Source: a virus
Strand: one strand, 5' to 3'
DNA: 64,000 nucleotides
IMG/VR virus record: IMGVR_UViG_3300011013_000008
Location: 22,123-86,122 of that record
Shown: positions 1 through 64,000 of the stretch, piece by piece
Layout of the letters: each line of letters opens with the position of its first letter
Numbering within the stretch: position 1 is the stretch's first letter
The notes under the pieces: generated by a model
Database searches by the model: none
The model's input: only the letters and a program-made list of their open reading frames with translations
Told to the model about the DNA's origin: nothing
Translations under genes and position numbers: made by a program

Positions 1-13
1 ACAAGCCAACATT

Positions 14-89
14 GCATGTATAGCTCAGCTGGGAGAGCAATTCCTTGGTACGGGATAGGTCGCGTGTTTGATTCACGCTACATGCTCCA
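14..89 (+). tRNA. tRNA-Thr(GGT)
   Basis: Cloverleaf: acceptor GCATGTA/TACATGC, anticodon loop TTGGTAC, T-loop TTTGATT, encoded CCA. Confidence 0.9.
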
Positions 90-112
90 GATTTTAATAC
101 TTAGGAGATAAA

Positions 113-274
113 ATGGAAACAACACTAGAAAGATACAAAGATCAACTTATCAATGAAACTAAAGAGTATAAAGAAATAACTGGTAATATAACAGCACTAG
201 AAGGTTATAGAGAAGGATATATTCAAGGTTTTGCAGATGCTTTTAACCTATTCATTGAGAATGAAGAGGATTAA
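113..274 (+). CDS. hypothetical protein (53 aa, below ORF-track cutoff)
   Basis: AGGAG RBS, then ATG GAA ACA..., open to TAA abutting the next ATG. Confidence 0.65.
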   Translation: METTLERYKDQLINETKEYKEITGNITALEGYREGYIQGFADAFNLFIENEED

Positions 275-472
275 ATGACAGCAATTCTAGTACCAGCTTT
301 TAATAAAACTTATAAGAATAAAACTGAAGTAATAGATGACTGGACAAGTGGAAAATCTTTCAGGATATCTGGCTCAAATAAATATGTATCTATTTTGAAT
401 AAGAAAATGCTAATAGAAAGTTATGATAGAGTTTATATTATTTCGGGTAATATAAAATTAGAAGTTATATAA
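275..472 (+). CDS. hypothetical protein
   Basis: 65 aa ORF, GAGG RBS, fills the gap between tRNAs. Confidence 0.65.
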   Translation: MTAILVPAFNKTYKNKTEVIDDWTSGKSFRISGSNKYVSILNKKMLIESYDRVYIISGNIKLEVI

Positions 473-473
473 G

Positions 474-548
474 TGCTTCCTAGCTGAGATGGATTAGCGA
501 AAAACTGAAAATTTTTAGAGAGTGGTTCGATACCACTGGAAGCAACCA
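474..548 (+). tRNA. tRNA-Phe(GAA)
   Basis: Acceptor TGCTTCC/GGAAGCA, anticodon arm AAAAA-CTGAAAA-TTTTT, T-loop TTCGATA, CCA. Confidence 0.88.
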
Positions 549-550
549 AT

Positions 551-627
551 AGGCCAGAGGCATAAGGGGTATACGCAACCGACTCATAATCGGTAGATAG
601 TTGGTTCGAATCCAACTTGGCCTACCA
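551..627 (+). tRNA. tRNA with CAT anticodon (Ile2/lysidine type more likely than Met)
   Basis: Anticodon arm ACCGA-CTCATAA-TCGGT; acceptor carries C4-G69 and C5-G68 as in TilS substrates; lacks the initiator GGG/CCC anticodon stem; CCA. Confidence 0.8.
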
Positions 628-644
628 CATTTAATAACAATTAA

Positions 645-718
645 AGCCCTATAGTTCAATGGTAGAACGCTAAACTGATAATTTAGTAACTGTGGTTCGA
701 ATCCACATAGGGCTACCA
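645..718 (+). tRNA. tRNA-Ile(GAT)
   Basis: Acceptor AGCCCTA/TAGGGCT, anticodon loop CTGATAA, T-loop TTCGAAT, CCA. Confidence 0.92.
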
Positions 719-796
719 AATTATAACCGTAGCTAGTGCGTAAAGTTCACCATCTGTGTAACTAGAATAAGGTCAGATCAACCTTTTGCAGATAAC

Positions 797-870
797 CGAA
801 ATATCCTCTAATTGGCTAAGACTCTCTCATATCGCGAGAGGGAATGTAAGTTCGACTCTTACTATTTTGG
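797..870 (+). pseudogene. degenerate tRNA-like element, anticodon ATC, no CCA
   Basis: Acceptor CGAAATA/TATTTTG, anticodon arm CTCTC-ATATCGC-GAGAG, T arm GTAAG-TTCGACT-CTTAC. Confidence 0.6.
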
Positions 871-899
871 GAACACTAATTTAAAAGGAGAATTAACTA

Positions 900-1064
900 T
901 TGCATTATTTACTTATAATAATTCTAGTTACTAGCAATGGTAATCTAGTCAATGATACAATAGTAACCAATTCTCTATTTGAGTGTGTAGCTAAAGAGAA
1001 AAAAATCCTAGCTAGAGATAACATTCAAGAATATACCTTATGTGTTGCACAAGGTATTAAGTAA
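900..1064 (+). CDS. hypothetical protein (54 aa, hydrophobic N-terminus)
   Basis: AAGGAG RBS, TTG start, open to TAA. Confidence 0.5.
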   Translation: MHYLLIIILVTSNGNLVNDTIVTNSLFECVAKEKKILARDNIQEYTLCVAQGIK

Positions 1065-1068
1065 TTGA

Positions 1069-1142
1069 GTACCATACAGTCATGGCGACGCGCAGCACTC
1101 CAAACGCTTGTGGAAGAGGTTTGATTCCTTTACGGGATGCCA
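1069..1142 (+). tRNA. degenerate tRNA-Trp(CCA)
   Basis: Anticodon loop CTCCAAA, T arm AGAGG-TTTGATT-CCTTT, ends GCCA; mismatches in acceptor and anticodon stems. Confidence 0.6.
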
Positions 1143-1210
1143 AATACGTGAAGTATTGAGTTTTATATTAAAAGTTTAATTTCACTCACAAGTACCAAAT
1201 TAAATTTATA

Positions 1211-1239
1211 TTGACATTTAGTCTAAATTCTGATATAAT
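1211..1239 (+). promoter_or_regulatory. sigma70 promoter
   Basis: TTGACA-17-TATAAT with extended -10 TG. Confidence 0.85.
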
Positions 1240-1263
1240 AGTTTTTTAAATGAGAGAAAATTA

Positions 1264-1425
1264 ATGAAGAAAGATTTACCTTATGATTTTGACTTATATT
1301 TTGACTTGAAGACCAAAGGTGAAGTCAAGAGGTATATTAAGTATCTGAAAGAACAAATAAAACAAATTCCAGAGGATTTACAATTTCTACTAGCTCTAGT
1401 AGAGAAACACAATATAAAGCTATAG
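1264..1425 (+). CDS. hypothetical protein (53 aa)
   Basis: ATG downstream of the promoter, open to TAG. Confidence 0.55.
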   Translation: MKKDLPYDFDLYFDLKTKGEVKRYIKYLKEQIKQIPEDLQFLLALVEKHNIKL

Positions 1426-1464
1426 AAAGACTGTAGTTAATCAAATTCATTAGAGGAGTTCTAT
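1418..1464 (+). promoter_or_regulatory. hairpin-linker-RBS leader of nadM (candidate riboswitch, copy 1)
   Basis: Stem AGCTATAG/CTGTAGTT with AAAGA loop, then GAGGAGTTCTAT before ATG. Confidence 0.4.
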
Positions 1465-2493
1465 ATGAGTCAAACAAAATTCGATATAGCTGTCGTTATA
1501 GGCAGATTTCAAGTTCCACATCTGGGGCATCATAAACTAATACAAGAAGCAGCAAGAATAGCAGATAAAGTAGTAATTATAATTGGTTCTGTAGGGCAAC
1601 CGAGAACCCCTAAAAATCCTTTTACGTTTAAAGAACGTAAGGATATGCTAGAAAAAACAATCTCTAATTATATCAATTATGAAATTTTATCTGTTAGAGA
1701 TCAAAGATACAATCTACAACATTGGTTAGTAGATGTAGCTTATAAAGTTAATTCAACTACTAAATCATGGACAGATTACCCACCTTCGGTGGCTATAGTC
1801 GGTCATATTAAAGACGATAGTTCATTTTATCTAAAGATGTTTCCTCAGTGGACTTTTCATGAAATTGAAAATCATAAGGAGGTTAACTCTACAGATATCA
1901 GGGATCAATTATTTGAGGGCAGTAGTCCTTATGATATAGATCATATTGATTCTAAAGTATGTAACTATTTAGCCGGTTGGCAAATGACTGATACTTATCA
2001 TAATCTTAAAGAAGAGTATGAATTTATTAAAAAGTATAAGTCAGCTTATAAAGATTTGCCTTATCCGCCAATCTTTAGTACAGTTGATGCAGTAGTAACA
2101 CAAAGTGGACATATTCTTCTAGTAAAGAGAAAAGCAGCTCCTGGAAAGGGCTTGTGGGCACTACCTGGGGGTTTTATTGGGCAAAGTGAAACTATTGAAG
2201 ATGCTATGCTTAGGGAGCTAGTAGAAGAAACAAAAATTAAATTGCAAAAGATTATTCTGCAACGATCTATAACTAAGCAAAAAGTTTATGATGATCCTGA
2301 TCGATCATTAAGAGGTAGAACAATTACACATGCTTTTGCTATAGAACTAAGTGGAGATACTTTACCTAGAGTTAAGGGAAGTGATGATGCTGAAAAAGCT
2401 AAATGGTTTCCACTTAACGAAGTGTTCTCAATGGGCGAAAACATCTACGAGGATCATTTAAGTATAATATTGAATATTACTGGTGATCTCTAA
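1465..2493 (+). CDS. nadM: bifunctional NMN adenylyltransferase / ADP-ribose pyrophosphatase (NadM-Nudix)
   Basis: GRFQVPHLGH nucleotidyltransferase motif, KNPFT and NSTDIR; C-terminal Nudix box ALPGGF...RELVEET, DPDRSLRGRTITH and GSDDA. Confidence 0.93.
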   Translation: MSQTKFDIAVVIGRFQVPHLGHHKLIQEAARIADKVVIIIGSVGQPRTPKNPFTFKERKDMLEKTISNYINYEILSVRDQRYNLQHWLVDVAYKVNSTTKSWTDYPPSVAIVGHIKDDSSFYLKMFPQWTFHEIENHKEVNSTDIRDQLFEGSSPYDIDHIDSKVCNYLAGWQMTDTYHNLKEEYEFIKKYKSAYKDLPYPPIFSTVDAVVTQSGHILLVKRKAAPGKGLWALPGGFIGQSETIEDAMLRELVEETKIKLQKIILQRSITKQKVYDDPDRSLRGRTITHAFAIELSGDTLPRVKGSDDAEKAKWFPLNEVFSMGENIYEDHLSIILNITGDL

Positions 2494-2540
2494 TATAAAG
2501 GATAGACCTTTATAGACTAATTTAATATAGGAGTTTACTT
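2494..2540 (+). promoter_or_regulatory. H-type pseudoknot-like leader (candidate riboswitch, copy 2)
   Basis: Stem TATAAAG/CTTTATA; loop GATAGAC can pair with GTTTA overlapping the AGGAG RBS. Confidence 0.5.
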
Positions 2541-2762
2541 TTGAAGAAGTTAGACAAAACTCAAATAGCTAGATATAGTTTTGCAGAACCATTAGGTGAG
2601 GGTAATGAGCCAGTTGTTATAACTGTTTCCGATAAATGGATAGAACTTATGTACTATCCAGCTTGGAAAGAACGAATGATTAATGTTGGCAGAGGTCACT
2701 TAATTAGTTTAGAAAAATGTATAGAGGATTTTGTGACAGTAAACTGGGCACAAAAACTCTAA
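2541..2762 (+). CDS. hypothetical protein
   Basis: 73 aa ORF, TTG start after AGGAG. Confidence 0.65.
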   Translation: MKKLDKTQIARYSFAEPLGEGNEPVVITVSDKWIELMYYPAWKERMINVGRGHLISLEKCIEDFVTVNWAQKL

Positions 2763-2773
2763 AAATGAATAAT

Positions 2774-2850
2774 GCCCTGTTGGTCTAAATGGATAAGGCA
2801 ATAGACTTCTAATCTATACGATGCAGGTTCGAATCCTGTGCAGGGTGCCA
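2774..2850 (+). tRNA. tRNA-Arg(TCT)
   Basis: Acceptor GCCCTGT/GCAGGGT, anticodon arm ATAGA-CTTCTAA-TCTAT, T-loop TTCGAAT, CCA. Confidence 0.92.
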
Positions 2851-2873
2851 ATTAAAAGAGAAAATATAATATA

Positions 2874-2999
2874 ATGAAGTATAAAGCAGAAGCCGGTATG
2901 GCATTAGTATTTATAGCTACCATAGGACTTCAGGGTATCTGGAATGCCTTACTATTATTAGGTTTTATGTTAATAATGTGGGCTATACTTACAGCATAG
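2874..2999 (+). CDS. small membrane peptide (41 aa)
   Basis: MKYKAEAGMALVFIATIGLQGIWNALLLLGFMLIMWAILTA, strongly hydrophobic. Confidence 0.5.
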   Translation: MKYKAEAGMALVFIATIGLQGIWNALLLLGFMLIMWAILTA

Positions 3000-3007
3000 A
3001 GGAAATT

Positions 3008-3202
3008 ATGAGTAGAACTTATCGTACAAAAAGACCACAGTTTAAGTTAGGTAGACATCTAGCTTTTAAATGGTGTAAGAATGGTAAGGTTAGAGATGGT
3101 ACTCCTACTCACTACGCTTCAGGCTGTGAAAGGCATGGAGACTGCCCTTACTGCTATAATAATAGAATGTTTTCCACAGAAAGGAGGAAACCGATAGAAT
3201 GA
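3008..3202 (+). CDS. basic hypothetical protein with a C/H-rich C-terminus
   Basis: GAGG RBS favours ATG at 3008; CERHGDCPYC possible zinc site. Confidence 0.6.
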   Translation: MSRTYRTKRPQFKLGRHLAFKWCKNGKVRDGTPTHYASGCERHGDCPYCYNNRMFSTERRKPIE

Positions 3203-3417
3203 GTTTATCAAACTTTCCTAAAGATACAAAAGTTGTTATATATGATAAGAAGAGCAACAATGACATATGGTATAAAGGAATTATAAAATATATACCAAAT
3301 TCAAATACAGAGAAATACTTTGATGTAGTGCTACAGATTGATGCGCAGCCAATAATTAATACTAGAGGACATTATATTAATGAAGTATTTCAAATTCCAA
3401 TAGTGATTAGACCATGA
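3199..3417 (+). CDS. hypothetical protein
   Basis: 72 aa, ATGA overlaps on both sides. Confidence 0.6.
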   Translation: MSLSNFPKDTKVVIYDKKSNNDIWYKGIIKYIPNSNTEKYFDVVLQIDAQPIINTRGHYINEVFQIPIVIRP

Positions 3418-3971
3418 TTTATTTTACATCAGATATACACTTTTTTCATGAAAATATTCTAAAGTATCAAGAGTCTACTAGACCTTTTGATACAGTAGAG
3501 GAAATGAATGATTTTATTATTAGAAAGTGGAACAGAACAGTTACTAATAAGGATGAAATTTATGTTCTAGGCGATTTTGCTATGGGACATAAAGAAAAAG
3601 CTATTAAATTGATAAAAAAGCTAAATGGACATATTCACCTTATTCGTGGCAATCACGATCACTTTAGTAAAGAACAGGAAGCTGAAATTTTTAGTTCTGC
3701 ACAAGATTATAAAGTGCTAAGATATAATAAGGAAAGATTTGTACTATTTCACTACCCTATCCAAGAATGGGATAGGTGTTATTATGGAGATATGCATCTA
3801 CATGGCCATTCACATGGTAATCTAAAAGATATTAAGCCTAATAGGTTTGATATGGGTTGGGATATTCATAAAAGATTAGTTTCTATTGAAGAAGTTAAAA
3901 CATGGAGAGTTAATGAACACGTACCACAGCATGGTAATACTAGATCAAGAGATGGAACTTTACCCACATGA
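3414..3971 (+). CDS. calcineurin-like metallophosphoesterase
   Basis: SDIHF, LGDF, GNHD, HYP and HGHSH motifs. Confidence 0.88.
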   Translation: MIYFTSDIHFFHENILKYQESTRPFDTVEEMNDFIIRKWNRTVTNKDEIYVLGDFAMGHKEKAIKLIKKLNGHIHLIRGNHDHFSKEQEAEIFSSAQDYKVLRYNKERFVLFHYPIQEWDRCYYGDMHLHGHSHGNLKDIKPNRFDMGWDIHKRLVSIEEVKTWRVNEHVPQHGNTRSRDGTLPT

Positions 3972-3992
3972 TAATTTTAGAGGAATTAAAAA

Positions 3993-4409
3993 ATGAAAAT
4001 AGCATTTGATGTACATGGTGTTTTAGATACTTATGTACATTTTAGAAATACAGCAAAAAGCGTACTTAGTAGAAGAGATTCTTTATATATTATATCTGGT
4101 CAATTATATGATAAAAATATGCAAGAAACATTAGATTGGGCTGGTTTAAAAGATTATAGGTATTTTTCCATTACTCAAGAGTTACTAGACAAAGATCCTA
4201 ATTTAATAACTTGGATTGACGGTAAACCTTGGGCAGATGACGATGTATGGAATAGAGTAAAAGCTGATATATGTCATCGTGAAGGTATAGATGTTATTTA
4301 CGATGATTCTCCTATTTATGGAGAATATTTTAGGGATATAAAAACCCTATATGTAGAAGTACAAAATGGTCACTGGAGTGATTCAGGTAGAGAACAACGA
4401 AATAAATAA
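3993..4409 (+). CDS. HAD-fold hydrolase-like protein
   Basis: FDVHGVLD motif I, ISG, K, and YDD motif IV. Confidence 0.6.
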   Translation: MKIAFDVHGVLDTYVHFRNTAKSVLSRRDSLYIISGQLYDKNMQETLDWAGLKDYRYFSITQELLDKDPNLITWIDGKPWADDDVWNRVKADICHREGIDVIYDDSPIYGEYFRDIKTLYVEVQNGHWSDSGREQRNK

Positions 4410-4413
4410 ATAC

Positions 4414-4443
4414 TTGACTACTTGGTAGTATTCTTGATATAAT
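4414..4443 (+). promoter_or_regulatory. sigma70 promoter of the replication module
   Basis: TTGACT-18-TATAAT with TG extension. Confidence 0.7.
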
Positions 4444-4508
4444 ATATTCTCAAGTGAGAAATTAAACAATAAAATGTACCCTTGAGGTATAGAAAGAGGA
4501 AAAAATTC

Positions 4509-4892
4509 ATGGCAAGTGAATGGACAGATGAACTAAGACAGAAAGCAGTAGAATTATATGAGGAAGGTAATCCTACAGAGGAAAATACTTTAGAAGTATT
4601 AAAATCTGTAGCTGATACTATTGGTAAGACAGTAAATGGAACTCGTATGATTCTTATCGCTGGAGGAGTATATATTGCTAAGTCAAAAACTACAGCTACT
4701 ACAACTACGACCAGTGATGGTAAGAAAGTTGTTAAAAAATCAAAGAAAGAAAGCCTAGATGATCTGAAAGGTATATTAGAAGATAATGGTGCAGAAGTTG
4801 ACGCATCTATTGTTGATAAACTTACAGGTAAGGCAGCAGAATATTTTCATTCTGCTATTAAGACAATTATAACCCAAACTACTGAGGAGTAG
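4509..4892 (+). CDS. D3: T5 D3-like DNA-binding protein
   Basis: W...TVNGTRMILIAGGVYIAK...IVDKLTGKAA signature; position upstream of the ligase; GAGG RBS gives ATG at 4509. Confidence 0.75.
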   Translation: MASEWTDELRQKAVELYEEGNPTEENTLEVLKSVADTIGKTVNGTRMILIAGGVYIAKSKTTATTTTTSDGKKVVKKSKKESLDDLKGILEDNGAEVDASIVDKLTGKAAEYFHSAIKTIITQTTEE

Positions 4893-4897
4893 AATAA

Positions 4898-5530
4898 ATG
4901 AGTAAGAGTGAAGAGCGTTTAGATAAACTAAGCATGCAAAAGGTAATATCATTATTAGAGCAGGAAAAGCCAATTACTAAAAAGGCTGCTTGTGAAATGC
5001 TTAATATCTCTTATAATACTACTAGACTAAAAAAGTTAATAGAAGAGTTCAAACGTAAGGAAGAAAATTCTAAGAAAAGGCGTACTAAGTTAAGGGGCAA
5101 ACCTATTACAACCGATGAACTATCTATTATAGCTTCAGAATATCTTAGTGGTACAGCTATTTCTGTTATATCTGATTTTATTTATAGACCAGCTACCTTA
5201 ATTAAGGAGAGTATTAAAGATCTTAATATTCCAATAAGGCATGCAGAAGCATCTTATCATAATCCTTATTTAATAGAAGATGGTGCAGTATCAGAAGAAT
5301 ACGAAAAAGATGATTTAGTATACGCAGCTAGATATCAATGTGCTGCTCTAGTAGAAAAGAAATACAGTAATGAAGATGGTAATTACTATAAAATATATTT
5401 GCTGGGTAATGAACAGCAATATGCCATGCAACCATATTGGGAATTAGCAGACCTTACCAGAGTTCATAAAGAACTTAAAGTGGTTATTAAACCACAAGAA
5501 GGTCTAGCTCCCGCAATTAATCCACGCTAA
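4898..5530 (+). CDS. T5-conserved HTH-like hypothetical protein
   Basis: TKKAACEML motif and KLRG...EYLSG, as in the gene following D3 in T5-like phages. Confidence 0.7.
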   Translation: MSKSEERLDKLSMQKVISLLEQEKPITKKAACEMLNISYNTTRLKKLIEEFKRKEENSKKRRTKLRGKPITTDELSIIASEYLSGTAISVISDFIYRPATLIKESIKDLNIPIRHAEASYHNPYLIEDGAVSEEYEKDDLVYAARYQCAALVEKKYSNEDGNYYKIYLLGNEQQYAMQPYWELADLTRVHKELKVVIKPQEGLAPAINPR

Positions 5531-5545
5531 CAAGAGATAACAAAA

Positions 5546-5851
5546 ATGAATAAAGGTAGAGTTATTGGTCTCCTAAAACAACATGGAGATGCTATTTTAT
5601 CATATAAAGAACCTAAAGGAACAAAAACAGTTAAGAAAGGTACAGTAACCCACCGGTTATGTACTTTAGACTTCAAAAATCCCTATATTAAGTCTAGGAC
5701 ACGGGGTAATAAACCTTGGCCTAAGAATAAAACTGATATAGTTGTTTTTAGTTGGACAGATAATAGATATTGGATTCATAATCCAGAACATATATTTAAA
5801 GTTCAACCACTTTCAGAGATACTAAATAATGTCCGTCCAAAACTATCTTGA
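5546..5851 (+). CDS. T5-conserved hypothetical protein upstream of the ligase
   Basis: CTLDF...YI...IVVFSWTDN pattern; synteny. Confidence 0.65.
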   Translation: MNKGRVIGLLKQHGDAILSYKEPKGTKTVKKGTVTHRLCTLDFKNPYIKSRTRGNKPWPKNKTDIVVFSWTDNRYWIHNPEHIFKVQPLSEILNNVRPKLS

Positions 5852-6794
5852 TAAGGCCGCTAGCGCTTATTATGAGGGCAATCCCTTCCTGTCAGATGCA
5901 GAATTTGATTATTTAGCCCGCATTTATAATTATAATCAACTCGGGGCAAAGCCGCTTAAAAGCGGTACACTGCCCCATATCAACCGATTATATTCCCTAC
6001 AAAAATTTTATACAGGTGATAAGTTACCAGAATTAGACAATCCAGTAGAATCTCCAAAACTAGATGGCTCATGTATTAGTATAACTTATATTAATAATAT
6101 GTTAGATTCAGTAGTTACTAGAGGAGATGGTATTATAGGCCAGGATGTTACTAAGAATTTTATAGGTTGGAATGGAATACCACAAGCTATTACATTCGGC
6201 TCTAATAATGTTATCCAAGTAGTAGGAGAGCTTATAGCTCCACTAACTATTGACAATGCTAGAAACTACGCAGCAGGAGCAGCTAATCTCAAAGATAAAG
6301 AAGAATTTCTAAAACGAGATTTAACTTTTATAGCTTATGCAGTATTTATTGGTAGTGAATTATTACAGTCTACTTATAGAGAGGCTATGTCTACATTAAG
6401 TAATTGGGGGTTCTCCACTGTACTAGACAAAGGTTTAGTAGATATCTACCCAACAGATGGAATTGTATATAGAGAAAATGATAATACTATTTATAATCTT
6501 GCAGGGTTTACTGATAAATATCCTAAAGGAGCATTTGCATTAAAAACTACAGAGGATTTTGAAACAGTAATTACTACGCTATTAGACGTAGTGTGGGAAA
6601 CTGGAAAATCTGGTAAAGTAACTCCAGTAGCTGTTCTAGAACCTATTGTAGTAGAAGATGCTTTAGTTAGTAGAGCTACACTTAATAATGTAGGTTTTAT
6701 AGATTCTATGGGAATGAAAATAGGTGATGAGTTATTACTTACTCGTAGTGGAGGTATTATACCAAAGATACTAGGAGTAGCTAATGAAACTTAA
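5829..6794 (+). CDS. ligA: NAD-dependent DNA ligase, N-terminal subunit (adenylation and OB domains)
   Basis: AYYEGNPFLSDAEFD, KLDG, TRGDG, NARNYAAG, TDGIV, GKVTPVA, RATLNN, RSGGIIPKI. Confidence 0.93.
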   Translation: MSVQNYLDKAASAYYEGNPFLSDAEFDYLARIYNYNQLGAKPLKSGTLPHINRLYSLQKFYTGDKLPELDNPVESPKLDGSCISITYINNMLDSVVTRGDGIIGQDVTKNFIGWNGIPQAITFGSNNVIQVVGELIAPLTIDNARNYAAGAANLKDKEEFLKRDLTFIAYAVFIGSELLQSTYREAMSTLSNWGFSTVLDKGLVDIYPTDGIVYRENDNTIYNLAGFTDKYPKGAFALKTTEDFETVITTLLDVVWETGKSGKVTPVAVLEPIVVEDALVSRATLNNVGFIDSMGMKIGDELLLTRSGGIIPKILGVANET

Positions 6795-7026
6795 AGATGT
6801 ACTTATTAAAATTCTAGCTGATAAGAGACAAGCTTCAGATACATTAGCAGATGTTGTATTATACGCAGAATTAAATATAAGTCAATGGTATAGAGGTGCA
6901 GATATATCTAATGAATTATTATGTTTACGCAAAGATGTAGATTGTATGCTAAAGTCGGATAATGGAACAATTAGAAATATGCGGGAAGTTCCCTTTAGGG
7001 AAGTAGTTAACAGCTATGATATGTAA
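6784..7026 (+). CDS. hypothetical protein between the ligase halves
   Basis: 80 aa, AGGAG RBS, overlaps the end of ligA. Confidence 0.6.
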   Translation: MKLKDVLIKILADKRQASDTLADVVLYAELNISQWYRGADISNELLCLRKDVDCMLKSDNGTIRNMREVPFREVVNSYDM

Positions 7027-7108
7027 AATTATCCCCCGCGCCGACCAACCAACATTTTATACATTAATTTATTCCGCGCATGTGCTAACTAACCATAAAA
7101 AATAACTC

Positions 7109-7137
7109 TTGACATTTGCTGGGTAAACTGATATAAT
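7109..7137 (+). promoter_or_regulatory. sigma70 promoter of ligB-D5
   Basis: TTGACA-17-TATAAT with TG extension. Confidence 0.85.
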
Positions 7138-7148
7138 ATATACACAAA

Positions 7149-7907
7149 ATGAAAAAAGAAATAAATATACCAACCAATTGTCCATCTTGTAATTCTATAC
7201 TTACTAGAGTTAATGACCAATTATTCTGCTATAACTCTAATTGTGGAGTTAAGAATACTAAGAAGATCTTACACTTTATTAAGGTTATGAAAATAAAAGG
7301 ACTTGGAGAAAAAACTGTTGAAAAATTAGGTATAAATAGCATACAAGATATTTATACCTTAAATAAAACACAAGTAGAAGAATTAGTAGGTGAAAAGATT
7401 AGTAATAAACTTTTTGCTGAAATAGAATTATCTAAGTTAGCATCATTTGATAAATATCTTGCAGCCTTTAGTATTCCATTAATTGGTAATACTGCTGGAA
7501 AGAAATTATCTGCTATTATTAATAGTGTAGATGAAATAACAGTAGATAACTGTAAAAAAGCTGGATTAGGAGATAAAGCCACCCAATCATTAATGAATTG
7601 GGTAACTAACGAATATCCAGAGTTTAAAACCCTACCAATAAAAATTACACCTGTTGCTAAACAACAAGAAGTAAAAGAAATTAATCTAAAAGTCTGTATA
7701 ACAGGCAAACTTAATGATTTTTCTTCTAGAAGTTTAGCATCTGAGTTCTTACAAGGTAAGGGAATAACTGTAGTATCTGGAGTAAGTAAAACTCTAGACT
7801 ATTTAATCGTAGAAGATAATAAACCTTCTAGTAAATTATCTAAAGCAAATAGTTATGGTATTCCACTAATAACTATAAAAAATCTAATTGAGGAAATTAA
7901 TAAATGA
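7149..7907 (+). CDS. ligB: NAD-dependent DNA ligase, C-terminal subunit (zinc finger, HhH, BRCT)
   Basis: PTNCPSC...FCYNSNC, IKGLGEK, IPLIG, VCITGKL...SVSKTLDYL-like BRCT. Confidence 0.92.
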   Translation: MKKEINIPTNCPSCNSILTRVNDQLFCYNSNCGVKNTKKILHFIKVMKIKGLGEKTVEKLGINSIQDIYTLNKTQVEELVGEKISNKLFAEIELSKLASFDKYLAAFSIPLIGNTAGKKLSAIINSVDEITVDNCKKAGLGDKATQSLMNWVTNEYPEFKTLPIKITPVAKQQEVKEINLKVCITGKLNDFSSRSLASEFLQGKGITVVSGVSKTLDYLIVEDNKPSSKLSKANSYGIPLITIKNLIEEINK

Positions 7908-8659
7908 GTAATAACAAACAAACATGGACAGAAGATCGAGTAGCAACATTAGTTGGATTAGTTGGAGCAGACACTTCTGTTGAAGTATCCGCAGACCTTC
8001 AAAATACAGCAGCAGAGCAACTTGATGTATCTGTACGTTCAATCGCATCTAAACTTCGTAATCTTGAGTACTCCGTAGCTTCTACAGCTACTAAAAAAGT
8101 AGCTGCTTATAGTGCTACTGAAGAAGAAGAACTGCGTGCTTTTGTAGAAAGTAATGCTGGTATGTTTACATACGCTGAAATCGCAGAGCAAGTACTTAAT
8201 GGTTCTAGAACTGCTAAGCAAATTCAAGGTAAACTATTATCTATGGAGCTATTTGAAAGCGTTAAACCTACCCCTAAAGTAGAAGCTGCTAAGCAATATT
8301 CTGATGAGGAAGAAGTTAAATTTATTGAACTTATGAAAAGCGGAGCATATTTAGAAGATATTGCTGCTGCTATGGGTCGTGAACTTAACTCTGTTCGTGG
8401 TAAAGCATTATCTCTTACCCGTGCTGATGACAGTTTAACTGTGCCTAAGCAGAAAGAGTCTCATGCTACAGCTAAAGCTGATATTCTGGCAGATATTGAA
8501 GATGTTTCTGTAATGACTGTTGCTGAAATTGCTGCTGCAATTGATAAAACAGAACGTGGTGTTAAAACTATGCTTACTCGTCGTGCTCTTGTTGCAAAAG
8601 ATTATGATGGTGCTAAGAAAGCTGCTAAAAATGCTAAAGCAGCCGAAGAAGCTGCTTAA
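7904..8659 (+). CDS. D5: T5 D5-like DNA-binding protein
   Basis: TYAEIA, KQIQGKLLSME, RGKALSL, MTVAEIA...ERGVKTMLTRR...KDYDGA. Confidence 0.9.
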   Translation: MSNNKQTWTEDRVATLVGLVGADTSVEVSADLQNTAAEQLDVSVRSIASKLRNLEYSVASTATKKVAAYSATEEEELRAFVESNAGMFTYAEIAEQVLNGSRTAKQIQGKLLSMELFESVKPTPKVEAAKQYSDEEEVKFIELMKSGAYLEDIAAAMGRELNSVRGKALSLTRADDSLTVPKQKESHATAKADILADIEDVSVMTVAEIAAAIDKTERGVKTMLTRRALVAKDYDGAKKAAKNAKAAEEAA

Positions 8660-8685
8660 TCACTAGTAGTTAAGAAAAAAAAAGC

Positions 8686-8714
8686 AAAGCGGAGACACTC
8701 GTCTCCGCTTTTTT
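8686..8714 (+). terminator. intrinsic terminator after D5
   Basis: AAAGCGGAGAC-ACTC-GTCTCCGCTTT followed by a T tract. Confidence 0.88.
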
Positions 8715-8728
8715 ATGTGTGAGGCAAA

Positions 8729-9037
8729 ATGACTAAAAAAGTAACAGTAATATTTGAAGACGGTGAATCTTTAACTAATGGTGAAATTATTGCTAACCTA
8801 CACGCAGTCTATGGTAAAAATGCAGAAGTACAAGTTGACCCTGTTAATAAAACCCCTCAATCTTATATCCAATTTGCTATCGAGCAACTAATCACGGAAG
8901 AACAAGCTCTAATATTTTTTGACCAGCCAGAGCAATATCAAATTAAACTAAAAGAATTAAGACACCAAGTGCACAAAACCCTTCAATTTATATTAAACGA
9001 TGTAATTATGGAGAATGAAGAAAAGTTTTCTAGTTAG
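8729..9037 (+). CDS. hypothetical protein
   Basis: 102 aa, GAGG RBS. Confidence 0.7.
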   Translation: MTKKVTVIFEDGESLTNGEIIANLHAVYGKNAEVQVDPVNKTPQSYIQFAIEQLITEEQALIFFDQPEQYQIKLKELRHQVHKTLQFILNDVIMENEEKFSS

Positions 9038-9046
9038 GGAGAATTT

Positions 9047-10408
9047 ATGGCAGATATTCGTGGAATAGTATTATATAAAATACTAAGCAAAGAAGATGGA
9101 TTTCTAGAGGTATGGTCTAAACTAAAACTAGGTTACTTCGGACAAGAATATAGTTCTATCTATAAGATGTTAGCTAAGTTTTACCTAACACATAGTGACT
9201 TACCTTCATTTTCTGAATTAGAAATATTTAATAGAAACTCAATTAATGCTCTAGCAATAGAAGCATTAAAAAGTATTGAAGTTCCAGACGTAGAATTAGA
9301 TTTAGCTCTAGAAGCTCTTATTAATGATTTTACTCAGGAAGAAACCTTAGCTGAGTTAGATAAATTTGTAGATCATATAACTATTCTTAGCGCAGAAGAA
9401 ATTAAGGAAGAATTAGGAAATATACTATTAAATGTAGAAGAGAAAACATTATCCTCAGAAGATATTGTTAGAATGGATGAAATAGAACTTACTACTGAAC
9501 CTGAATTATTAGGATTAATGCCATTAGGCATTAATAATACATTTGATGCAGAAATTGGTGGTATGGCTCCTACAGAAGTCTTAGCTCTAGGAGGTATGAG
9601 AGGTAGTGGTAAATCTATATTAAGTGAAAACTTATGGATTAACCAATATGAATATGGAAAAAGTTCTCTTTACTTTACTATTGAAATGCGAGCCAGAGAA
9701 ATATTTAATAGAGCATTAGCAATGCTTAGTGGTGTTCCTCTTACTAATATTATAAAAGCAGATTTAACTGATATTCAGCTAGATAAGATTGCTAAAGTTA
9801 GAGCGCATATGTTCGAAGGTGGAGAAGAAGTTTATCATAACTATATAGAACATAATGATTATACAAAGTTTAAAAATGAGTTAATATATACAAAGAAGCT
9901 AAAAGAAAATAATCAATTAGTAATAGTTGATAATCCTAGTTTAACATTAGCTAGTATAGACTTAAATATACAGAAGTTTAAAGCTCAGTTTGGGGATAGT
10001 TTAAACTTAGTAGTAGTAGATTATCTTAATGTAATAAACGTAGAAGATAAGTATGATTGGAAAGTACAAGTAGCTACATCAGCTAAACTAAAGGAGATTG
10101 CTAGAAAGCATGATATAATTTTAGCTGCTCCATATCAAATAGATAAAACAGGTGAAGCAAGGTTCTCAAAAGGTATTTTAGATAGTGTTGATATTGCTAT
10201 GACTCTGAATAAATCAGAGGGTAGAATAGATTTTGAATCTACTAAAACTAGAAATATGAAGCCTTTTACAATGGCTTCTCCTATTGATGATAGAACAATG
10301 CGTATTGATCCAAACGATGCAAATTTACCACCTAAAGAGGAAGCAGAACCAGAAGAAAAGAAAGAAAGTAAAAACGAAGAGAAATCACAAGATTTACCTT
10401 GGCACTAA
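9047..10408 (+). CDS. D6: DnaB-like replicative helicase
   Basis: Walker A GMRGSGKS, FTIEM, VVDYLN, PYQID.TGEARFSKGILD. Confidence 0.9.
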   Translation: MADIRGIVLYKILSKEDGFLEVWSKLKLGYFGQEYSSIYKMLAKFYLTHSDLPSFSELEIFNRNSINALAIEALKSIEVPDVELDLALEALINDFTQEETLAELDKFVDHITILSAEEIKEELGNILLNVEEKTLSSEDIVRMDEIELTTEPELLGLMPLGINNTFDAEIGGMAPTEVLALGGMRGSGKSILSENLWINQYEYGKSSLYFTIEMRAREIFNRALAMLSGVPLTNIIKADLTDIQLDKIAKVRAHMFEGGEEVYHNYIEHNDYTKFKNELIYTKKLKENNQLVIVDNPSLTLASIDLNIQKFKAQFGDSLNLVVVDYLNVINVEDKYDWKVQVATSAKLKEIARKHDIILAAPYQIDKTGEARFSKGILDSVDIAMTLNKSEGRIDFESTKTRNMKPFTMASPIDDRTMRIDPNDANLPPKEEAEPEEKKESKNEEKSQDLPWH

Positions 10409-10417
10409 GGAGTTGAA

Positions 10418-11290
10418 ATGAATGTAGTAGAGTTACTAGAGAAAGAAGGAATAAGATATACTAGCGCAGGAAAAGATGTACTAATACATTGTTTAAATCC
10501 TAACCATGAAGATAATAACCCTTCTATGCGTATTGATAGAATAACTGGTATGATGGGTTGTTTTTCTTGTGGCTTTGGTGGCAATCTATTCACCCATTTT
10601 AACAAATCAGTTGACACCACATCGATAAAAGTGATACAATTAAAAAAGAAAATTAGAGATATAACAAAAAATGAATTATTATTACCACCAGGCAAAAGCG
10701 ATTTTAAACAAAACTATCGGGGAATATCTAAAGACACGTATAAGCAATTCGAAGCTTTTACTCATGATAATTATGAGGGAAGAATTGTATTTCCCATCAG
10801 CAATATTACTGGTAAACTTATTGCAGTTATAGGTAGATATGCTTTTAGTGAAGCAACACCTAAGTATTTGATTGACCCATCTCATGTTAAATTACCAATT
10901 TATCCTCCTAAACCAGATATCTACAAAGATTCAATTATTTTAGTAGAGGGTATATTTGATGTATTAAACCTATATGATAAAGGTTTAACTAATGTAGTAT
11001 GTGGTTTTGGTAAATCAATGGGTGAGACCAAAAAACGAGATAAGAGAGTAGAAGTATTAAATAAATTTATACCTTTAAAAATACAAGGTGTTAAAAAGAT
11101 TTTTATTTTATATGATACTGGAGCAGATTCTTCTGCTAAGAAATTAGCTTTTCTATTATCTGAGTTATTTATTACAGAAGTAGTACTAGACTTTCCACTA
11201 TTTTCTAAAAATAAAGATGCTGGTGATCTAAATAAAGAGGAAGTTCAACAATTGAAAGAGTATATATATGAAACGAGTAGCACTGATTGA
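10418..11290 (+). CDS. pri: DNA primase
   Basis: Zinc finger CLNPNHED...CFSC; TOPRIM LVEGIFD; KDAGDL. Confidence 0.9.
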   Translation: MNVVELLEKEGIRYTSAGKDVLIHCLNPNHEDNNPSMRIDRITGMMGCFSCGFGGNLFTHFNKSVDTTSIKVIQLKKKIRDITKNELLLPPGKSDFKQNYRGISKDTYKQFEAFTHDNYEGRIVFPISNITGKLIAVIGRYAFSEATPKYLIDPSHVKLPIYPPKPDIYKDSIILVEGIFDVLNLYDKGLTNVVCGFGKSMGETKKRDKRVEVLNKFIPLKIQGVKKIFILYDTGADSSAKKLAFLLSELFITEVVLDFPLFSKNKDAGDLNKEEVQQLKEYIYETSSTD

Positions 11291-13538
11291 TAAATATGAT
11301 AAAGGAACTAACTATGCAAAGCTATTTCCTGAAGTTGAAATAGACTTATATCATTTATCATCACAAAACAAGAAAAAGCTATTAGTAGCTGATATGGATA
11401 TAGAAATAGACACTGAAGATTATGACTTTATAATTTTAGTAGGGGCAGAACCAACTAAGAAATATTGTTCTGGTAATGTATCTACTCATCAAGGTTATCT
11501 AGTAGATGAAAAATATTTACCTTTAATTGATCCAGGGATGTTAATATTCAAACCAGATATGAAATCTGCATTTGATAGATCAGTTAGTAATATACTAGAG
11601 TATATTTCAGGAGATAAAAAGCAGCCCATTTGGAGGGAATCAATCGGAGTAGAAGATGAGCAGGAAGCTCTGACTATACTAAAAGAAATTCTAGATGCTC
11701 CAGTTGGGCCGGTTGCTCTGGATACTGAAACAACTGCTTTATATAGTAGAAAAGGTACAGTACTAGGAATTAGTATAGCAAATTCTATTACTAAAGGTTA
11801 TTACATTTCTGCTGATGTTGTTGCAGAGGACTGCATAGAGATTATTCAAGCTATTATTAATAAACACATTATAGTATTCCATAATGCTAAATTTGATATA
11901 CATATGTTAAATTATCATTTTGGGTTAGACTTTGACTTAGATAATATAACTAATCCAGATTCTTTCGAAGATACTTTAATGTTACACTATATTCTAGATG
12001 AATCTACTGGGTCTCATGGACTAAAACAATTATGTATAAAATATACTGATCTAGGAGATTATGATAGGGATTTAGACCAATTTAAGAAAGATTACTGTAG
12101 GCTACATAAAGTAAAGCAGGCAGATTTTACTTATGATTTAATTCCATTTGATATTATGTATCCGTATGCAGCAAAAGATGCGATGGGTACTCTAGAATTA
12201 TATACAAAGTTTATTGATATAGTTAAGAATAGCAGAATAAACAAAGCGTATGAAATGCTGAAGAAAGGTGCTAAGTTTTTAATAAAGATTGAGGATAATG
12301 GAGTTCCTTTCTCAAAAGAAAAACTATTAGTTACTCAAACAGCGTTAGATGATGAAATATTCCAACTAGAACAATCTATCTACAAATACCCAGAAATATC
12401 TAAACTAGAAGAAACTTTAGAGGTTAAGTTTAATCCTAATTCTGTTCAACATTTACGATATTTATTTTATAGTATGTTAAATCTTCCTGTACACGGTAAA
12501 AAGACTGCAACTGGAGCTAATAGTGTAGACGCTGAAGTATTAGATTATTTATCGGAATTACACCCTATAGTTGAACATATTAGTCAGATAAAGAAAGCTA
12601 AAAAGATTAAATCTACCTATATTGATAAAGTGCTAATGCATCTTGATTGGGATGGTAGATTAAGAACAAACTATAACCTAACTACTACTACTTCTGGTAG
12701 ACTTAGTAGTTCTGGAACATTAAATATGCAACAATTACCTAGAGATGATAAACGGGTAAAAAGTTGTATTACTGCTCCAGAAGGATATAGTATAGTATCA
12801 CAGGATCTTGGTACAGCAGAAATGTACATTGCTGCAGTTCTATCAAAAGATAAAAACTTAATGCAAGTATTCATTGATAAACAAAAAGGGATTGGAGCAG
12901 ATTTTCACTCCTCTATTGCACATATGGTATTTAGATTACCTTGTGATGCTAAAGAAGTTAAAGAATTATATCCAATACAAAGACAAGCAGCAAAAGCTAT
13001 TTCTTTTGGTATTCTATATGGCTCAGGGCCGGACAAGGTAGCAAATACTGTAAATAGTGAGGGTGGTAATTTTACAGTACAAGATGCTAATGAAGCTATT
13101 GAACAATATTTTGCAGCTTTCCCTAAACTAAAGAAATGGTTATCTACAAATCAGCAGTTAATTAAGAAACAGGGATATATTTATTCAATCTTTAACAGAA
13201 AAAGAAGATTAGGAAATGTATTCTCTAAGGATAGACAGACTCAAGGACATGAGGTACGAAGTGGAATTAATTTTCTAGTACAGTCTGTAGCTTCTGATAT
13301 TAACCTATTGGCTAGTATTGATATACAACAATACATCAATGATAGGAACTTAGATGTAGAGATTTTTGGCTTAGTACATGACTCTATCTTAGCTATAGTA
13401 AATAATAACAATCTTGATGAGTATTTAAAAATTGCTCAAGAACTTACACAACAGGATTTTGGTTGTAGTATTCCAGGTTGTCCTATTGCTGTAGACCAAG
13501 AGATAGGAACAGACTATTCCTTTAAAAAAGATGAATAA
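11268..13538 (+). CDS. pol: family A DNA polymerase with 3'-5' exonuclease
   Basis: DTET, HNAKFD, YAAKD, TSGRLSS, QDLGTAE, RQAAKAISFGILYG, VHDSI. Confidence 0.95.
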   Translation: MKRVALIDKYDKGTNYAKLFPEVEIDLYHLSSQNKKKLLVADMDIEIDTEDYDFIILVGAEPTKKYCSGNVSTHQGYLVDEKYLPLIDPGMLIFKPDMKSAFDRSVSNILEYISGDKKQPIWRESIGVEDEQEALTILKEILDAPVGPVALDTETTALYSRKGTVLGISIANSITKGYYISADVVAEDCIEIIQAIINKHIIVFHNAKFDIHMLNYHFGLDFDLDNITNPDSFEDTLMLHYILDESTGSHGLKQLCIKYTDLGDYDRDLDQFKKDYCRLHKVKQADFTYDLIPFDIMYPYAAKDAMGTLELYTKFIDIVKNSRINKAYEMLKKGAKFLIKIEDNGVPFSKEKLLVTQTALDDEIFQLEQSIYKYPEISKLEETLEVKFNPNSVQHLRYLFYSMLNLPVHGKKTATGANSVDAEVLDYLSELHPIVEHISQIKKAKKIKSTYIDKVLMHLDWDGRLRTNYNLTTTTSGRLSSSGTLNMQQLPRDDKRVKSCITAPEGYSIVSQDLGTAEMYIAAVLSKDKNLMQVFIDKQKGIGADFHSSIAHMVFRLPCDAKEVKELYPIQRQAAKAISFGILYGSGPDKVANTVNSEGGNFTVQDANEAIEQYFAAFPKLKKWLSTNQQLIKKQGYIYSIFNRKRRLGNVFSKDRQTQGHEVRSGINFLVQSVASDINLLASIDIQQYINDRNLDVEIFGLVHDSILAIVNNNNLDEYLKIAQELTQQDFGCSIPGCPIAVDQEIGTDYSFKKDE

Positions 13539-14046
13539 AAAGCTAGTATGGCCACTATATCATATCCGTACTTACAGAAGTATAGAAGAAAAGGATGGTA
13601 TTATATATCTAGAGGATAATAGAGGTACTTATATTATTGATAATAAAAATCTTAGTGGTGATACTCTAGGTAAAAGAAGAATACGATTAAAGCATTCTTA
13701 TTTAGACGAGGGAATAAGAATATATAAACTAACTAAGATTTTTTATTATTGGGCAGACGTTATTAATAATACTCATCTGTCTAAGACGTATATAGATAGT
13801 AAAGGTACTTTATTCTTCTATAAGAAATCAAATAGACGGAAATTAATATATAAAAAGGTAAAAGATATTGTTATAACTAAAGATAGCAAACTATTAGTCT
13901 ACTGTGAAGATATATTTAAACCAATTTTAATTAGTTTTATACCTGTAGTAATGCCTAAATACTTAGGCTTGCTACAGATATATGATGACTATTTATTATA
14001 TGAATTATCTAGTACAGATAAGAAGGAAACATGGAGATTAGTATGA
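13531..14046 (+). CDS. T5-conserved hypothetical protein
   Basis: IDNKNLSGDTLGKRR and YIDSKG motifs; sits between pol and D10. Confidence 0.7.
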   Translation: MNKKLVWPLYHIRTYRSIEEKDGIIYLEDNRGTYIIDNKNLSGDTLGKRRIRLKHSYLDEGIRIYKLTKIFYYWADVINNTHLSKTYIDSKGTLFFYKKSNRRKLIYKKVKDIVITKDSKLLVYCEDIFKPILISFIPVVMPKYLGLLQIYDDYLLYELSSTDKKETWRLV

Positions 14047-15371
14047 AAGCAGTTCTTAGTAATAGAATATATCTTAGTAGTACACCGGAATTATTTAAAA
14101 GATGCAGGGAAGCATTATACTATGTAATACCACCAAAAAATTCTAAATTTGGTCGGCCAGAAATTGTTAATGATATAGTAATGATAAGTCCTACAGTATT
14201 TTCTATACCTATTGGTAGACAGGAATTAATACCGGAAGACTATGAAATTATTGATAAAAGAACTAGTGTAGGAGCTAGCATACCTAAACCTTTGATAGAG
14301 TTAAGGGAAGATCAAGTTAGTATTTTTGATGCAGTTAATGATAATTGTTTGATAAATGCAAAACCTGGGTATGGAAAGACTTTTACAGGATTACATATAG
14401 CTAAGAAATTAGGGTTAAAAACTTTAGTAGTAGTTCATAATACAGCACTAAGAGATCAGTGGGAAGAAGAAACTTATAAATTATTTGGCTTTAGGCCAGA
14501 TATTATAGGTACTGGTAAACTAAATAGTAGTACTAGTATTGTTATTAGTAATACACAAACTCTAGTTAAGCATTTAGATAAATTCTCTAAAGAGTTTGGT
14601 ACTCTAATAGTTGATGAGGTTCATAGGACACCATCTACAATATTTAAAAAAATTGTAGATTCTTCTTATGCACGATATAAGATTGGGCTAAGTGCTACTA
14701 TTAAGCGCAAAGATAATAAACATGTATTTATTCCTGATTATTTTAGTAAGGATATATTTATACCGGATACGGATACCGCATTAATACCAACTATAACGAT
14801 TATCAGAACAAAACTAAGGTTATCAGTCGGTAAGGTTTCAAAGGTAGGAAAACTCTCTAGGAAAACATCTGGTGGTTGGGCGTCTCAACTAACAGAATTA
14901 TGTGATAATCCAGAATATATAGAGTTAGTATCAAACCTAGTAGATATTAAATCTAATGTAGAAGGGCACAAAGTATTGTGCATAGGAGATAGATTAAATT
15001 TCCTAGATGTATGTACTAAAAGAGTAGCTAACTCAGTCAAAGTAACTAGCGAAACCACTAATAGAAAGGAAATACATGAAGGGTTTTATGATATACCTAC
15101 TAAATATAATAGTTTATTTGGTATCACTAGTATTTATAAAGAGGGTATTTCTGTTAATCCTCTTAGTTGTTTAGTACTAGGAGCACCAATAAATAATGAA
15201 CCTTTACTAGAACAGGTTATAGGTCGAGTAACTAGACCACATAAAGGAAAAAAGAACCCAGAAATAGTTGATATAGGATTAGATGATCCAGTTGGTAGAC
15301 GTCAATTAGCTACTAGAGTTAATTACTATATTAATAGGGGTTATAAAATAAGGGAGATACGACTTGATTAG
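14043..15371 (+). CDS. D10: superfamily 2 DNA helicase
   Basis: KPGYGKT, DEVH, LSAT, EGIS, QVIGRV; likely start MKAVLSNRIY at 14043. Confidence 0.9.
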   Translation: MKAVLSNRIYLSSTPELFKRCREALYYVIPPKNSKFGRPEIVNDIVMISPTVFSIPIGRQELIPEDYEIIDKRTSVGASIPKPLIELREDQVSIFDAVNDNCLINAKPGYGKTFTGLHIAKKLGLKTLVVVHNTALRDQWEEETYKLFGFRPDIIGTGKLNSSTSIVISNTQTLVKHLDKFSKEFGTLIVDEVHRTPSTIFKKIVDSSYARYKIGLSATIKRKDNKHVFIPDYFSKDIFIPDTDTALIPTITIIRTKLRLSVGKVSKVGKLSRKTSGGWASQLTELCDNPEYIELVSNLVDIKSNVEGHKVLCIGDRLNFLDVCTKRVANSVKVTSETTNRKEIHEGFYDIPTKYNSLFGITSIYKEGISVNPLSCLVLGAPINNEPLLEQVIGRVTRPHKGKKNPEIVDIGLDDPVGRRQLATRVNYYINRGYKIREIRLD

Positions 15372-15744
15372 ATACGATTGGAATGTATTATCTAAGCATC
15401 CTATTTATTATATATTTAACATTCTATATATACTAGATAATAAAATAGATTTTAAAACATTAACTAGAGAAGAATTAGGTGTAATAGCCTCTTTTAAAGA
15501 TAAGTCAGGTTTTCTGCTTAACTTTAATGGGATATTATCTAATAAGAGTAAACACACAGATAGTGAGATTTACTTATACTTAGATTTAGCTGCACAACGC
15601 AGTTATATCAATTACAAAGAAACAGGTGATCTTAGATTACCAACATACTACATTGAGCATAAATATGATCTTTCGAGATTAAGATTAAATACTATGCTCA
15701 CTGTGACTGATGAAGATATAATCTTCAAATATGAGGAAAAATAA
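15364..15744 (+). CDS. hypothetical protein (T5-type gene between D10 and D11)
   Basis: 126 aa, TTG start; synteny. Confidence 0.65.
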   Translation: MIRYDWNVLSKHPIYYIFNILYILDNKIDFKTLTREELGVIASFKDKSGFLLNFNGILSNKSKHTDSEIYLYLDLAAQRSYINYKETGDLRLPTYYIEHKYDLSRLRLNTMLTVTDEDIIFKYEEK

Positions 15745-15746
15745 AG

Positions 15747-16397
15747 ATGGCAAAAGGTTTTTCAGAATCCAATGGATCAGCAAAAAAGGGTGGAACTTAT
15801 TACAAATGGGTAGATGGAGATCAAACTCTAAGATTAGTAGGAGATATTGTTCCAAGATATTCTTACTGGAAAAGAACTCCAGACGGAAAAAACATTTCAA
15901 TTGAGTGTTTAGCTTTCGATCGAGATCAAGAAAAATTTACTAATGTAGAAAAGGATTGGTTTAAAGAATTACTTGGTACTGATGATAATGGAAAAGAAAT
16001 TCATTGTTCTTGGTCTTATGTATGCAGAGCTATTGACCCTAAAGATGATACAAAAACTGTGTTAATCCCAATGAAGAAAAAATTATATCAACAAATTATG
16101 GATGTAGCAGCAGAGCTTGGTGATCCTACAGATGTTGATAAAGGATGGGATCTTCCAATAGAGCGTAAGAAAACTGGAACTCAAGCGTTTAATGTTGAAT
16201 ATAACTTAAAGCAACTTAAATGTAAAAACACTGCATTAAATGATGTACAAAAAGAGACAGTAGCTAATATGCCGGATATTGACACATTAGTACCACGTCC
16301 AACTGCAGATGAGCAACATAAGTTTATCTTAGCAACTTTCTTTGGTGGTGATGAAACCACAGAAGATGCAGAGGCTGTAAATGAGCTAGAAGGTTAA
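15747..16397 (+). CDS. D11: D11-like single-stranded DNA-binding protein
   Basis: RLVGDIVPRYSYW, ECLAFDR, CSWSY, LGDPTD...GWD, FNVEY; acidic tail. Confidence 0.85.
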   Translation: MAKGFSESNGSAKKGGTYYKWVDGDQTLRLVGDIVPRYSYWKRTPDGKNISIECLAFDRDQEKFTNVEKDWFKELLGTDDNGKEIHCSWSYVCRAIDPKDDTKTVLIPMKKKLYQQIMDVAAELGDPTDVDKGWDLPIERKKTGTQAFNVEYNLKQLKCKNTALNDVQKETVANMPDIDTLVPRPTADEQHKFILATFFGGDETTEDAEAVNELEG

Positions 16398-16405
16398 AAG
16401 ACCTT

Positions 16406-16438
16406 TATGTAGCCCAGTAAACCTGGGCTACATATTTA
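16406..16438 (+). terminator. hairpin, probable terminator after D11
   Basis: TATGTAGCCCAG-TAAAC-CTGGGCTACATA followed by TTTA. Confidence 0.65.
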
Positions 16439-16451
16439 TAATGAGGTACAA

Positions 16452-17384
16452 ATGAGTAAAGTTTTATTTAGTGCAGACTTACACATTAAGCTAGGTCAAC
16501 GCAATGTACCAAAAGATTGGCAAATAAATAGATTCAGACTATTATTCAAAGAGTTATTAGCTCTAGAGAAAAAAGTAGATTACCATGTAATAGGTGGAGA
16601 TATATATGATAGAGTTCCTACACTAGAGGAACAAGTTTTATTTGCTGAATATTTAGTACAAGTAAAAATACCAACTATAATTTTTAGTGGTAATCATGAG
16701 GCTAGTAAGAAAGGTAGAACTTTCTTTGAGGTTTTAAAGCCTATGTATGAAAGACTAAATCCTAATATAACAGTAGTAATAGGTACTGCTGAGCTCTTAG
16801 GTATGGATATAATACCATATGAAGATTTAAAAACATTTAAGCCTTCAGACTTTTCTAATGATATCCTACTAACACATGTTAGGGGTGCAATAGAACCACA
16901 TGTTAAACCAGAAATTGATCTAACTAAGTTTGATAGATGGAAAGTAGTATTTGCTGGAGATTTACACTCTCATTCTAATTGTCAAAGAAACATAGTTTAT
17001 CCAGGATCTCCTATGACTACAACCTTTCATAGAGGTAGTACTAAAACAGGAGTTATAATCTTTGATAGCGAAACTGGTGAATATGAATGGATACATCTAA
17101 AACTCCCACAACTAATCAGAAAAACTGTAGAATCTGAAGATGATATGGTTCCCACCGAATTTGATCACACCATTTATGAACTAACAGGAGACTTATCAAA
17201 CCTTGCTAAAGCTAATAAAGTTAATCCTTTATTAGATAAGAAAATAGTTAAGCGTAAAGTTGAAGCTACTTTAGATTTTTCTAATTTAGAGACTATAGAA
17301 GCAGAGTTAGTAGCATACCTAAAAAAGATAAAAGGAATAAAGAATACTGATAATATTAGTAGGAGATTTAATGATAATATTTAA
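16452..17384 (+). CDS. D12: SbcD/Mre11-like nuclease
   Basis: ADLHIKLG, GGDIYD, GNHE, GDLH, YPGSP. Confidence 0.92.
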   Translation: MSKVLFSADLHIKLGQRNVPKDWQINRFRLLFKELLALEKKVDYHVIGGDIYDRVPTLEEQVLFAEYLVQVKIPTIIFSGNHEASKKGRTFFEVLKPMYERLNPNITVVIGTAELLGMDIIPYEDLKTFKPSDFSNDILLTHVRGAIEPHVKPEIDLTKFDRWKVVFAGDLHSHSNCQRNIVYPGSPMTTTFHRGSTKTGVIIFDSETGEYEWIHLKLPQLIRKTVESEDDMVPTEFDHTIYELTGDLSNLAKANKVNPLLDKKIVKRKVEATLDFSNLETIEAELVAYLKKIKGIKNTDNISRRFNDNI

Positions 17385-19176
17385 AAGAATGCAATGGAGT
17401 AATTTCTTTAGTTATGGCAAGGATAATAGTATTGATTTCAATAAAACTACTGTAACTCAGTTACTGGGTCAAAACGGAGTAGGCAAAACTTCTATACCAA
17501 TAATTCTACAGGAAGTTCTTTATGGAAAGAATGTTAAGAAAATAGCTAAGGCTAAGTTATTCAATAGAAATATTGAAGCAAAGGAGATAAGTGCTAGTGT
17601 ATGGTTTTCTGTTGATGAAGTAGAGTATAAATTATCCTATTCTAGAAACGGCTCTAAAGTAGTATTAGTACTATTTAAAGACGAGGAGGATATTTCTTCT
17701 CACACTGCGCCGGCTACTTTGAAATCTATCGAAAACATTTTACGCATGGACTTTGATACTTTCTCACAATTAATTTATCAGAGCAGTAAATCTAGTTTAG
17801 AGTTTTTAACTTCTACGGATACACAAAGAAAGAAATTTCTAATTACTTTGTTCAATCTAGAAGCATATACTGAATTACACGAGGTATTTAAGAATAAATT
17901 AGGTAGTACTAATTTAGAGTTATCTAATGTGCAAGGTAAGTATGATATTATTAACGGATGGCTAGAAAAACATAGTAGTATTATTTTTAAGGAAATGGAT
18001 TTAAAGGAAGTACCGGAAGCTCCAGATACAGAAATTGCTGTGGTACATGAGTTAGAAAGTAAGAAAAACGATGCTACTAATATTAATAAGAGAATTAATA
18101 AGAATAACACATACAAAAGACAACTTGAAACTTTAGATAAGTCTATGTTACATAGTTCTCTTAAGAATCCAAGGGGTATAGCAACTGCTGAGGCCAATAA
18201 AATATCTTTGACAGCTATTAAAAATGAAAAACAAAAATTAATTAAAGTTCTAAGTGAAAAAAGCGATATATGTCCTACTTGTAAGCAATCAATAGATATA
18301 AGCGAAAGTAAAGAATTAGAGCAAAAGTATCGAGCGGAAATGCAAGATATTGAAAAAAATCTGAGTGACACTATCACAAATCTTAAATTTTTACATGAAG
18401 AACTAGATCATGATAATAAGATTAAAAAAGTAACTAATGAATTTGAGACTATTACTAATTTAATTGATGATGAAGTACCTGATACTCTTATAGATGTAGA
18501 AGATATTAATTCAAGTATTCAAGACTTACAAACTAAGATACTTAAAAGGCAGAAAGATATAAAAGAGATTCAAGAATATAATGTTAGTGCTACTGTTAAT
18601 AATACTAATAAACAAACTCATGAAAAACAATTAAAAGAATATTCAGATAGTCTTAAAGAGGAAATGAATAAGTTAGAAGAACTATTTACTGAAATAGAAG
18701 AGCTAGAAATTATTAAAGAGGCTCTGAGTACTAATGGTATAGTTTCCTATAAACTAGAATATTTAACTAAAGATTTAGAGATTGTTATAAATGAATACCT
18801 AGAGGAATTATCTAGAGGACAGTTTCAGTTAAGTTTTGCTTTAAAAGGAGATAAACTTAACATAGATGTTTATGACTATGATAGTATAATTAGTATTAAT
18901 GAATTATCTGAAGGTGAATTAGCAAAAATTAATGTATCTACTCTATTAGCAATAAGAAGACTAATGCAAAGTTTATCTAATACAAAACTTAATGTATTAT
19001 TTCTAGATGAAATAATGGGTGTATTAGATGATATAGGTAGAGAAGATTTAATAACTGTATTACTTAGTGAGAGTAGCTTAAATACTTTTCTAGTAACACA
19101 TTCTTATACACATCCTTTAGTACCAAAACTAACTATTACTAAAGAAGATAGAATTAGCAGGATAACTGATGAATAA
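17371..19176 (+). CDS. D13: SbcC/Rad50-like ATPase
   Basis: GQNGVGKT, coiled coils with CPTC zinc hook, LSEGE, LFLDE. Confidence 0.92.
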   Translation: MIIFKRMQWSNFFSYGKDNSIDFNKTTVTQLLGQNGVGKTSIPIILQEVLYGKNVKKIAKAKLFNRNIEAKEISASVWFSVDEVEYKLSYSRNGSKVVLVLFKDEEDISSHTAPATLKSIENILRMDFDTFSQLIYQSSKSSLEFLTSTDTQRKKFLITLFNLEAYTELHEVFKNKLGSTNLELSNVQGKYDIINGWLEKHSSIIFKEMDLKEVPEAPDTEIAVVHELESKKNDATNINKRINKNNTYKRQLETLDKSMLHSSLKNPRGIATAEANKISLTAIKNEKQKLIKVLSEKSDICPTCKQSIDISESKELEQKYRAEMQDIEKNLSDTITNLKFLHEELDHDNKIKKVTNEFETITNLIDDEVPDTLIDVEDINSSIQDLQTKILKRQKDIKEIQEYNVSATVNNTNKQTHEKQLKEYSDSLKEEMNKLEELFTEIEELEIIKEALSTNGIVSYKLEYLTKDLEIVINEYLEELSRGQFQLSFALKGDKLNIDVYDYDSIISINELSEGELAKINVSTLLAIRRLMQSLSNTKLNVLFLDEIMGVLDDIGREDLITVLLSESSLNTFLVTHSYTHPLVPKLTITKEDRISRITDE

Positions 19177-19357
19177 CCAGTATGAAGATATTTTAGAAGT
19201 AATTAGCGAAGGCTGGGTAGAACATTTACCAGCAGAACAAGTAATGCAAAAGTGTGAAGTATTAGGCTATAGTAAACCAACCAGAGAGGAAGTAATACAT
19301 CAATATGAGAAGCTAGATGACACATTGACAAATTTTATGCAGAGAGGAGGTATGTAA
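19169..19357 (+). CDS. hypothetical protein
   Basis: 62 aa, overlaps both neighbours. Confidence 0.55.
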   Translation: MNNQYEDILEVISEGWVEHLPAEQVMQKCEVLGYSKPTREEVIHQYEKLDDTLTNFMQRGGM

Positions 19358-19815
19358 TGGCAGTAGATTCTAGACAAAAAGGGGCTAGAGCAGAGGCTGC
19401 GTTAGTAAAGTTATTAATTGCAGATACAGGATTTACTTGGAAGCGCACTCCAGGATCTGGTGCATTGCATGCAGATCATTTATTAAAAGGAGATTGTTAT
19501 ATTCCTGGTGAACATAATCTGTTTGTTATAGAAATAAAACATTATAAAGATTGTCATTTAACCTGTAACTTACTAACAGATAAGAATCCACAGTTATTAA
19601 TTTGGTGGGAACAAGCAAAAAGACAAGGTGTACAGGTTAGTAAAAAACCTATTCTATTTTTTAAACATGATAGAAGTAAGTGGTTTGTAGCACTAAGAAA
19701 ACAAGATGCTATACTACCTAAGAAGTATTTACACTATATGCCGGAAGATTTAGTGATTTGTACTTACGATCAATTTAAAACGTATATAATGCCAGAGGTA
19801 GAATTTATAAAATGA
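19357..19815 (+). CDS. D14: D14-like PD-(D/E)xK nuclease / Holliday junction resolvase
   Basis: DSRQKGARAE, RTPGSGA, KGD, IEIKHY, WWEQ. Confidence 0.85.
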   Translation: MAVDSRQKGARAEAALVKLLIADTGFTWKRTPGSGALHADHLLKGDCYIPGEHNLFVIEIKHYKDCHLTCNLLTDKNPQLLIWWEQAKRQGVQVSKKPILFFKHDRSKWFVALRKQDAILPKKYLHYMPEDLVICTYDQFKTYIMPEVEFIK

Positions 19816-20651
19816 GTAAAAGTTTTAGTAGTACAATGCCAGAAGAAGGTAATAATTTAATGATAGTAGATGGTTTCAACTTAGCATTTAGATATAAACA
19901 TGCTAAGAAAAGAAACTTTGCAGTAGAATATTTAAATACTATTGGTAGTTTTGCTAATAGTTATTCTGCATCTGATGTTATAATTCTTTCTGATGGTGGC
20001 TCTGAATATAGAAAACGTATCTATTCTGATTACAAAGGGGATAGAAAAAGAATGCGAGCTAATCAGAGTAAAGAAGAAGCTCAAGAATTTGAGGACTTTA
20101 TGCAAGATTGGAAGTTAGCTTTTGATTTATGCTCTAGTAATTATAGTGGTATTCAATATATCGGCGTAGAAGCTGATGACATTGCTGCCTATATTGCAAC
20201 TAGAAAAGAAGTTCTAGATAAGTACGACCACATATGGTTGCTATCAACTGATAGAGACTGGGATTTACTTATAACTGATAAAGTATCTAGATTTTCTTAT
20301 AGAACTAGAAAGGAAACAACACTAGAGAACTGGAATGAACACTATGATTATTCCCCAGAAGAACATATTAGTGTTAAAGCTTTACAAGGAGATAAATCAG
20401 ACTCTATTCCTGGCGTTGCCGGAATCGGAGAGAAAAGAGCAGCAGCTTTAGTAAAAGAATATGGTTCAGTATATGATATTTATACTAGACTACCGATAAA
20501 TGATAAAAGAGTATTTATGCAAAACTTAAATGCTTTCGGAGATCAACTATTATTAAATTGTAGACTAATGGATTTAGTTGAATATAGCGAAGAAGCTATA
20601 GGAGATAATATAGATGATCTTAATAATAAAATCGAGGATTTATGTCAATAA
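19812..20651 (+). CDS. D15: flap endonuclease (T5 5'-3' exonuclease)
   Basis: IVDGFNLAFRY, YKGDR, GVEADD, STDRDW, GDKSDSIPGVAGIGEKRA. Confidence 0.93.
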   Translation: MSKSFSSTMPEEGNNLMIVDGFNLAFRYKHAKKRNFAVEYLNTIGSFANSYSASDVIILSDGGSEYRKRIYSDYKGDRKRMRANQSKEEAQEFEDFMQDWKLAFDLCSSNYSGIQYIGVEADDIAAYIATRKEVLDKYDHIWLLSTDRDWDLLITDKVSRFSYRTRKETTLENWNEHYDYSPEEHISVKALQGDKSDSIPGVAGIGEKRAAALVKEYGSVYDIYTRLPINDKRVFMQNLNAFGDQLLLNCRLMDLVEYSEEAIGDNIDDLNNKIEDLCQ

Positions 20652-22456
20652 TAGATTATAGTAGAGATGAGAGATTAACAGACTTTGCTAAAGCAACCCT
20701 AAAGGATAGATATTTATTAGATACAGAAACATCCCCACAAGAAGGGTTTCTAAGAGCCTGTAGAGCTTGGGCTAGTAATGAAGCACATGCAGAAAGATTA
20801 TATGATTATGTTAGTAAAGGATGGTTTTCTTTTTCTACACCAAAACTAAGTAATGCTCCAGTAAGACTAGCTTTCGCAGAGAAATGGGAAGATAACTGGG
20901 ATGCAGAGTTATTTGAAGATACAAAAATAGGATTACCTATTAGTTGTTTTCTTAACTATGTTCCAGATTCTAGAGGAGGTCTAGGAGAACATTATACAGA
21001 GAATATTTGGTTAGCTTCTAATGGTGGAGGAATTGGTGGATATTGGGGTACAGTTCGATCAGACGGGACGTCAACGTCCCACGGATCAGAATCCACAGGT
21101 TCTATACCTTTCATGAAGATCGTTGACAGCCAAATGTTAGCCTTCTCCCAGGGCAAGACTCGCAGAGGGTCATATGCGGTCTATCAGGATATTAGTCACC
21201 CAGAGGTTCTAGAGTTTTTAGATATTAGAAAACCAACATCTGGAGATATTAATCGTAAGTGTTTAAACCTGCATCATGGAATTAATATAACTAATAAATT
21301 TATGCGTTTAGTGGATTTAGCTTCTAGCGAAGAAAATATTGATGATTCTTGGGATTTAATTGATCCACATACTAATAAAGTTGTTTCTACAATTAGTGCA
21401 AAAATATTATGGCAACGTATTCTAGAGAATAGAGTTAGTACTGGTGAACCCTATATAACATTTATTGATACAATAAATGAAGCTTTACCTGCGAGCCAGA
21501 AGAAACTGGGTTTAACCGTTAAACAGTCCAATTTATGCACAGAGATTGTACTGGTTACTTCCCCAAAAAGAACTGCAGTATGTGCATTATCTAGTGTTAA
21601 TACTTACTTTTTTGATGAGTGGAAAAATAATATAGACTTTATTCCTGATTTAGTAGAAATGATTGATAATGGCCTAGAATATTTTATTCATAATGCTCCT
21701 GAAGAAATGTGGAGAGCGGTAAATTCTGCCAAAGCAGAAAGAAGTATAGGACTAGGACAATTAGGATTTCATAGTTTACTTCAGAAGAAAGGTATTCCAT
21801 TTGAAAGTGCTCTTGCAACTTCTTTAAATAGACAAATTGCGAAGCATATCTATGAAGAAGCGATAGCCTCCTCTTCCGTGTTAGCGGAAGAAAGAGGCGA
21901 GCCTTCGGATATGGAGGGCACAGGTCGTCGAAATGCTCACTTAATAGCAATCGCTCCAAATGCTAGCTCCGCTATTATAGCCGGAGTATCTCCTAGTATT
22001 GAACTAATTGTTAGTAATATTTTTACACAAAAGACTTTAAGTGGTTCTTTTACTGTAAAGAACAAAGAATTAGAAAAACTACTAGAAGAAAAGTATGATA
22101 AAAATACTAGAGAAATATGGAAGCAAATATTAGGTGATAATGGTTCTGTACGTAGTCTTGAGTTTTTAACAGATTATGAGAAGGATATATTTAAAACTGC
22201 ACAGGAAGTAGACCAGAGATGGATTATAGATCATGCAGGAGATAGACAACCTTATATATGTCAAGCACAGTCAATAAATATATTTGTACCAGCAAATGTA
22301 GATATTTTATATTTACACAAGATACATATGAGAGCATGGAAACATGGATTAAAATCATTATACTACTGTAGATCAAATACACTACAGAGAGCTGATATAA
22401 TCAGTAAAATAGAGAGGGTTAAATTAGATGACGAAGAATGTCTTAGCTGCCAATAA
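20642..22456 (+). CDS. nrdA: class I ribonucleotide reductase alpha subunit (no ATP cone)
   Basis: PISCF, GGGIG, SNLCTEI, AIAPNASS, KSLYYCRS, C-terminal CLSC. Confidence 0.95.
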   Translation: MSIIDYSRDERLTDFAKATLKDRYLLDTETSPQEGFLRACRAWASNEAHAERLYDYVSKGWFSFSTPKLSNAPVRLAFAEKWEDNWDAELFEDTKIGLPISCFLNYVPDSRGGLGEHYTENIWLASNGGGIGGYWGTVRSDGTSTSHGSESTGSIPFMKIVDSQMLAFSQGKTRRGSYAVYQDISHPEVLEFLDIRKPTSGDINRKCLNLHHGINITNKFMRLVDLASSEENIDDSWDLIDPHTNKVVSTISAKILWQRILENRVSTGEPYITFIDTINEALPASQKKLGLTVKQSNLCTEIVLVTSPKRTAVCALSSVNTYFFDEWKNNIDFIPDLVEMIDNGLEYFIHNAPEEMWRAVNSAKAERSIGLGQLGFHSLLQKKGIPFESALATSLNRQIAKHIYEEAIASSSVLAEERGEPSDMEGTGRRNAHLIAIAPNASSAIIAGVSPSIELIVSNIFTQKTLSGSFTVKNKELEKLLEEKYDKNTREIWKQILGDNGSVRSLEFLTDYEKDIFKTAQEVDQRWIIDHAGDRQPYICQAQSINIFVPANVDILYLHKIHMRAWKHGLKSLYYCRSNTLQRADIISKIERVKLDDEECLSCQ

Positions 22457-23414
22457 AGGAATATTAGGTACTAGAACAGAGTATAAGCCTTTTCAGTATG
22501 AATGGGCATTTGATTACTATCAGATGCAAAATAAGATACATTGGATTCCTGAAGAAGTATTATTGCATGAAGATATAAAAGATTGGAATTTGAGATTATC
22601 AGACGATGATAAAGCCTTATTACAAGACTTGTTTATGCTCTTTACACAGAGCGATGTTGATGTAGCAAAAGGTTATGTTGAGAATTACATGCCATGGTTC
22701 AAATTACCAGAACTAAGAATGATGATGCTATCTATAGGTAATACAGAAGCCATTCATCAGCATGCTTATGCTTATTTGATTGATACTTTAGGTTTTGAAG
22801 AGTCAATTTATTCTGCTTTTAATGATTATAAAGTTATGGTAGATAAGCATGAATATGTAACGCAGTATAAAGTAACTGATATACCATCATTAATGAAGTC
22901 GCTAGCAGTATATAGCGGATTTACTGAAGGATTGCATTTATTTTCTAGTTTTGCTATTTTACTTAATTTTTCTAGATTTAATAGAATGAAGGGAATGGGA
23001 CAGATTGTCACTTGGTCTATCCGTGATGAAGAACTACATATTGAAGCTATGACTAAAGTATTCAGAACTCTAGTAAAAGAAAATATTCAATACTGGACAG
23101 ATGATTTCAAAAAAGAAATCTATGATATTTGTAGAACTATGGTTAAGCTAGAAGATGCTTTTATTGATAATGCTTTTAAAGACTATAAGATTGAAGGTAT
23201 TACAGCAGAGGAAGCTAAGTCTTATATTAGATTTATCGCGGATAGACGCTTATTGCAGTTAGGTCTAAAAACTAATTATGATATGAGGGAAAGTCCTTTG
23301 GATTGGATGGAAGATATGTTAAGTGGTATTGAGCATACAAACTTTTTTGAGAATAGAGCTACAGAATACTCTAAGGGAGCTATGACTGGTAGTTGGCAGG
23401 ATGTTTGGAAATGA
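22428..23414 (+). CDS. nrdB: class I ribonucleotide reductase beta subunit
   Basis: HWIPEEV, EAIHQHAY, EGLHLFSSF, RDEELH, NFFENRATEY. Confidence 0.95.
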   Translation: MTKNVLAANKGILGTRTEYKPFQYEWAFDYYQMQNKIHWIPEEVLLHEDIKDWNLRLSDDDKALLQDLFMLFTQSDVDVAKGYVENYMPWFKLPELRMMMLSIGNTEAIHQHAYAYLIDTLGFEESIYSAFNDYKVMVDKHEYVTQYKVTDIPSLMKSLAVYSGFTEGLHLFSSFAILLNFSRFNRMKGMGQIVTWSIRDEELHIEAMTKVFRTLVKENIQYWTDDFKKEIYDICRTMVKLEDAFIDNAFKDYKIEGITAEEAKSYIRFIADRRLLQLGLKTNYDMRESPLDWMEDMLSGIEHTNFFENRATEYSKGAMTGSWQDVWK

Positions 23415-23450
23415 ATAAGTTGGATACAGGAACTGGCTAACTTAGTAGAG

Positions 23451-23482
23451 AAGGAAGAGTAGTAACTACTCTTCCTTTTTTA
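23451..23482. terminator. terminator at the convergence of early and late transcription
   Basis: AAGGAAGAGTAG-TAA-CTACTCTTCCTT plus T tract; overlaps the o-spanin stop. Confidence 0.8.
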
Positions 23483-23750
23483 TTGCCTGTAATAAGTTAA
23501 GCAACTCTTTAATATAACCTTCTAGTGTTATTTTTGTAGCTACATAGGCTTTGCCTATAGTAGCATAGTCGGTTCTATTTTGTTCTACTAATAAATCAGT
23601 AGGTAAGACAGGTTCGGGTGGTATATCAAATTTAGGTATTTGATATACAGGTACATCAACATACTTAGTTTTATATACTATTTGTGGCTTTGGCTTAGGA
23701 CAGCCAACGAGGAAACTACTAATTAGTAGTACTAATATTAATCGCTTCAT
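23466..23750 (-). CDS. o-spanin (outer-membrane lipoprotein)
   Basis: Signal peptide with LVGC lipobox, Pro-rich, overlaps the i-spanin. Confidence 0.8.
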   Translation of the reverse strand: MKRLILVLLISSFLVGCPKPKPQIVYKTKYVDVPVYQIPKFDIPPEPVLPTDLLVEQNRTDYATIGKAYVATKITLEGYIKELLNLLQAIKKEE

Positions 23751-24093
23751 CTAACATCCACTCCATTGTATCAGTACAACCTTCTAGTTGTTTTTTATTA
23801 ATTGAATTAAGTTGCTTGGACACATTACTCTTTAGTTTAACATTTTCAGTGCTAGCTTTACTTAATTTACTATTAGTATCTTCTAACTTTCTATTAAAGT
23901 TATCTATAATAGAATTTTGATGAGTAATAGCTTGTTTTAAATTTTCAGCAGAAGCTTCACAGATAGTAAGTTGAGCTTTTGCCATTCCTAGTGCATTATC
24001 TTTATCACTAATTACACCATTAAGATAAAAGACATACCCTGACATAGTTAATAAAACTACGCCAAGGATAGCAGATATATATTTACTAATCAT
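23719..24093 (-). CDS. i-spanin
   Basis: N-terminal TM helix plus coiled coil, directly after the endolysin. Confidence 0.8.
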   Translation of the reverse strand: MISKYISAILGVVLLTMSGYVFYLNGVISDKDNALGMAKAQLTICEASAENLKQAITHQNSIIDNFNRKLEDTNSKLSKASTENVKLKSNVSKQLNSINKKQLEGCTDTMEWMLDEAINISTTN

Positions 24094-24117
24094 CTTTCTC
24101 AGTATCTATAAAAATAC

Positions 24118-24543
24118 TCATCTGCTTAATATCTCCCAATGTGGTAAGTCATCAAAGGATTGATCTGAAAAATCTCCATCACCATCCCAATCTCCTCCCC
24201 ATCTTACTTTTATTCCAAGTTGAACAGCAGTACATTTAACATAACCAGCAAAATGATAAAATCTAGCAATTGCTTTCTGTCTTTCTTTTTTAGTACCTGT
24301 ATTACCCCAATTAATTGGATAAGGTGATACATCAACTGCTTCACTAAGATAAGAATTATGCTTAGAGTTAGGCCACTGTACTTTTGATCTTTTAGTAGAA
24401 TAAGCGTATTGTTGGTCTATCTTACTTCTATGCCCTTGTAATATAGTACAATCATAATACTTAATTACAGTATTAAATAAATCCTGTAATTCAGGAACAC
24501 AAGTATCTAATCTATCCTTAGATGTTTTACTAAAGTTACTCAT
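24118..24543 (-). CDS. endolysin, M15 L-alanyl-D-glutamate peptidase
   Basis: GHR...Q, SKH...AVD, RWGGDW, DLPHWE. Confidence 0.9.
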   Translation of the reverse strand: MSNFSKTSKDRLDTCVPELQDLFNTVIKYYDCTILQGHRSKIDQQYAYSTKRSKVQWPNSKHNSYLSEAVDVSPYPINWGNTGTKKERQKAIARFYHFAGYVKCTAVQLGIKVRWGGDWDGDGDFSDQSFDDLPHWEILSR

Positions 24544-24878
24544 TTTTTACAATGTACCCCCCTGTAATCATGCCTATCTAGGTATCGGCATATTTCTACA
24601 CCGAGCTTATTTCTAAGGCTACCTTTAGGCTCTTCGTATTTGTATCTAGTTACTCTATTTGTAACTAGATCCTTCCAAGACTTAGATGGCCCACCTATAA
24701 AAGGCATAAAGATAAAATACTTATCTAGCAGCCAGTCTAGGGCTACAAATACAACTTCTAGAGGATATAGTAAATACTCAAATTTAGTATCTTGTAACTT
24801 AGCCATTAAGCTCATTAAAATTGGAAAGGTTACTAGCAGAGTTACTGCTAGTAGAAGGAAGTATAAAAATATATTCAT
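24540..24878 (-). CDS. membrane protein upstream of the endolysin (holin or antiholin candidate)
   Basis: Two hydrophobic N-terminal segments; position. Confidence 0.45.
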   Translation of the reverse strand: MNIFLYFLLLAVTLLVTFPILMSLMAKLQDTKFEYLLYPLEVVFVALDWLLDKYFIFMPFIGGPSKSWKDLVTNRVTRYKYEEPKGSLRNKLGVEICRYLDRHDYRGVHCKK

Positions 24879-24890
24879 TAATTTCTCCTA

Positions 24891-25364
24891 TTATGGATTA
24901 AAGTTATCTGCAAGAGTTCCATTTATCTCCGCCTGATTACTTGCGTCCCTTATTGTTTTTATTTGAGACCAGATAGACTTAATGACATCGGACTCCGCTT
25001 GCTCAGTGACGGTAAGTGCTGCGCCAGTGGCTATCTTGTTTGTTAGCTCCAGCTCTCTAGCAATCATGTTTCGCTGCTTAACTTCATCTGCTATTGCTAA
25101 TATTGCAGATGAGGCTTTAGACTTAATTTTAGCTACTCTTAATTCTTCTATAGTATTTGCTTCTTCTATAGTATAGTCAAAAGAACTCATTAATGCATCT
25201 AGAGTTGCTTGATCTATACCTTGAACATCTAAATTGAAGACTGTAAGATCTGGTTCACCATTTACTTCAGGATGACTTGTATATAAATCTTCTGTACGAA
25301 CACCTAAATAATTAGCTAATAACTGTAAGTTAATATTAACTGGAAAATTATTTATTATACTCAT
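24891..25364 (-). CDS. putative tail fibre assembly protein
   Basis: Follows the tail tip gene; WSQIKTIRDASNQAE-type C-terminus. Confidence 0.5.
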   Translation of the reverse strand: MSIINNFPVNINLQLLANYLGVRTEDLYTSHPEVNGEPDLTVFNLDVQGIDQATLDALMSSFDYTIEEANTIEELRVAKIKSKASSAILAIADEVKQRNMIARELELTNKIATGAALTVTEQAESDVIKSIWSQIKTIRDASNQAEINGTLADNFNP

Positions 25365-28300
25365 GCTTTATACCCCCAAGCTATATATCGTGCTGTATTA
25401 GCACTCATACTTATATCCCTATGCACTACAAAATTTGATGTAGTTATATAGTGCACATGTATTCCTACAGCGTCAGATATAGAGCTATCATTTGGAATAG
25501 CCATTGTTAAAAATGGAGTAGTAAAAGTTAATCCTGAGTGATAAGAAACCGTTTGATTGTTTACTGTATTTGAAGCAAATGTACCCCAAATAATTAATAA
25601 ACCATCATTAAAGTGTTTATACCCTTGTGTAGAAGAACCAATACTCTTTGCCCTAGTAACTGAAAATTCATTCCACCGTGAACTTAGATAAGCATGCATG
25701 GAATTACCATCAGAAGGAACCCACATAGATCCTTCATAAGCACCAGCAGGCTTATAGCTTGCAATAGATGGCTCTATATACAATGGAACTCCCTCTGCAG
25801 TAGATGCAAATGCTGTTACTCCAATAGCTCCTTTTGAATTGCCATTAGTTCCTCCTTCAACCCCTCTAACATAGCCATAACCAATTATAGCACTAGAATA
25901 TCCTGATTTATAATTCTGCGCACGTATAGTATATGTAGGCCCATTACTTTCAGCATGAATAGCTTGATACTTTCCTGTAGTTGCTAAACTAGAGCCTAAC
26001 TTTAGAACAGTATTATCTGTACCATATCCAAGATTAATACCAATAGTAGCTACTTTATAGTTATTACTATCATAAAATTCAGCTTCATTAGTTGTTGAAT
26101 TTAATACCATTCTCTGGCCAGTAGATTTTGTTTGTACTGTTCTAGCAGTTAATGTACCAGCAGTAATTTTGTCTGCGCTAAGTGATCCTATTTGGGCATC
26201 AGTGATTGTACCATTAGCTATTTGTGTATTATCTACTTGGTTTAATAAAGCTAATTTACCTTGTCCAGCTATACCAGCAGCTATATTACTAGCTGTTATA
26301 TCAGCATTAGGGTTAGTCCTTGAAATTACCAAGCCTTGTACAAGTGGTTCACCAAAAGTGTTAAATGAATTAATCTGTAAAAATGGTGCGATTGATGTTG
26401 TTCCAGATGCAATTACCAACTCACCTGTTAAATATGTCCAATCATTACCAGCAGCTAAATTTACTGCATAAGGCCACAAATTCTGTGCTACCCCACCTAT
26501 CCACTGTCTATACCCGAACTGCGTTAGTTGCGTTGTAGCCTGTGTATTAATCCAACACGCCCAGTACATTGTTTCACCCGGCGTTACTGGTATTCTATTG
26601 GTTTGGTCATAATTATCTCTCTGGGTTAGCTTTAGAGCGTGTGTATATCCGTCTAATGCTGACACACCTGCAACTGATGAAATAGCCACGACACTTCCAC
26701 TTGTCCAATCACCTTTAAATAAACTATCAGTGAACGTGCCTGTATTTAATAAATTTGCACCAGTTGCATTAGCCATCGCAATAGTTCTTGCGGTAGTTAT
26801 ATCCTGTTGCGTTTGAGCATCTGATTGGTTTTGTGTAGCATTTAAAGCGCCAGTGTATCCAATATCTGCGGGAGTAGTGTTAGCATTTAATAGCTGAGTA
26901 TCACCTACAACAGTTCCACCATAGTTTTTAATATTTACCCCAGATTGAGCTCCTACTGTTGCTTGGGGTTCATAGTTAAAATTAGGCGTTAATAAAATTC
27001 CTACTGGAGAGTAAGTTGTGCCTAAACTATTGCCTACTGTTTGATTATCATTAATCCAAGCAGTCGACCCAGTACCTTTTCTCCATATACCCTCTAACCT
27101 TACAGATGTATAATTTGTTGTGTACGCATATATAGTCCATTTGTATGAATTTATAGGGTTTCCAATTGCTTCTCTGTATACTTTGAATCTGGCATCAAAT
27201 TGAGTTTGATTATCCACAGATACAGAAAACACACTTGAGCCAATTCCTAAGGGTGAACCACTAGTAACAACCCCACTAATTGATACACGAGCTGAATTAG
27301 TATATCTACCTGTAGAAGAACCCAAGTTTGCAGTTCCGTTAAATGACCAACTTGTCCAATTATTAACTAATGTGAAAGACGCAACTTTATACCAGCCATT
27401 AGCATTATGATTATTATCAACTTGACAACTAATGTAATATTCTCTATTGGCTGTCGCTAAATCATTACCATTGTATCGTTTTAGTATTTCACTGGAATTT
27501 ATTACATCAGACCATTGCTGATTAGTATTTAATACAGTAGTATCAGAAGGTTGCCCAGATATATTACTATTCCAAGTTGAACCAGCTGTTGCACCAGCCT
27601 CTGAAGGAGCATTTATAGTCTGTAACACATCAATATCAGAATTAGAATAAATTTCTTTCTTTTTCCAAGCTGACCAAGTAGGATAACTAGTTGGGTTAAC
27701 TTCACGAGTCCATTCTTCAGACTCATTAGCAGCACTGATTGCTGCTAGATAAAATACTTGAGTTGCTCTATTACTAGCATACCAGTGTGTAACTACACCA
27801 CCATAAGTATCAGGCCAAGTATTATTATTAACTACTTGAAACATTAAGAAAGGTGCTTTATCTAGTGTAGCATATACTGAAGCATTATCTGTACCAGCAT
27901 AGGCATTATCAGCTAGTGTTTTTACAACATTATCTGTATACGCTTTAGCATTAGCCTCTGCAGTATTAGCGGATGCCTGCGCATCAACTAGATTCTGTGT
28001 ACCAGATACACCAGTTATAGCATTAGGAGTTCTTACACTAACATTACCAGTAGTATCTTCAGCAATAGCCCAATAGTACATAGTAGCATATTGGTTATCA
28101 ACATCAGTTAAAGTAGTACCACTAGTAGTACCAATTACCTTTTTAGAAGCATCATTCCAATTATTAACATTAGCACTATATATAGTAGTATGTTTAAAGT
28201 CTAAATCAGTAGGATTAGTCCAACTAATTTTTATCTGACCGTCTAAACCGGAGGTAACATTTAGTCCTGTTACTGGATTAGGTGCTGCACTTTTCCCTAC

Positions 28301-30913
28301 AACTGTACCACTAGCACTGACAGTAGTATATATATTAGAATTTTCTATATTAGGATCAGTATACTTTATAGTTGCTGCTACACTAACAAGATCTTGATCT
28401 TTAACATCTCTAATAAAATACTGTTCATCACTAGGATTTAAAGTTACTGTTCTAGTTTCGTTAGCACTAACACCAGAGGTAATATTTATAACTAACTCTA
28501 ACAACGTTCTTGTTTCTTGAGTAGGAGCTGTCCAAGTAACTTTTGCCTGTGGTAATACTGTACCATCTCCAGTTTTATATAAAGTACTATTATCAGAAGT
28601 AATAGTTAAAGCTGAAACTGGACTTAAGTCAGGAGAACTAGAATAAGAAGTTGTTGGAGAATACTTTATAGGCTCTAAAGTAGTTTTATCCCAAACATAA
28701 GCACTGCTACCTTCTTGTCTTATTTTTAGAACTATTTTGCTATCCTGCAACGACCATGAAGTAACAGAAAATATATTATTTCCATTAGTATCAGACCAAC
28801 CAAGTCTATCTATATTTACTTTTATAAAAGACCCAACAGGTATTTCCATAACACTAAGATTACAGATTAAAGTTGCACTAACTCCTAGTCTTGCTCTCTG
28901 TAAGCTAATTCTAGCTAAGCGTTGAGCATCAAAATTACTAGTAGTAAAAGGATACTTAACACTATGTAATAATTCATAACCTCCATCTTCTAAAATATAA
29001 TTAGAATGAGTTTGTTTTGGAAAATCACTCTCTTCCCATTTATTAGCAGGATTTTTAATCGTACCAGATACAGTATTTATTAGATTTGCAGAACCTGCAG
29101 ATCCATCAACAGTAACATCACCAGCTAAATTAGATTCATCTATAGTAAATGTAGGAGTATTATAAGCACCAGGTATAGCTAAAAATTTACCTTGAACATA
29201 AGGTAAAGTTCCAGCACCAGCAGCTAATAAGTTTTCTAAGTTACTAATAGGACTTTGAGCTGTATCAACAATACCATTAATAGTATATCTAGGACTCTGT
29301 ATACGTATATTAGTTACTGTAAAGTCTTGCTCAACTTTAAAAGTAATTACAGTTCTAGTATTATTAGCCTCGTAATAAGAATCTTCTATATAATATCTAG
29401 CTTTACTAATAACTTCTTCAGTATTAGTATCTAATAAAGGAGTAGGCTCTCCATTAATAACAGTTTCACCAATTCTAGTATATACTAAATTAGTAGTAGA
29501 ACCGCCAATAATAATTTCTTCATATTTAACATAGTAATCTGTTTGGTCACCAGTTACATATAAAGTTTTAACATTAGTATTTGTAGAGTAAGGCCCATCA
29601 ATAGCAGATAGAGTACTACCAGTTAGATTAACTATTTCATCAGCTACATTAGCTGCCTCAATAATATTAGAATTAGATATCTCAGAAGATTTCACTCCAA
29701 TTCCATACAAGGAGTTATCAGAATTTCCAATTCTACCATAGTAGTTACCACTAGATAGATAATCTCTTAGACATAGTGCCCAGTTATCGGAATATTCCCA
29801 AGTACTAGAATCAGTTTCTGATTGTAGGGTAGCCCAATTTTGACCAAGAATTACATCACCAAGAAAAGCTTGTAAAAAAGATAAGAATATACCCGCAGTA
29901 TGAGCTTTAATACATCTATATGTTTTTCCAGAAGCACTAGTTACTTTATCATCTACAGCATAAGCAGTATTACCAGACCAATTACCTCTATCATTTAATG
30001 TAAAATTAGCTTCAGACTGTCTAGGATCAAATACACGTTTACCTCTAATTACACATCTAACTTTAGGTATACCAGAATATAATTCTGGGTCATATTTAAA
30101 GCGTAGATATACATATGCAGTATTGGTTAGTATATGGTCAGTAGACCATTGTCTACCCTCAACTGGTTCAGTTCTACCACTACCACTATACGGTACAAAA
30201 GGTAAAGTATCACTATAACGTTCAGGATCGAATACAATTGATCCATCTATATTTACTACTCCACCACCCATTTTAAATTTAGAATGGTTACTAAATACCT
30301 TAGTTTCATCTATAGTAATAGATGTAGGACTTATAGCAGTTACACCATATGGTTCATAGTATTTTAAATTAGAACTATCAGATATAGATCCAGCATCATA
30401 TTGTTTATCAACATTAGCTAGAATAAAATTATCTCCAGTAGTTTGATTACCTCTGTAACCAATAAATTCTATTTTATCTTTATATTTATTATCTACTAGT
30501 TTTAATAAGCCATTAACAACATCAAGTTTAAATACAAGGTCTTCACCAATATATACTTCTTCTATACCATCTATTTCATGGGCAGCTATTGCAACTGCTA
30601 GATTTAAGTAACCACCTGACTCCTTTTGCTCTGTAATACGTCCACCAGATAAATCACTTTCATATTTTAAGTAATATCTATCTAATACATCTAGAAATAC
30701 TGCAGTACCACCTACCATAGTACGTCCATAAACAATTTTATGTGATTCTGAAGCACTTCTTACTACTAAATTCTGTGAACCTAAATCTTCATTAGAGCTG
30801 GGGGCTAAAATTGCTCCAAGTATATAAGCATCTATAATATTAGCTGCTAGTACAGAAAAAAATAGTGCTCCCCCTTGTAAGCCTAAAGTACCTACATAAG
30901 CCGCTGCTGGCAT
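25361..30913 (-). CDS. tail tip / host specificity protein (J-like central fibre)
   Basis: IVYGRTMVGG, IRGKRVFDPR, YSDNWALCLRDYL, FN3 repeats, carbohydrate-binding-like modules, GYKHFNDGLLIIWG C-terminus. Confidence 0.85.
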   Translation of the reverse strand: MPAAAYVGTLGLQGGALFFSVLAANIIDAYILGAILAPSSNEDLGSQNLVVRSASESHKIVYGRTMVGGTAVFLDVLDRYYLKYESDLSGGRITEQKESGGYLNLAVAIAAHEIDGIEEVYIGEDLVFKLDVVNGLLKLVDNKYKDKIEFIGYRGNQTTGDNFILANVDKQYDAGSISDSSNLKYYEPYGVTAISPTSITIDETKVFSNHSKFKMGGGVVNIDGSIVFDPERYSDTLPFVPYSGSGRTEPVEGRQWSTDHILTNTAYVYLRFKYDPELYSGIPKVRCVIRGKRVFDPRQSEANFTLNDRGNWSGNTAYAVDDKVTSASGKTYRCIKAHTAGIFLSFLQAFLGDVILGQNWATLQSETDSSTWEYSDNWALCLRDYLSSGNYYGRIGNSDNSLYGIGVKSSEISNSNIIEAANVADEIVNLTGSTLSAIDGPYSTNTNVKTLYVTGDQTDYYVKYEEIIIGGSTTNLVYTRIGETVINGEPTPLLDTNTEEVISKARYYIEDSYYEANNTRTVITFKVEQDFTVTNIRIQSPRYTINGIVDTAQSPISNLENLLAAGAGTLPYVQGKFLAIPGAYNTPTFTIDESNLAGDVTVDGSAGSANLINTVSGTIKNPANKWEESDFPKQTHSNYILEDGGYELLHSVKYPFTTSNFDAQRLARISLQRARLGVSATLICNLSVMEIPVGSFIKVNIDRLGWSDTNGNNIFSVTSWSLQDSKIVLKIRQEGSSAYVWDKTTLEPIKYSPTTSYSSSPDLSPVSALTITSDNSTLYKTGDGTVLPQAKVTWTAPTQETRTLLELVINITSGVSANETRTVTLNPSDEQYFIRDVKDQDLVSVAATIKYTDPNIENSNIYTTVSASGTVVGKSAAPNPVTGLNVTSGLDGQIKISWTNPTDLDFKHTTIYSANVNNWNDASKKVIGTTSGTTLTDVDNQYATMYYWAIAEDTTGNVSVRTPNAITGVSGTQNLVDAQASANTAEANAKAYTDNVVKTLADNAYAGTDNASVYATLDKAPFLMFQVVNNNTWPDTYGGVVTHWYASNRATQVFYLAAISAANESEEWTREVNPTSYPTWSAWKKKEIYSNSDIDVLQTINAPSEAGATAGSTWNSNISGQPSDTTVLNTNQQWSDVINSSEILKRYNGNDLATANREYYISCQVDNNHNANGWYKVASFTLVNNWTSWSFNGTANLGSSTGRYTNSARVSISGVVTSGSPLGIGSSVFSVSVDNQTQFDARFKVYREAIGNPINSYKWTIYAYTTNYTSVRLEGIWRKGTGSTAWINDNQTVGNSLGTTYSPVGILLTPNFNYEPQATVGAQSGVNIKNYGGTVVGDTQLLNANTTPADIGYTGALNATQNQSDAQTQQDITTARTIAMANATGANLLNTGTFTDSLFKGDWTSGSVVAISSVAGVSALDGYTHALKLTQRDNYDQTNRIPVTPGETMYWACWINTQATTQLTQFGYRQWIGGVAQNLWPYAVNLAAGNDWTYLTGELVIASGTTSIAPFLQINSFNTFGEPLVQGLVISRTNPNADITASNIAAGIAGQGKLALLNQVDNTQIANGTITDAQIGSLSADKITAGTLTARTVQTKSTGQRMVLNSTTNEAEFYDSNNYKVATIGINLGYGTDNTVLKLGSSLATTGKYQAIHAESNGPTYTIRAQNYKSGYSSAIIGYGYVRGVEGGTNGNSKGAIGVTAFASTAEGVPLYIEPSIASYKPAGAYEGSMWVPSDGNSMHAYLSSRWNEFSVTRAKSIGSSTQGYKHFNDGLLIIWGTFASNTVNNQTVSYHSGLTFTTPFLTMAIPNDSSISDAVGIHVHYITTSNFVVHRDISMSANTARYIAWGYKA

Positions 30914-30914
30914 A

Positions 30915-31316
30915 TTAAATCTCCCATCTATATATACAATCTTTTAAGTCTACGTAGCATATTCCAGATCCTTCTTTTAAGAATACTACTTTACTACCAA
31001 TACAAATACCTAGTGATGCTTGTATTCCTTCATTACGTTGTATTAAATCTCCTCGCTTAGCATATGGTAAGCTAGAGTATTTTTGTTTCAAAGCTCTAGA
31101 AACCTGGTCCTGCATAGGTTCTGACTTCTGAGCTCTTAAAGCTTCCCTTTTATTTGACCAAGTAGGTTTCCATTCAAAATCACTAATCTTCTTTATTACA
31201 CTAATTGACCATATAGTACAATCATTTTTACCATATTCAAATTTAAGTGTTTTAGCTTTTTCAATCTCTGAATATAATATTTGTTCCCAATTATCCTTTC
31301 TAGTCAGGCTCCCCAT
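30915..31316 (-). CDS. NlpC/P60-like tail assembly protein
   Basis: FEYGKNDC, AKRGDL, LGICIG; upstream of the J-like gene. Confidence 0.7.
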   Translation of the reverse strand: MGSLTRKDNWEQILYSEIEKAKTLKFEYGKNDCTIWSISVIKKISDFEWKPTWSNKREALRAQKSEPMQDQVSRALKQKYSSLPYAKRGDLIQRNEGIQASLGICIGSKVVFLKEGSGICYVDLKDCIYRWEI

Positions 31317-31921
31317 ACTACTTCCTTATTTACTAAATCTGCAACATTATCAAAGCCTCTATCAGTTCCTAATATTAGTTTCTGAGTACCAGAATTATAT
31401 CTTTTAACTCTAGGACGTTCCCAGTCTGCTAAAATAGATTCTAACTCTAATGATACATCAGCTGCATTATCTTGTAAGTTTACCTTTAATATAGACATAA
31501 ATCCTTTAAATAGTAATATAGGATCTTGTATAACAGTATGAGTATCCTTATTTAGTACTGCTAGAGCTAACATAGCATCTCCACCATAGTAATCTTTTGC
31601 TAATGCTAGAGCTATGTATGAGGAATCAATACCATTTAACTTAACTGTTAGGTTATTAGACTTTAGTTCCAATGATTCTTCAGTGGAAGATATTGAAGCA
31701 ATACCCCCTACACCTATATATGTTGCAGCAGGTAGGATATTACTATTAACTAACGTAATATCTGTTAATGAACCTGCAAAGTATTTTTGAAATCGTGTAT
31801 CTGGGCCAGTACCATCTTTATCTGGGAAATCTAAATATAGTAGTGGTACAGCAACTAACTGATTACTAGTTAGTTGTGCATTGACATCTACATGTAAATT
31901 TCTATCTAAAGTTACTGCCAT
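31304..31921 (-). CDS. baseplate hub / minor tail protein
   Basis: YIGVGGIASIS...LNGI...WERP...Q...DRGF...WG pattern. Confidence 0.7.
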   Translation of the reverse strand: MAVTLDRNLHVDVNAQLTSNQLVAVPLLYLDFPDKDGTGPDTRFQKYFAGSLTDITLVNSNILPAATYIGVGGIASISSTEESLELKSNNLTVKLNGIDSSYIALALAKDYYGGDAMLALAVLNKDTHTVIQDPILLFKGFMSILKVNLQDNAADVSLELESILADWERPRVKRYNSGTQKLILGTDRGFDNVADLVNKEVVWGA

Positions 31922-31922
31922 T

Positions 31923-32531
31923 TTAAAATCCCTCTATACATTCTATACTTATATTTGATAGTAATGCTTCATTATTACTAGTCCATCTTGATTCATTACT
32001 AGATAACATCATAGTAACACTATAATCTGTTAAAGTTATAGCAGCGGCATTACTTGGAGATATTCTTATTGGGGGTTCAAAAGTAATAGTAGCATTACCG
32101 CTAACATCAGAAGTCACATCTTTAGTAACCATTTTTAACTCACCATTACTAAATTGAAAATAATCTCCTTTTAATAATAGTCCTGATTGGCTCGCTGTCC
32201 AACCTGAAGTAGTTACTGTATTCCCTACCTGATTTGCACCATTGACGGTCACCGCGCCAGGGGCGCTGATTGACCCGCGTGGTGCTGGGTGGGTGAAATC
32301 GGTAAGAAAAAACCTACCGCTAGAACCTCTCAATTGAGCCAAGAAGGCAGACATGAGTCTGCCTTCGTAAGGCTCTAGGTCACTAAAAGATAATGAACAT
32401 ACCCATCTAGCTCCGGGTATCTCAATAGTTTGAGTACTACCCGATAAGGTACTAGTGTTTATCTGTGTATTATATTTAATACCGAAAGATGAAGAACTAG
32501 GTATAACATTTGGAAAGGGTATTGTTGCCAT
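31923..32531 (-). CDS. distal tail protein (Dit)
   Basis: Follows the tape measure gene; PGARW...FLAQLRG...GDYF...FEPPIR. Confidence 0.8.
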   Translation of the reverse strand: MATIPFPNVIPSSSSFGIKYNTQINTSTLSGSTQTIEIPGARWVCSLSFSDLEPYEGRLMSAFLAQLRGSSGRFFLTDFTHPAPRGSISAPGAVTVNGANQVGNTVTTSGWTASQSGLLLKGDYFQFSNGELKMVTKDVTSDVSGNATITFEPPIRISPSNAAAITLTDYSVTMMLSSNESRWTSNNEALLSNISIECIEGF

Positions 32532-35500
32532 TATCTACGTCTTCCTACAGTTTTAGCCATTGTGCCACCTCTATTTATATTATCAACTATTTCTCTAATA
32601 GTATCTTGTTTAATTTGATCTGCATACTGTCTCAATCTAGCTTCACTAGAAGGATCAGCTCCGCTAAAATCATAAGTATTATTTATATTAATATTAGGCT
32701 GAGTATTACCTTCTAGTCTAACAGGAATTGATCTATTATCTGGTAATGGAACAACAGCTTCACTATTTTTACCTTCACCAATTAAAGCATTAGTAGGTCT
32801 ATGTACTATACCACCGGTAGCAAAGTGACTATTTGAACTATCAAATAAAGGTTTATAATTACCTACAGTACCTGGCTTACCTGGAGTTCCACTACCATCA
32901 CTAACCGTACCTAATACAGATGAAATAATTGAATCAGCGGAACCAACAGAACCACCTACTTGCGAAGCAGTATTTCTGTCAAGAGCACCAATTAATAAGT
33001 TAGTAGCAGCTATTTGATCTGCTACTGTAGCATCTCGTTTTACTTCAGAATCAAATAAGGTACTAGCAAACTTAACAATAGCCTGTTTCATATTATCAGC
33101 TATTACACTACCAATAGATTTTCTTAGAGTATCTTTAAGACCTTCTCTAAGAGCAACAGCCATTGATCTTCCTTCCTTTTTACCATCCCATTTATTAGAT
33201 ATAATTGAAGATACTAGATTAGAGGTTACATTATCAATAGCATCTAAAGATACTTTGGCAATATTATCAACAGAGTTACCTAATGTTTTACCCATGTCAT
33301 CTGCTATTATAGCAAATTTAGTACCTACATTAGTCCAGAAATGATTATCACCTAGTAGGCCATTAAAACCGCCTACATATCCAGTATTACCTATATTACC
33401 TCTAGATGCATTATTAGCATCGAATATAGCTTTTTGAACATCAAGCTCTTCTTTAGCCTGCTTAAGTCTAATACCTTGCTGTTTAGCTGTTAATAAATCA
33501 ATTTTTAATTGAGCTTCCTTCTTTATTACAAGGTTTCCAGTTAAATCTAGAATAGTATTATCAAGTTTCTCCTTGATTTTTGTATCCTCTAACTCTTTTA
33601 CCTTCTTATCTGATATTGATTGTGATAGTCTACTCTGCTCCTGTAGTAAGGCAACAACTTTAGCGGAATCTTGAGATAAATTAGAAGCTAAGGCAATTTG
33701 ACTCTTATTATTAGCAAGTGCTTGATTTTGTAAATTAAGCCTAGCTTTATCTATAGCCATAGATCTTCTCTGTGCTTCAACTGCTCCTAGTAAAGAGCCT
33801 ACTGCAACAGTTCTTAAAGCAATTTTACGCTTTAAAGCCTCTTCCTGCGCTAGTATTAGTTGTAATATTAATTTATTGTGCGTAGAATCTTTAGCTATTA
33901 ATTCTTTAAGCTTATCTGTTACACCATATTGAGCTTCTAAATGTGTTAGCTGTAATTTTAAATCCTTTGTTTGTAACCTATATTCCTCAGATATAGCACT
34001 AAGATCACCTTTTTGCTTATTTTCTTGTACTTTTTTAATTTTTTCGCCTAAGATACTTTTATTTACATCAAAATTACGTACTGTATTTATTTGTTTATCT
34101 AAACCTTTTAATTCCTTCTTTAATTTCTTTACTGCCAAAATAGGAGTATCTGTATCTTTCAACATACTTAAAAAAGCTTTTCTATACGCCTTAGGTACAC
34201 TATCTAGGAATGGTTTTATACTATCTTTTGCTTCTTTTAATGAACTTTTTGAGAAAGAAGATAATTCTATTTGTAGTGTCTTTAAGTCATCCCTAAAACC
34301 TATAAGGGTATCAGTATTAAGAATCCTTCGGCTATCAGACTTATTATTTAAATCAGATAGTCTTTTATCATTACCTATTATAAGTCCTTTTATAGTTTTT
34401 TCCGCACTTTTTAATCTATCTATAGGGTCTAGTAATGCTTTTGCTAACTCTGGATATTGTTTAGCAAGAGCCTTTAATACATTATTATCCCCTAATGCTT
34501 TCTCAATAGCATCTGTATTCATAAAAGAAGTAAAAGTTATAGTTCTTTCTGCACTATACTTTGGGTCTATAAGTTTTTTAATAAAGTATGCTTGTTTAGG
34601 ATCTTTATAAATATAATGTATAGGTAGATTTACTGGTTTACCAGTAATACGATTCAACTCTCTCATAGCCTTTTTAATACCTTCTGCAGCTTTTTTAGGC
34701 TCCATAAAAGCATTTATAGGATGTCTAATATAGTCAAAGACACTTAACTTATTTAACTTATCAGATTCTTTTATAATTTTAGATATAGCATCGGCATATT
34801 GATGAGCTACTCCACTTATTTTTGTCCACTTAGTAGAGGCTTCTTCTAAACTTTTGGGTATAGCTTTTATATCCTTATTTATTTCCTTATATCTATCTAT
34901 AGCTTTATCTAATTCTTCTACAGTATCTTGTATAGCGGCAGAATTATTATTAAACTCCTTATTTAATAATCCTAAGGCTTCTATACCAGTACTAATAGTT
35001 TCAAATATAAATAATACTAAAGTCATTTTAGATATAGCACTAAAAGCAGATTCCATAGCTTTTGTTAAAAAAACGGTTACTAAAGCTACTCTTTTAGTAA
35101 CAGATTCTACGACTAAACTAGCCTTAGTGTAGAGACTGGCATCTATACCAGCTCTAACATAAGATTTTGCAACTAAGGATAAAGAGGTTCTTAACTCCTT
35201 ATATGCCCCTTTTAATGTAGTAGCATTAAGTATAGATACTCTACCTTGTGCAGCTATAGATCTAGCACTAAATGTTAGTTTTTCTTGTTCTGCTACTAAT
35301 GCTTCTACAGATGCCTTTTTTATACCCATAGCAACAGTTTCTTTCTCAAGAGACTTTTTTTGCAATATAGAAGCTTCTACTATTTCCCCCTTTAGTGTAC
35401 TTATAGCTGCCTTTTTAGATAACTCACTTTTATCAAACTCACCAGAAGAGCCAACTTTATTAATTTCCTTTTTTAGAGCACTACTAAGCTTAAAAGCTAT

Positions 35501-36718
35501 TTTTTGTTTTCTAAACTGTTTAGTAAGCTCTTCTCCAGTAATCCCTGAGGCCATCATTTTAGCTAAAGATTTAGATATTTCACCATTTTTATTAAGTTTT
35601 GGCATTATATCTTTTTGTATTAACTCTCTTAAATCTATACCTGCCTGTTTACCTGTCATGCCAGGCTGACTAGGGCGTATTCTTTCTAAGACTGCAAGCT
35701 CTTTCTTTCTTTTGGTTAGTATGTCCATTTTTTCAATAGCACGCATACTAGCAGCTTCTGCTTCCTCTGAAGTCCGTTTTAAAATCTGTTGGGCTTCTTC
35801 TCCCATAGTACCAAGTATTGGTATTGCCTTTTTACCAATGGAAGCAATTAATAAGCCAATACCTGCACTCATTAGTGCAGTATTTTTAGAGAAAATTTCT
35901 GCTATACCAGTAACTGGAATACTGACTACTTTTACTAAATTAATTGCAAGTTCACTTAGAGAAGCACTTAACCTTGCATATGGGTTAACAGCCTTCTCTA
36001 CATCTGCAAACTTCTGAGTACCTTGAGTTATTAACTGATTAATTATAGCTTGTTGCTTCTCAAATGTGGTTAGAGTAGTAGCAGTTTTCTTATGTGCATC
36101 TGCATAGTCCTGTGTAGCTTTAGTAACACGTAATATAATACCTAATTCATCAACAAGTTCAGGCTCACCTTTAGTAACGGCCTGTATCATTCTACCAACA
36201 GATTCTGGTACTGAGCGTCCTAGAGTATTAGCTGCTTTATTTGCGATTTCAGTAATAGTTTCTAGCTGCTGTGCTGTAGCTCCACCACTTAAACCAAGGT
36301 TAGCTTGTCTCATTGCTTCTTGGAAGCTTATAGCACCACCTGTAATCTCTTTCATGCTATTAGCAACAGCGCTATAGGAAATACCTGTAGTAGTTGCTAA
36401 ATCATTAGCAGCTTTTTCCATTATAGATAAATCAGAATTTTGTTTCAGTACTTCATAGGCTGCACTTAACGCAAATACGTTAGCTGCAACTGTAGCATAT
36501 ACATGTACTAAACCACCCATACCTTGAGCCTGTTTGGCAAAGTTAGAGGTAGTATTCTTACTAATATTACCAGCACCTTTTAAATTCTTATCAAGATTAG
36601 CTGCTTCTACACCCGCAGCTTTAGTTTCATGATGTAGTTTGTTTAAGTCTTGAGTTACACTCTTAACTTGATTTTTTCCATCTATAACTATTTCTAGTGT
36701 TATCTTTTTATTTGACAT
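32531..36718 (-). CDS. tail tape measure protein
   Basis: 1395 aa; T5-type FAKQAQGMGGLVHVYATVAANVFALSAA and KGEPELVDELGI; C-terminal FATGGIV...GEGK.SEAVVPL. Confidence 0.92.
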   Translation of the reverse strand: MSNKKITLEIVIDGKNQVKSVTQDLNKLHHETKAAGVEAANLDKNLKGAGNISKNTTSNFAKQAQGMGGLVHVYATVAANVFALSAAYEVLKQNSDLSIMEKAANDLATTTGISYSAVANSMKEITGGAISFQEAMRQANLGLSGGATAQQLETITEIANKAANTLGRSVPESVGRMIQAVTKGEPELVDELGIILRVTKATQDYADAHKKTATTLTTFEKQQAIINQLITQGTQKFADVEKAVNPYARLSASLSELAINLVKVVSIPVTGIAEIFSKNTALMSAGIGLLIASIGKKAIPILGTMGEEAQQILKRTSEEAEAASMRAIEKMDILTKRKKELAVLERIRPSQPGMTGKQAGIDLRELIQKDIMPKLNKNGEISKSLAKMMASGITGEELTKQFRKQKIAFKLSSALKKEINKVGSSGEFDKSELSKKAAISTLKGEIVEASILQKKSLEKETVAMGIKKASVEALVAEQEKLTFSARSIAAQGRVSILNATTLKGAYKELRTSLSLVAKSYVRAGIDASLYTKASLVVESVTKRVALVTVFLTKAMESAFSAISKMTLVLFIFETISTGIEALGLLNKEFNNNSAAIQDTVEELDKAIDRYKEINKDIKAIPKSLEEASTKWTKISGVAHQYADAISKIIKESDKLNKLSVFDYIRHPINAFMEPKKAAEGIKKAMRELNRITGKPVNLPIHYIYKDPKQAYFIKKLIDPKYSAERTITFTSFMNTDAIEKALGDNNVLKALAKQYPELAKALLDPIDRLKSAEKTIKGLIIGNDKRLSDLNNKSDSRRILNTDTLIGFRDDLKTLQIELSSFSKSSLKEAKDSIKPFLDSVPKAYRKAFLSMLKDTDTPILAVKKLKKELKGLDKQINTVRNFDVNKSILGEKIKKVQENKQKGDLSAISEEYRLQTKDLKLQLTHLEAQYGVTDKLKELIAKDSTHNKLILQLILAQEEALKRKIALRTVAVGSLLGAVEAQRRSMAIDKARLNLQNQALANNKSQIALASNLSQDSAKVVALLQEQSRLSQSISDKKVKELEDTKIKEKLDNTILDLTGNLVIKKEAQLKIDLLTAKQQGIRLKQAKEELDVQKAIFDANNASRGNIGNTGYVGGFNGLLGDNHFWTNVGTKFAIIADDMGKTLGNSVDNIAKVSLDAIDNVTSNLVSSIISNKWDGKKEGRSMAVALREGLKDTLRKSIGSVIADNMKQAIVKFASTLFDSEVKRDATVADQIAATNLLIGALDRNTASQVGGSVGSADSIISSVLGTVSDGSGTPGKPGTVGNYKPLFDSSNSHFATGGIVHRPTNALIGEGKNSEAVVPLPDNRSIPVRLEGNTQPNININNTYDFSGADPSSEARLRQYADQIKQDTIREIVDNINRGGTMAKTVGRRR

Positions 36719-37043
36719 TACTTACCTTCTTACGCATATTCTCATTAGTAATATTAGTACCCTCACTAATTATAGTTAATATTAAATCTAACATATCTGG
36801 TTGGTTAGATACATTGTACATATCTAACAAGAATGGTAGCATACTTAAATCCTTACCCATAGAAGCTCCAGCCATACTATCCCATTTATCTGGTAATATA
36901 TTGACTATTTCCATAGCCAATTTAGTATCTGTTAGAAAATCATTATATTCTATAGGTATTTTATCTGGATCTACCTGTGAGTTAGTTACCTTACAAATCT
37001 CTAAGTATTTTTCTTTACTTATACCTAATGAGCTATTACGCAA
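36708..37043 (-). CDS. tail assembly chaperone, frameshift extension
   Basis: KEKYLEIC...PDKWDSMAG...GKDLS; frame open back to 37100; no clear RBS. Confidence 0.7.
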   Translation of the reverse strand: MRNSSLGISKEKYLEICKVTNSQVDPDKIPIEYNDFLTDTKLAMEIVNILPDKWDSMAGASMGKDLSMLPFLLDMYNVSNQPDMLDLILTIISEGTNITNENMRKKVSNVK

Positions 37044-37072
37044 GTAGTCTTTTATTCTAGTGCGCTCTTTCT

Positions 37073-37480
37073 CTAGGAGCCTTTGTTGAAAAGCGAGATA
37101 TCAGACATAATACTGGTTAACCAACCATCGAATAATTTTGAGTTAGTTACTAAAGTGTAGGCATTTTCCTGTGTGTATTCTAACTCTCCTTCTTCTGGAA
37201 GTTCACCATCAGCGATTAATAGAAAGTCTGTTAAATATTCATACTTAAGACCTTTCCATCCTGTTAGAGCTTTATTTACATATAACTTAGTAAATAACTC
37301 ATCGTCAAGACCTTCTATAGGTGCATGAGTTTTTTGGTCAAAAACAATAGTTTTTGCTTTATCTCCAATTTTTCTAAGACTTTCTTTACTTAGATAAGTG
37401 ATTTGTACTTCAAAGCCTTCCTTCTCTGGAAATGGTACTGTAATTTGTTTGGTTTCAGCTAGTAAACTGCTAAGTTGCAT
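37073..37480 (-). CDS. tail assembly chaperone
   Basis: GWKGLKYEYL...YTQENA; position before the tape measure gene. Confidence 0.8.
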   Translation of the reverse strand: MQLSSLLAETKQITVPFPEKEGFEVQITYLSKESLRKIGDKAKTIVFDQKTHAPIEGLDDELFTKLYVNKALTGWKGLKYEYLTDFLLIADGELPEEGELEYTQENAYTLVTNSKLFDGWLTSIMSDISLFNKGS

Positions 37481-37492
37481 CTTGTATTTCTC

Positions 37493-38506
37493 CTATGTCT
37501 CATAAATTATATGAATTTCATCACCAGCTCCTGGAACTGATTCCTGGGGTGATACTCCTATATCCACTGTATTCATTTGTCCTACAGTTGGATTTTTTAA
37601 AGCTATTTTTCCTTGTGGTATAACTATAGATGCCTTAGTAGAACTACTAGAGCCACCTATACTAAATGTAATAGCACTATTAGTATTAATAGTGTCTAAT
37701 GTATTGTAGTTAAATAATGTTTTAAGTAAGTCTGAACTACCTAATGTTTTATCATCTAAGTAAAACTTTGCAGCTAGACTAGTAGTTCTGCTTTTATTAT
37801 AATGCCCGGAAACATCAGATAATTGTCCTAATCTAACTCGTCTTATAGGTATAACACTATTAGATATAGTGAAACTAGCCGATACAACAGCTAAGTTATA
37901 ATCAGAACCACCTAAGTTTAAAGCTATCGTAGATAGTTTATTACGTATAAAGGTTCTATTATCAAATAAGTTAGGACTACCAGTTAATGTAGTATTAGTA
38001 ATATACTCTAAATTTAGAGCAAATACTTCCCAAGTAGCTTTTGCTATTGTACTTATAGATAAATCTATCTTTACACTAGCAATAACTCCCCTACTAATTT
38101 TATAATAAGTTCCATCATCAAAAATTAGATAAAAATATAATTCTCTTAACTTATTTGTATTACCATTAAAAAAAGATATAGTTGAATCAACTACTGTGTC
38201 AGTAGTATCTGTAGCAGATAATGATTCCCATAATAATTTTTCTGCAGATATAACATTACCACTATCTATGATAGGTTTTAAATAAGTATCAAAACTAAAA
38301 TTAACTCCTGAATACCCAGTATTAAATGCTAGAGGAACTTTTCTAGTAGAAGTACTAACTTGACTAGGTTTACTAGTAATAGCTGTAGTATTTCTATTAA
38401 GACTTATTTCTTTTAGTATTGATATTTCATGTGAATTAGTATTAAAGTTAGTAGTATCTTGGGTTGAAACCACTAATCTAACCTTTGGTGATATAACTAT
38501 GCTCAT
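37493..38506 (-). CDS. baseplate-proximal tube protein (T5 p140-like)
   Basis: Paralogue of the tube protein (TYLKP...EKLLWESL, RNKLST). Confidence 0.75.
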   Translation of the reverse strand: MSIVISPKVRLVVSTQDTTNFNTNSHEISILKEISLNRNTTAITSKPSQVSTSTRKVPLAFNTGYSGVNFSFDTYLKPIIDSGNVISAEKLLWESLSATDTTDTVVDSTISFFNGNTNKLRELYFYLIFDDGTYYKISRGVIASVKIDLSISTIAKATWEVFALNLEYITNTTLTGSPNLFDNRTFIRNKLSTIALNLGGSDYNLAVVSASFTISNSVIPIRRVRLGQLSDVSGHYNKSRTTSLAAKFYLDDKTLGSSDLLKTLFNYNTLDTINTNSAITFSIGGSSSSTKASIVIPQGKIALKNPTVGQMNTVDIGVSPQESVPGAGDEIHIIYET

Positions 38507-38522
38507 AAATAATCTCTATAGT

Positions 38523-38551
38523 AAAAAGGGAGAGATAAAAATCTCTCCCTT
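38523..38551 (-). terminator. intrinsic terminator after the tail tube gene
   Basis: AAGGGAGAGAT/ATCTCTCCCTT with a T tract on the - strand. Confidence 0.85.
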
Positions 38552-38557
38552 AATATC

Positions 38558-39970
38558 TTAGTTAGTTTGATAAATTACAGTTAGTTCATCTTGGTTTTCA
38601 ATAGCATCAGCTGATCCTTGGCCAGAGAATGTTATTTCAGTTGCAATAACTGCTTCAATATTAATTGTAGGTACAGCTAATTGTGCTGTTCCTAGGGTAA
38701 GATCAACACGTTTAGCATTAGAACCCCCACCAATAGATAATACAAAGTTATAACTATTAGATACAGAATTAATATCTTCTAAAATATCATTAAGTAATGC
38801 TGCAGTACCATAAACACCAGTATCTAAATATGCAGTAATACTACCACTTACCTTCCTAGACCCCGCAAATCCTGATAGAGGTTGGTTAACTACACCTAAT
38901 TCAGCAGGAGTTAGGAAATTCATATTATTTTCAATAGTTAAAGAACCACCAGTAATTGCTATAGTATAATTCTGTCCCGCTGCATCATTAGAAGCATAAA
39001 CTGCCCAGCTATCACTACCACTAGGAGTAGTATCCCAATTTCCAACAATAGTAATAGTAGTTTCAGTGAAAGAATCAATTACTCTTGTTTCACCTGTAGT
39101 ACTATCTCGGATATAATCACCAATTGCTATAATACCATCAGTAACAAAGGTAGAACCTATTTCAGTAATTGAATTAACAGTAGCAGAAGTTACAGTGCCT
39201 ACAGCTAAAGTAGTAGTAGATATATTATTATTACTTAGAGTCATAGTAGACAGCTTATTACGTAAGAAGCTGTTAGCTGTTGTAGCGGGTGTTGGTGTAT
39301 ACGCTGTACCTGCAACCCAAGCTCCAATTGTAGTATGATCAGCAGAAGAAAGTTCAGTTACCTTTGTACCCTTACCAGACCAAGCAATCTGAGCTATATC
39401 TTCAATAGCGAAACTAATTTCAGCGGTAGAAATATTAACGTTATCTACTCGATAAGTAGATTTTTCTAACTGGAACCAGAAAGTTAACTTAGCTAGCTCA
39501 TTAGAATCTGATTCCTCGAAATCTATTAACATACCATCTGCTGTGGTTTGAGTACCTACATCCCTCTGCAAAATAGCAGAACCTGTTACAGCACTAGAGA
39601 AATTACCATTAGCATCTACGGCAGCACCACTAGCTAAACTACCCGCTAAAGAAGCCCATAAAATCTTTTCAGGTGCATCTACTACACTATTAGTAAAATC
39701 ATCATAAGGTCTTATATAGGTTGTTACAGAAACATCTACAGGGTCTTGAGCAGTATTATAAGTTTTTTGCCCACGAATAGGGGTTGTACCCGCCTCATTA
39801 ATAGATATATCTTCAGTTGAAGTCGCTTGGGAAAAGTTGTACCCATCTAGTACTTTAATTTCCCAAGTATTTGTGTTATTTACGCTTCCTAATAGTGGTA
39901 CACCATTACTATCTAGAACATCAGCGTTACTAACATAAAGTTTTGTATTGCGCGTTAAATTACGTGCCAT
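38558..39970 (-). CDS. major tail tube protein (T5 pb6-like)
   Basis: RNTKLYVS, TWEIKVLDGYNFSQ, TYIRPY, IEDIAQIAWSG, NNMNFLTP..LG. Confidence 0.88.
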   Translation of the reverse strand: MARNLTRNTKLYVSNADVLDSNGVPLLGSVNNTNTWEIKVLDGYNFSQATSTEDISINEAGTTPIRGQKTYNTAQDPVDVSVTTYIRPYDDFTNSVVDAPEKILWASLAGSLASGAAVDANGNFSSAVTGSAILQRDVGTQTTADGMLIDFEESDSNELAKLTFWFQLEKSTYRVDNVNISTAEISFAIEDIAQIAWSGKGTKVTELSSADHTTIGAWVAGTAYTPTPATTANSFLRNKLSTMTLSNNNISTTTLAVGTVTSATVNSITEIGSTFVTDGIIAIGDYIRDSTTGETRVIDSFTETTITIVGNWDTTPSGSDSWAVYASNDAAGQNYTIAITGGSLTIENNMNFLTPAELGVVNQPLSGFAGSRKVSGSITAYLDTGVYGTAALLNDILEDINSVSNSYNFVLSIGGGSNAKRVDLTLGTAQLAVPTINIEAVIATEITFSGQGSADAIENQDELTVIYQTN

Positions 39971-40020
39971 ATTTAAAATCTCCTAATTAGATAGTTGATT
40001 GAAGTATTTAGATTTTTATC

Positions 40021-40452
40021 TTAACCGTCAATTCCATATCTTACTTGTAATAAAATTTCTCCAATCCTTAGAGGTTCCATTAGACCTTCATCAGTAGTTA
40101 TACTAAGAACTCTAATATCTTCCGTAAACTTTCCAGTTGAATACTCTAATTCCTGATTAGAATCTACTATAAGCTCTATATCTGTAAATACATCCTCAAC
40201 ATCTTGATCTGATGTTTCACTATTGATGTATATCCATATATGTATTTGTAGCAAACCCCAAGTTAATGCAGGTAAGTATTCTCTCGTTTCTCTGCCTGCA
40301 GTAACACACACAAAAGGGAAATCAGTTACTTCGTTCCAGTATTTTAATTTACCTAGCACATTAGTATATAAATTGGAAATATAAGGATTGTTACCCTGTA
40401 TTTCTTTAAATTTGGATACCAAAGCATCTTTTATATCTACTCTTGAACTCAT
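40021..40452 (-). CDS. tail terminator protein (p142-like)
   Basis: KYWNEVTDFP...G.ETREY...ITTDEGL.P..IGE. Confidence 0.82.
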   Translation of the reverse strand: MSSRVDIKDALVSKFKEIQGNNPYISNLYTNVLGKLKYWNEVTDFPFVCVTAGRETREYLPALTWGLLQIHIWIYINSETSDQDVEDVFTDIELIVDSNQELEYSTGKFTEDIRVLSITTDEGLMEPLRIGEILLQVRYGIDG

Positions 40453-41555
40453 AATAGATGTAAACTCCTTATTCTCATATTAGCATATATTTCTTTCATA
40501 ATATCTCTTATAGCACCACTAATAATATTCTCTGGATTTCTACCTGGCCCATGCACCCCTTTAGTAAATACTTCATAAGGGAATCTCATATAAGAATAAG
40601 TTATGTCAACCTTTCCATCATTTTCAATAGCTGAAGATACAGAAGCAGTTGTTGCAAACCTATAAGTTCTATTTCTCAAGTAATTTTTATTAGGGCTTAA
40701 TATATCAGTTGGGGCGTGCATAACTGGATAGATAGAGTGTCTATTATTAGTAGCTAAATATTGTTGTAATAATATAGTCAAAGTTGTAGATAGATTAGTA
40801 ACGGGTTTAGGAGCTTCATAATCTTCACCATCAAGGTTATAAGTATAGCTATCAACTCCTCTATGCTTTCTTATATTACGAGTTGTTTGTTTCCTTATTC
40901 TTGTAATGGCTCTATTGTGAGCTTTCTCTTTACCTAGTTTTGCAATTTCAGCCATTAATTCTATTTTAGAATCAAGAACGTCTAATACATCTGCGGACTT
41001 ACCATAATCAATACCAGTTAGAATAGCTTCTTTAGCTTTCTTCTCTAGAGCTCTAAACTCATGTCCAGTAGGTGCAGTAAAACTTAATTTAATCTTAGAT
41101 ATTTTATCATTACTTTTTGTCTTTAGCTCTGATACTAAGTCAGGACTTGTAAATCTTTCTATATCCTTAAAATATTTATCTATATTATCTTTTAATCTTG
41201 CGCCGGACTGCCTAGATTTCTTTAGTACTAATTCTCCGCGTGCCTCCTGACGTGTATTTAGTAGGTCTTCTTCTGAGAAGTCCTGAGTATATTTATTTAT
41301 AATACGTTTTGCTTTCTTAAGTTTTTGAGTAGTAGATGCTAGCACAAAATCAGATTCAGTACCAATATAAGGGTGCCCTATGCTATCTACCAATTCAGCT
41401 TTAAGTTTTCTAGCTTTTGATTTATCTCCACCTAACATTTTAGAAAGAGTTCTAACACTCACATCTAGAGCAGTAGAGAAAGACTTAACTTCTTTGTCAA
41501 GAGTAGCAAATTGTCTATCTAATCCCGCTTTAGCTAATTCAACAACATCTTTCAT
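40449..41555 (-). CDS. tail completion protein (p143-like)
   Basis: C-terminal LRNRT.RFA...Y.YM..PYEVF...P..II..AIRDI; synteny. Confidence 0.72.
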   Translation of the reverse strand: MKDVVELAKAGLDRQFATLDKEVKSFSTALDVSVRTLSKMLGGDKSKARKLKAELVDSIGHPYIGTESDFVLASTTQKLKKAKRIINKYTQDFSEEDLLNTRQEARGELVLKKSRQSGARLKDNIDKYFKDIERFTSPDLVSELKTKSNDKISKIKLSFTAPTGHEFRALEKKAKEAILTGIDYGKSADVLDVLDSKIELMAEIAKLGKEKAHNRAITRIRKQTTRNIRKHRGVDSYTYNLDGEDYEAPKPVTNLSTTLTILLQQYLATNNRHSIYPVMHAPTDILSPNKNYLRNRTYRFATTASVSSAIENDGKVDITYSYMRFPYEVFTKGVHGPGRNPENIISGAIRDIMKEIYANMRIRSLHLL

Positions 41556-42133
41556 TATAGTACTCTATATAAATCTAATACTCTTTTGATATGTGGAGGT
41601 AATTGACTTCCTGGAGAAATGCCAACAGGGTTATCCATATTAGCACTAGCCATAGATTTACTTGGTTGATGCTCTTCAGCTTTATAGTACTGAACTAAAT
41701 CCATAGCAGCATTTTTTAAGTCTAAAGGAGTATTAATATAACCACCCTTATAAGTTAATTTACCACTTTTATGTCTTATAGTACTAGATACAAATCCCTG
41801 TAATCCAGTATTAGCTATAATTCTATCATTTTCTTCATCTACGAAATAGTCAGTATTTTCAACTAGAGCAGTATATGTAACTCCACCATCAGTAGATACA
41901 GCTAGTTCTGTAACTTCTAGTAGGGGAAATTCTACAGGATATATTTCAGAATAATTAGTAGCGTCAAAATACTCTACCTTATCTGTTAGAGAGTAGTCAA
42001 TTAAGTCTCTATTAGTATATCCCTTTATAAATGAAGTAACAGAACCTATTAGTGAGTTTATAATAGGATCATATTGTTCACTATTAATATTCTTATAATT
42101 CTTAAATTCATCAATAGTTATTAAATTTAACAT
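41555..42133 (-). CDS. head completion / head-tail adaptor (p144-like)
   Basis: LITIDEFK, YKGGY..P.DLK.A..DLV.YY, PPHIKRVLDLYR. Confidence 0.85.
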   Translation of the reverse strand: MLNLITIDEFKNYKNINSEQYDPIINSLIGSVTSFIKGYTNRDLIDYSLTDKVEYFDATNYSEIYPVEFPLLEVTELAVSTDGGVTYTALVENTDYFVDEENDRIIANTGLQGFVSSTIRHKSGKLTYKGGYINTPLDLKNAAMDLVQYYKAEEHQPSKSMASANMDNPVGISPGSQLPPHIKRVLDLYRVL

Positions 42134-42151
42134 GTATATATTTTCCTATTA

Positions 42152-42181
42152 TAAACTCACTAGGGTTGTTAACCCTAGTGA
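42152..42181 (-). terminator. hairpin terminator after the capsid gene
   Basis: TCACTAGGGTT-GTT-AACCCTAGTGA. Confidence 0.7.
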
Positions 42182-42213
42182 TAATCTAAAAATTAGATTT
42201 AAGTAGCTTAAAA

Positions 42214-44178
42214 TTAAGCTCCAGGCCAAACCATAGTTACTACAGTAGCATTAGAACTAAATAGTTCTAGCATACCCATGCGTCTAGTAACAACTAATAG
42301 ATTAGTTTGATTTTCTACAGAACGTTCACGTTCTACAGAAAGACCCTTATAGTCGCCTTTAATGTAGTTACTCATATTAACACAAATAGCAGCAACTTTA
42401 TTAGCAGCTTTAGATTCAAATTCTCCTGAAACTATTATAGCAGATCCACCAACTTTACCCACTTGTCCTGTAAGAATAGTAGCTTGAGTACCTACTTTAT
42501 CCATAGTTAAGAAGTTAGTATCTTCTAATAGGTCGTAATAAACATCGTGAGATACTACAAATACTATATCAGAAGCATTATGTCCATGAACACCCATCTG
42601 CTTACGCATAGCACGTAAGTTAGCAACAGTTACAGTATCAACAATAGTACCAAAAGTACCACCAATAGCTAAAGTACGTCCAGCATTAACACCAATAGTA
42701 GCTAAACCATCGAATGGGTAACTACCTTCTCCAGTACCTGCTACAACACCATTAACACCACGTAAAAGGGCTTTATCAGAAGATTTAGCCATTCTACGAA
42801 CAGCAGCATCACGTATAATAGGAATTAATGGAATTAAAGAATCATCTTCTTCTTCATATCCAATAAATTCTTTAGTAGCTAGTTTATAAGCTGTTAGTTG
42901 AGTATCATTAAGACCATGTGTACGTGCAGTACCAGAAGAAGTAGCAGCAGATAGTTCACCAACAGCTCCACCAACTACCCAAGTACCATAACCAGCTTCA
43001 GGATTTAATGGAATATTTAAAGTAGCACGAGGTAGGGTCATAGTGGTGAATAAATTTTCAACAATTAACTTTTCACGAACATCTTCAAATAGACGAGTTG
43101 AGAAACCAATTTCCCAACCAGCAGTCATACCAATTTGGTGAGCACCATCAGAGGTAGTACCAGCTTTTTGAATTAAATCTTGTCCAAACTTAGTATCTGC
43201 TACAGGACGATTAAGAATTTTAGATACAAGCATTGCAGTATCAATATCTTTATTAGCTAGGTCAATAACTGAACTTTCTTTATCAGTAAAGGACATTTTT
43301 GATTTGTTATAACTTTGAAGTTGCTCAGAGTACTCAGCAATTTCACTCTTAATAGAATCTAGAGCTTCCTGAAGAGTAGTAGACTCATCATTAAAACGCT
43401 TTTCAATTTCAGTTTTAAGGTTTTCTACCCTTTCACCAACAACTTCAGTAGTTGTAGAGATAGCTTTTTCTACTTGCGTAGAGACTTCCTCTTCAAGAGC
43501 AGCTTTTCTATCAGCTTCTTCTTGCATTTCTTTTTCAATTTTTGCTCTTAGATCAGTTTCTAATTGCTTCTTATCTATGCTTTCTGGCATATTCTTTTCC
43601 TCTTTATTTTCTGAGTTGTCATCAGACTCATCCTCAGCTATTACTGTACTAGTGCCCTCAAGAAACTCAGATTTGAACGAAATATATTCGTCCTCTGTTT
43701 CAAAAGATTTTCTTACAGAAAATGTGGAATCCGCATTAGCAGGAATGCTAACTACAGATACTTCTAATAATTCGAGATCCTTAATTACAAACAGATCAGT
43801 CTCTGTATCATAATCAGCTTCTCGAGTTCTAAACCCTACGGAGAAAGTCTTTAATACTCCATCCTTAATCAGGGAGTAAATTTCTCCAATTGACTTATGT
43901 ACTTTCGCAACAATTTTTAAACCTTTATTATTAATATAATACTCAGTCATAAGTCCAATAGGCTTGGTGTGGTTGTGGTATGCTAAGATAATGGGATTTT
44001 TTAGATAATTGTCTAGACCACCTTTAGTCCAGGCTTCCTCTAAAATTATATCACCTACTCTATCTACTGTAGTAGTATTAGCGTAGCCTTCAATAACAAT
44101 AAAATCATTTTCACCATTATTATCTGATATAGCTTTTACCTTGAAACCAACGGGGAGATTTAGCATTTCTTTCATCAT
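42214..44178 (-). CDS. prohead protease fused in frame to the HK97-fold major capsid protein
   Basis: N-terminal IEGYANT..DRVGD, LAYHNH..PIG, FSVGF, EVSVVSIPAN; acidic linker; coiled-coil delta domain; capsid YKLATKEFIGYEEEDD. Confidence 0.92.
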   Translation of the reverse strand: MMKEMLNLPVGFKVKAISDNNGENDFIVIEGYANTTTVDRVGDIILEEAWTKGGLDNYLKNPIILAYHNHTKPIGLMTEYYINNKGLKIVAKVHKSIGEIYSLIKDGVLKTFSVGFRTREADYDTETDLFVIKDLELLEVSVVSIPANADSTFSVRKSFETEDEYISFKSEFLEGTSTVIAEDESDDNSENKEEKNMPESIDKKQLETDLRAKIEKEMQEEADRKAALEEEVSTQVEKAISTTTEVVGERVENLKTEIEKRFNDESTTLQEALDSIKSEIAEYSEQLQSYNKSKMSFTDKESSVIDLANKDIDTAMLVSKILNRPVADTKFGQDLIQKAGTTSDGAHQIGMTAGWEIGFSTRLFEDVREKLIVENLFTTMTLPRATLNIPLNPEAGYGTWVVGGAVGELSAATSSGTARTHGLNDTQLTAYKLATKEFIGYEEEDDSLIPLIPIIRDAAVRRMAKSSDKALLRGVNGVVAGTGEGSYPFDGLATIGVNAGRTLAIGGTFGTIVDTVTVANLRAMRKQMGVHGHNASDIVFVVSHDVYYDLLEDTNFLTMDKVGTQATILTGQVGKVGGSAIIVSGEFESKAANKVAAICVNMSNYIKGDYKGLSVERERSVENQTNLLVVTRRMGMLELFSSNATVVTMVWPGA

Positions 44179-44184
44179 ATACCC

Positions 44185-45435
44185 TCATTGCTGGTGGGGA
44201 GCCCCACCAGTACTAGCATTCGCTGCACTACCTGCAATATTAGCTGGTAGTACTAATCTATCACCTAAACCATCATCTTTAGTATAAGGTTCTAAACGTA
44301 ACTTATCTCTAGCTTCATTTCTTGTCATAATTCCTGCATTTACCAGAGTTGAATAATAATTACCTATTTCTCTGAGATCAGGTCTTAAAGCCATAATCTC
44401 GGCTGTAACTGGTTTTAAATCAAAACCAAAGTACAGTTCAAAACTAGAAATTATCTTATCTAATAATGGCATAACAGTATTTGTGTAGAAAAGTTTTAAA
44501 TTAGGGGAAATATTTGCGTTATTACCTGAATCTAATAAGATAGGTGGAACGCCTAATGCCTCTAATATTTTTCTTTCCTGCGTTTTAATAGAAGCTGAAA
44601 AGTCTAACTCTTTAAAGCTATACTTAGCAAGATCTTCTATTTGGAATCCACCATCTAAAATCAATGGCTTTCTTCCTCCGGTAGACGGGTTGTAATCACG
44701 CATCCACTCCAGAATTTTTCTTTGTTTCAATTTCTTAGACAGCATATCTTCTGTTTTTAGTACAACACCTAATATAGTATTGTTTTTAAAGAAGTTATCC
44801 TGATAAGTATTCATTCTATTTAGTATAGATATACTATCTACTGCTGATGATAGTCTAGAACTACCTCTAAAAACTGAATCAGCTGAGTTCTCTCTAATAT
44901 GTATAATTTCATCTGGTAAAAAACTCTTATTGTCATATTTATATTCTTTTATAAAGTTTCTTTTATCAGGAATAATCTCTACATTAATAGCTGGTAGTAC
45001 ATATATATCAGTACCATCATAATATGCAAAAGCATTACCCTCTAGAATTAAATCTGTTGCTAATTGACGTTTTAATTCCTGAGCACTTAAAAATCTATTA
45101 GATTTAAAATTTAATAAAACTTCTAGTCTATCTTGCCTAACATAAGGAGCCACAGGAGTTACTTTAGGAATTCTACCTTTAATATCAATAGGAAATTCTG
45201 CTAAAGAATCTGCTATAAGGTTAACTCCGCGGTTAACTACTTCTAGACCTTTATATGAATCTACATGTGTATAAGAATATCTGGAGGTATATTGAGCTTG
45301 ACTACCTTGTTCTATAGCTATAGATTCTTGTGCAGGGTTTAATTTCTCCTCATATTCAGCTTCTAAATCTGTTATTTTCTTCTGAATAAGTTTTGCTTGC
45401 TCTTCTTCAGAAGGTGCTCTACTAAACCATGCCAT
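44185..45435 (-). CDS. portal protein
   Basis: EKLNPAQ, VNRGVNLI, DLILEGNAF, IIHIRENS, LGVPPILLDSGNNANISPN. Confidence 0.93.
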   Translation of the reverse strand: MAWFSRAPSEEEQAKLIQKKITDLEAEYEEKLNPAQESIAIEQGSQAQYTSRYSYTHVDSYKGLEVVNRGVNLIADSLAEFPIDIKGRIPKVTPVAPYVRQDRLEVLLNFKSNRFLSAQELKRQLATDLILEGNAFAYYDGTDIYVLPAINVEIIPDKRNFIKEYKYDNKSFLPDEIIHIRENSADSVFRGSSRLSSAVDSISILNRMNTYQDNFFKNNTILGVVLKTEDMLSKKLKQRKILEWMRDYNPSTGGRKPLILDGGFQIEDLAKYSFKELDFSASIKTQERKILEALGVPPILLDSGNNANISPNLKLFYTNTVMPLLDKIISSFELYFGFDLKPVTAEIMALRPDLREIGNYYSTLVNAGIMTRNEARDKLRLEPYTKDDGLGDRLVLPANIAGSAANASTGGAPHQQ

Positions 45436-45805
45436 ATTCTTTCTCTCTTCTCATATCACACCAACGTTTTTGTTTGCTAGCGGTACTTAGTGGTGGTGCT
45501 TGACCATATATTTTGTGTAATCTCTGCATATGATGGAATTTACATAGTGTAACAACTTCATTATATATTTCATTATACTTATCACTAATGAAATCATCTC
45601 TAACATCTAATACATCTTCACTAGACTTTATAGTTATGTTATTGTCTTTCTTCCACTGTTCCCACATTAAAGTCATAGAATTAAAGTGGTGCATTTGCAA
45701 TTCTTCTATCTTTCCACAGATATAACATTCGAAATCCTTTTTATATGCTGCCTTAGCACCATCCCTGACATATTTAACTTCATCCCTTAGTAATTTAGAC
45801 CCCAT
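45422..45805 (-). CDS. HNH-type nicking endonuclease (T5-like)
   Basis: RDEVKYVRD.AK..Y.K...CYICG...HH...VTLCKFHH..LH.IYG; lies between terL and portal as in T5. Confidence 0.8.
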   Translation of the reverse strand: MGSKLLRDEVKYVRDGAKAAYKKDFECYICGKIEELQMHHFNSMTLMWEQWKKDNNITIKSSEDVLDVRDDFISDKYNEIYNEVVTLCKFHHMQRLHKIYGQAPPLSTASKQKRWCDMRREKEYGMV

Positions 45806-45817
45806 AACTATTTCCTT

Positions 45818-46117
45818 TTATAAATTTCCAGCTATAATATCTTTTTCTGTTTGTGTTAAAGGATTAATTCTATCTGCATCAGCATCTGTTAAATTAACCC
45901 ATTTATTTAAGTATACTACAGAAGGATCTAAAGCTATTGTATATGGGTCTAACCCACCATCTTGCTGTACAAAAATAGTAGTACCATTTTGACGTATTCT
46001 ACATTCAGTTAAATTATCTTTTACAGTTAAGTCTGCACCCCCAGTTACATTTAAGTTACTATCTTGTTGGCAAGCAGTTAAAGTTAATAATAAGGCAGTG
46101 ATTAATATTTTTTTCAT
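45818..46117 (-). CDS. lipoprotein
   Basis: MKKILITALLLTLTAC signal with lipobox. Confidence 0.65.
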   Translation of the reverse strand: MKKILITALLLTLTACQQDSNLNVTGGADLTVKDNLTECRIRQNGTTIFVQQDGGLDPYTIALDPSVVYLNKWVNLTDADADRINPLTQTEKDIIAGNL

Positions 46118-46420
46118 TTATTCTATCCTAAGAAGTCCTTGCCCAACTTTAGTATTACCTAAATTGGTAAGAACTGTTATGGTTACTTCATACTGCTCAT
46201 TTGAAGTACCACCTGATATTCGTAATTGTGCAGTTGATCCAGAAAATACTGTAGTATCTAATACAATATCAGAAGAACCACTAATTCTACCTAAATTAGT
46301 AAAATCAGTTAGCGATATTGCTGCTATTGTCTCACCCGTGCTCATACGTTTTTCAAAATTCATATCAAACAATATAGATTCTGTAGATAATTTAGTTAGT
46401 TCTTCTAATATATAGGCCAT
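46118..46420 (-). CDS. putative virion protein (small beta-sandwich)
   Basis: K...E...FDMNF...GETI...ISGGT...Y.VT. Confidence 0.55.
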   Translation of the reverse strand: MAYILEELTKLSTESILFDMNFEKRMSTGETIAAISLTDFTNLGRISGSSDIVLDTTVFSGSTAQLRISGGTSNEQYEVTITVLTNLGNTKVGQGLLRIE

Positions 46421-46423
46421 AAG

Positions 46424-47185
46424 TTACACCGTTTGTCCACTTTCTCTAAGAGTATAAGTTGAATTTGTAGCTGCTTGTCCGGCTGGTAAGTTAAGATGTA
46501 ACCATACACCTTGGGCACTATTTGCACTATGATTTTGGGAATTAGCTACATTTAAAGTAGCGGAACTCCAGTTACCTGTTGCAGCTACTGGTTCTGTAAT
46601 TCTATTAGTTGCAGAATCAGAAGCATCTAGGGTAGAATCTAAGTAGAATTCAACATTAGCAGCTACACCCCCAGCTATTTCTGCTATAGTAGCATTAGTT
46701 AAAGCTAGTGTAGAATTTTCATTTTTAAAGAAAATTTTCTCATACATATCTACAGCTAAACCTCCTACTGCTTCTGAACTAACATTATAAAAGGGTCTAC
46801 GTACACTAGTAGTACCAGCTTGCATAACTACTAAGTTAGCCTTTGAAGTAGCTTCTTCTATTGTCACAGCTCCAGCACAAGCTGCACTTAGAACCATTTT
46901 TAGAACTCTTTCAAATGTAGTAACTCCAACTACTGGAGTAGTGCCTGTTAGAGTATATACTTCAGTAGCTATACTACCATCTACTAAACGTCCTGTTACG
47001 GTTAACGTTTGGGTAGTATCTGCTGCATTACTAGATACTACATCTAAAGTATCTGATGCAGCAATAATATCTGTAAAAATTATTAGTGTAGTTGTATCTA
47101 TACCACCACCTTGTGGGGAAGTAATATTGTCTTCTTGCATATTAAGACTACCATAAACTACTATATCAGTATCAATTACTGGCAT
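46424..47185 (-). CDS. putative virion protein
   Basis: 253 aa, Thr/Ala/Gly-rich, beta-rich composition, late strand. Confidence 0.55.
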   Translation of the reverse strand: MPVIDTDIVVYGSLNMQEDNITSPQGGGIDTTTLIIFTDIIAASDTLDVVSSNAADTTQTLTVTGRLVDGSIATEVYTLTGTTPVVGVTTFERVLKMVLSAACAGAVTIEEATSKANLVVMQAGTTSVRRPFYNVSSEAVGGLAVDMYEKIFFKNENSTLALTNATIAEIAGGVAANVEFYLDSTLDASDSATNRITEPVAATGNWSSATLNVANSQNHSANSAQGVWLHLNLPAGQAATNSTYTLRESGQTV

Positions 47186-47202
47186 TTTATTGTTTCCTCT
47201 AT

Positions 47203-48573
47203 TTATCTAATCATCTTGTAAAGAGTCCAAGAGTTATTTATCTTGGAAAGAGTCCAAGAATTATTTGTTTTTCTTACTGTCCAGGTTGCTTTAGTACCTT
47301 GATAAAAAGTAATAGCTAAACCATCCCAATCAACTAGAATATTTTTATTTATACCAATTGATTCTAGCCAAGCAATTGGGTTTGTAATTGTAGTTGTTAC
47401 TTTAGCACTATTTTCGATAGCTAATATTATACTAGCATCTATATAGCCCTTATATTCAATAGACATAGCCTTAGCTGTATCTAAATAACCCTTAAATTCT
47501 ATTGATACTAAATTATCAGATTTAATACCTTGATTATTATCTATAGGTATAAGTCTAGAAGTATCATAATTTAAGATAGCTTCAATATTAATCAATTCAT
47601 TAATATTGATATTGGAGTTCCATTGAATATTTTGTGCTCTAGCATAATCTACTTTAGCACTCCAACTAATAGGTATATCTCTAGTTACATCCAAAGGTAT
47701 AGCAACTGCACCCTTCCATTCTATAGGAATAAGATTACTAGCTTCTAAGTTTAGATTATTAGTAATAGGTATTAGTTTATCAACACTAACATCTAATGCC
47801 CAATTTATATCTAAAGAACCATCTACTATTAAAGATTCAATGGTAGATATTGGCATTGTACTTAACTTATCAATACTAGTAGAAAATTCTATTGGAATTA
47901 ATCTTTCTGCATTAAAGTTATTACTAGAACCCCAAGTAATAGGTATTAGTTTACCTGAATCTACACTTAAAGCCCAGCTAATAACATTGTCTTTCTCAAC
48001 TTTTAAAGCTTCAGCCCATTCAGTAATAAGTTGTTTACTACTAATTGTAGTACTAGAGTTTTCAATGTTTTCAGTTTTATCTACTGTAGTAGTACTAGAA
48101 CTTTCAATGTTTTCGGTTTTATCTACTGTAGTAGTACTAGAGTTTTCTGTAAATAAACTAGTATCTATTTGTACATCTAAGGTATTTTCCGTAACAGATG
48201 TTCTATCTAGTGTAGTAGTACTAGAGTTTTCAATGTTTACAGCACTAGTAATATTTAGAGTAGAAGACCAATCAATAGCTAATAATCTATTTACATCTAA
48301 AATTGTAGCACCTTTCCATTCTATATTAATTAGATAATTATTAACTAAATTACTAGAATATTCTATGCTTGCAACTCTACTAGATAATGTATCTAACATT
48401 GATTCTATAGTTAGTAGTCTATCAGAGTTTATTTTATTTCTATATTCAACCTGGGCCAATCGGTCGCTTGCGACCCAACCGGCCCAGTTGATCGGTGTAC
48501 CTCTATCAGCTGTTACTGTAACAGTACTAATAGTACCAGTAGGCCTATGTATCCTTATTCTTGAAAGTCTCAT
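47203..48573 (-). CDS. repeat-rich putative fibre protein
   Basis: Roughly 15-aa units (IEW/IEN...LIP) repeated throughout; 45-bp DNA repeats at 48045-48240. Confidence 0.6.
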   Translation of the reverse strand: MRLSRIRIHRPTGTISTVTVTADRGTPINWAGWVASDRLAQVEYRNKINSDRLLTIESMLDTLSSRVASIEYSSNLVNNYLINIEWKGATILDVNRLLAIDWSSTLNITSAVNIENSSTTTLDRTSVTENTLDVQIDTSLFTENSSTTTVDKTENIESSSTTTVDKTENIENSSTTISSKQLITEWAEALKVEKDNVISWALSVDSGKLIPITWGSSNNFNAERLIPIEFSTSIDKLSTMPISTIESLIVDGSLDINWALDVSVDKLIPITNNLNLEASNLIPIEWKGAVAIPLDVTRDIPISWSAKVDYARAQNIQWNSNININELINIEAILNYDTSRLIPIDNNQGIKSDNLVSIEFKGYLDTAKAMSIEYKGYIDASIILAIENSAKVTTTITNPIAWLESIGINKNILVDWDGLAITFYQGTKATWTVRKTNNSWTLSKINNSWTLYKMIR

Positions 48574-48618
48574 TAAGCCTCCTTAATTACTATTCTTATC
48601 CGACTAGGGCGCATAATA

Positions 48619-51150
48619 TCACTCCGGGATTAAGAATTGGTATTGATTTTGGTAGATACTTTCAACTTCATCAGGTGTTAATCCTTTATTAAAAACCCCT
48701 ACGCATCTAAAATTTCCCGCTGCATTTTCGTTAGCGTTATTACTCAAATAACTCCTAGTTCCAATATTTATAGGCGCTATTTCGTTAAAATCAATATCGT
48801 TTATTGGTGCGCTAGCTGTTGTATATAAGTTTCCATCCCTATAAAATTTTACTTCTCCGCCTATTCTAGTGACTGTAAATTGGTGGTATTTTTCATCAAA
48901 TAATAGGTAGCCAGAATAAGATGGTATATCCCTATAATAAGTTGAACCTTGAGCAGCATAAGCAAATCTTGCTTGGGAGCCTGTACCATTACGGGTAAAG
49001 TTCATAGCCATATATGGTGGTGACCAGCCAGTTTTTCTAGATGGGATACAAAATAAGGGGGCGTATACACCTTGAGTCGCATCCAGCGCCACATCAACAA
49101 CTATAGTTAAATCATTCTTTATGAAATTATAAATATTATTTTCATAAACTTGATAATCACCAAGTGTGCCAAGTCTTAAATGTTTACCTTGCGGTGAAGT
49201 TACTTCAGTAGCTCCAGACTCAGCAATATTCTTTAACCCATCTACTAGATTCTTTGACGTAAGATCAGGATATGCCAAGAACCCAATATTAGCAGCCAAT
49301 GGGTGATCTGGATCAATCATAACATTGCCCGTAGGCTTTCTTCTAGGCTCAAACAATTCAGGCATTTCAAAGCGAGCATCAGGTATAACATAATCGCTTC
49401 CTGAAGCTGGAGTTTGAAACATTCTTAATGGAGATGATGTTGGTTTGAGGAACTGATAGGGATCTTTACATAATGCGCTTACTTCGTCATTAGTTGCTGC
49501 TGTCTTAGATAATATCGTTAAATAGACAGGATCCTCTGGTCCTACTGCCGACACGTGATCACCACCGCATACGGTCGATTTACTGAGGGCATCATCTTGT
49601 ATTATGATAGACCCACTACAGTTATCTGATCGCAATAGGTCAGCGTTGCCACCAATAAGCCCTGCATAAAGATGTCTGCTAGAACCATCCCATGTCATTG
49701 CAATCAGAGCAAATCCATTTTTATATGCCGAAATATCCTGGTCTTGTGCGGCAGTCCAAATATAAGTGCCATTAGTATATATTAATGATCTGATATTTTG
49801 TGTAGATTTCATTCCCGCAAAAGCGATTCCACTACCAGACGCGGTAGTTTGTCTAAAAAACTCATTTTCAGTACCCGCCGAATTTTGGAAATTTCCCAGA
49901 CTAAAATCCACGACGGTTATGATTGTTAATTCATTTGCACCATGAAAACTGAAATCTGTAGGCGCAAACTTGACACCGTTGTCAATATGCTGGGTAGCCT
50001 CTATTTTTAACGCATTTAACGTAGTTTGATTCCCAAGTTGATATTGATAATTATTTAATAGGTCTAGCCGATCAGCCCATGGCCCGATGACCATAGCATC
50101 TTTTTTAAAAATTCTTGATATAGGATGTTCCCAATCAATCTCAACTGCACCAGTAGGCTTACGACCTTCCATCAGGTCGCCATCAAGAAATTTAAAATCA
50201 GGTATTGTATACTGATATCTGTAATGGTTTACATACTGATCAAATCCAATATCCCAGCTTGCGCCTCTTGGGTCGCCTTCAAAGTCAGTGGTAAAATCAG
50301 TGCTTAAATCTATGCCTACACCAATAAGACTTGATATTGATGTAAGTGAAAAATCACCAGCACTAGGGACAACAAAATCTACACCGTCAACAACTGAAAC
50401 ATTATAAGTCCAATTAGTACCTAATGTTTCACTAGCATTAGATGTAGCATTTGAATCAACTACAGCACTAGGATCAGTTACATGATAAGCGTCATTACAA
50501 TTTACAACTACATTATTTTTAATAATTGGGCCAGTACCAGAAATTCCAGTAGCATAAACACCGGACAAAAATCCGTGAATTGTGTTATTGAGTATAAAAG
50601 CTGAATAAGGCGAATTGTTTAGGTAAACAGCATATCCAGCATTACTACGGTCTGAGTAAAATAGATTGTTATAAACTTTAGTGCCAGGAGCGCCACTATA
50701 ATTTATCTGTAGAGCTCTTGGGTTTGAGCCATAACCATAATTAACAAATATACAGTTTCTTACTATACAGTCTGAATTTTGTATAGTAACGCTGACATTA
50801 CCTGACTTAGCCTTATTATCATACTGTACAGCATCTACTAGGCTATATTTAGGTAGCGTCATGTATTGTTTATACGTAGCACCCGAGACTACCTTATATT
50901 TTGATGCATCGAATAATTTTGAACTAGCATCACCAATTAGTTCAAAATTATTAGAGGAACTAGTATTGGTAAATGCCAAGGTTAGTGCTGCAGTTAGCAC
51001 ATCTTCCGCTACACCAGAGCAGTTTAGTGTAGTTTTTCCTGCAATAGATAAATCTGCTTCTACAGTTGTTCCAATAGCAGCATCAAAAGCAGCTATTGAA
51101 GTAAAGTCTGGGCTGCCTACATTATCTGTATTTAATGTATATACTGGCAT
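48619..51150 (-). CDS. beta-helix plus two LamG/concanavalin-like domains, putative adhesin
   Basis: N-terminal VRNCIF/VYNNLF/ILNNTI/IKNNVV repeats and DIGFDQY; two LamG-like units, each starting RKPTG.V.ID..HP. Confidence 0.7.
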   Translation of the reverse strand: MPVYTLNTDNVGSPDFTSIAAFDAAIGTTVEADLSIAGKTTLNCSGVAEDVLTAALTLAFTNTSSSNNFELIGDASSKLFDASKYKVVSGATYKQYMTLPKYSLVDAVQYDNKAKSGNVSVTIQNSDCIVRNCIFVNYGYGSNPRALQINYSGAPGTKVYNNLFYSDRSNAGYAVYLNNSPYSAFILNNTIHGFLSGVYATGISGTGPIIKNNVVVNCNDAYHVTDPSAVVDSNATSNASETLGTNWTYNVSVVDGVDFVVPSAGDFSLTSISSLIGVGIDLSTDFTTDFEGDPRGASWDIGFDQYVNHYRYQYTIPDFKFLDGDLMEGRKPTGAVEIDWEHPISRIFKKDAMVIGPWADRLDLLNNYQYQLGNQTTLNALKIEATQHIDNGVKFAPTDFSFHGANELTIITVVDFSLGNFQNSAGTENEFFRQTTASGSGIAFAGMKSTQNIRSLIYTNGTYIWTAAQDQDISAYKNGFALIAMTWDGSSRHLYAGLIGGNADLLRSDNCSGSIIIQDDALSKSTVCGGDHVSAVGPEDPVYLTILSKTAATNDEVSALCKDPYQFLKPTSSPLRMFQTPASGSDYVIPDARFEMPELFEPRRKPTGNVMIDPDHPLAANIGFLAYPDLTSKNLVDGLKNIAESGATEVTSPQGKHLRLGTLGDYQVYENNIYNFIKNDLTIVVDVALDATQGVYAPLFCIPSRKTGWSPPYMAMNFTRNGTGSQARFAYAAQGSTYYRDIPSYSGYLLFDEKYHQFTVTRIGGEVKFYRDGNLYTTASAPINDIDFNEIAPINIGTRSYLSNNANENAAGNFRCVGVFNKGLTPDEVESIYQNQYQFLIPE

Positions 51151-51151
51151 A

Positions 51152-51454
51152 TTACTGAACCGTGCCCGTTAATCCAGTGGCTTTAACTAATTGTGTATAT
51201 AACGCGCTTTTTAGATCAGCGTATTTACTAGCACTCGTCCCCATTTCAAATTCTGTAATGGCGTCAATAAAGTCTTGCCCTGTTACAGAAAGCATTAAAT
51301 CCTTTACTATAGGGGAAAAAACACCATTAACAAGTATTCCTTTATCGAAGGCAATATGTGCTGTTTGTGTCTCATTATCAACCGCAAAACTATTAATTTC
51401 TAATGTATCAATAGTTTGTGATATTACTTCATTTGTATCTAATATTAATGGCAT
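51152..51454 (-). CDS. hypothetical protein
   Basis: 100 aa, tightly packed on the late strand. Confidence 0.6.
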   Translation of the reverse strand: MPLILDTNEVISQTIDTLEINSFAVDNETQTAHIAFDKGILVNGVFSPIVKDLMLSVTGQDFIDAITEFEMGTSASKYADLKSALYTQLVKATGLTGTVQ

Positions 51455-51455
51455 T

Positions 51456-51806
51456 TTAAACTGCTCCTAATTGTTTTCTATTAACATTACCTGATAAATC
51501 TACACTATGCTTCCTTCTTGCTCGCATTCCAAAATACGATTGTTTTAGCATTGATATACGTAGACGCTTAATAGCGAATAAACTGCGGGGATATTTATCC
51601 CTTAAGGTTAATGGCTCTGATTCTGTCAGATAATCATAATCAGCTTTTGATCCGGCTACCTGTACAACAGCAAATGGGTACTGTAACTCAGCACTACCAA
51701 ATACATGAGAATCCTCTGCTACCATTACAACATCACCAATTTTATAACTTACGCTATCATCGTTGACATTATAATTATCACGCTGGAATACTAATAACTG
51801 AGCCAT
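51456..51806 (-). CDS. hypothetical protein
   Basis: 116 aa, tightly packed. Confidence 0.6.
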   Translation of the reverse strand: MAQLLVFQRDNYNVNDDSVSYKIGDVVMVAEDSHVFGSAELQYPFAVVQVAGSKADYDYLTESEPLTLRDKYPRSLFAIKRLRISMLKQSYFGMRARRKHSVDLSGNVNRKQLGAV

Positions 51807-52225
51807 TATGCTGCCGCGCTATAAGACCTAGCACGTATAAATAATTGGCAAGTAACACTTGATCCTGTAGTATTTTCTAATAAATAAGTATCATTCTTAT
51901 CAATATTGGCTACGCCACTAAGATATATTTGATCAGCCACAGTAGTTAAACTAAAAGACCCTACATACTTACTCTTGTTTGTACCACTAGGAATTTCTGC
52001 TTGATCAACGCCATCTCCGCTTCTACGGTACAAATTGACAGTACCGGCGGCTACTGGAGCAACTGTTACATCTAATTTAAAATCAATTAACGGATAACGG
52101 TCATTAGCAGTACCAACACCAGTTGATACAGTACTTGATTCTACGCTAAAGGCTGTATTCAAAATAGCCGCACTTGCAACAATCGAGGAATACGCACTTT
52201 CTACTTGTATAGTTTCACCACTCAT
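51806..52225 (-). CDS. putative virion protein
   Basis: 139 aa, beta-rich; GAGG RBS. Confidence 0.6.
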   Translation of the reverse strand: MSGETIQVESAYSSIVASAAILNTAFSVESSTVSTGVGTANDRYPLIDFKLDVTVAPVAAGTVNLYRRSGDGVDQAEIPSGTNKSKYVGSFSLTTVADQIYLSGVANIDKNDTYLLENTTGSSVTCQLFIRARSYSAAA

Positions 52226-52227
52226 AA

Positions 52228-52647
52228 TTAAAGTCCTCTAGCTAAATTAACATAATAGGCAGTCACATTGCCCAACCCTAGCTGAGTCGCTCTGCTAACT
52301 GTAGCTGTAGATAAGCTTAAAATATAAGCCTTATCTATTGCATCAAGCAAGCCAGCAATAATCATATCGTCAATAATCTGCACTACGCGCGGTTCAACCC
52401 CAGTCAAATTAAAATCAACACTCTGCATTGATTCTATAACGTCGATAAAGTCTTCCGCACTAACATCAACAGATTTCTTTATAGCGTTCCACTTTCCACT
52501 AATAAGCAGATACGATTTAACATCATGCGTTGATACAGATATCTTCGTAGCAATATTCACTGTATTCAGCAGTGCTGCTGCATCTGCGTCAGTTAACGCC
52601 ACGTACTGAGCATTTAGCAGCTCAGCTTTTAAAATTTCAAAATTCAT
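52228..52647 (-). CDS. hypothetical protein
   Basis: 139 aa; LKAEL...DADAAALLN...SRATQLGLG; AAGG RBS. Confidence 0.65.
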   Translation of the reverse strand: MNFEILKAELLNAQYVALTDADAAALLNTVNIATKISVSTHDVKSYLLISGKWNAIKKSVDVSAEDFIDVIESMQSVDFNLTGVEPRVVQIIDDMIIAGLLDAIDKAYILSLSTATVSRATQLGLGNVTAYYVNLARGL

Positions 52648-52775
52648 AATAATTACCTTTATTGGCTATATTGCCTTGAACTCTAATTGCTCAATGTTGT
52701 ATTATAACAACTAATATGTATCACACAAAAATAAGTATAATGTACTATATCTACATTAGAAATTACACCTAGATT

Positions 52776-53015
52776 TTATTTATTTAGTACTGCATGAGCA
52801 CCTTTTGCTCCAACTTCTGAAGCTGAGTAAACACCAAATGCCCACATAATAGAATTAGTCCAATCACTATAACTTACGGCTGTGGCAACACCTACAATAC
52901 CAAATAGCGATAGTATCCAAGCTAATGTAGCTAAGATTGCAAAGCTAAGGAGGAATTTCCACCGAGTATTTCTTGTAGGTATCTTTTTACTCTCTTGTAT
53001 TTCTGTTTTATCCAT
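52776..53015 (-). CDS. small two-TM membrane protein (holin candidate)
   Basis: Charged N-terminus followed by two hydrophobic helices; GAGG RBS. Confidence 0.55.
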   Translation of the reverse strand: MDKTEIQESKKIPTRNTRWKFLLSFAILATLAWILSLFGIVGVATAVSYSDWTNSIMWAFGVYSASEVGAKGAHAVLNK

Positions 53016-53061
53016 GATTTAAACCTCAAATATAATGCTAATAGTACAGCCAGTAGTGCAC

Positions 53062-53430
53062 CTATTGTACTGTTAGACCCGTTACTGGGGTTGGGTTCGC
53101 TACTGGCACTGTAAAATTTACAGAAGTACTTTGTGCACTTTCAAGTAAATTATTATCTACAGCAGTCATAGCACAACTATAATCACCTGCAGCAAATTGT
53201 CCTACAGGAGCAATATATTCATATGGTGGCATCCCAACATTTTGAATATCTATTGCACTCATGCCGGGGCAGTAAAGTTTGAATGATTTTAAATCTGTAG
53301 CTGGATTTAGAGTACTACCATTAGTATATTCTACTGGTGGAGTCCAAGTAAACTTTGGCTGAAAGGGTAAGTCTGCATAAGCAACATTTATTGCAGATAG
53401 CAGAATTAGTATTTTTATAAAGTTTTTCAT
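53062..53430 (-). CDS. exported FN3-like protein
   Basis: Signal peptide ending AYA; FTWTPP...Y..AMTAVD...ES...P.PVTGL. Confidence 0.65.
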   Translation of the reverse strand: MKNFIKILILLSAINVAYADLPFQPKFTWTPPVEYTNGSTLNPATDLKSFKLYCPGMSAIDIQNVGMPPYEYIAPVGQFAAGDYSCAMTAVDNNLLESAQSTSVNFTVPVANPTPVTGLTVQ

Positions 53431-53431
53431 A

Positions 53432-53977
53432 TTATTTTAACTCTGGGTTAGATATTGCAGTACTATTACTAGCTGCTTTTATCGTAGTATTATCTATTTT
53501 ATCATCTAACTTATTATAATACTGTGTCAATTCTTTTATACGTTTATCAACTTGAGAATATCTAAAATCAATTTCACGTTTAAGTGATTCATCTAAGAAA
53601 TCAATACCTCTAGTATTAGTTTGTACTCTAGAAAATAGTGTTTCTGTATTGCGTAATCTAGTATCATTAGCTTTTGTAGTTTCTTCAACTCTAGAAAGGT
53701 CTCTTACATAACCACTGCCAAACATAGATAGCACAATCAGGCCAACTGCGGCCCAAGAGGCCCATATGGCCATATGCGGTTTATTATCATCACTTTGTCT
53801 TTCAAACTTATGGTATAAATCTTGAAACCCAGAAGAAATACTAGACTTAATTTCAGACATATTCTTTTCAATATGTTCAACCGCTGTTTCTACAGCGACT
53901 AATCTTTCTTCAATTTTACTGTTTGCCATAAAATCCTCAGCTTCTGCACGTCTATGCCTCTCTCGTCTTTCAATCAT
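53432..53977 (-). CDS. single-TM coiled-coil membrane protein (holin candidate)
   Basis: EERLVAVETAVEHI coiled coil, central TM segment, C-terminal coiled coil. Confidence 0.6.
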   Translation of the reverse strand: MIERRERHRRAEAEDFMANSKIEERLVAVETAVEHIEKNMSEIKSSISSGFQDLYHKFERQSDDNKPHMAIWASWAAVGLIVLSMFGSGYVRDLSRVEETTKANDTRLRNTETLFSRVQTNTRGIDFLDESLKREIDFRYSQVDKRIKELTQYYNKLDDKIDNTTIKAASNSTAISNPELK

Positions 53978-53989
53978 ATTAATATCCCT

Positions 53990-54015
53990 AAAAAGAGCTA
54001 AGAATTTCTTAGCTC
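53990..54015 (-). terminator. terminator-like hairpin in a late leader
   Basis: GAGCTAAGA/TCTTAGCTC followed by TTTTT on the - strand. Confidence 0.65.
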
Positions 54016-54039
54016 ATAAATTTTTCATCTATAATAATT

Positions 54040-54068
54040 ATTATACCAAAAATCACTACCCATGTCAA
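54040..54068 (-). promoter_or_regulatory. sigma70 late promoter
   Basis: TTGACA-17-TATAAT with TG extension on the - strand. Confidence 0.85.
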
Positions 54069-54077
54069 GTATTATTT

Positions 54078-54302
54078 TCACTTTCGTAAAAATTTCCACC
54101 CTTTTACGCTTTTGGTTATTCCACGTGAACAGTTGCTGACACTCATTACGCTTACCCCACACGCCGCAGCGGCGGCCGACTGGGTCTTAAACTTAAATTT
54201 TTCTCCACTAGAAATATTTTCTGCAATTATGCTTATACCAGCTTCGCCTTTTCCTTTAGGAGTACTTTCATCACCATCTGTTAAATATCTACGTTTTTTC
54301 AA
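54078..54302 (-). CDS. solo NUMOD1-type HTH protein (homing endonuclease remnant)
   Basis: GEKFKFKTQSAAAAACGVSVMSVSNCSRG...KGWKF. Confidence 0.6.
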   Translation of the reverse strand: MKKRRYLTDGDESTPKGKGEAGISIIAENISSGEKFKFKTQSAAAAACGVSVMSVSNCSRGITKSVKGWKFLRK

Positions 54303-55603
54303 TTTTCAATCCCTCCAATACCATCCATATTAGGAGCATAGCTGTATAATGCGTATCTAAGCGCATCAGAAATATGCGAATACTCATCATGTATTGTATC
54401 TTCTTTAACTCTATTTGGTCGCATATCCCATCTATAGTTCTGTAAAGCAGCTATAGTATGTGTACAAGTAGGGGCTACAAATAATCTATCCCAATCAACT
54501 AGAGAACTAACATAACCAATACCATCAAGTTTTGACTTATTAGCTTTTGTACAGGTTATATCATAATCGTAAGCTAAATCCGCGCGCGTTTGGGCCGCCG
54601 ATGAGTCAATGTAGACAAAGTCGGCATCATATTTATCAACTAGACGTTTTATCTCGGCGGCATGTACGGAAGTAGCTTTGCCAACTGCGAGATATTCGTC
54701 AACTACATACGCTGTATGCCCGTCTGTCAAAATTACCACAAGGGCCGTCGCGTCGCGAAATCCCATATCTAGACCACAGATAACCTCCCAATCAGGATCA
54801 GTTTCTACTACTCTAATATTATCTTTATTAAATTCCCAAACTAGACCTTGATTGACTGTGAATGAGCAGTAGTATTCTTGTTCAAATTCTGCTTTTGACA
54901 TTCCATGCCTAGCATCTTCAATATCTTCTAATTGCGCTCTAGGATTATCTTCTACAGTTGATTTTATTGAAGCCCATCCAGCCCATGCAGATTCTACGCT
55001 AAAGCCACGCATATAAAAATCATGAAACCAGTTCATTCCACGTGGTGTACTGATAAATATGGCCTTACTATTAACTTTGTCCAATGTAGGTCTCAACTGG
55101 ACATTAAATATATCTTGTCCAAATTTATCCAGCGCACATTCATCGAATAAAATTAAATCATAAGAGCGACCTACAACAGAGTCTGCCTGTGAAATACTAC
55201 CAATTCTAATGCTAGAGCCATTTTCTAGTTCCATGACTCTATCTTTAGCATTCATCTTAGTAACTTCGATACCAAACTTAAGTATGATTCGCTTTTGCTC
55301 ATCCCATGAAATACTTGCTAGAGAATAATTCGGTGCCATGACTAAAACTACAGAACCTGGGATTAGGGTTACTGCATGTGCGATTATATTTGCGATGAAA
55401 GTTTTTCCTGTTCTTCTAGAAAGAGCTCCTACTACAAATCTGTACTTTGGATCATTTATAGCATTTATTAAAGCTATCTGTGGGGCTATAGGTTCAATAT
55501 CATGTATTTTAAGGATATTTTGAATGGGTAATTTTAAAAATCTCTTATCTAGAGGAAAGTCTGTAATCTCTGTACTAGATATATCATCTCTGCTTATTTG
55601 CAT
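54299..55603 (-). CDS. terL: terminase large subunit
   Basis: SRRTGKT, VGRSYDLILFDE, ISTPRG, FEQEY, GLDMGFRD, HISDALRY. Confidence 0.95.
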   Translation of the reverse strand: MQISRDDISSTEITDFPLDKRFLKLPIQNILKIHDIEPIAPQIALINAINDPKYRFVVGALSRRTGKTFIANIIAHAVTLIPGSVVLVMAPNYSLASISWDEQKRIILKFGIEVTKMNAKDRVMELENGSSIRIGSISQADSVVGRSYDLILFDECALDKFGQDIFNVQLRPTLDKVNSKAIFISTPRGMNWFHDFYMRGFSVESAWAGWASIKSTVEDNPRAQLEDIEDARHGMSKAEFEQEYYCSFTVNQGLVWEFNKDNIRVVETDPDWEVICGLDMGFRDATALVVILTDGHTAYVVDEYLAVGKATSVHAAEIKRLVDKYDADFVYIDSSAAQTRADLAYDYDITCTKANKSKLDGIGYVSSLVDWDRLFVAPTCTHTIAALQNYRWDMRPNRVKEDTIHDEYSHISDALRYALYSYAPNMDGIGGIEN

Positions 55604-56079
55604 TATATTATGTCCTTATCTGTCTCTAATATCTTTTGCATTAGAGCGGTGTAATTATCACCACCCATTTGCACTGGCATATTAATTTGTTGGTTTTTAA
55701 CACTAGCAGCACTTTCTTTTTCTAGCTTTAAGTAGTCCATGCGCATTTGATGCTGGAAGCGTAGTATCTCTAGGATATCTTTATTACTTCCTAGGCCGGT
55801 TTCGTTCATCTCTTCGAGTTTCATATTAATAACATCAGTCATTACGTCATTAAGTCGGTCGCGTTGCATGAAGCCCTGTTGTAAAAAAATTGCATCAATA
55901 TATCGCTTAACTTCTTTTTTATCTAGGATAGTAACAACCTCATCTTGGCCTATACCTAGCGCTTTGGCAGTACTAGCAATATCTAAATGTTTAACATATT
56001 CAGTTGCTACTTCGAAAATTTCGGGGCTAATCTTATAATCTTGTAGAGGATTATCACTCTGGTTAATAATTTCATTCAT
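55603..56079 (-). CDS. terS: terminase small subunit
   Basis: ISPE..EVA..Y...EVKRYIDAIF..QGF...KLEEM.E...GSNKDI; ATG at 56079 preferred because the GTG at 56094 overlaps the -10 box. Confidence 0.85.
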   Translation of the reverse strand: MNEIINQSDNPLQDYKISPEIFEVATEYVKHLDIASTAKALGIGQDEVVTILDKKEVKRYIDAIFLQQGFMQRDRLNDVMTDVINMKLEEMNETGLGSNKDILEILRFQHQMRMDYLKLEKESAASVKNQQINMPVQMGGDNYTALMQKILETDKDII

Positions 56080-56085
56080 ACTTCT

Positions 56086-56114
56086 ATTATACACGTTTAA
56101 CTCGCGCGTGTCAA
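56086..56114 (-). promoter_or_regulatory. sigma70 promoter of terS-terL
   Basis: TTGACA-17-TATAAT on the - strand. Confidence 0.85.
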
Positions 56115-56171
56115 GAAATTTTTTTCGAGGTGTTAAAGTTGGGGCATTTTAACGTGTGGGGCGATCTTGTG

Positions 56172-56441
56172 AAATAGGCTGATAACTGCATCTACACCTA
56201 GTTTAACTCCAAAATTCTTGTATGGTACACGTATGCGAGACAAAAAGGTCATAAAATAGTCTGATAACTGCATCCACGCCTAGTTTAACTCCAAAATTCT
56301 TGTATGGTACACGTATGGGAGACAAAAAAGGTCATAAAATAGTCTGATAACTGCATCCACGCTTAGTTTAACTCCAAAATTCTTGTATGGTACACGTATG
56401 GATGGGCTGGGGGCAAAAGAGGTATAAAATAGTCTAATAAC
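56172..56441. repeat. 82-83 bp tandem repeat, three copies (third diverging at its end) plus a partial fourth
   Basis: Unit AAATAGTCTGATAACTGCATC...GTATGGTACACGTATG starting at 56172, 56254, 56337 and partially 56427. Confidence 0.9.
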
Positions 56442-56442
56442 C

Positions 56443-56475
56443 GCCCTGCCCATAAGTTTATTTTATGGGCAGGGC
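56443..56475 (-). terminator. GC-rich hairpin after the - strand pre-early genes
   Basis: GCCCTGCCCATAA...TTATGGGCAGGGC. Confidence 0.7.
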
Positions 56476-56482
56476 CGGGAAG

Positions 56483-56728
56483 CTAAAATATCTCGCGGAT
56501 TACATCCTGAAGAAATTCGATCTCACGAAAATTCAATATAAAATCTCGATCTGTTAAGGTTTGCAGGATAACAGATAGAGAACCACACGCCTGCAATTTT
56601 GCGTTAGGCGTTTTCCCTCCCAGATTATTTATTGACCAGTGCAGATGCTCAAAAATAACTTGATACGCCGTGTCCAGATTAAAACTGACTACTGTATCAG
56701 GAACATATTTTGCTGTAGCTTTCATCAC
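56483..56728 (-). CDS. hypothetical pre-early protein
   Basis: 81 aa, GGAGG RBS. Confidence 0.65.
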   Translation of the reverse strand: MMKATAKYVPDTVVSFNLDTAYQVIFEHLHWSINNLGGKTPNAKLQACGSLSVILQTLTDRDFILNFREIEFLQDVIREIF

Positions 56729-57063
56729 TTAATACCTCCATTAACAGGGTAAATAAAATTAAGTAATTCTAAATGCAGATCACGGTCGGGGAAGTCGCCA
56801 GCGTTGCGGATAAATACTTGGCTTTGACTGGTTATTATTCTATCGTCATCAAGTGTAAGACTGAAGACAATCCCAGCTTTATTGATGCTGTAATAGTCGC
56901 CCTGATAGGTAAACATAAGGGCGTTACGACTTTTGTGATAGCGTTTTCCTGCGCTTTGCTCCGGATCACAACAAGGCAAGTCACCTAAAAACTCAAAATC
57001 TGCAATCTTTGCGTCTTTGCCAAAGGCAAGCTTCAAGCCTGTAACTAAATTAGAATTTTTCAT
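56725..57063 (-). CDS. hypothetical pre-early protein
   Basis: 112 aa, AGGAG RBS. Confidence 0.7.
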   Translation of the reverse strand: MKNSNLVTGLKLAFGKDAKIADFEFLGDLPCCDPEQSAGKRYHKSRNALMFTYQGDYYSINKAGIVFSLTLDDDRIITSQSQVFIRNAGDFPDRDLHLELLNFIYPVNGGIK

Positions 57064-57690
57064 AATGTTATACTCCTACGATTGATAAAGCTGAAATTAA
57101 AACTTGATAGCCAACATAAACTAGCAAGCCCGTATAAATTGTGCGAAAGTCCAACAAAAATTTTAAAATGTGTTTCATTTTTTCGCCCTCTGGTTCGCCT
57201 GTTTGATAGCCTCGCGGCTATACTCTATAGCCAAGTTCGGATTGTCACGGATAAAAAATCTAGCATCTTTTAAAGCGTTAAAAGATGTTATGACCTGTTT
57301 TGTTTTAGCATGAATAATTGTGTACATTTTAGATTGCCTCGTTTTTTAATTTAAAAGAAAGTTTAGCGGTCAGATTATCCCGCTTGCCTATTTTATAGCT
57401 AATCCTGCTAATATCCAGACCGCCGCCAATTATGCGCCCGCGTTGCGCTCGACTATGCCCAATATTAGCGGCCTCCCTCGTCAAATTCATTCCACAACCA
57501 TAAAGATACAGGACTGGGCGAGTATTGCAAGAGATTATTGAAAATAAATTGAAAATAATTTGTTCCACAGGTAGCGGACAGGAAAAAAGTGTCATATCCC
57601 TCAGGCCTTCTATATGCCCGTTTAAGCGATTTTATGATACCACCTTATACTGCTATCAGTTCGCCGAGATAATGGAAATTTGAGTTTTCA

Positions 57691-57731
57691 ATATCCCAAA
57701 AGAGATATAGGTATATCCCAAAAGAGATATA
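57691..57731. repeat. 19-bp direct repeat, two copies (22-bp period)
   Basis: ATATCCCAAAAGAGATATA at 57691 and 57713. Confidence 0.9.
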
Positions 57732-57820
57732 TTAGTTTTACTAATAGGTGTATAAATAAATTTTATGACTTAAGGTCATAAGTAAATTTTATAGGGATAT
57801 AAATATAACTAATTAGAAAG

Positions 57821-64000: not shown

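Follow-up and report, generated by a model that had tools for sequence, protein, structure and literature searches.

NARP2, the combination of NadV with an NMN adenylyltransferase, serves phage NAD reconstitution, which has lately come to be seen as a counter-measure to NAD-depleting bacterial immunity. Small RNA hairpins near a ribosome-binding site are known from several other systems: the autogenous, protein-read operators of phage T4 gene 43, E. coli thrS and the MS2 coat-protein hairpin; the targets of CsrA/RsmA, whose binding motif A(N)GGA is presented in hairpin loops and covers the Shine-Dalgarno (SD) sequence at one of the sites; and Guanidine-II (mini-ykkC), in which two hairpins have similar loops that base-pair together. 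In the sections of the source available to us, the known NAD+ riboswitches are described as rare and narrowly distributed: NAD+-I (nadA motif) is reported as limited to Acidobacteria, and the pnuC motif (NAD+-II), with about 130 representatives, all from Streptococcus and commonly upstream of pnuC, is composed of P1, an internal loop, P1a and a pseudoknot; the P1a loop is variable, whereas the majority of the other positions are conserved (PMC7749635). The PeSL of T4-type phages are, in the available part of their description, GC-rich (GGGG...CCCC) terminators at or before a promoter, sequence-conserved within a phage and found with ORFans (PMC2839356). According to the NARP preprint, in which the words "untranslated" and "riboswitch" do not occur, NadM and NadV are found together in 94% of phages (10.1101/2024.02.11.579819). 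In the literature searched we found no discussion of how the phage NAD-reconstitution enzymes are controlled, and no description of a two-hairpin leader of NAD genes.

Such a leader is found in the phage analysed here, of which we studied a stretch of 64,000 nucleotides (the window; positions 22,123 to 86,122 of IMG/VR record IMGVR_UViG_3300011013_000008). An earlier note had pointed out that nadM is flanked on both sides by a stem with an A(T/A)AGAC loop region, a linker and AGGAGTT, which can be read directly in the sequence. The features of the region are as follows, in window coordinates:

1211..1239, + strand: predicted sigma-70-type promoter TTGACA-17-TATAAT, 12/12 match to consensus, TG before the -10 element
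1264..1425, + strand: ORF53, 53 aa, without a Pfam or PHROG match
1416..1470, + strand: leader copy 1, complete; model R1 matches it along its full length with 41.6 bits (window-wide E 8.8e-7)
1418..1438, + strand: first hairpin (H1) of copy 1, 8-pair stem, loop AAAGA, closing G-C
1445..1470, + strand: second hairpin (H2) of copy 1, inner stem 1451-1454 / 1460-1463 (TAGA/TCTA), SD loop GGAGT at 1455-1459
1465..2493, + strand: nadM, 342 aa, NMN adenylyltransferase fused to a Nudix domain (Pfam PF01467 and PF00293; PHROG 395)
2492..2546, + strand: leader copy 2; R1 match of 26.2 bits, E 0.0016 over the window; H1 canonical, H2 poor
2494..2514, + strand: H1 of copy 2, a stem of 8 Watson-Crick pairs closed by G-C around the loop ATAGA, as seen most often in the family
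2529..2543, + strand: SD (AGGAG, 2529-2533) and TTG start (2541) of ORF73, without a stable local hairpin
2541..2762, + strand: ORF73, 73 aa, TTG start at 2541, belonging to a widespread uncharacterised small-protein family

In copy 1, the H1 stem (1418-1425 / 1431-1438) includes two G-U pairs among its eight, carries the stop codon of ORF53 (1423-1425) within its 5' arm and encloses the loop at 1426-1430, which is followed by C (AAAGAC); a 12-nt linker with no G (1439-1450) then leads to AGGAGTT (1454-1460) and the ATG at 1465. The H1 stem of copy 2 (2494-2501 / 2507-2514) begins after the nadM stop codon (2491-2493), and its loop (2502-2506) is followed by a 13-nt linker with one G (2515-2527) and by AGGAGTT at 2529-2535. 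Folded in isolation, the two H1 hairpins reach -6.6 kcal/mol (z -3.6; 2/200 shuffles as stable) and -4.0 kcal/mol (z -2.3; 4/200), respectively.

Taken singly, the motifs are not rare, with AGGAGTT occurring 8 times on the + and 7 times on the - strand of the 64 kb, and A[TA]AGAC 41 and 30 times. In the 86,122-bp genome, only the two window hairpins combine an A[TA]AGA loop with a G-C closing pair and at least 6 pairs; one more 8-pair hairpin lies beyond the window and has T-A as its closing pair. Searching 50,697 phage records with blastn returned no close relative of this phage, only tRNA and short nadM pieces, and covariation was therefore taken from distant NadM loci. Among the sequencing runs listed, none of RNA contains this DNA. 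The window NadM is 40-46% identical to annotated phage NadM proteins among the 40 records listed, and less than 60% identical in all 487; nadV is absent from this phage. The covariance model R1, which together with R2 defines the two-hairpin NAD-gene leader family, was built only from the nadM leaders of 49 other phages, with the window sequences excluded. With filters off, its next best match in the window after the two copies scores 13.5 bits, and over the whole 86-kb genome the two copies are its only matches, so that the two leaders are indeed related to each other, as had been suggested.

Across the family, H1 is a freely varying yet paired stem with a fixed A-N-R-G-A pentaloop, usually AUAGA, closed by G-C and rarely by C-G or A-U. 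H2 has 4-8 covarying pairs, holds the SD in its own pentaloop and adjoins the start codon or pairs with it, and the spacing between the hairpins varies from 6 to 24 nt over a G-poor linker. When 49 non-redundant leaders were aligned with MAFFT, leaving out the window, 81.0% of the stem cells pair as compared to 53.6% in shuffles, none of 500 of which reach 81.0%, and sliding the partners along the same alignment leaves 34-41% of the cells paired. Pair 9-17 alone is AU in 25 leaders, CG in 12, GC in 11, UA in 1 and unpaired in none, and stem pairing is likewise kept in 117 sequences whose alignment was fitted to the model. The loop behaves in the opposite manner: among 56 sequences of less than 65% identity, A1, G4 and A5 are found in 56/56, A3 in 54/56 and U2 in 46/56, and the closing G in 50/56, with loop columns carrying 1.06-2.0 bits and H1 stem columns 0.02-0.34 bits. 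If the SD and the start codon are set aside, near-invariance is confined to four bases of the loop, its closing pair and a single A in the linker. Departures from this scheme include a C-G-closed class of H1, where loop positions 2 and 3 vary, a minority class reading C-A-N-G-G-A-G (L022-L026, L030, L084, L129, L152, RSP15), and locus L040, where a second H1-type hairpin replaces H2 and the SD lies in its stem. Both window copies have the family's H1, as G-AAAGA-C in copy 1 (GAAAGAC, 3/117 family members) and G-ATAGA-C in copy 2 (GATAGAC, 91/117), with 8 pairs each, and their linkers of 12 and 13 nt fall among the G-poor linkers of about 6-16 nt by which the family is delimited.

The association with NAD genes is strict. 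At 84 phage nadM loci, which like the bacterial ones were gathered by NadM search, so that co-occurrence with NadM is built in, 115/115 model matches are in the sense orientation and have an ATG at their 3' end. The genes behind them encode NadM (63), NadV (40 by phmmer and L006:6508 by Pfam NAMPT_N) and NadA (1); eight of the remaining ten ORFs are small ORFs directly upstream of nadM. A strict hairpin rule picks out 31/74 NadM and 24/55 NadV starts as compared to 8/706 starts of other ORFs. A NadV-seeded viral scan yielded a single clade of 77-100% identity, with NadM present in 28/28 long records. In 80 bacterial NadM loci, all 26 leader matches are on the sense strand, and the bacteria concerned are Campylobacterales, Gamma- and Alphaproteobacteria; 63 of these 80 loci have no leader, and NadM therefore does not need one. 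Two matches, one before nadV and one before nadM, were returned by a blind scan of 151 bacterial genomes, an insensitive type of search in which only 38 candidates were scored per genome and which failed to pick up G001, although its leaders score 23 and 19 bits. KVP40, a studied NARP2 phage, has no canonical leader, and Rhodobacter phage RcXuper, whose host is R. capsulatus, has canonical leaders before both nadM and nadV. Judged from these sequence comparisons, the leader is a conserved and widespread cis-element tied to NAD-synthesis genes, in many phages as well as in the chromosomes of some bacteria.

It is not in any catalogue that we searched, and it is very probably not the known NAD+-II riboswitch, the class to which the earlier note had tentatively assigned it. 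A scan of the window and 20 related loci at Rfam gathering thresholds found only tRNAs and two GOLLD RNAs, and at E<=10 Rfam 15 gave noise (snoRNA, miRNA, lncRNA and nuoG models, 10-21 bits) or nothing for positions 1100-2900, positions 1405-1480 and the leader of the best-scoring relative, negatives to be read in the light that Rfam 15 may not hold pnuC-motif or nadA-motif models. As far as the available sections of PMC7749635 describe it, NAD+-II resembles our leader in being a short leader of a NAD-related gene, with the RBS and start codon in a structured region and translation as the likely level of control. It differs in that our leader comprises two separate free-stem hairpins with a fixed pentaloop and no conserved pseudoknot, stands before nadM, nadV or nadA in phages as well as Gram-negative bacteria, and has a conservation pattern opposite to that of the pnuC motif; the range given there for the nadA motif does not extend to phages or Proteobacteria.

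The pairings proposed for the two copies can be drawn. In copy 2, TAGAC (2503-2507) and GTTTA (2533-2537) can form 5 contiguous pairs, one of them G-U, and in copy 1 ATAGAA (1422-1427) and TTCTAT (1459-1464) lie within a 7-pair match, but neither structure has family support. Complementarity between H1 and the SD region is 4.20 as compared to 3.71 in shuffles, with no constant partner site, and in 32/57 non-redundant leaders the longest uninterrupted complementary run falls short of 5 bases (the window copies have 3 and 5 pairs). Some nadV leaders do show a 7/7 match of the loop GATAGAC to the 3' arm of H2. Clades whose H2 3' arm reads CAAAT are unable to form the loop pairing, and within one phage clade of constant H2 sequence the H1 loops ATGGA, AGGGA, ACGGA, AAGGA and AGTGA cannot pair with that arm. 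Pairing between the H1 5' arm and the H2 3' arm, which is what had been suggested for copy 1, was considered separately and rejected, since it is not enriched (4.37, as compared to 4.25 +/- 0.08 after permuting the pairs and 4.24 +/- 0.11 after shuffling).

Sequestering of the ribosome-binding site, which had been claimed for both leaders, held for copy 1 and not for copy 2. The region from -22 to +8 around the nadM start reaches -5.5 kcal/mol and thereby takes rank 4 among 77 candidate gene starts, whose median is -0.7. The SD of copy 1 lies in the H2 pentaloop, the outer pairs of H2 take the ATG (1465-1467) into the 3' arm, and nadM follows directly. The start region of ORF73, on the other hand, folds at only -0.8 kcal/mol (rank 35/77), and in copy 2 H2 has decayed, with 2/7 pairs non-standard.

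From these patterns we consider it somewhat probable that, in the two-hairpin leader, H2 would lower translation initiation and H1 would be the hairpin recognised by a reader that acts in trans and determines the level, with a protein preferred to a metabolite in that role. The complete copy 1 would control nadM from within an operon, ORF53-nadM-ORF73, that the promoter at 1211..1239 probably drives. We favour a protein, perhaps NadM itself, because the loop is fixed on a free stem, the H1-H2 spacing is variable and there is no conserved junction. NadM-Nudix is the only candidate reader present in all leader-bearing genomes examined, most of the loci having been found by NadM search, and NadM is not known to bind RNA; the link between the leader and NadM as its reader is weak. 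A protein-read leader of this type would resemble the operators of T4 gene 43, thrS and MS2 in its sequence-specific loop on a sequence-free stem, placed shortly upstream of the SD or over it and carried by the genes it controls, but differ from them in that one element serves several enzymes, crosses phyla and has a second hairpin that holds the SD. Cutting across the choice of reader is the idea that the leader is a self-contained sensor of the NAD state, with H1 bound by a NAD-pathway metabolite or, in a metabolite-dependent manner, by NadM-Nudix; we regard this as possible rather than probable.

The best-surviving alternative, rather unlikely in our estimate, is a new riboswitch class distinct from NAD+-II, which would bind NAD+, NMN, ADP-ribose, nicotinamide or PRPP and thereby change the accessibility of the SD and start codon in H2. 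Its link to as many as three NAD-synthesis enzymes (NadM, NadV and NadA), its portability across bacteria of several classes and phages with many different hosts, as is usual for self-contained riboswitches, its invariant nucleotides and the SD-holding hairpin as a ready expression platform all speak for it, as does the gap left by the rarity and narrow range of the NAD+ classes covered in the accessible part of PMC7749635. However, the few near-invariant positions offer little for a selective pocket, the family conserves neither an internal loop nor a junction nor a partner for a pseudoknot, and the weak and inconstant H1-SD complementarity, the 6 to 24 nt between the hairpins and the variable loop positions 2 and 3 of the C-G-closed class also count against it. 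Guanidine-II offers a formal parallel, likewise consisting of two small hairpins whose loops are conserved and whose stems are free, with a variable linker and a 3' hairpin adjoining the RBS, but the AUAGA and GGAGU loops of our leader are both purine-rich and not complementary.

Two further explanations are improbable, and to the same degree. Target sites of a CsrA/RsmA-type protein, a global RNA-binding regulator from the host, would account for two purine-pentaloop hairpins about 25 nt apart, one of them at the SD, and the minority C-A-N-G-G-A-G class fits the CsrA motif; but the main AUAGA loop has no GGA, nor does either window copy, the element is confined to NAD genes instead of marking a broad regulon, and this phage has no CsrA gene. 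A structural element without a dedicated reader, that is, an mRNA-stabilising or processing hairpin or a terminator travelling with its genes, would suit the position of both window copies between cistrons just after a stop codon, a common place for protective or processing hairpins, and the gene after copy 2, which is not NAD-related. Against it, a loop that stays invariant across phyla while its stem is free needs to be recognised by its sequence, the tie to the genes is strict, most relatives carry the hairpin in a 5' UTR downstream of a promoter, and no intrinsic terminator was called at 1418-1438 or 2494-2514, neither hairpin being followed by a T-run. As promoter and stem-loop modules of phage intergenic regions the leaders recall the PeSL cassettes, from which, as far as the consulted part of PMC2839356 goes, they differ in being fixed-loop hairpins in NAD-gene leaders. 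Membership in NAD+-II with an RBS-occluding H-type pseudoknot, to which the compact leader, the NAD gene, the five pairs of copy 2 and the subset of nadV leaders had lent some appeal, is practically discounted by the Rfam result, the inverse conservation, the clades that cannot pair and, in the available sections of PMC7749635, the confinement of the pnuC motif to Streptococcus.

A portable RNA of roughly 55 nt before nadM, nadV and nadA points to dedicated post-transcriptional control of these genes. If the leader does sense the NAD state, the NAD-rebuilding enzymes would be translated only during NAD destruction, for example by a NAD-depleting defence, and the element would represent a third class of NAD-related riboswitch, or else its reader would be the first NMN adenylyltransferase to bind RNA and regulate itself. 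Read by a metabolite, it would extend NAD-responsive RNAs well beyond two rare classes; read by NadM, it would be a new case of an enzyme acting as regulator. The leader is small enough for bench work, and RcXuper and R. capsulatus provide a cultured pair.

Copy 2 calls for a separate account. The idea of functional twins does not carry over to it, as its H2 is decayed and the gene it directly precedes has no NAD link. Most simply, it is a leftover or re-used nadV-type leader, which would have kept a perfect H1 and lost H2, with ORF73 now sitting at the usual place of nadV. It may be without function, because ORF73 is not NAD-related and none of nine viral loci with ORF73 homologues carries a leader. 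These nine loci came from a looser profile, and none of them is near NadM or NadV either; close patterns returned nothing in two scans of metagenomes and one of viruses, Pfam, PHROGs and a PDB profile search gave no match to ORF73, and the ESM Atlas only scores <=0.80. We also considered ORF73 as an N-terminal remnant of nadV and rejected this, as it has a conserved family of its own, with 316 representatives at E<=0.001.

The two-hairpin leader lies in an 86,122-bp IMG/VR phage record with 33% G+C and direct terminal repeats, although CheckV puts its completeness at 77%; the window is its final 64 kb. The region around nadM is arranged as follows:

1211-1239, sigma-70-type promoter, a perfect match to the consensus
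1264-1425, 53-aa ORF downstream of the promoter
1418-1438, first hairpin of copy 1 of the leader
1465-2493, nadM, encoding NMN adenylyltransferase and Nudix domains (PF01467 and PF00293)
2494-2514, first hairpin of copy 2
2541-2762, ORF73, 73 aa with a TTG start, downstream of nadM
2774-2850, tRNA-Arg, downstream of ORF73

At 796-871, ARAGORN predicts a tRNA-Asp whose anticodon (atc) is unusual; the prediction falls below the threshold of the Rfam tRNA model. While NadM-Nudix is present, no NadV/Nampt was found in the whole genome with tblastn, Pfam PF04095 or a NadV profile, which recovered the KVP40 NadV as a control. The phage is thus an exception to the statement, in an excerpt of PMC9503650, that all phages with NadM have NadV as well.

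The intergenic regions flanking nadM are 39 and 47 nt long, and each holds, as the earlier note had described, a hairpin, a linker and AGGAGTT. Both hairpins have 8 pairs and are closed by G-C; copy 1 carries the loop AAAGA (1426-1430) and a 12-nt linker, copy 2 the loop ATAGA (2502-2506) and a 13-nt linker. Single motif words are common in A+T-rich DNA such as this, but not their combination: these two hairpins are the only ones in the whole genome with an A[TA]AGA loop, closure by G-C and 6 or more pairs.

Because the phage collection contains no close relative of this phage, we gathered more distant NadM loci (42-50% protein identity), 4 and then 80 of 501 found, for a total of 84. Most of them share the same layout before nadM, namely a hairpin (H1), a short linker and a second hairpin (H2), often with a sigma-70-like promoter and a TAAATA box. 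The H1 stem differs in each lineage and its loop reads G-AUAGA-C, while the pentaloop of H2 is the Shine-Dalgarno (SD) sequence (GGAGU, GGAUU or GGAGC) and its 3' arm reaches up to the AUG or includes it, so that SD and start codon are enclosed in H2. The earlier note had pointed to covariation among phage leaders as a check, and it is found: in a MAFFT alignment of 49 non-redundant leaders 81.0% of the cells pair, compared with 53.6% in shuffles (none of 500 attains 81.0%) and 34-41% with slid partners, and two-sided changes affect 8/8 H1 pairs and 5/7 H2 pairs. An alignment of 117 matches gives 83.1%, a value that leans towards the model to which that alignment was fitted. Among 56 sequences with <65% identity, the H1 loop never varies at positions 1, 4 and 5; A occupies position 3 in 54, U occupies position 2 in 46, and 50 keep the closing G. 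The linker contains few G and has a single conserved A (45/50). A second H1 class has a C-G closing pair and an A-N-N-G-A loop (ATGGA, AGGGA, ACGGA, AAGGA, AGTGA), and is found in nadV leaders (loci L022-L026, L030, L084), bacterial MAGs (L129, L152) and Ralstonia phage RSP15 (L272); one phage clade carries it before nadV and a G-ACAGA-C H1 before nadM of the same phage.

The leader is a conserved, strand-specific RNA element placed directly before NAD-synthesis genes. We searched both strands of the 84 phage loci (540 kb) at E≤1 with R1, a covariance model built from 49 nadM leaders of other phages and not from the window, and all 115 matches lie on the gene-sense strand, each ending at an ATG that opens an ORF. 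These ORFs encode NadM (63) and NadV (40) by phmmer, to which Pfam adds one NadV (L006:6508, NAMPT_N) and one NadA; the remaining ten comprise 8 small, uncharacterised ORFs between leader and nadM, a partial ORF (L064:5133) and a 106-aa ORF (L030:4262), whose preceding match is weak and has H1 not aligned. Given where the small ORFs lie, control by the leader would fall on whichever cistron comes first in the operon. They measure 108 aa in L052, L057 and L063, 118 aa in L049 and L060, and 117-124 aa in L014, L054 and L064, and have nothing significant in Pfam; the last three share a G[IT]WR..GED motif, and a 152-aa ORF in L007 is not clearly of the same family. Counted by locus, the leader directly precedes nadM in 63 of 84, is matched only elsewhere in 11 and is not matched in 10, which by eye have variant loops or a C-G closing pair.

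Bacterial NadM loci yielded 26 matches, all on the sense strand and 24 of them before NadM, the first gene of its operon, or NadV. The 17 carriers among 80 loci include Campylobacterales MAGs, Methylomonas, Neptuniibacter, Oceanospirillum, Thiothrix, Thiolinea, Aestuariispira and a Rhodospirillales MAG; no match was obtained in the remaining 63, and NadM therefore does not require the leader. A blind, insensitive scan of 151 genomes from one bacterial order gave 2 matches at E≤0.05, before NadV and NadM. With a simple rule (A..GA pentaloop, ≥5 contiguous pairs, 18-75 nt upstream of a start), hits precede 31/74 NadM, 24/55 NadV and 8/706 other ORF starts in phage loci, and 9/80, 10/25 and 5/867, respectively, in bacterial ones.

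In the window, R1 gives 41.6 bits (E 8.8e-7) for copy 1 and 26.2 bits (E 0.0016) for copy 2, with the next-best match at 13.5 bits and no further match at E≤1 over the whole genome. The copy 1 loop is a rare yet recurrent variant (GAAAGAC in 3/117, window included). Both copies lie between cistrons; the upstream stop codon falls within H1 in copy 1 and immediately adjoins it in copy 2, and terminating ribosomes must therefore open H1. Sequestration of the ribosome-binding site, proposed earlier for both, holds for copy 1 (-5.5 kcal/mol, rank 4 of 77 gene starts) but not for copy 2 (-0.8 kcal/mol, rank 35). Copy 2 occupies the site of the nadV leaders in relatives, directly after nadM, and has a canonical H1 but no H2; the simplest reading is that it is a leftover or re-used nadV leader now serving ORF73.

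As to mechanism, H2 would lower translation initiation and a reader of H1 may modulate it. Protein-read translational operators (T4 gene 43, thrS, MS2) characteristically have a fixed loop on a free stem beside the SD. Tandem H1-type hairpins precede nadM at L040:2900-2946, where the second replaces H2 and holds the SD in its 5' arm/stem. This arrangement supports the view that H1 is what the reader recognises. The reader could be NadM-Nudix, a metabolite or a host protein. All leader-bearing genomes examined contain NadM-Nudix, mostly by construction of the sample, and the search for a leader-bearing genome without NadM, a weak test, found none. As for CsrA, the GGA forms of the minority H1 class match its loop motif, reading C-A-N-G-G-A-G, whereas the dominant loop AUAGA contains no GGA; this phage has no csrA gene.

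The pairings with the RBS region suggested in the earlier note, that of copy 2 as an H-type pseudoknot, fare less well: both complementarities exist in the sequence but fail as family features, and the fixed H1 loop has no conserved pairing partner across the leaders. The H1 loop and the SD-start region share a longest helix of 4.20 on average, compared with 3.71 ± 0.10 in mononucleotide shuffles, a small excess explained by U-rich 3' arms opposing a purine loop; complementarity reaches ≥5 pairs in only 25/57 leaders, and the partner is the H2 3' arm in 16 and the linker in most others. In a subset of nadV leaders the loop GATAGAC matches the arm GTTTATC in 7/7, but one phage clade with the same H2 sequence carries H1 loops unable to pair in this way (ATGGA, AGGGA, ACGGA, AAGGA, AGTGA); the ACAGA clade has CAAAT as its H2 arm. 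A related idea for copy 1 is competition of the H1 5' arm for the 3' arm of H2; no enrichment for it is seen (4.37 vs 4.25 ± 0.08 in permuted pairs). Assignment to the NAD+-II class is not supported by the conservation pattern, which is the reverse of that of the pnuC motif: PMC7749635 defines the latter by P1, P1a and a pseudoknot, describes most of its positions as conserved but the P1a loop as variable, and counts ∼130 representatives, which are confined to Streptococcus and commonly precede pnuC. The leader has no match among the families of Rfam 15, PeSL cassettes are, in an excerpt of PMC2839356, GC-rich terminators located at promoters, and our literature searches found no description of a two-hairpin NAD-gene leader.

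In two bacterial genomes, a divergent Nudix-like ORF of ∼260 aa lies beside the leader-bearing nadM (G133:C13:36643-37134 and G013:C78:14936-15385, minus strand). An NrtR-type regulator is one possible identity, and control of transcription could then exist alongside control through the RNA.

The family of ORF73 is widespread and consists of proteins of 60-130 aa (316 representatives at E≤0.001); TVSE, YYPxW and CIEDFxxVNWA are part of its alignment consensus. Pfam, PHROG and PDB gave no match, and neither leader nor NAD genes lie near homologues of ORF73 elsewhere (0/9 loci). GOLLD RNA (Rfam RF02032) occurs 1.5-2.5 kb downstream of nadM, followed by tRNA genes, at L017:6369-6803 (219 bits) and L046:5510-5955 (205 bits). 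In Vibrio phage KVP40, natV and nadV (L267:1434-1497 and L268:1437-1500; 14.7 and 10.2 bits) lack a canonical H1 and share a similar SD-in-loop hairpin immediately before the start codon. The cultured Rhodobacter phage RcXuper (L269) carries canonical leaders before nadM (2447-2500, 37.9 bits) and nadV (3695-3748, 36.5 bits), and offers a usable experimental system for the leader.
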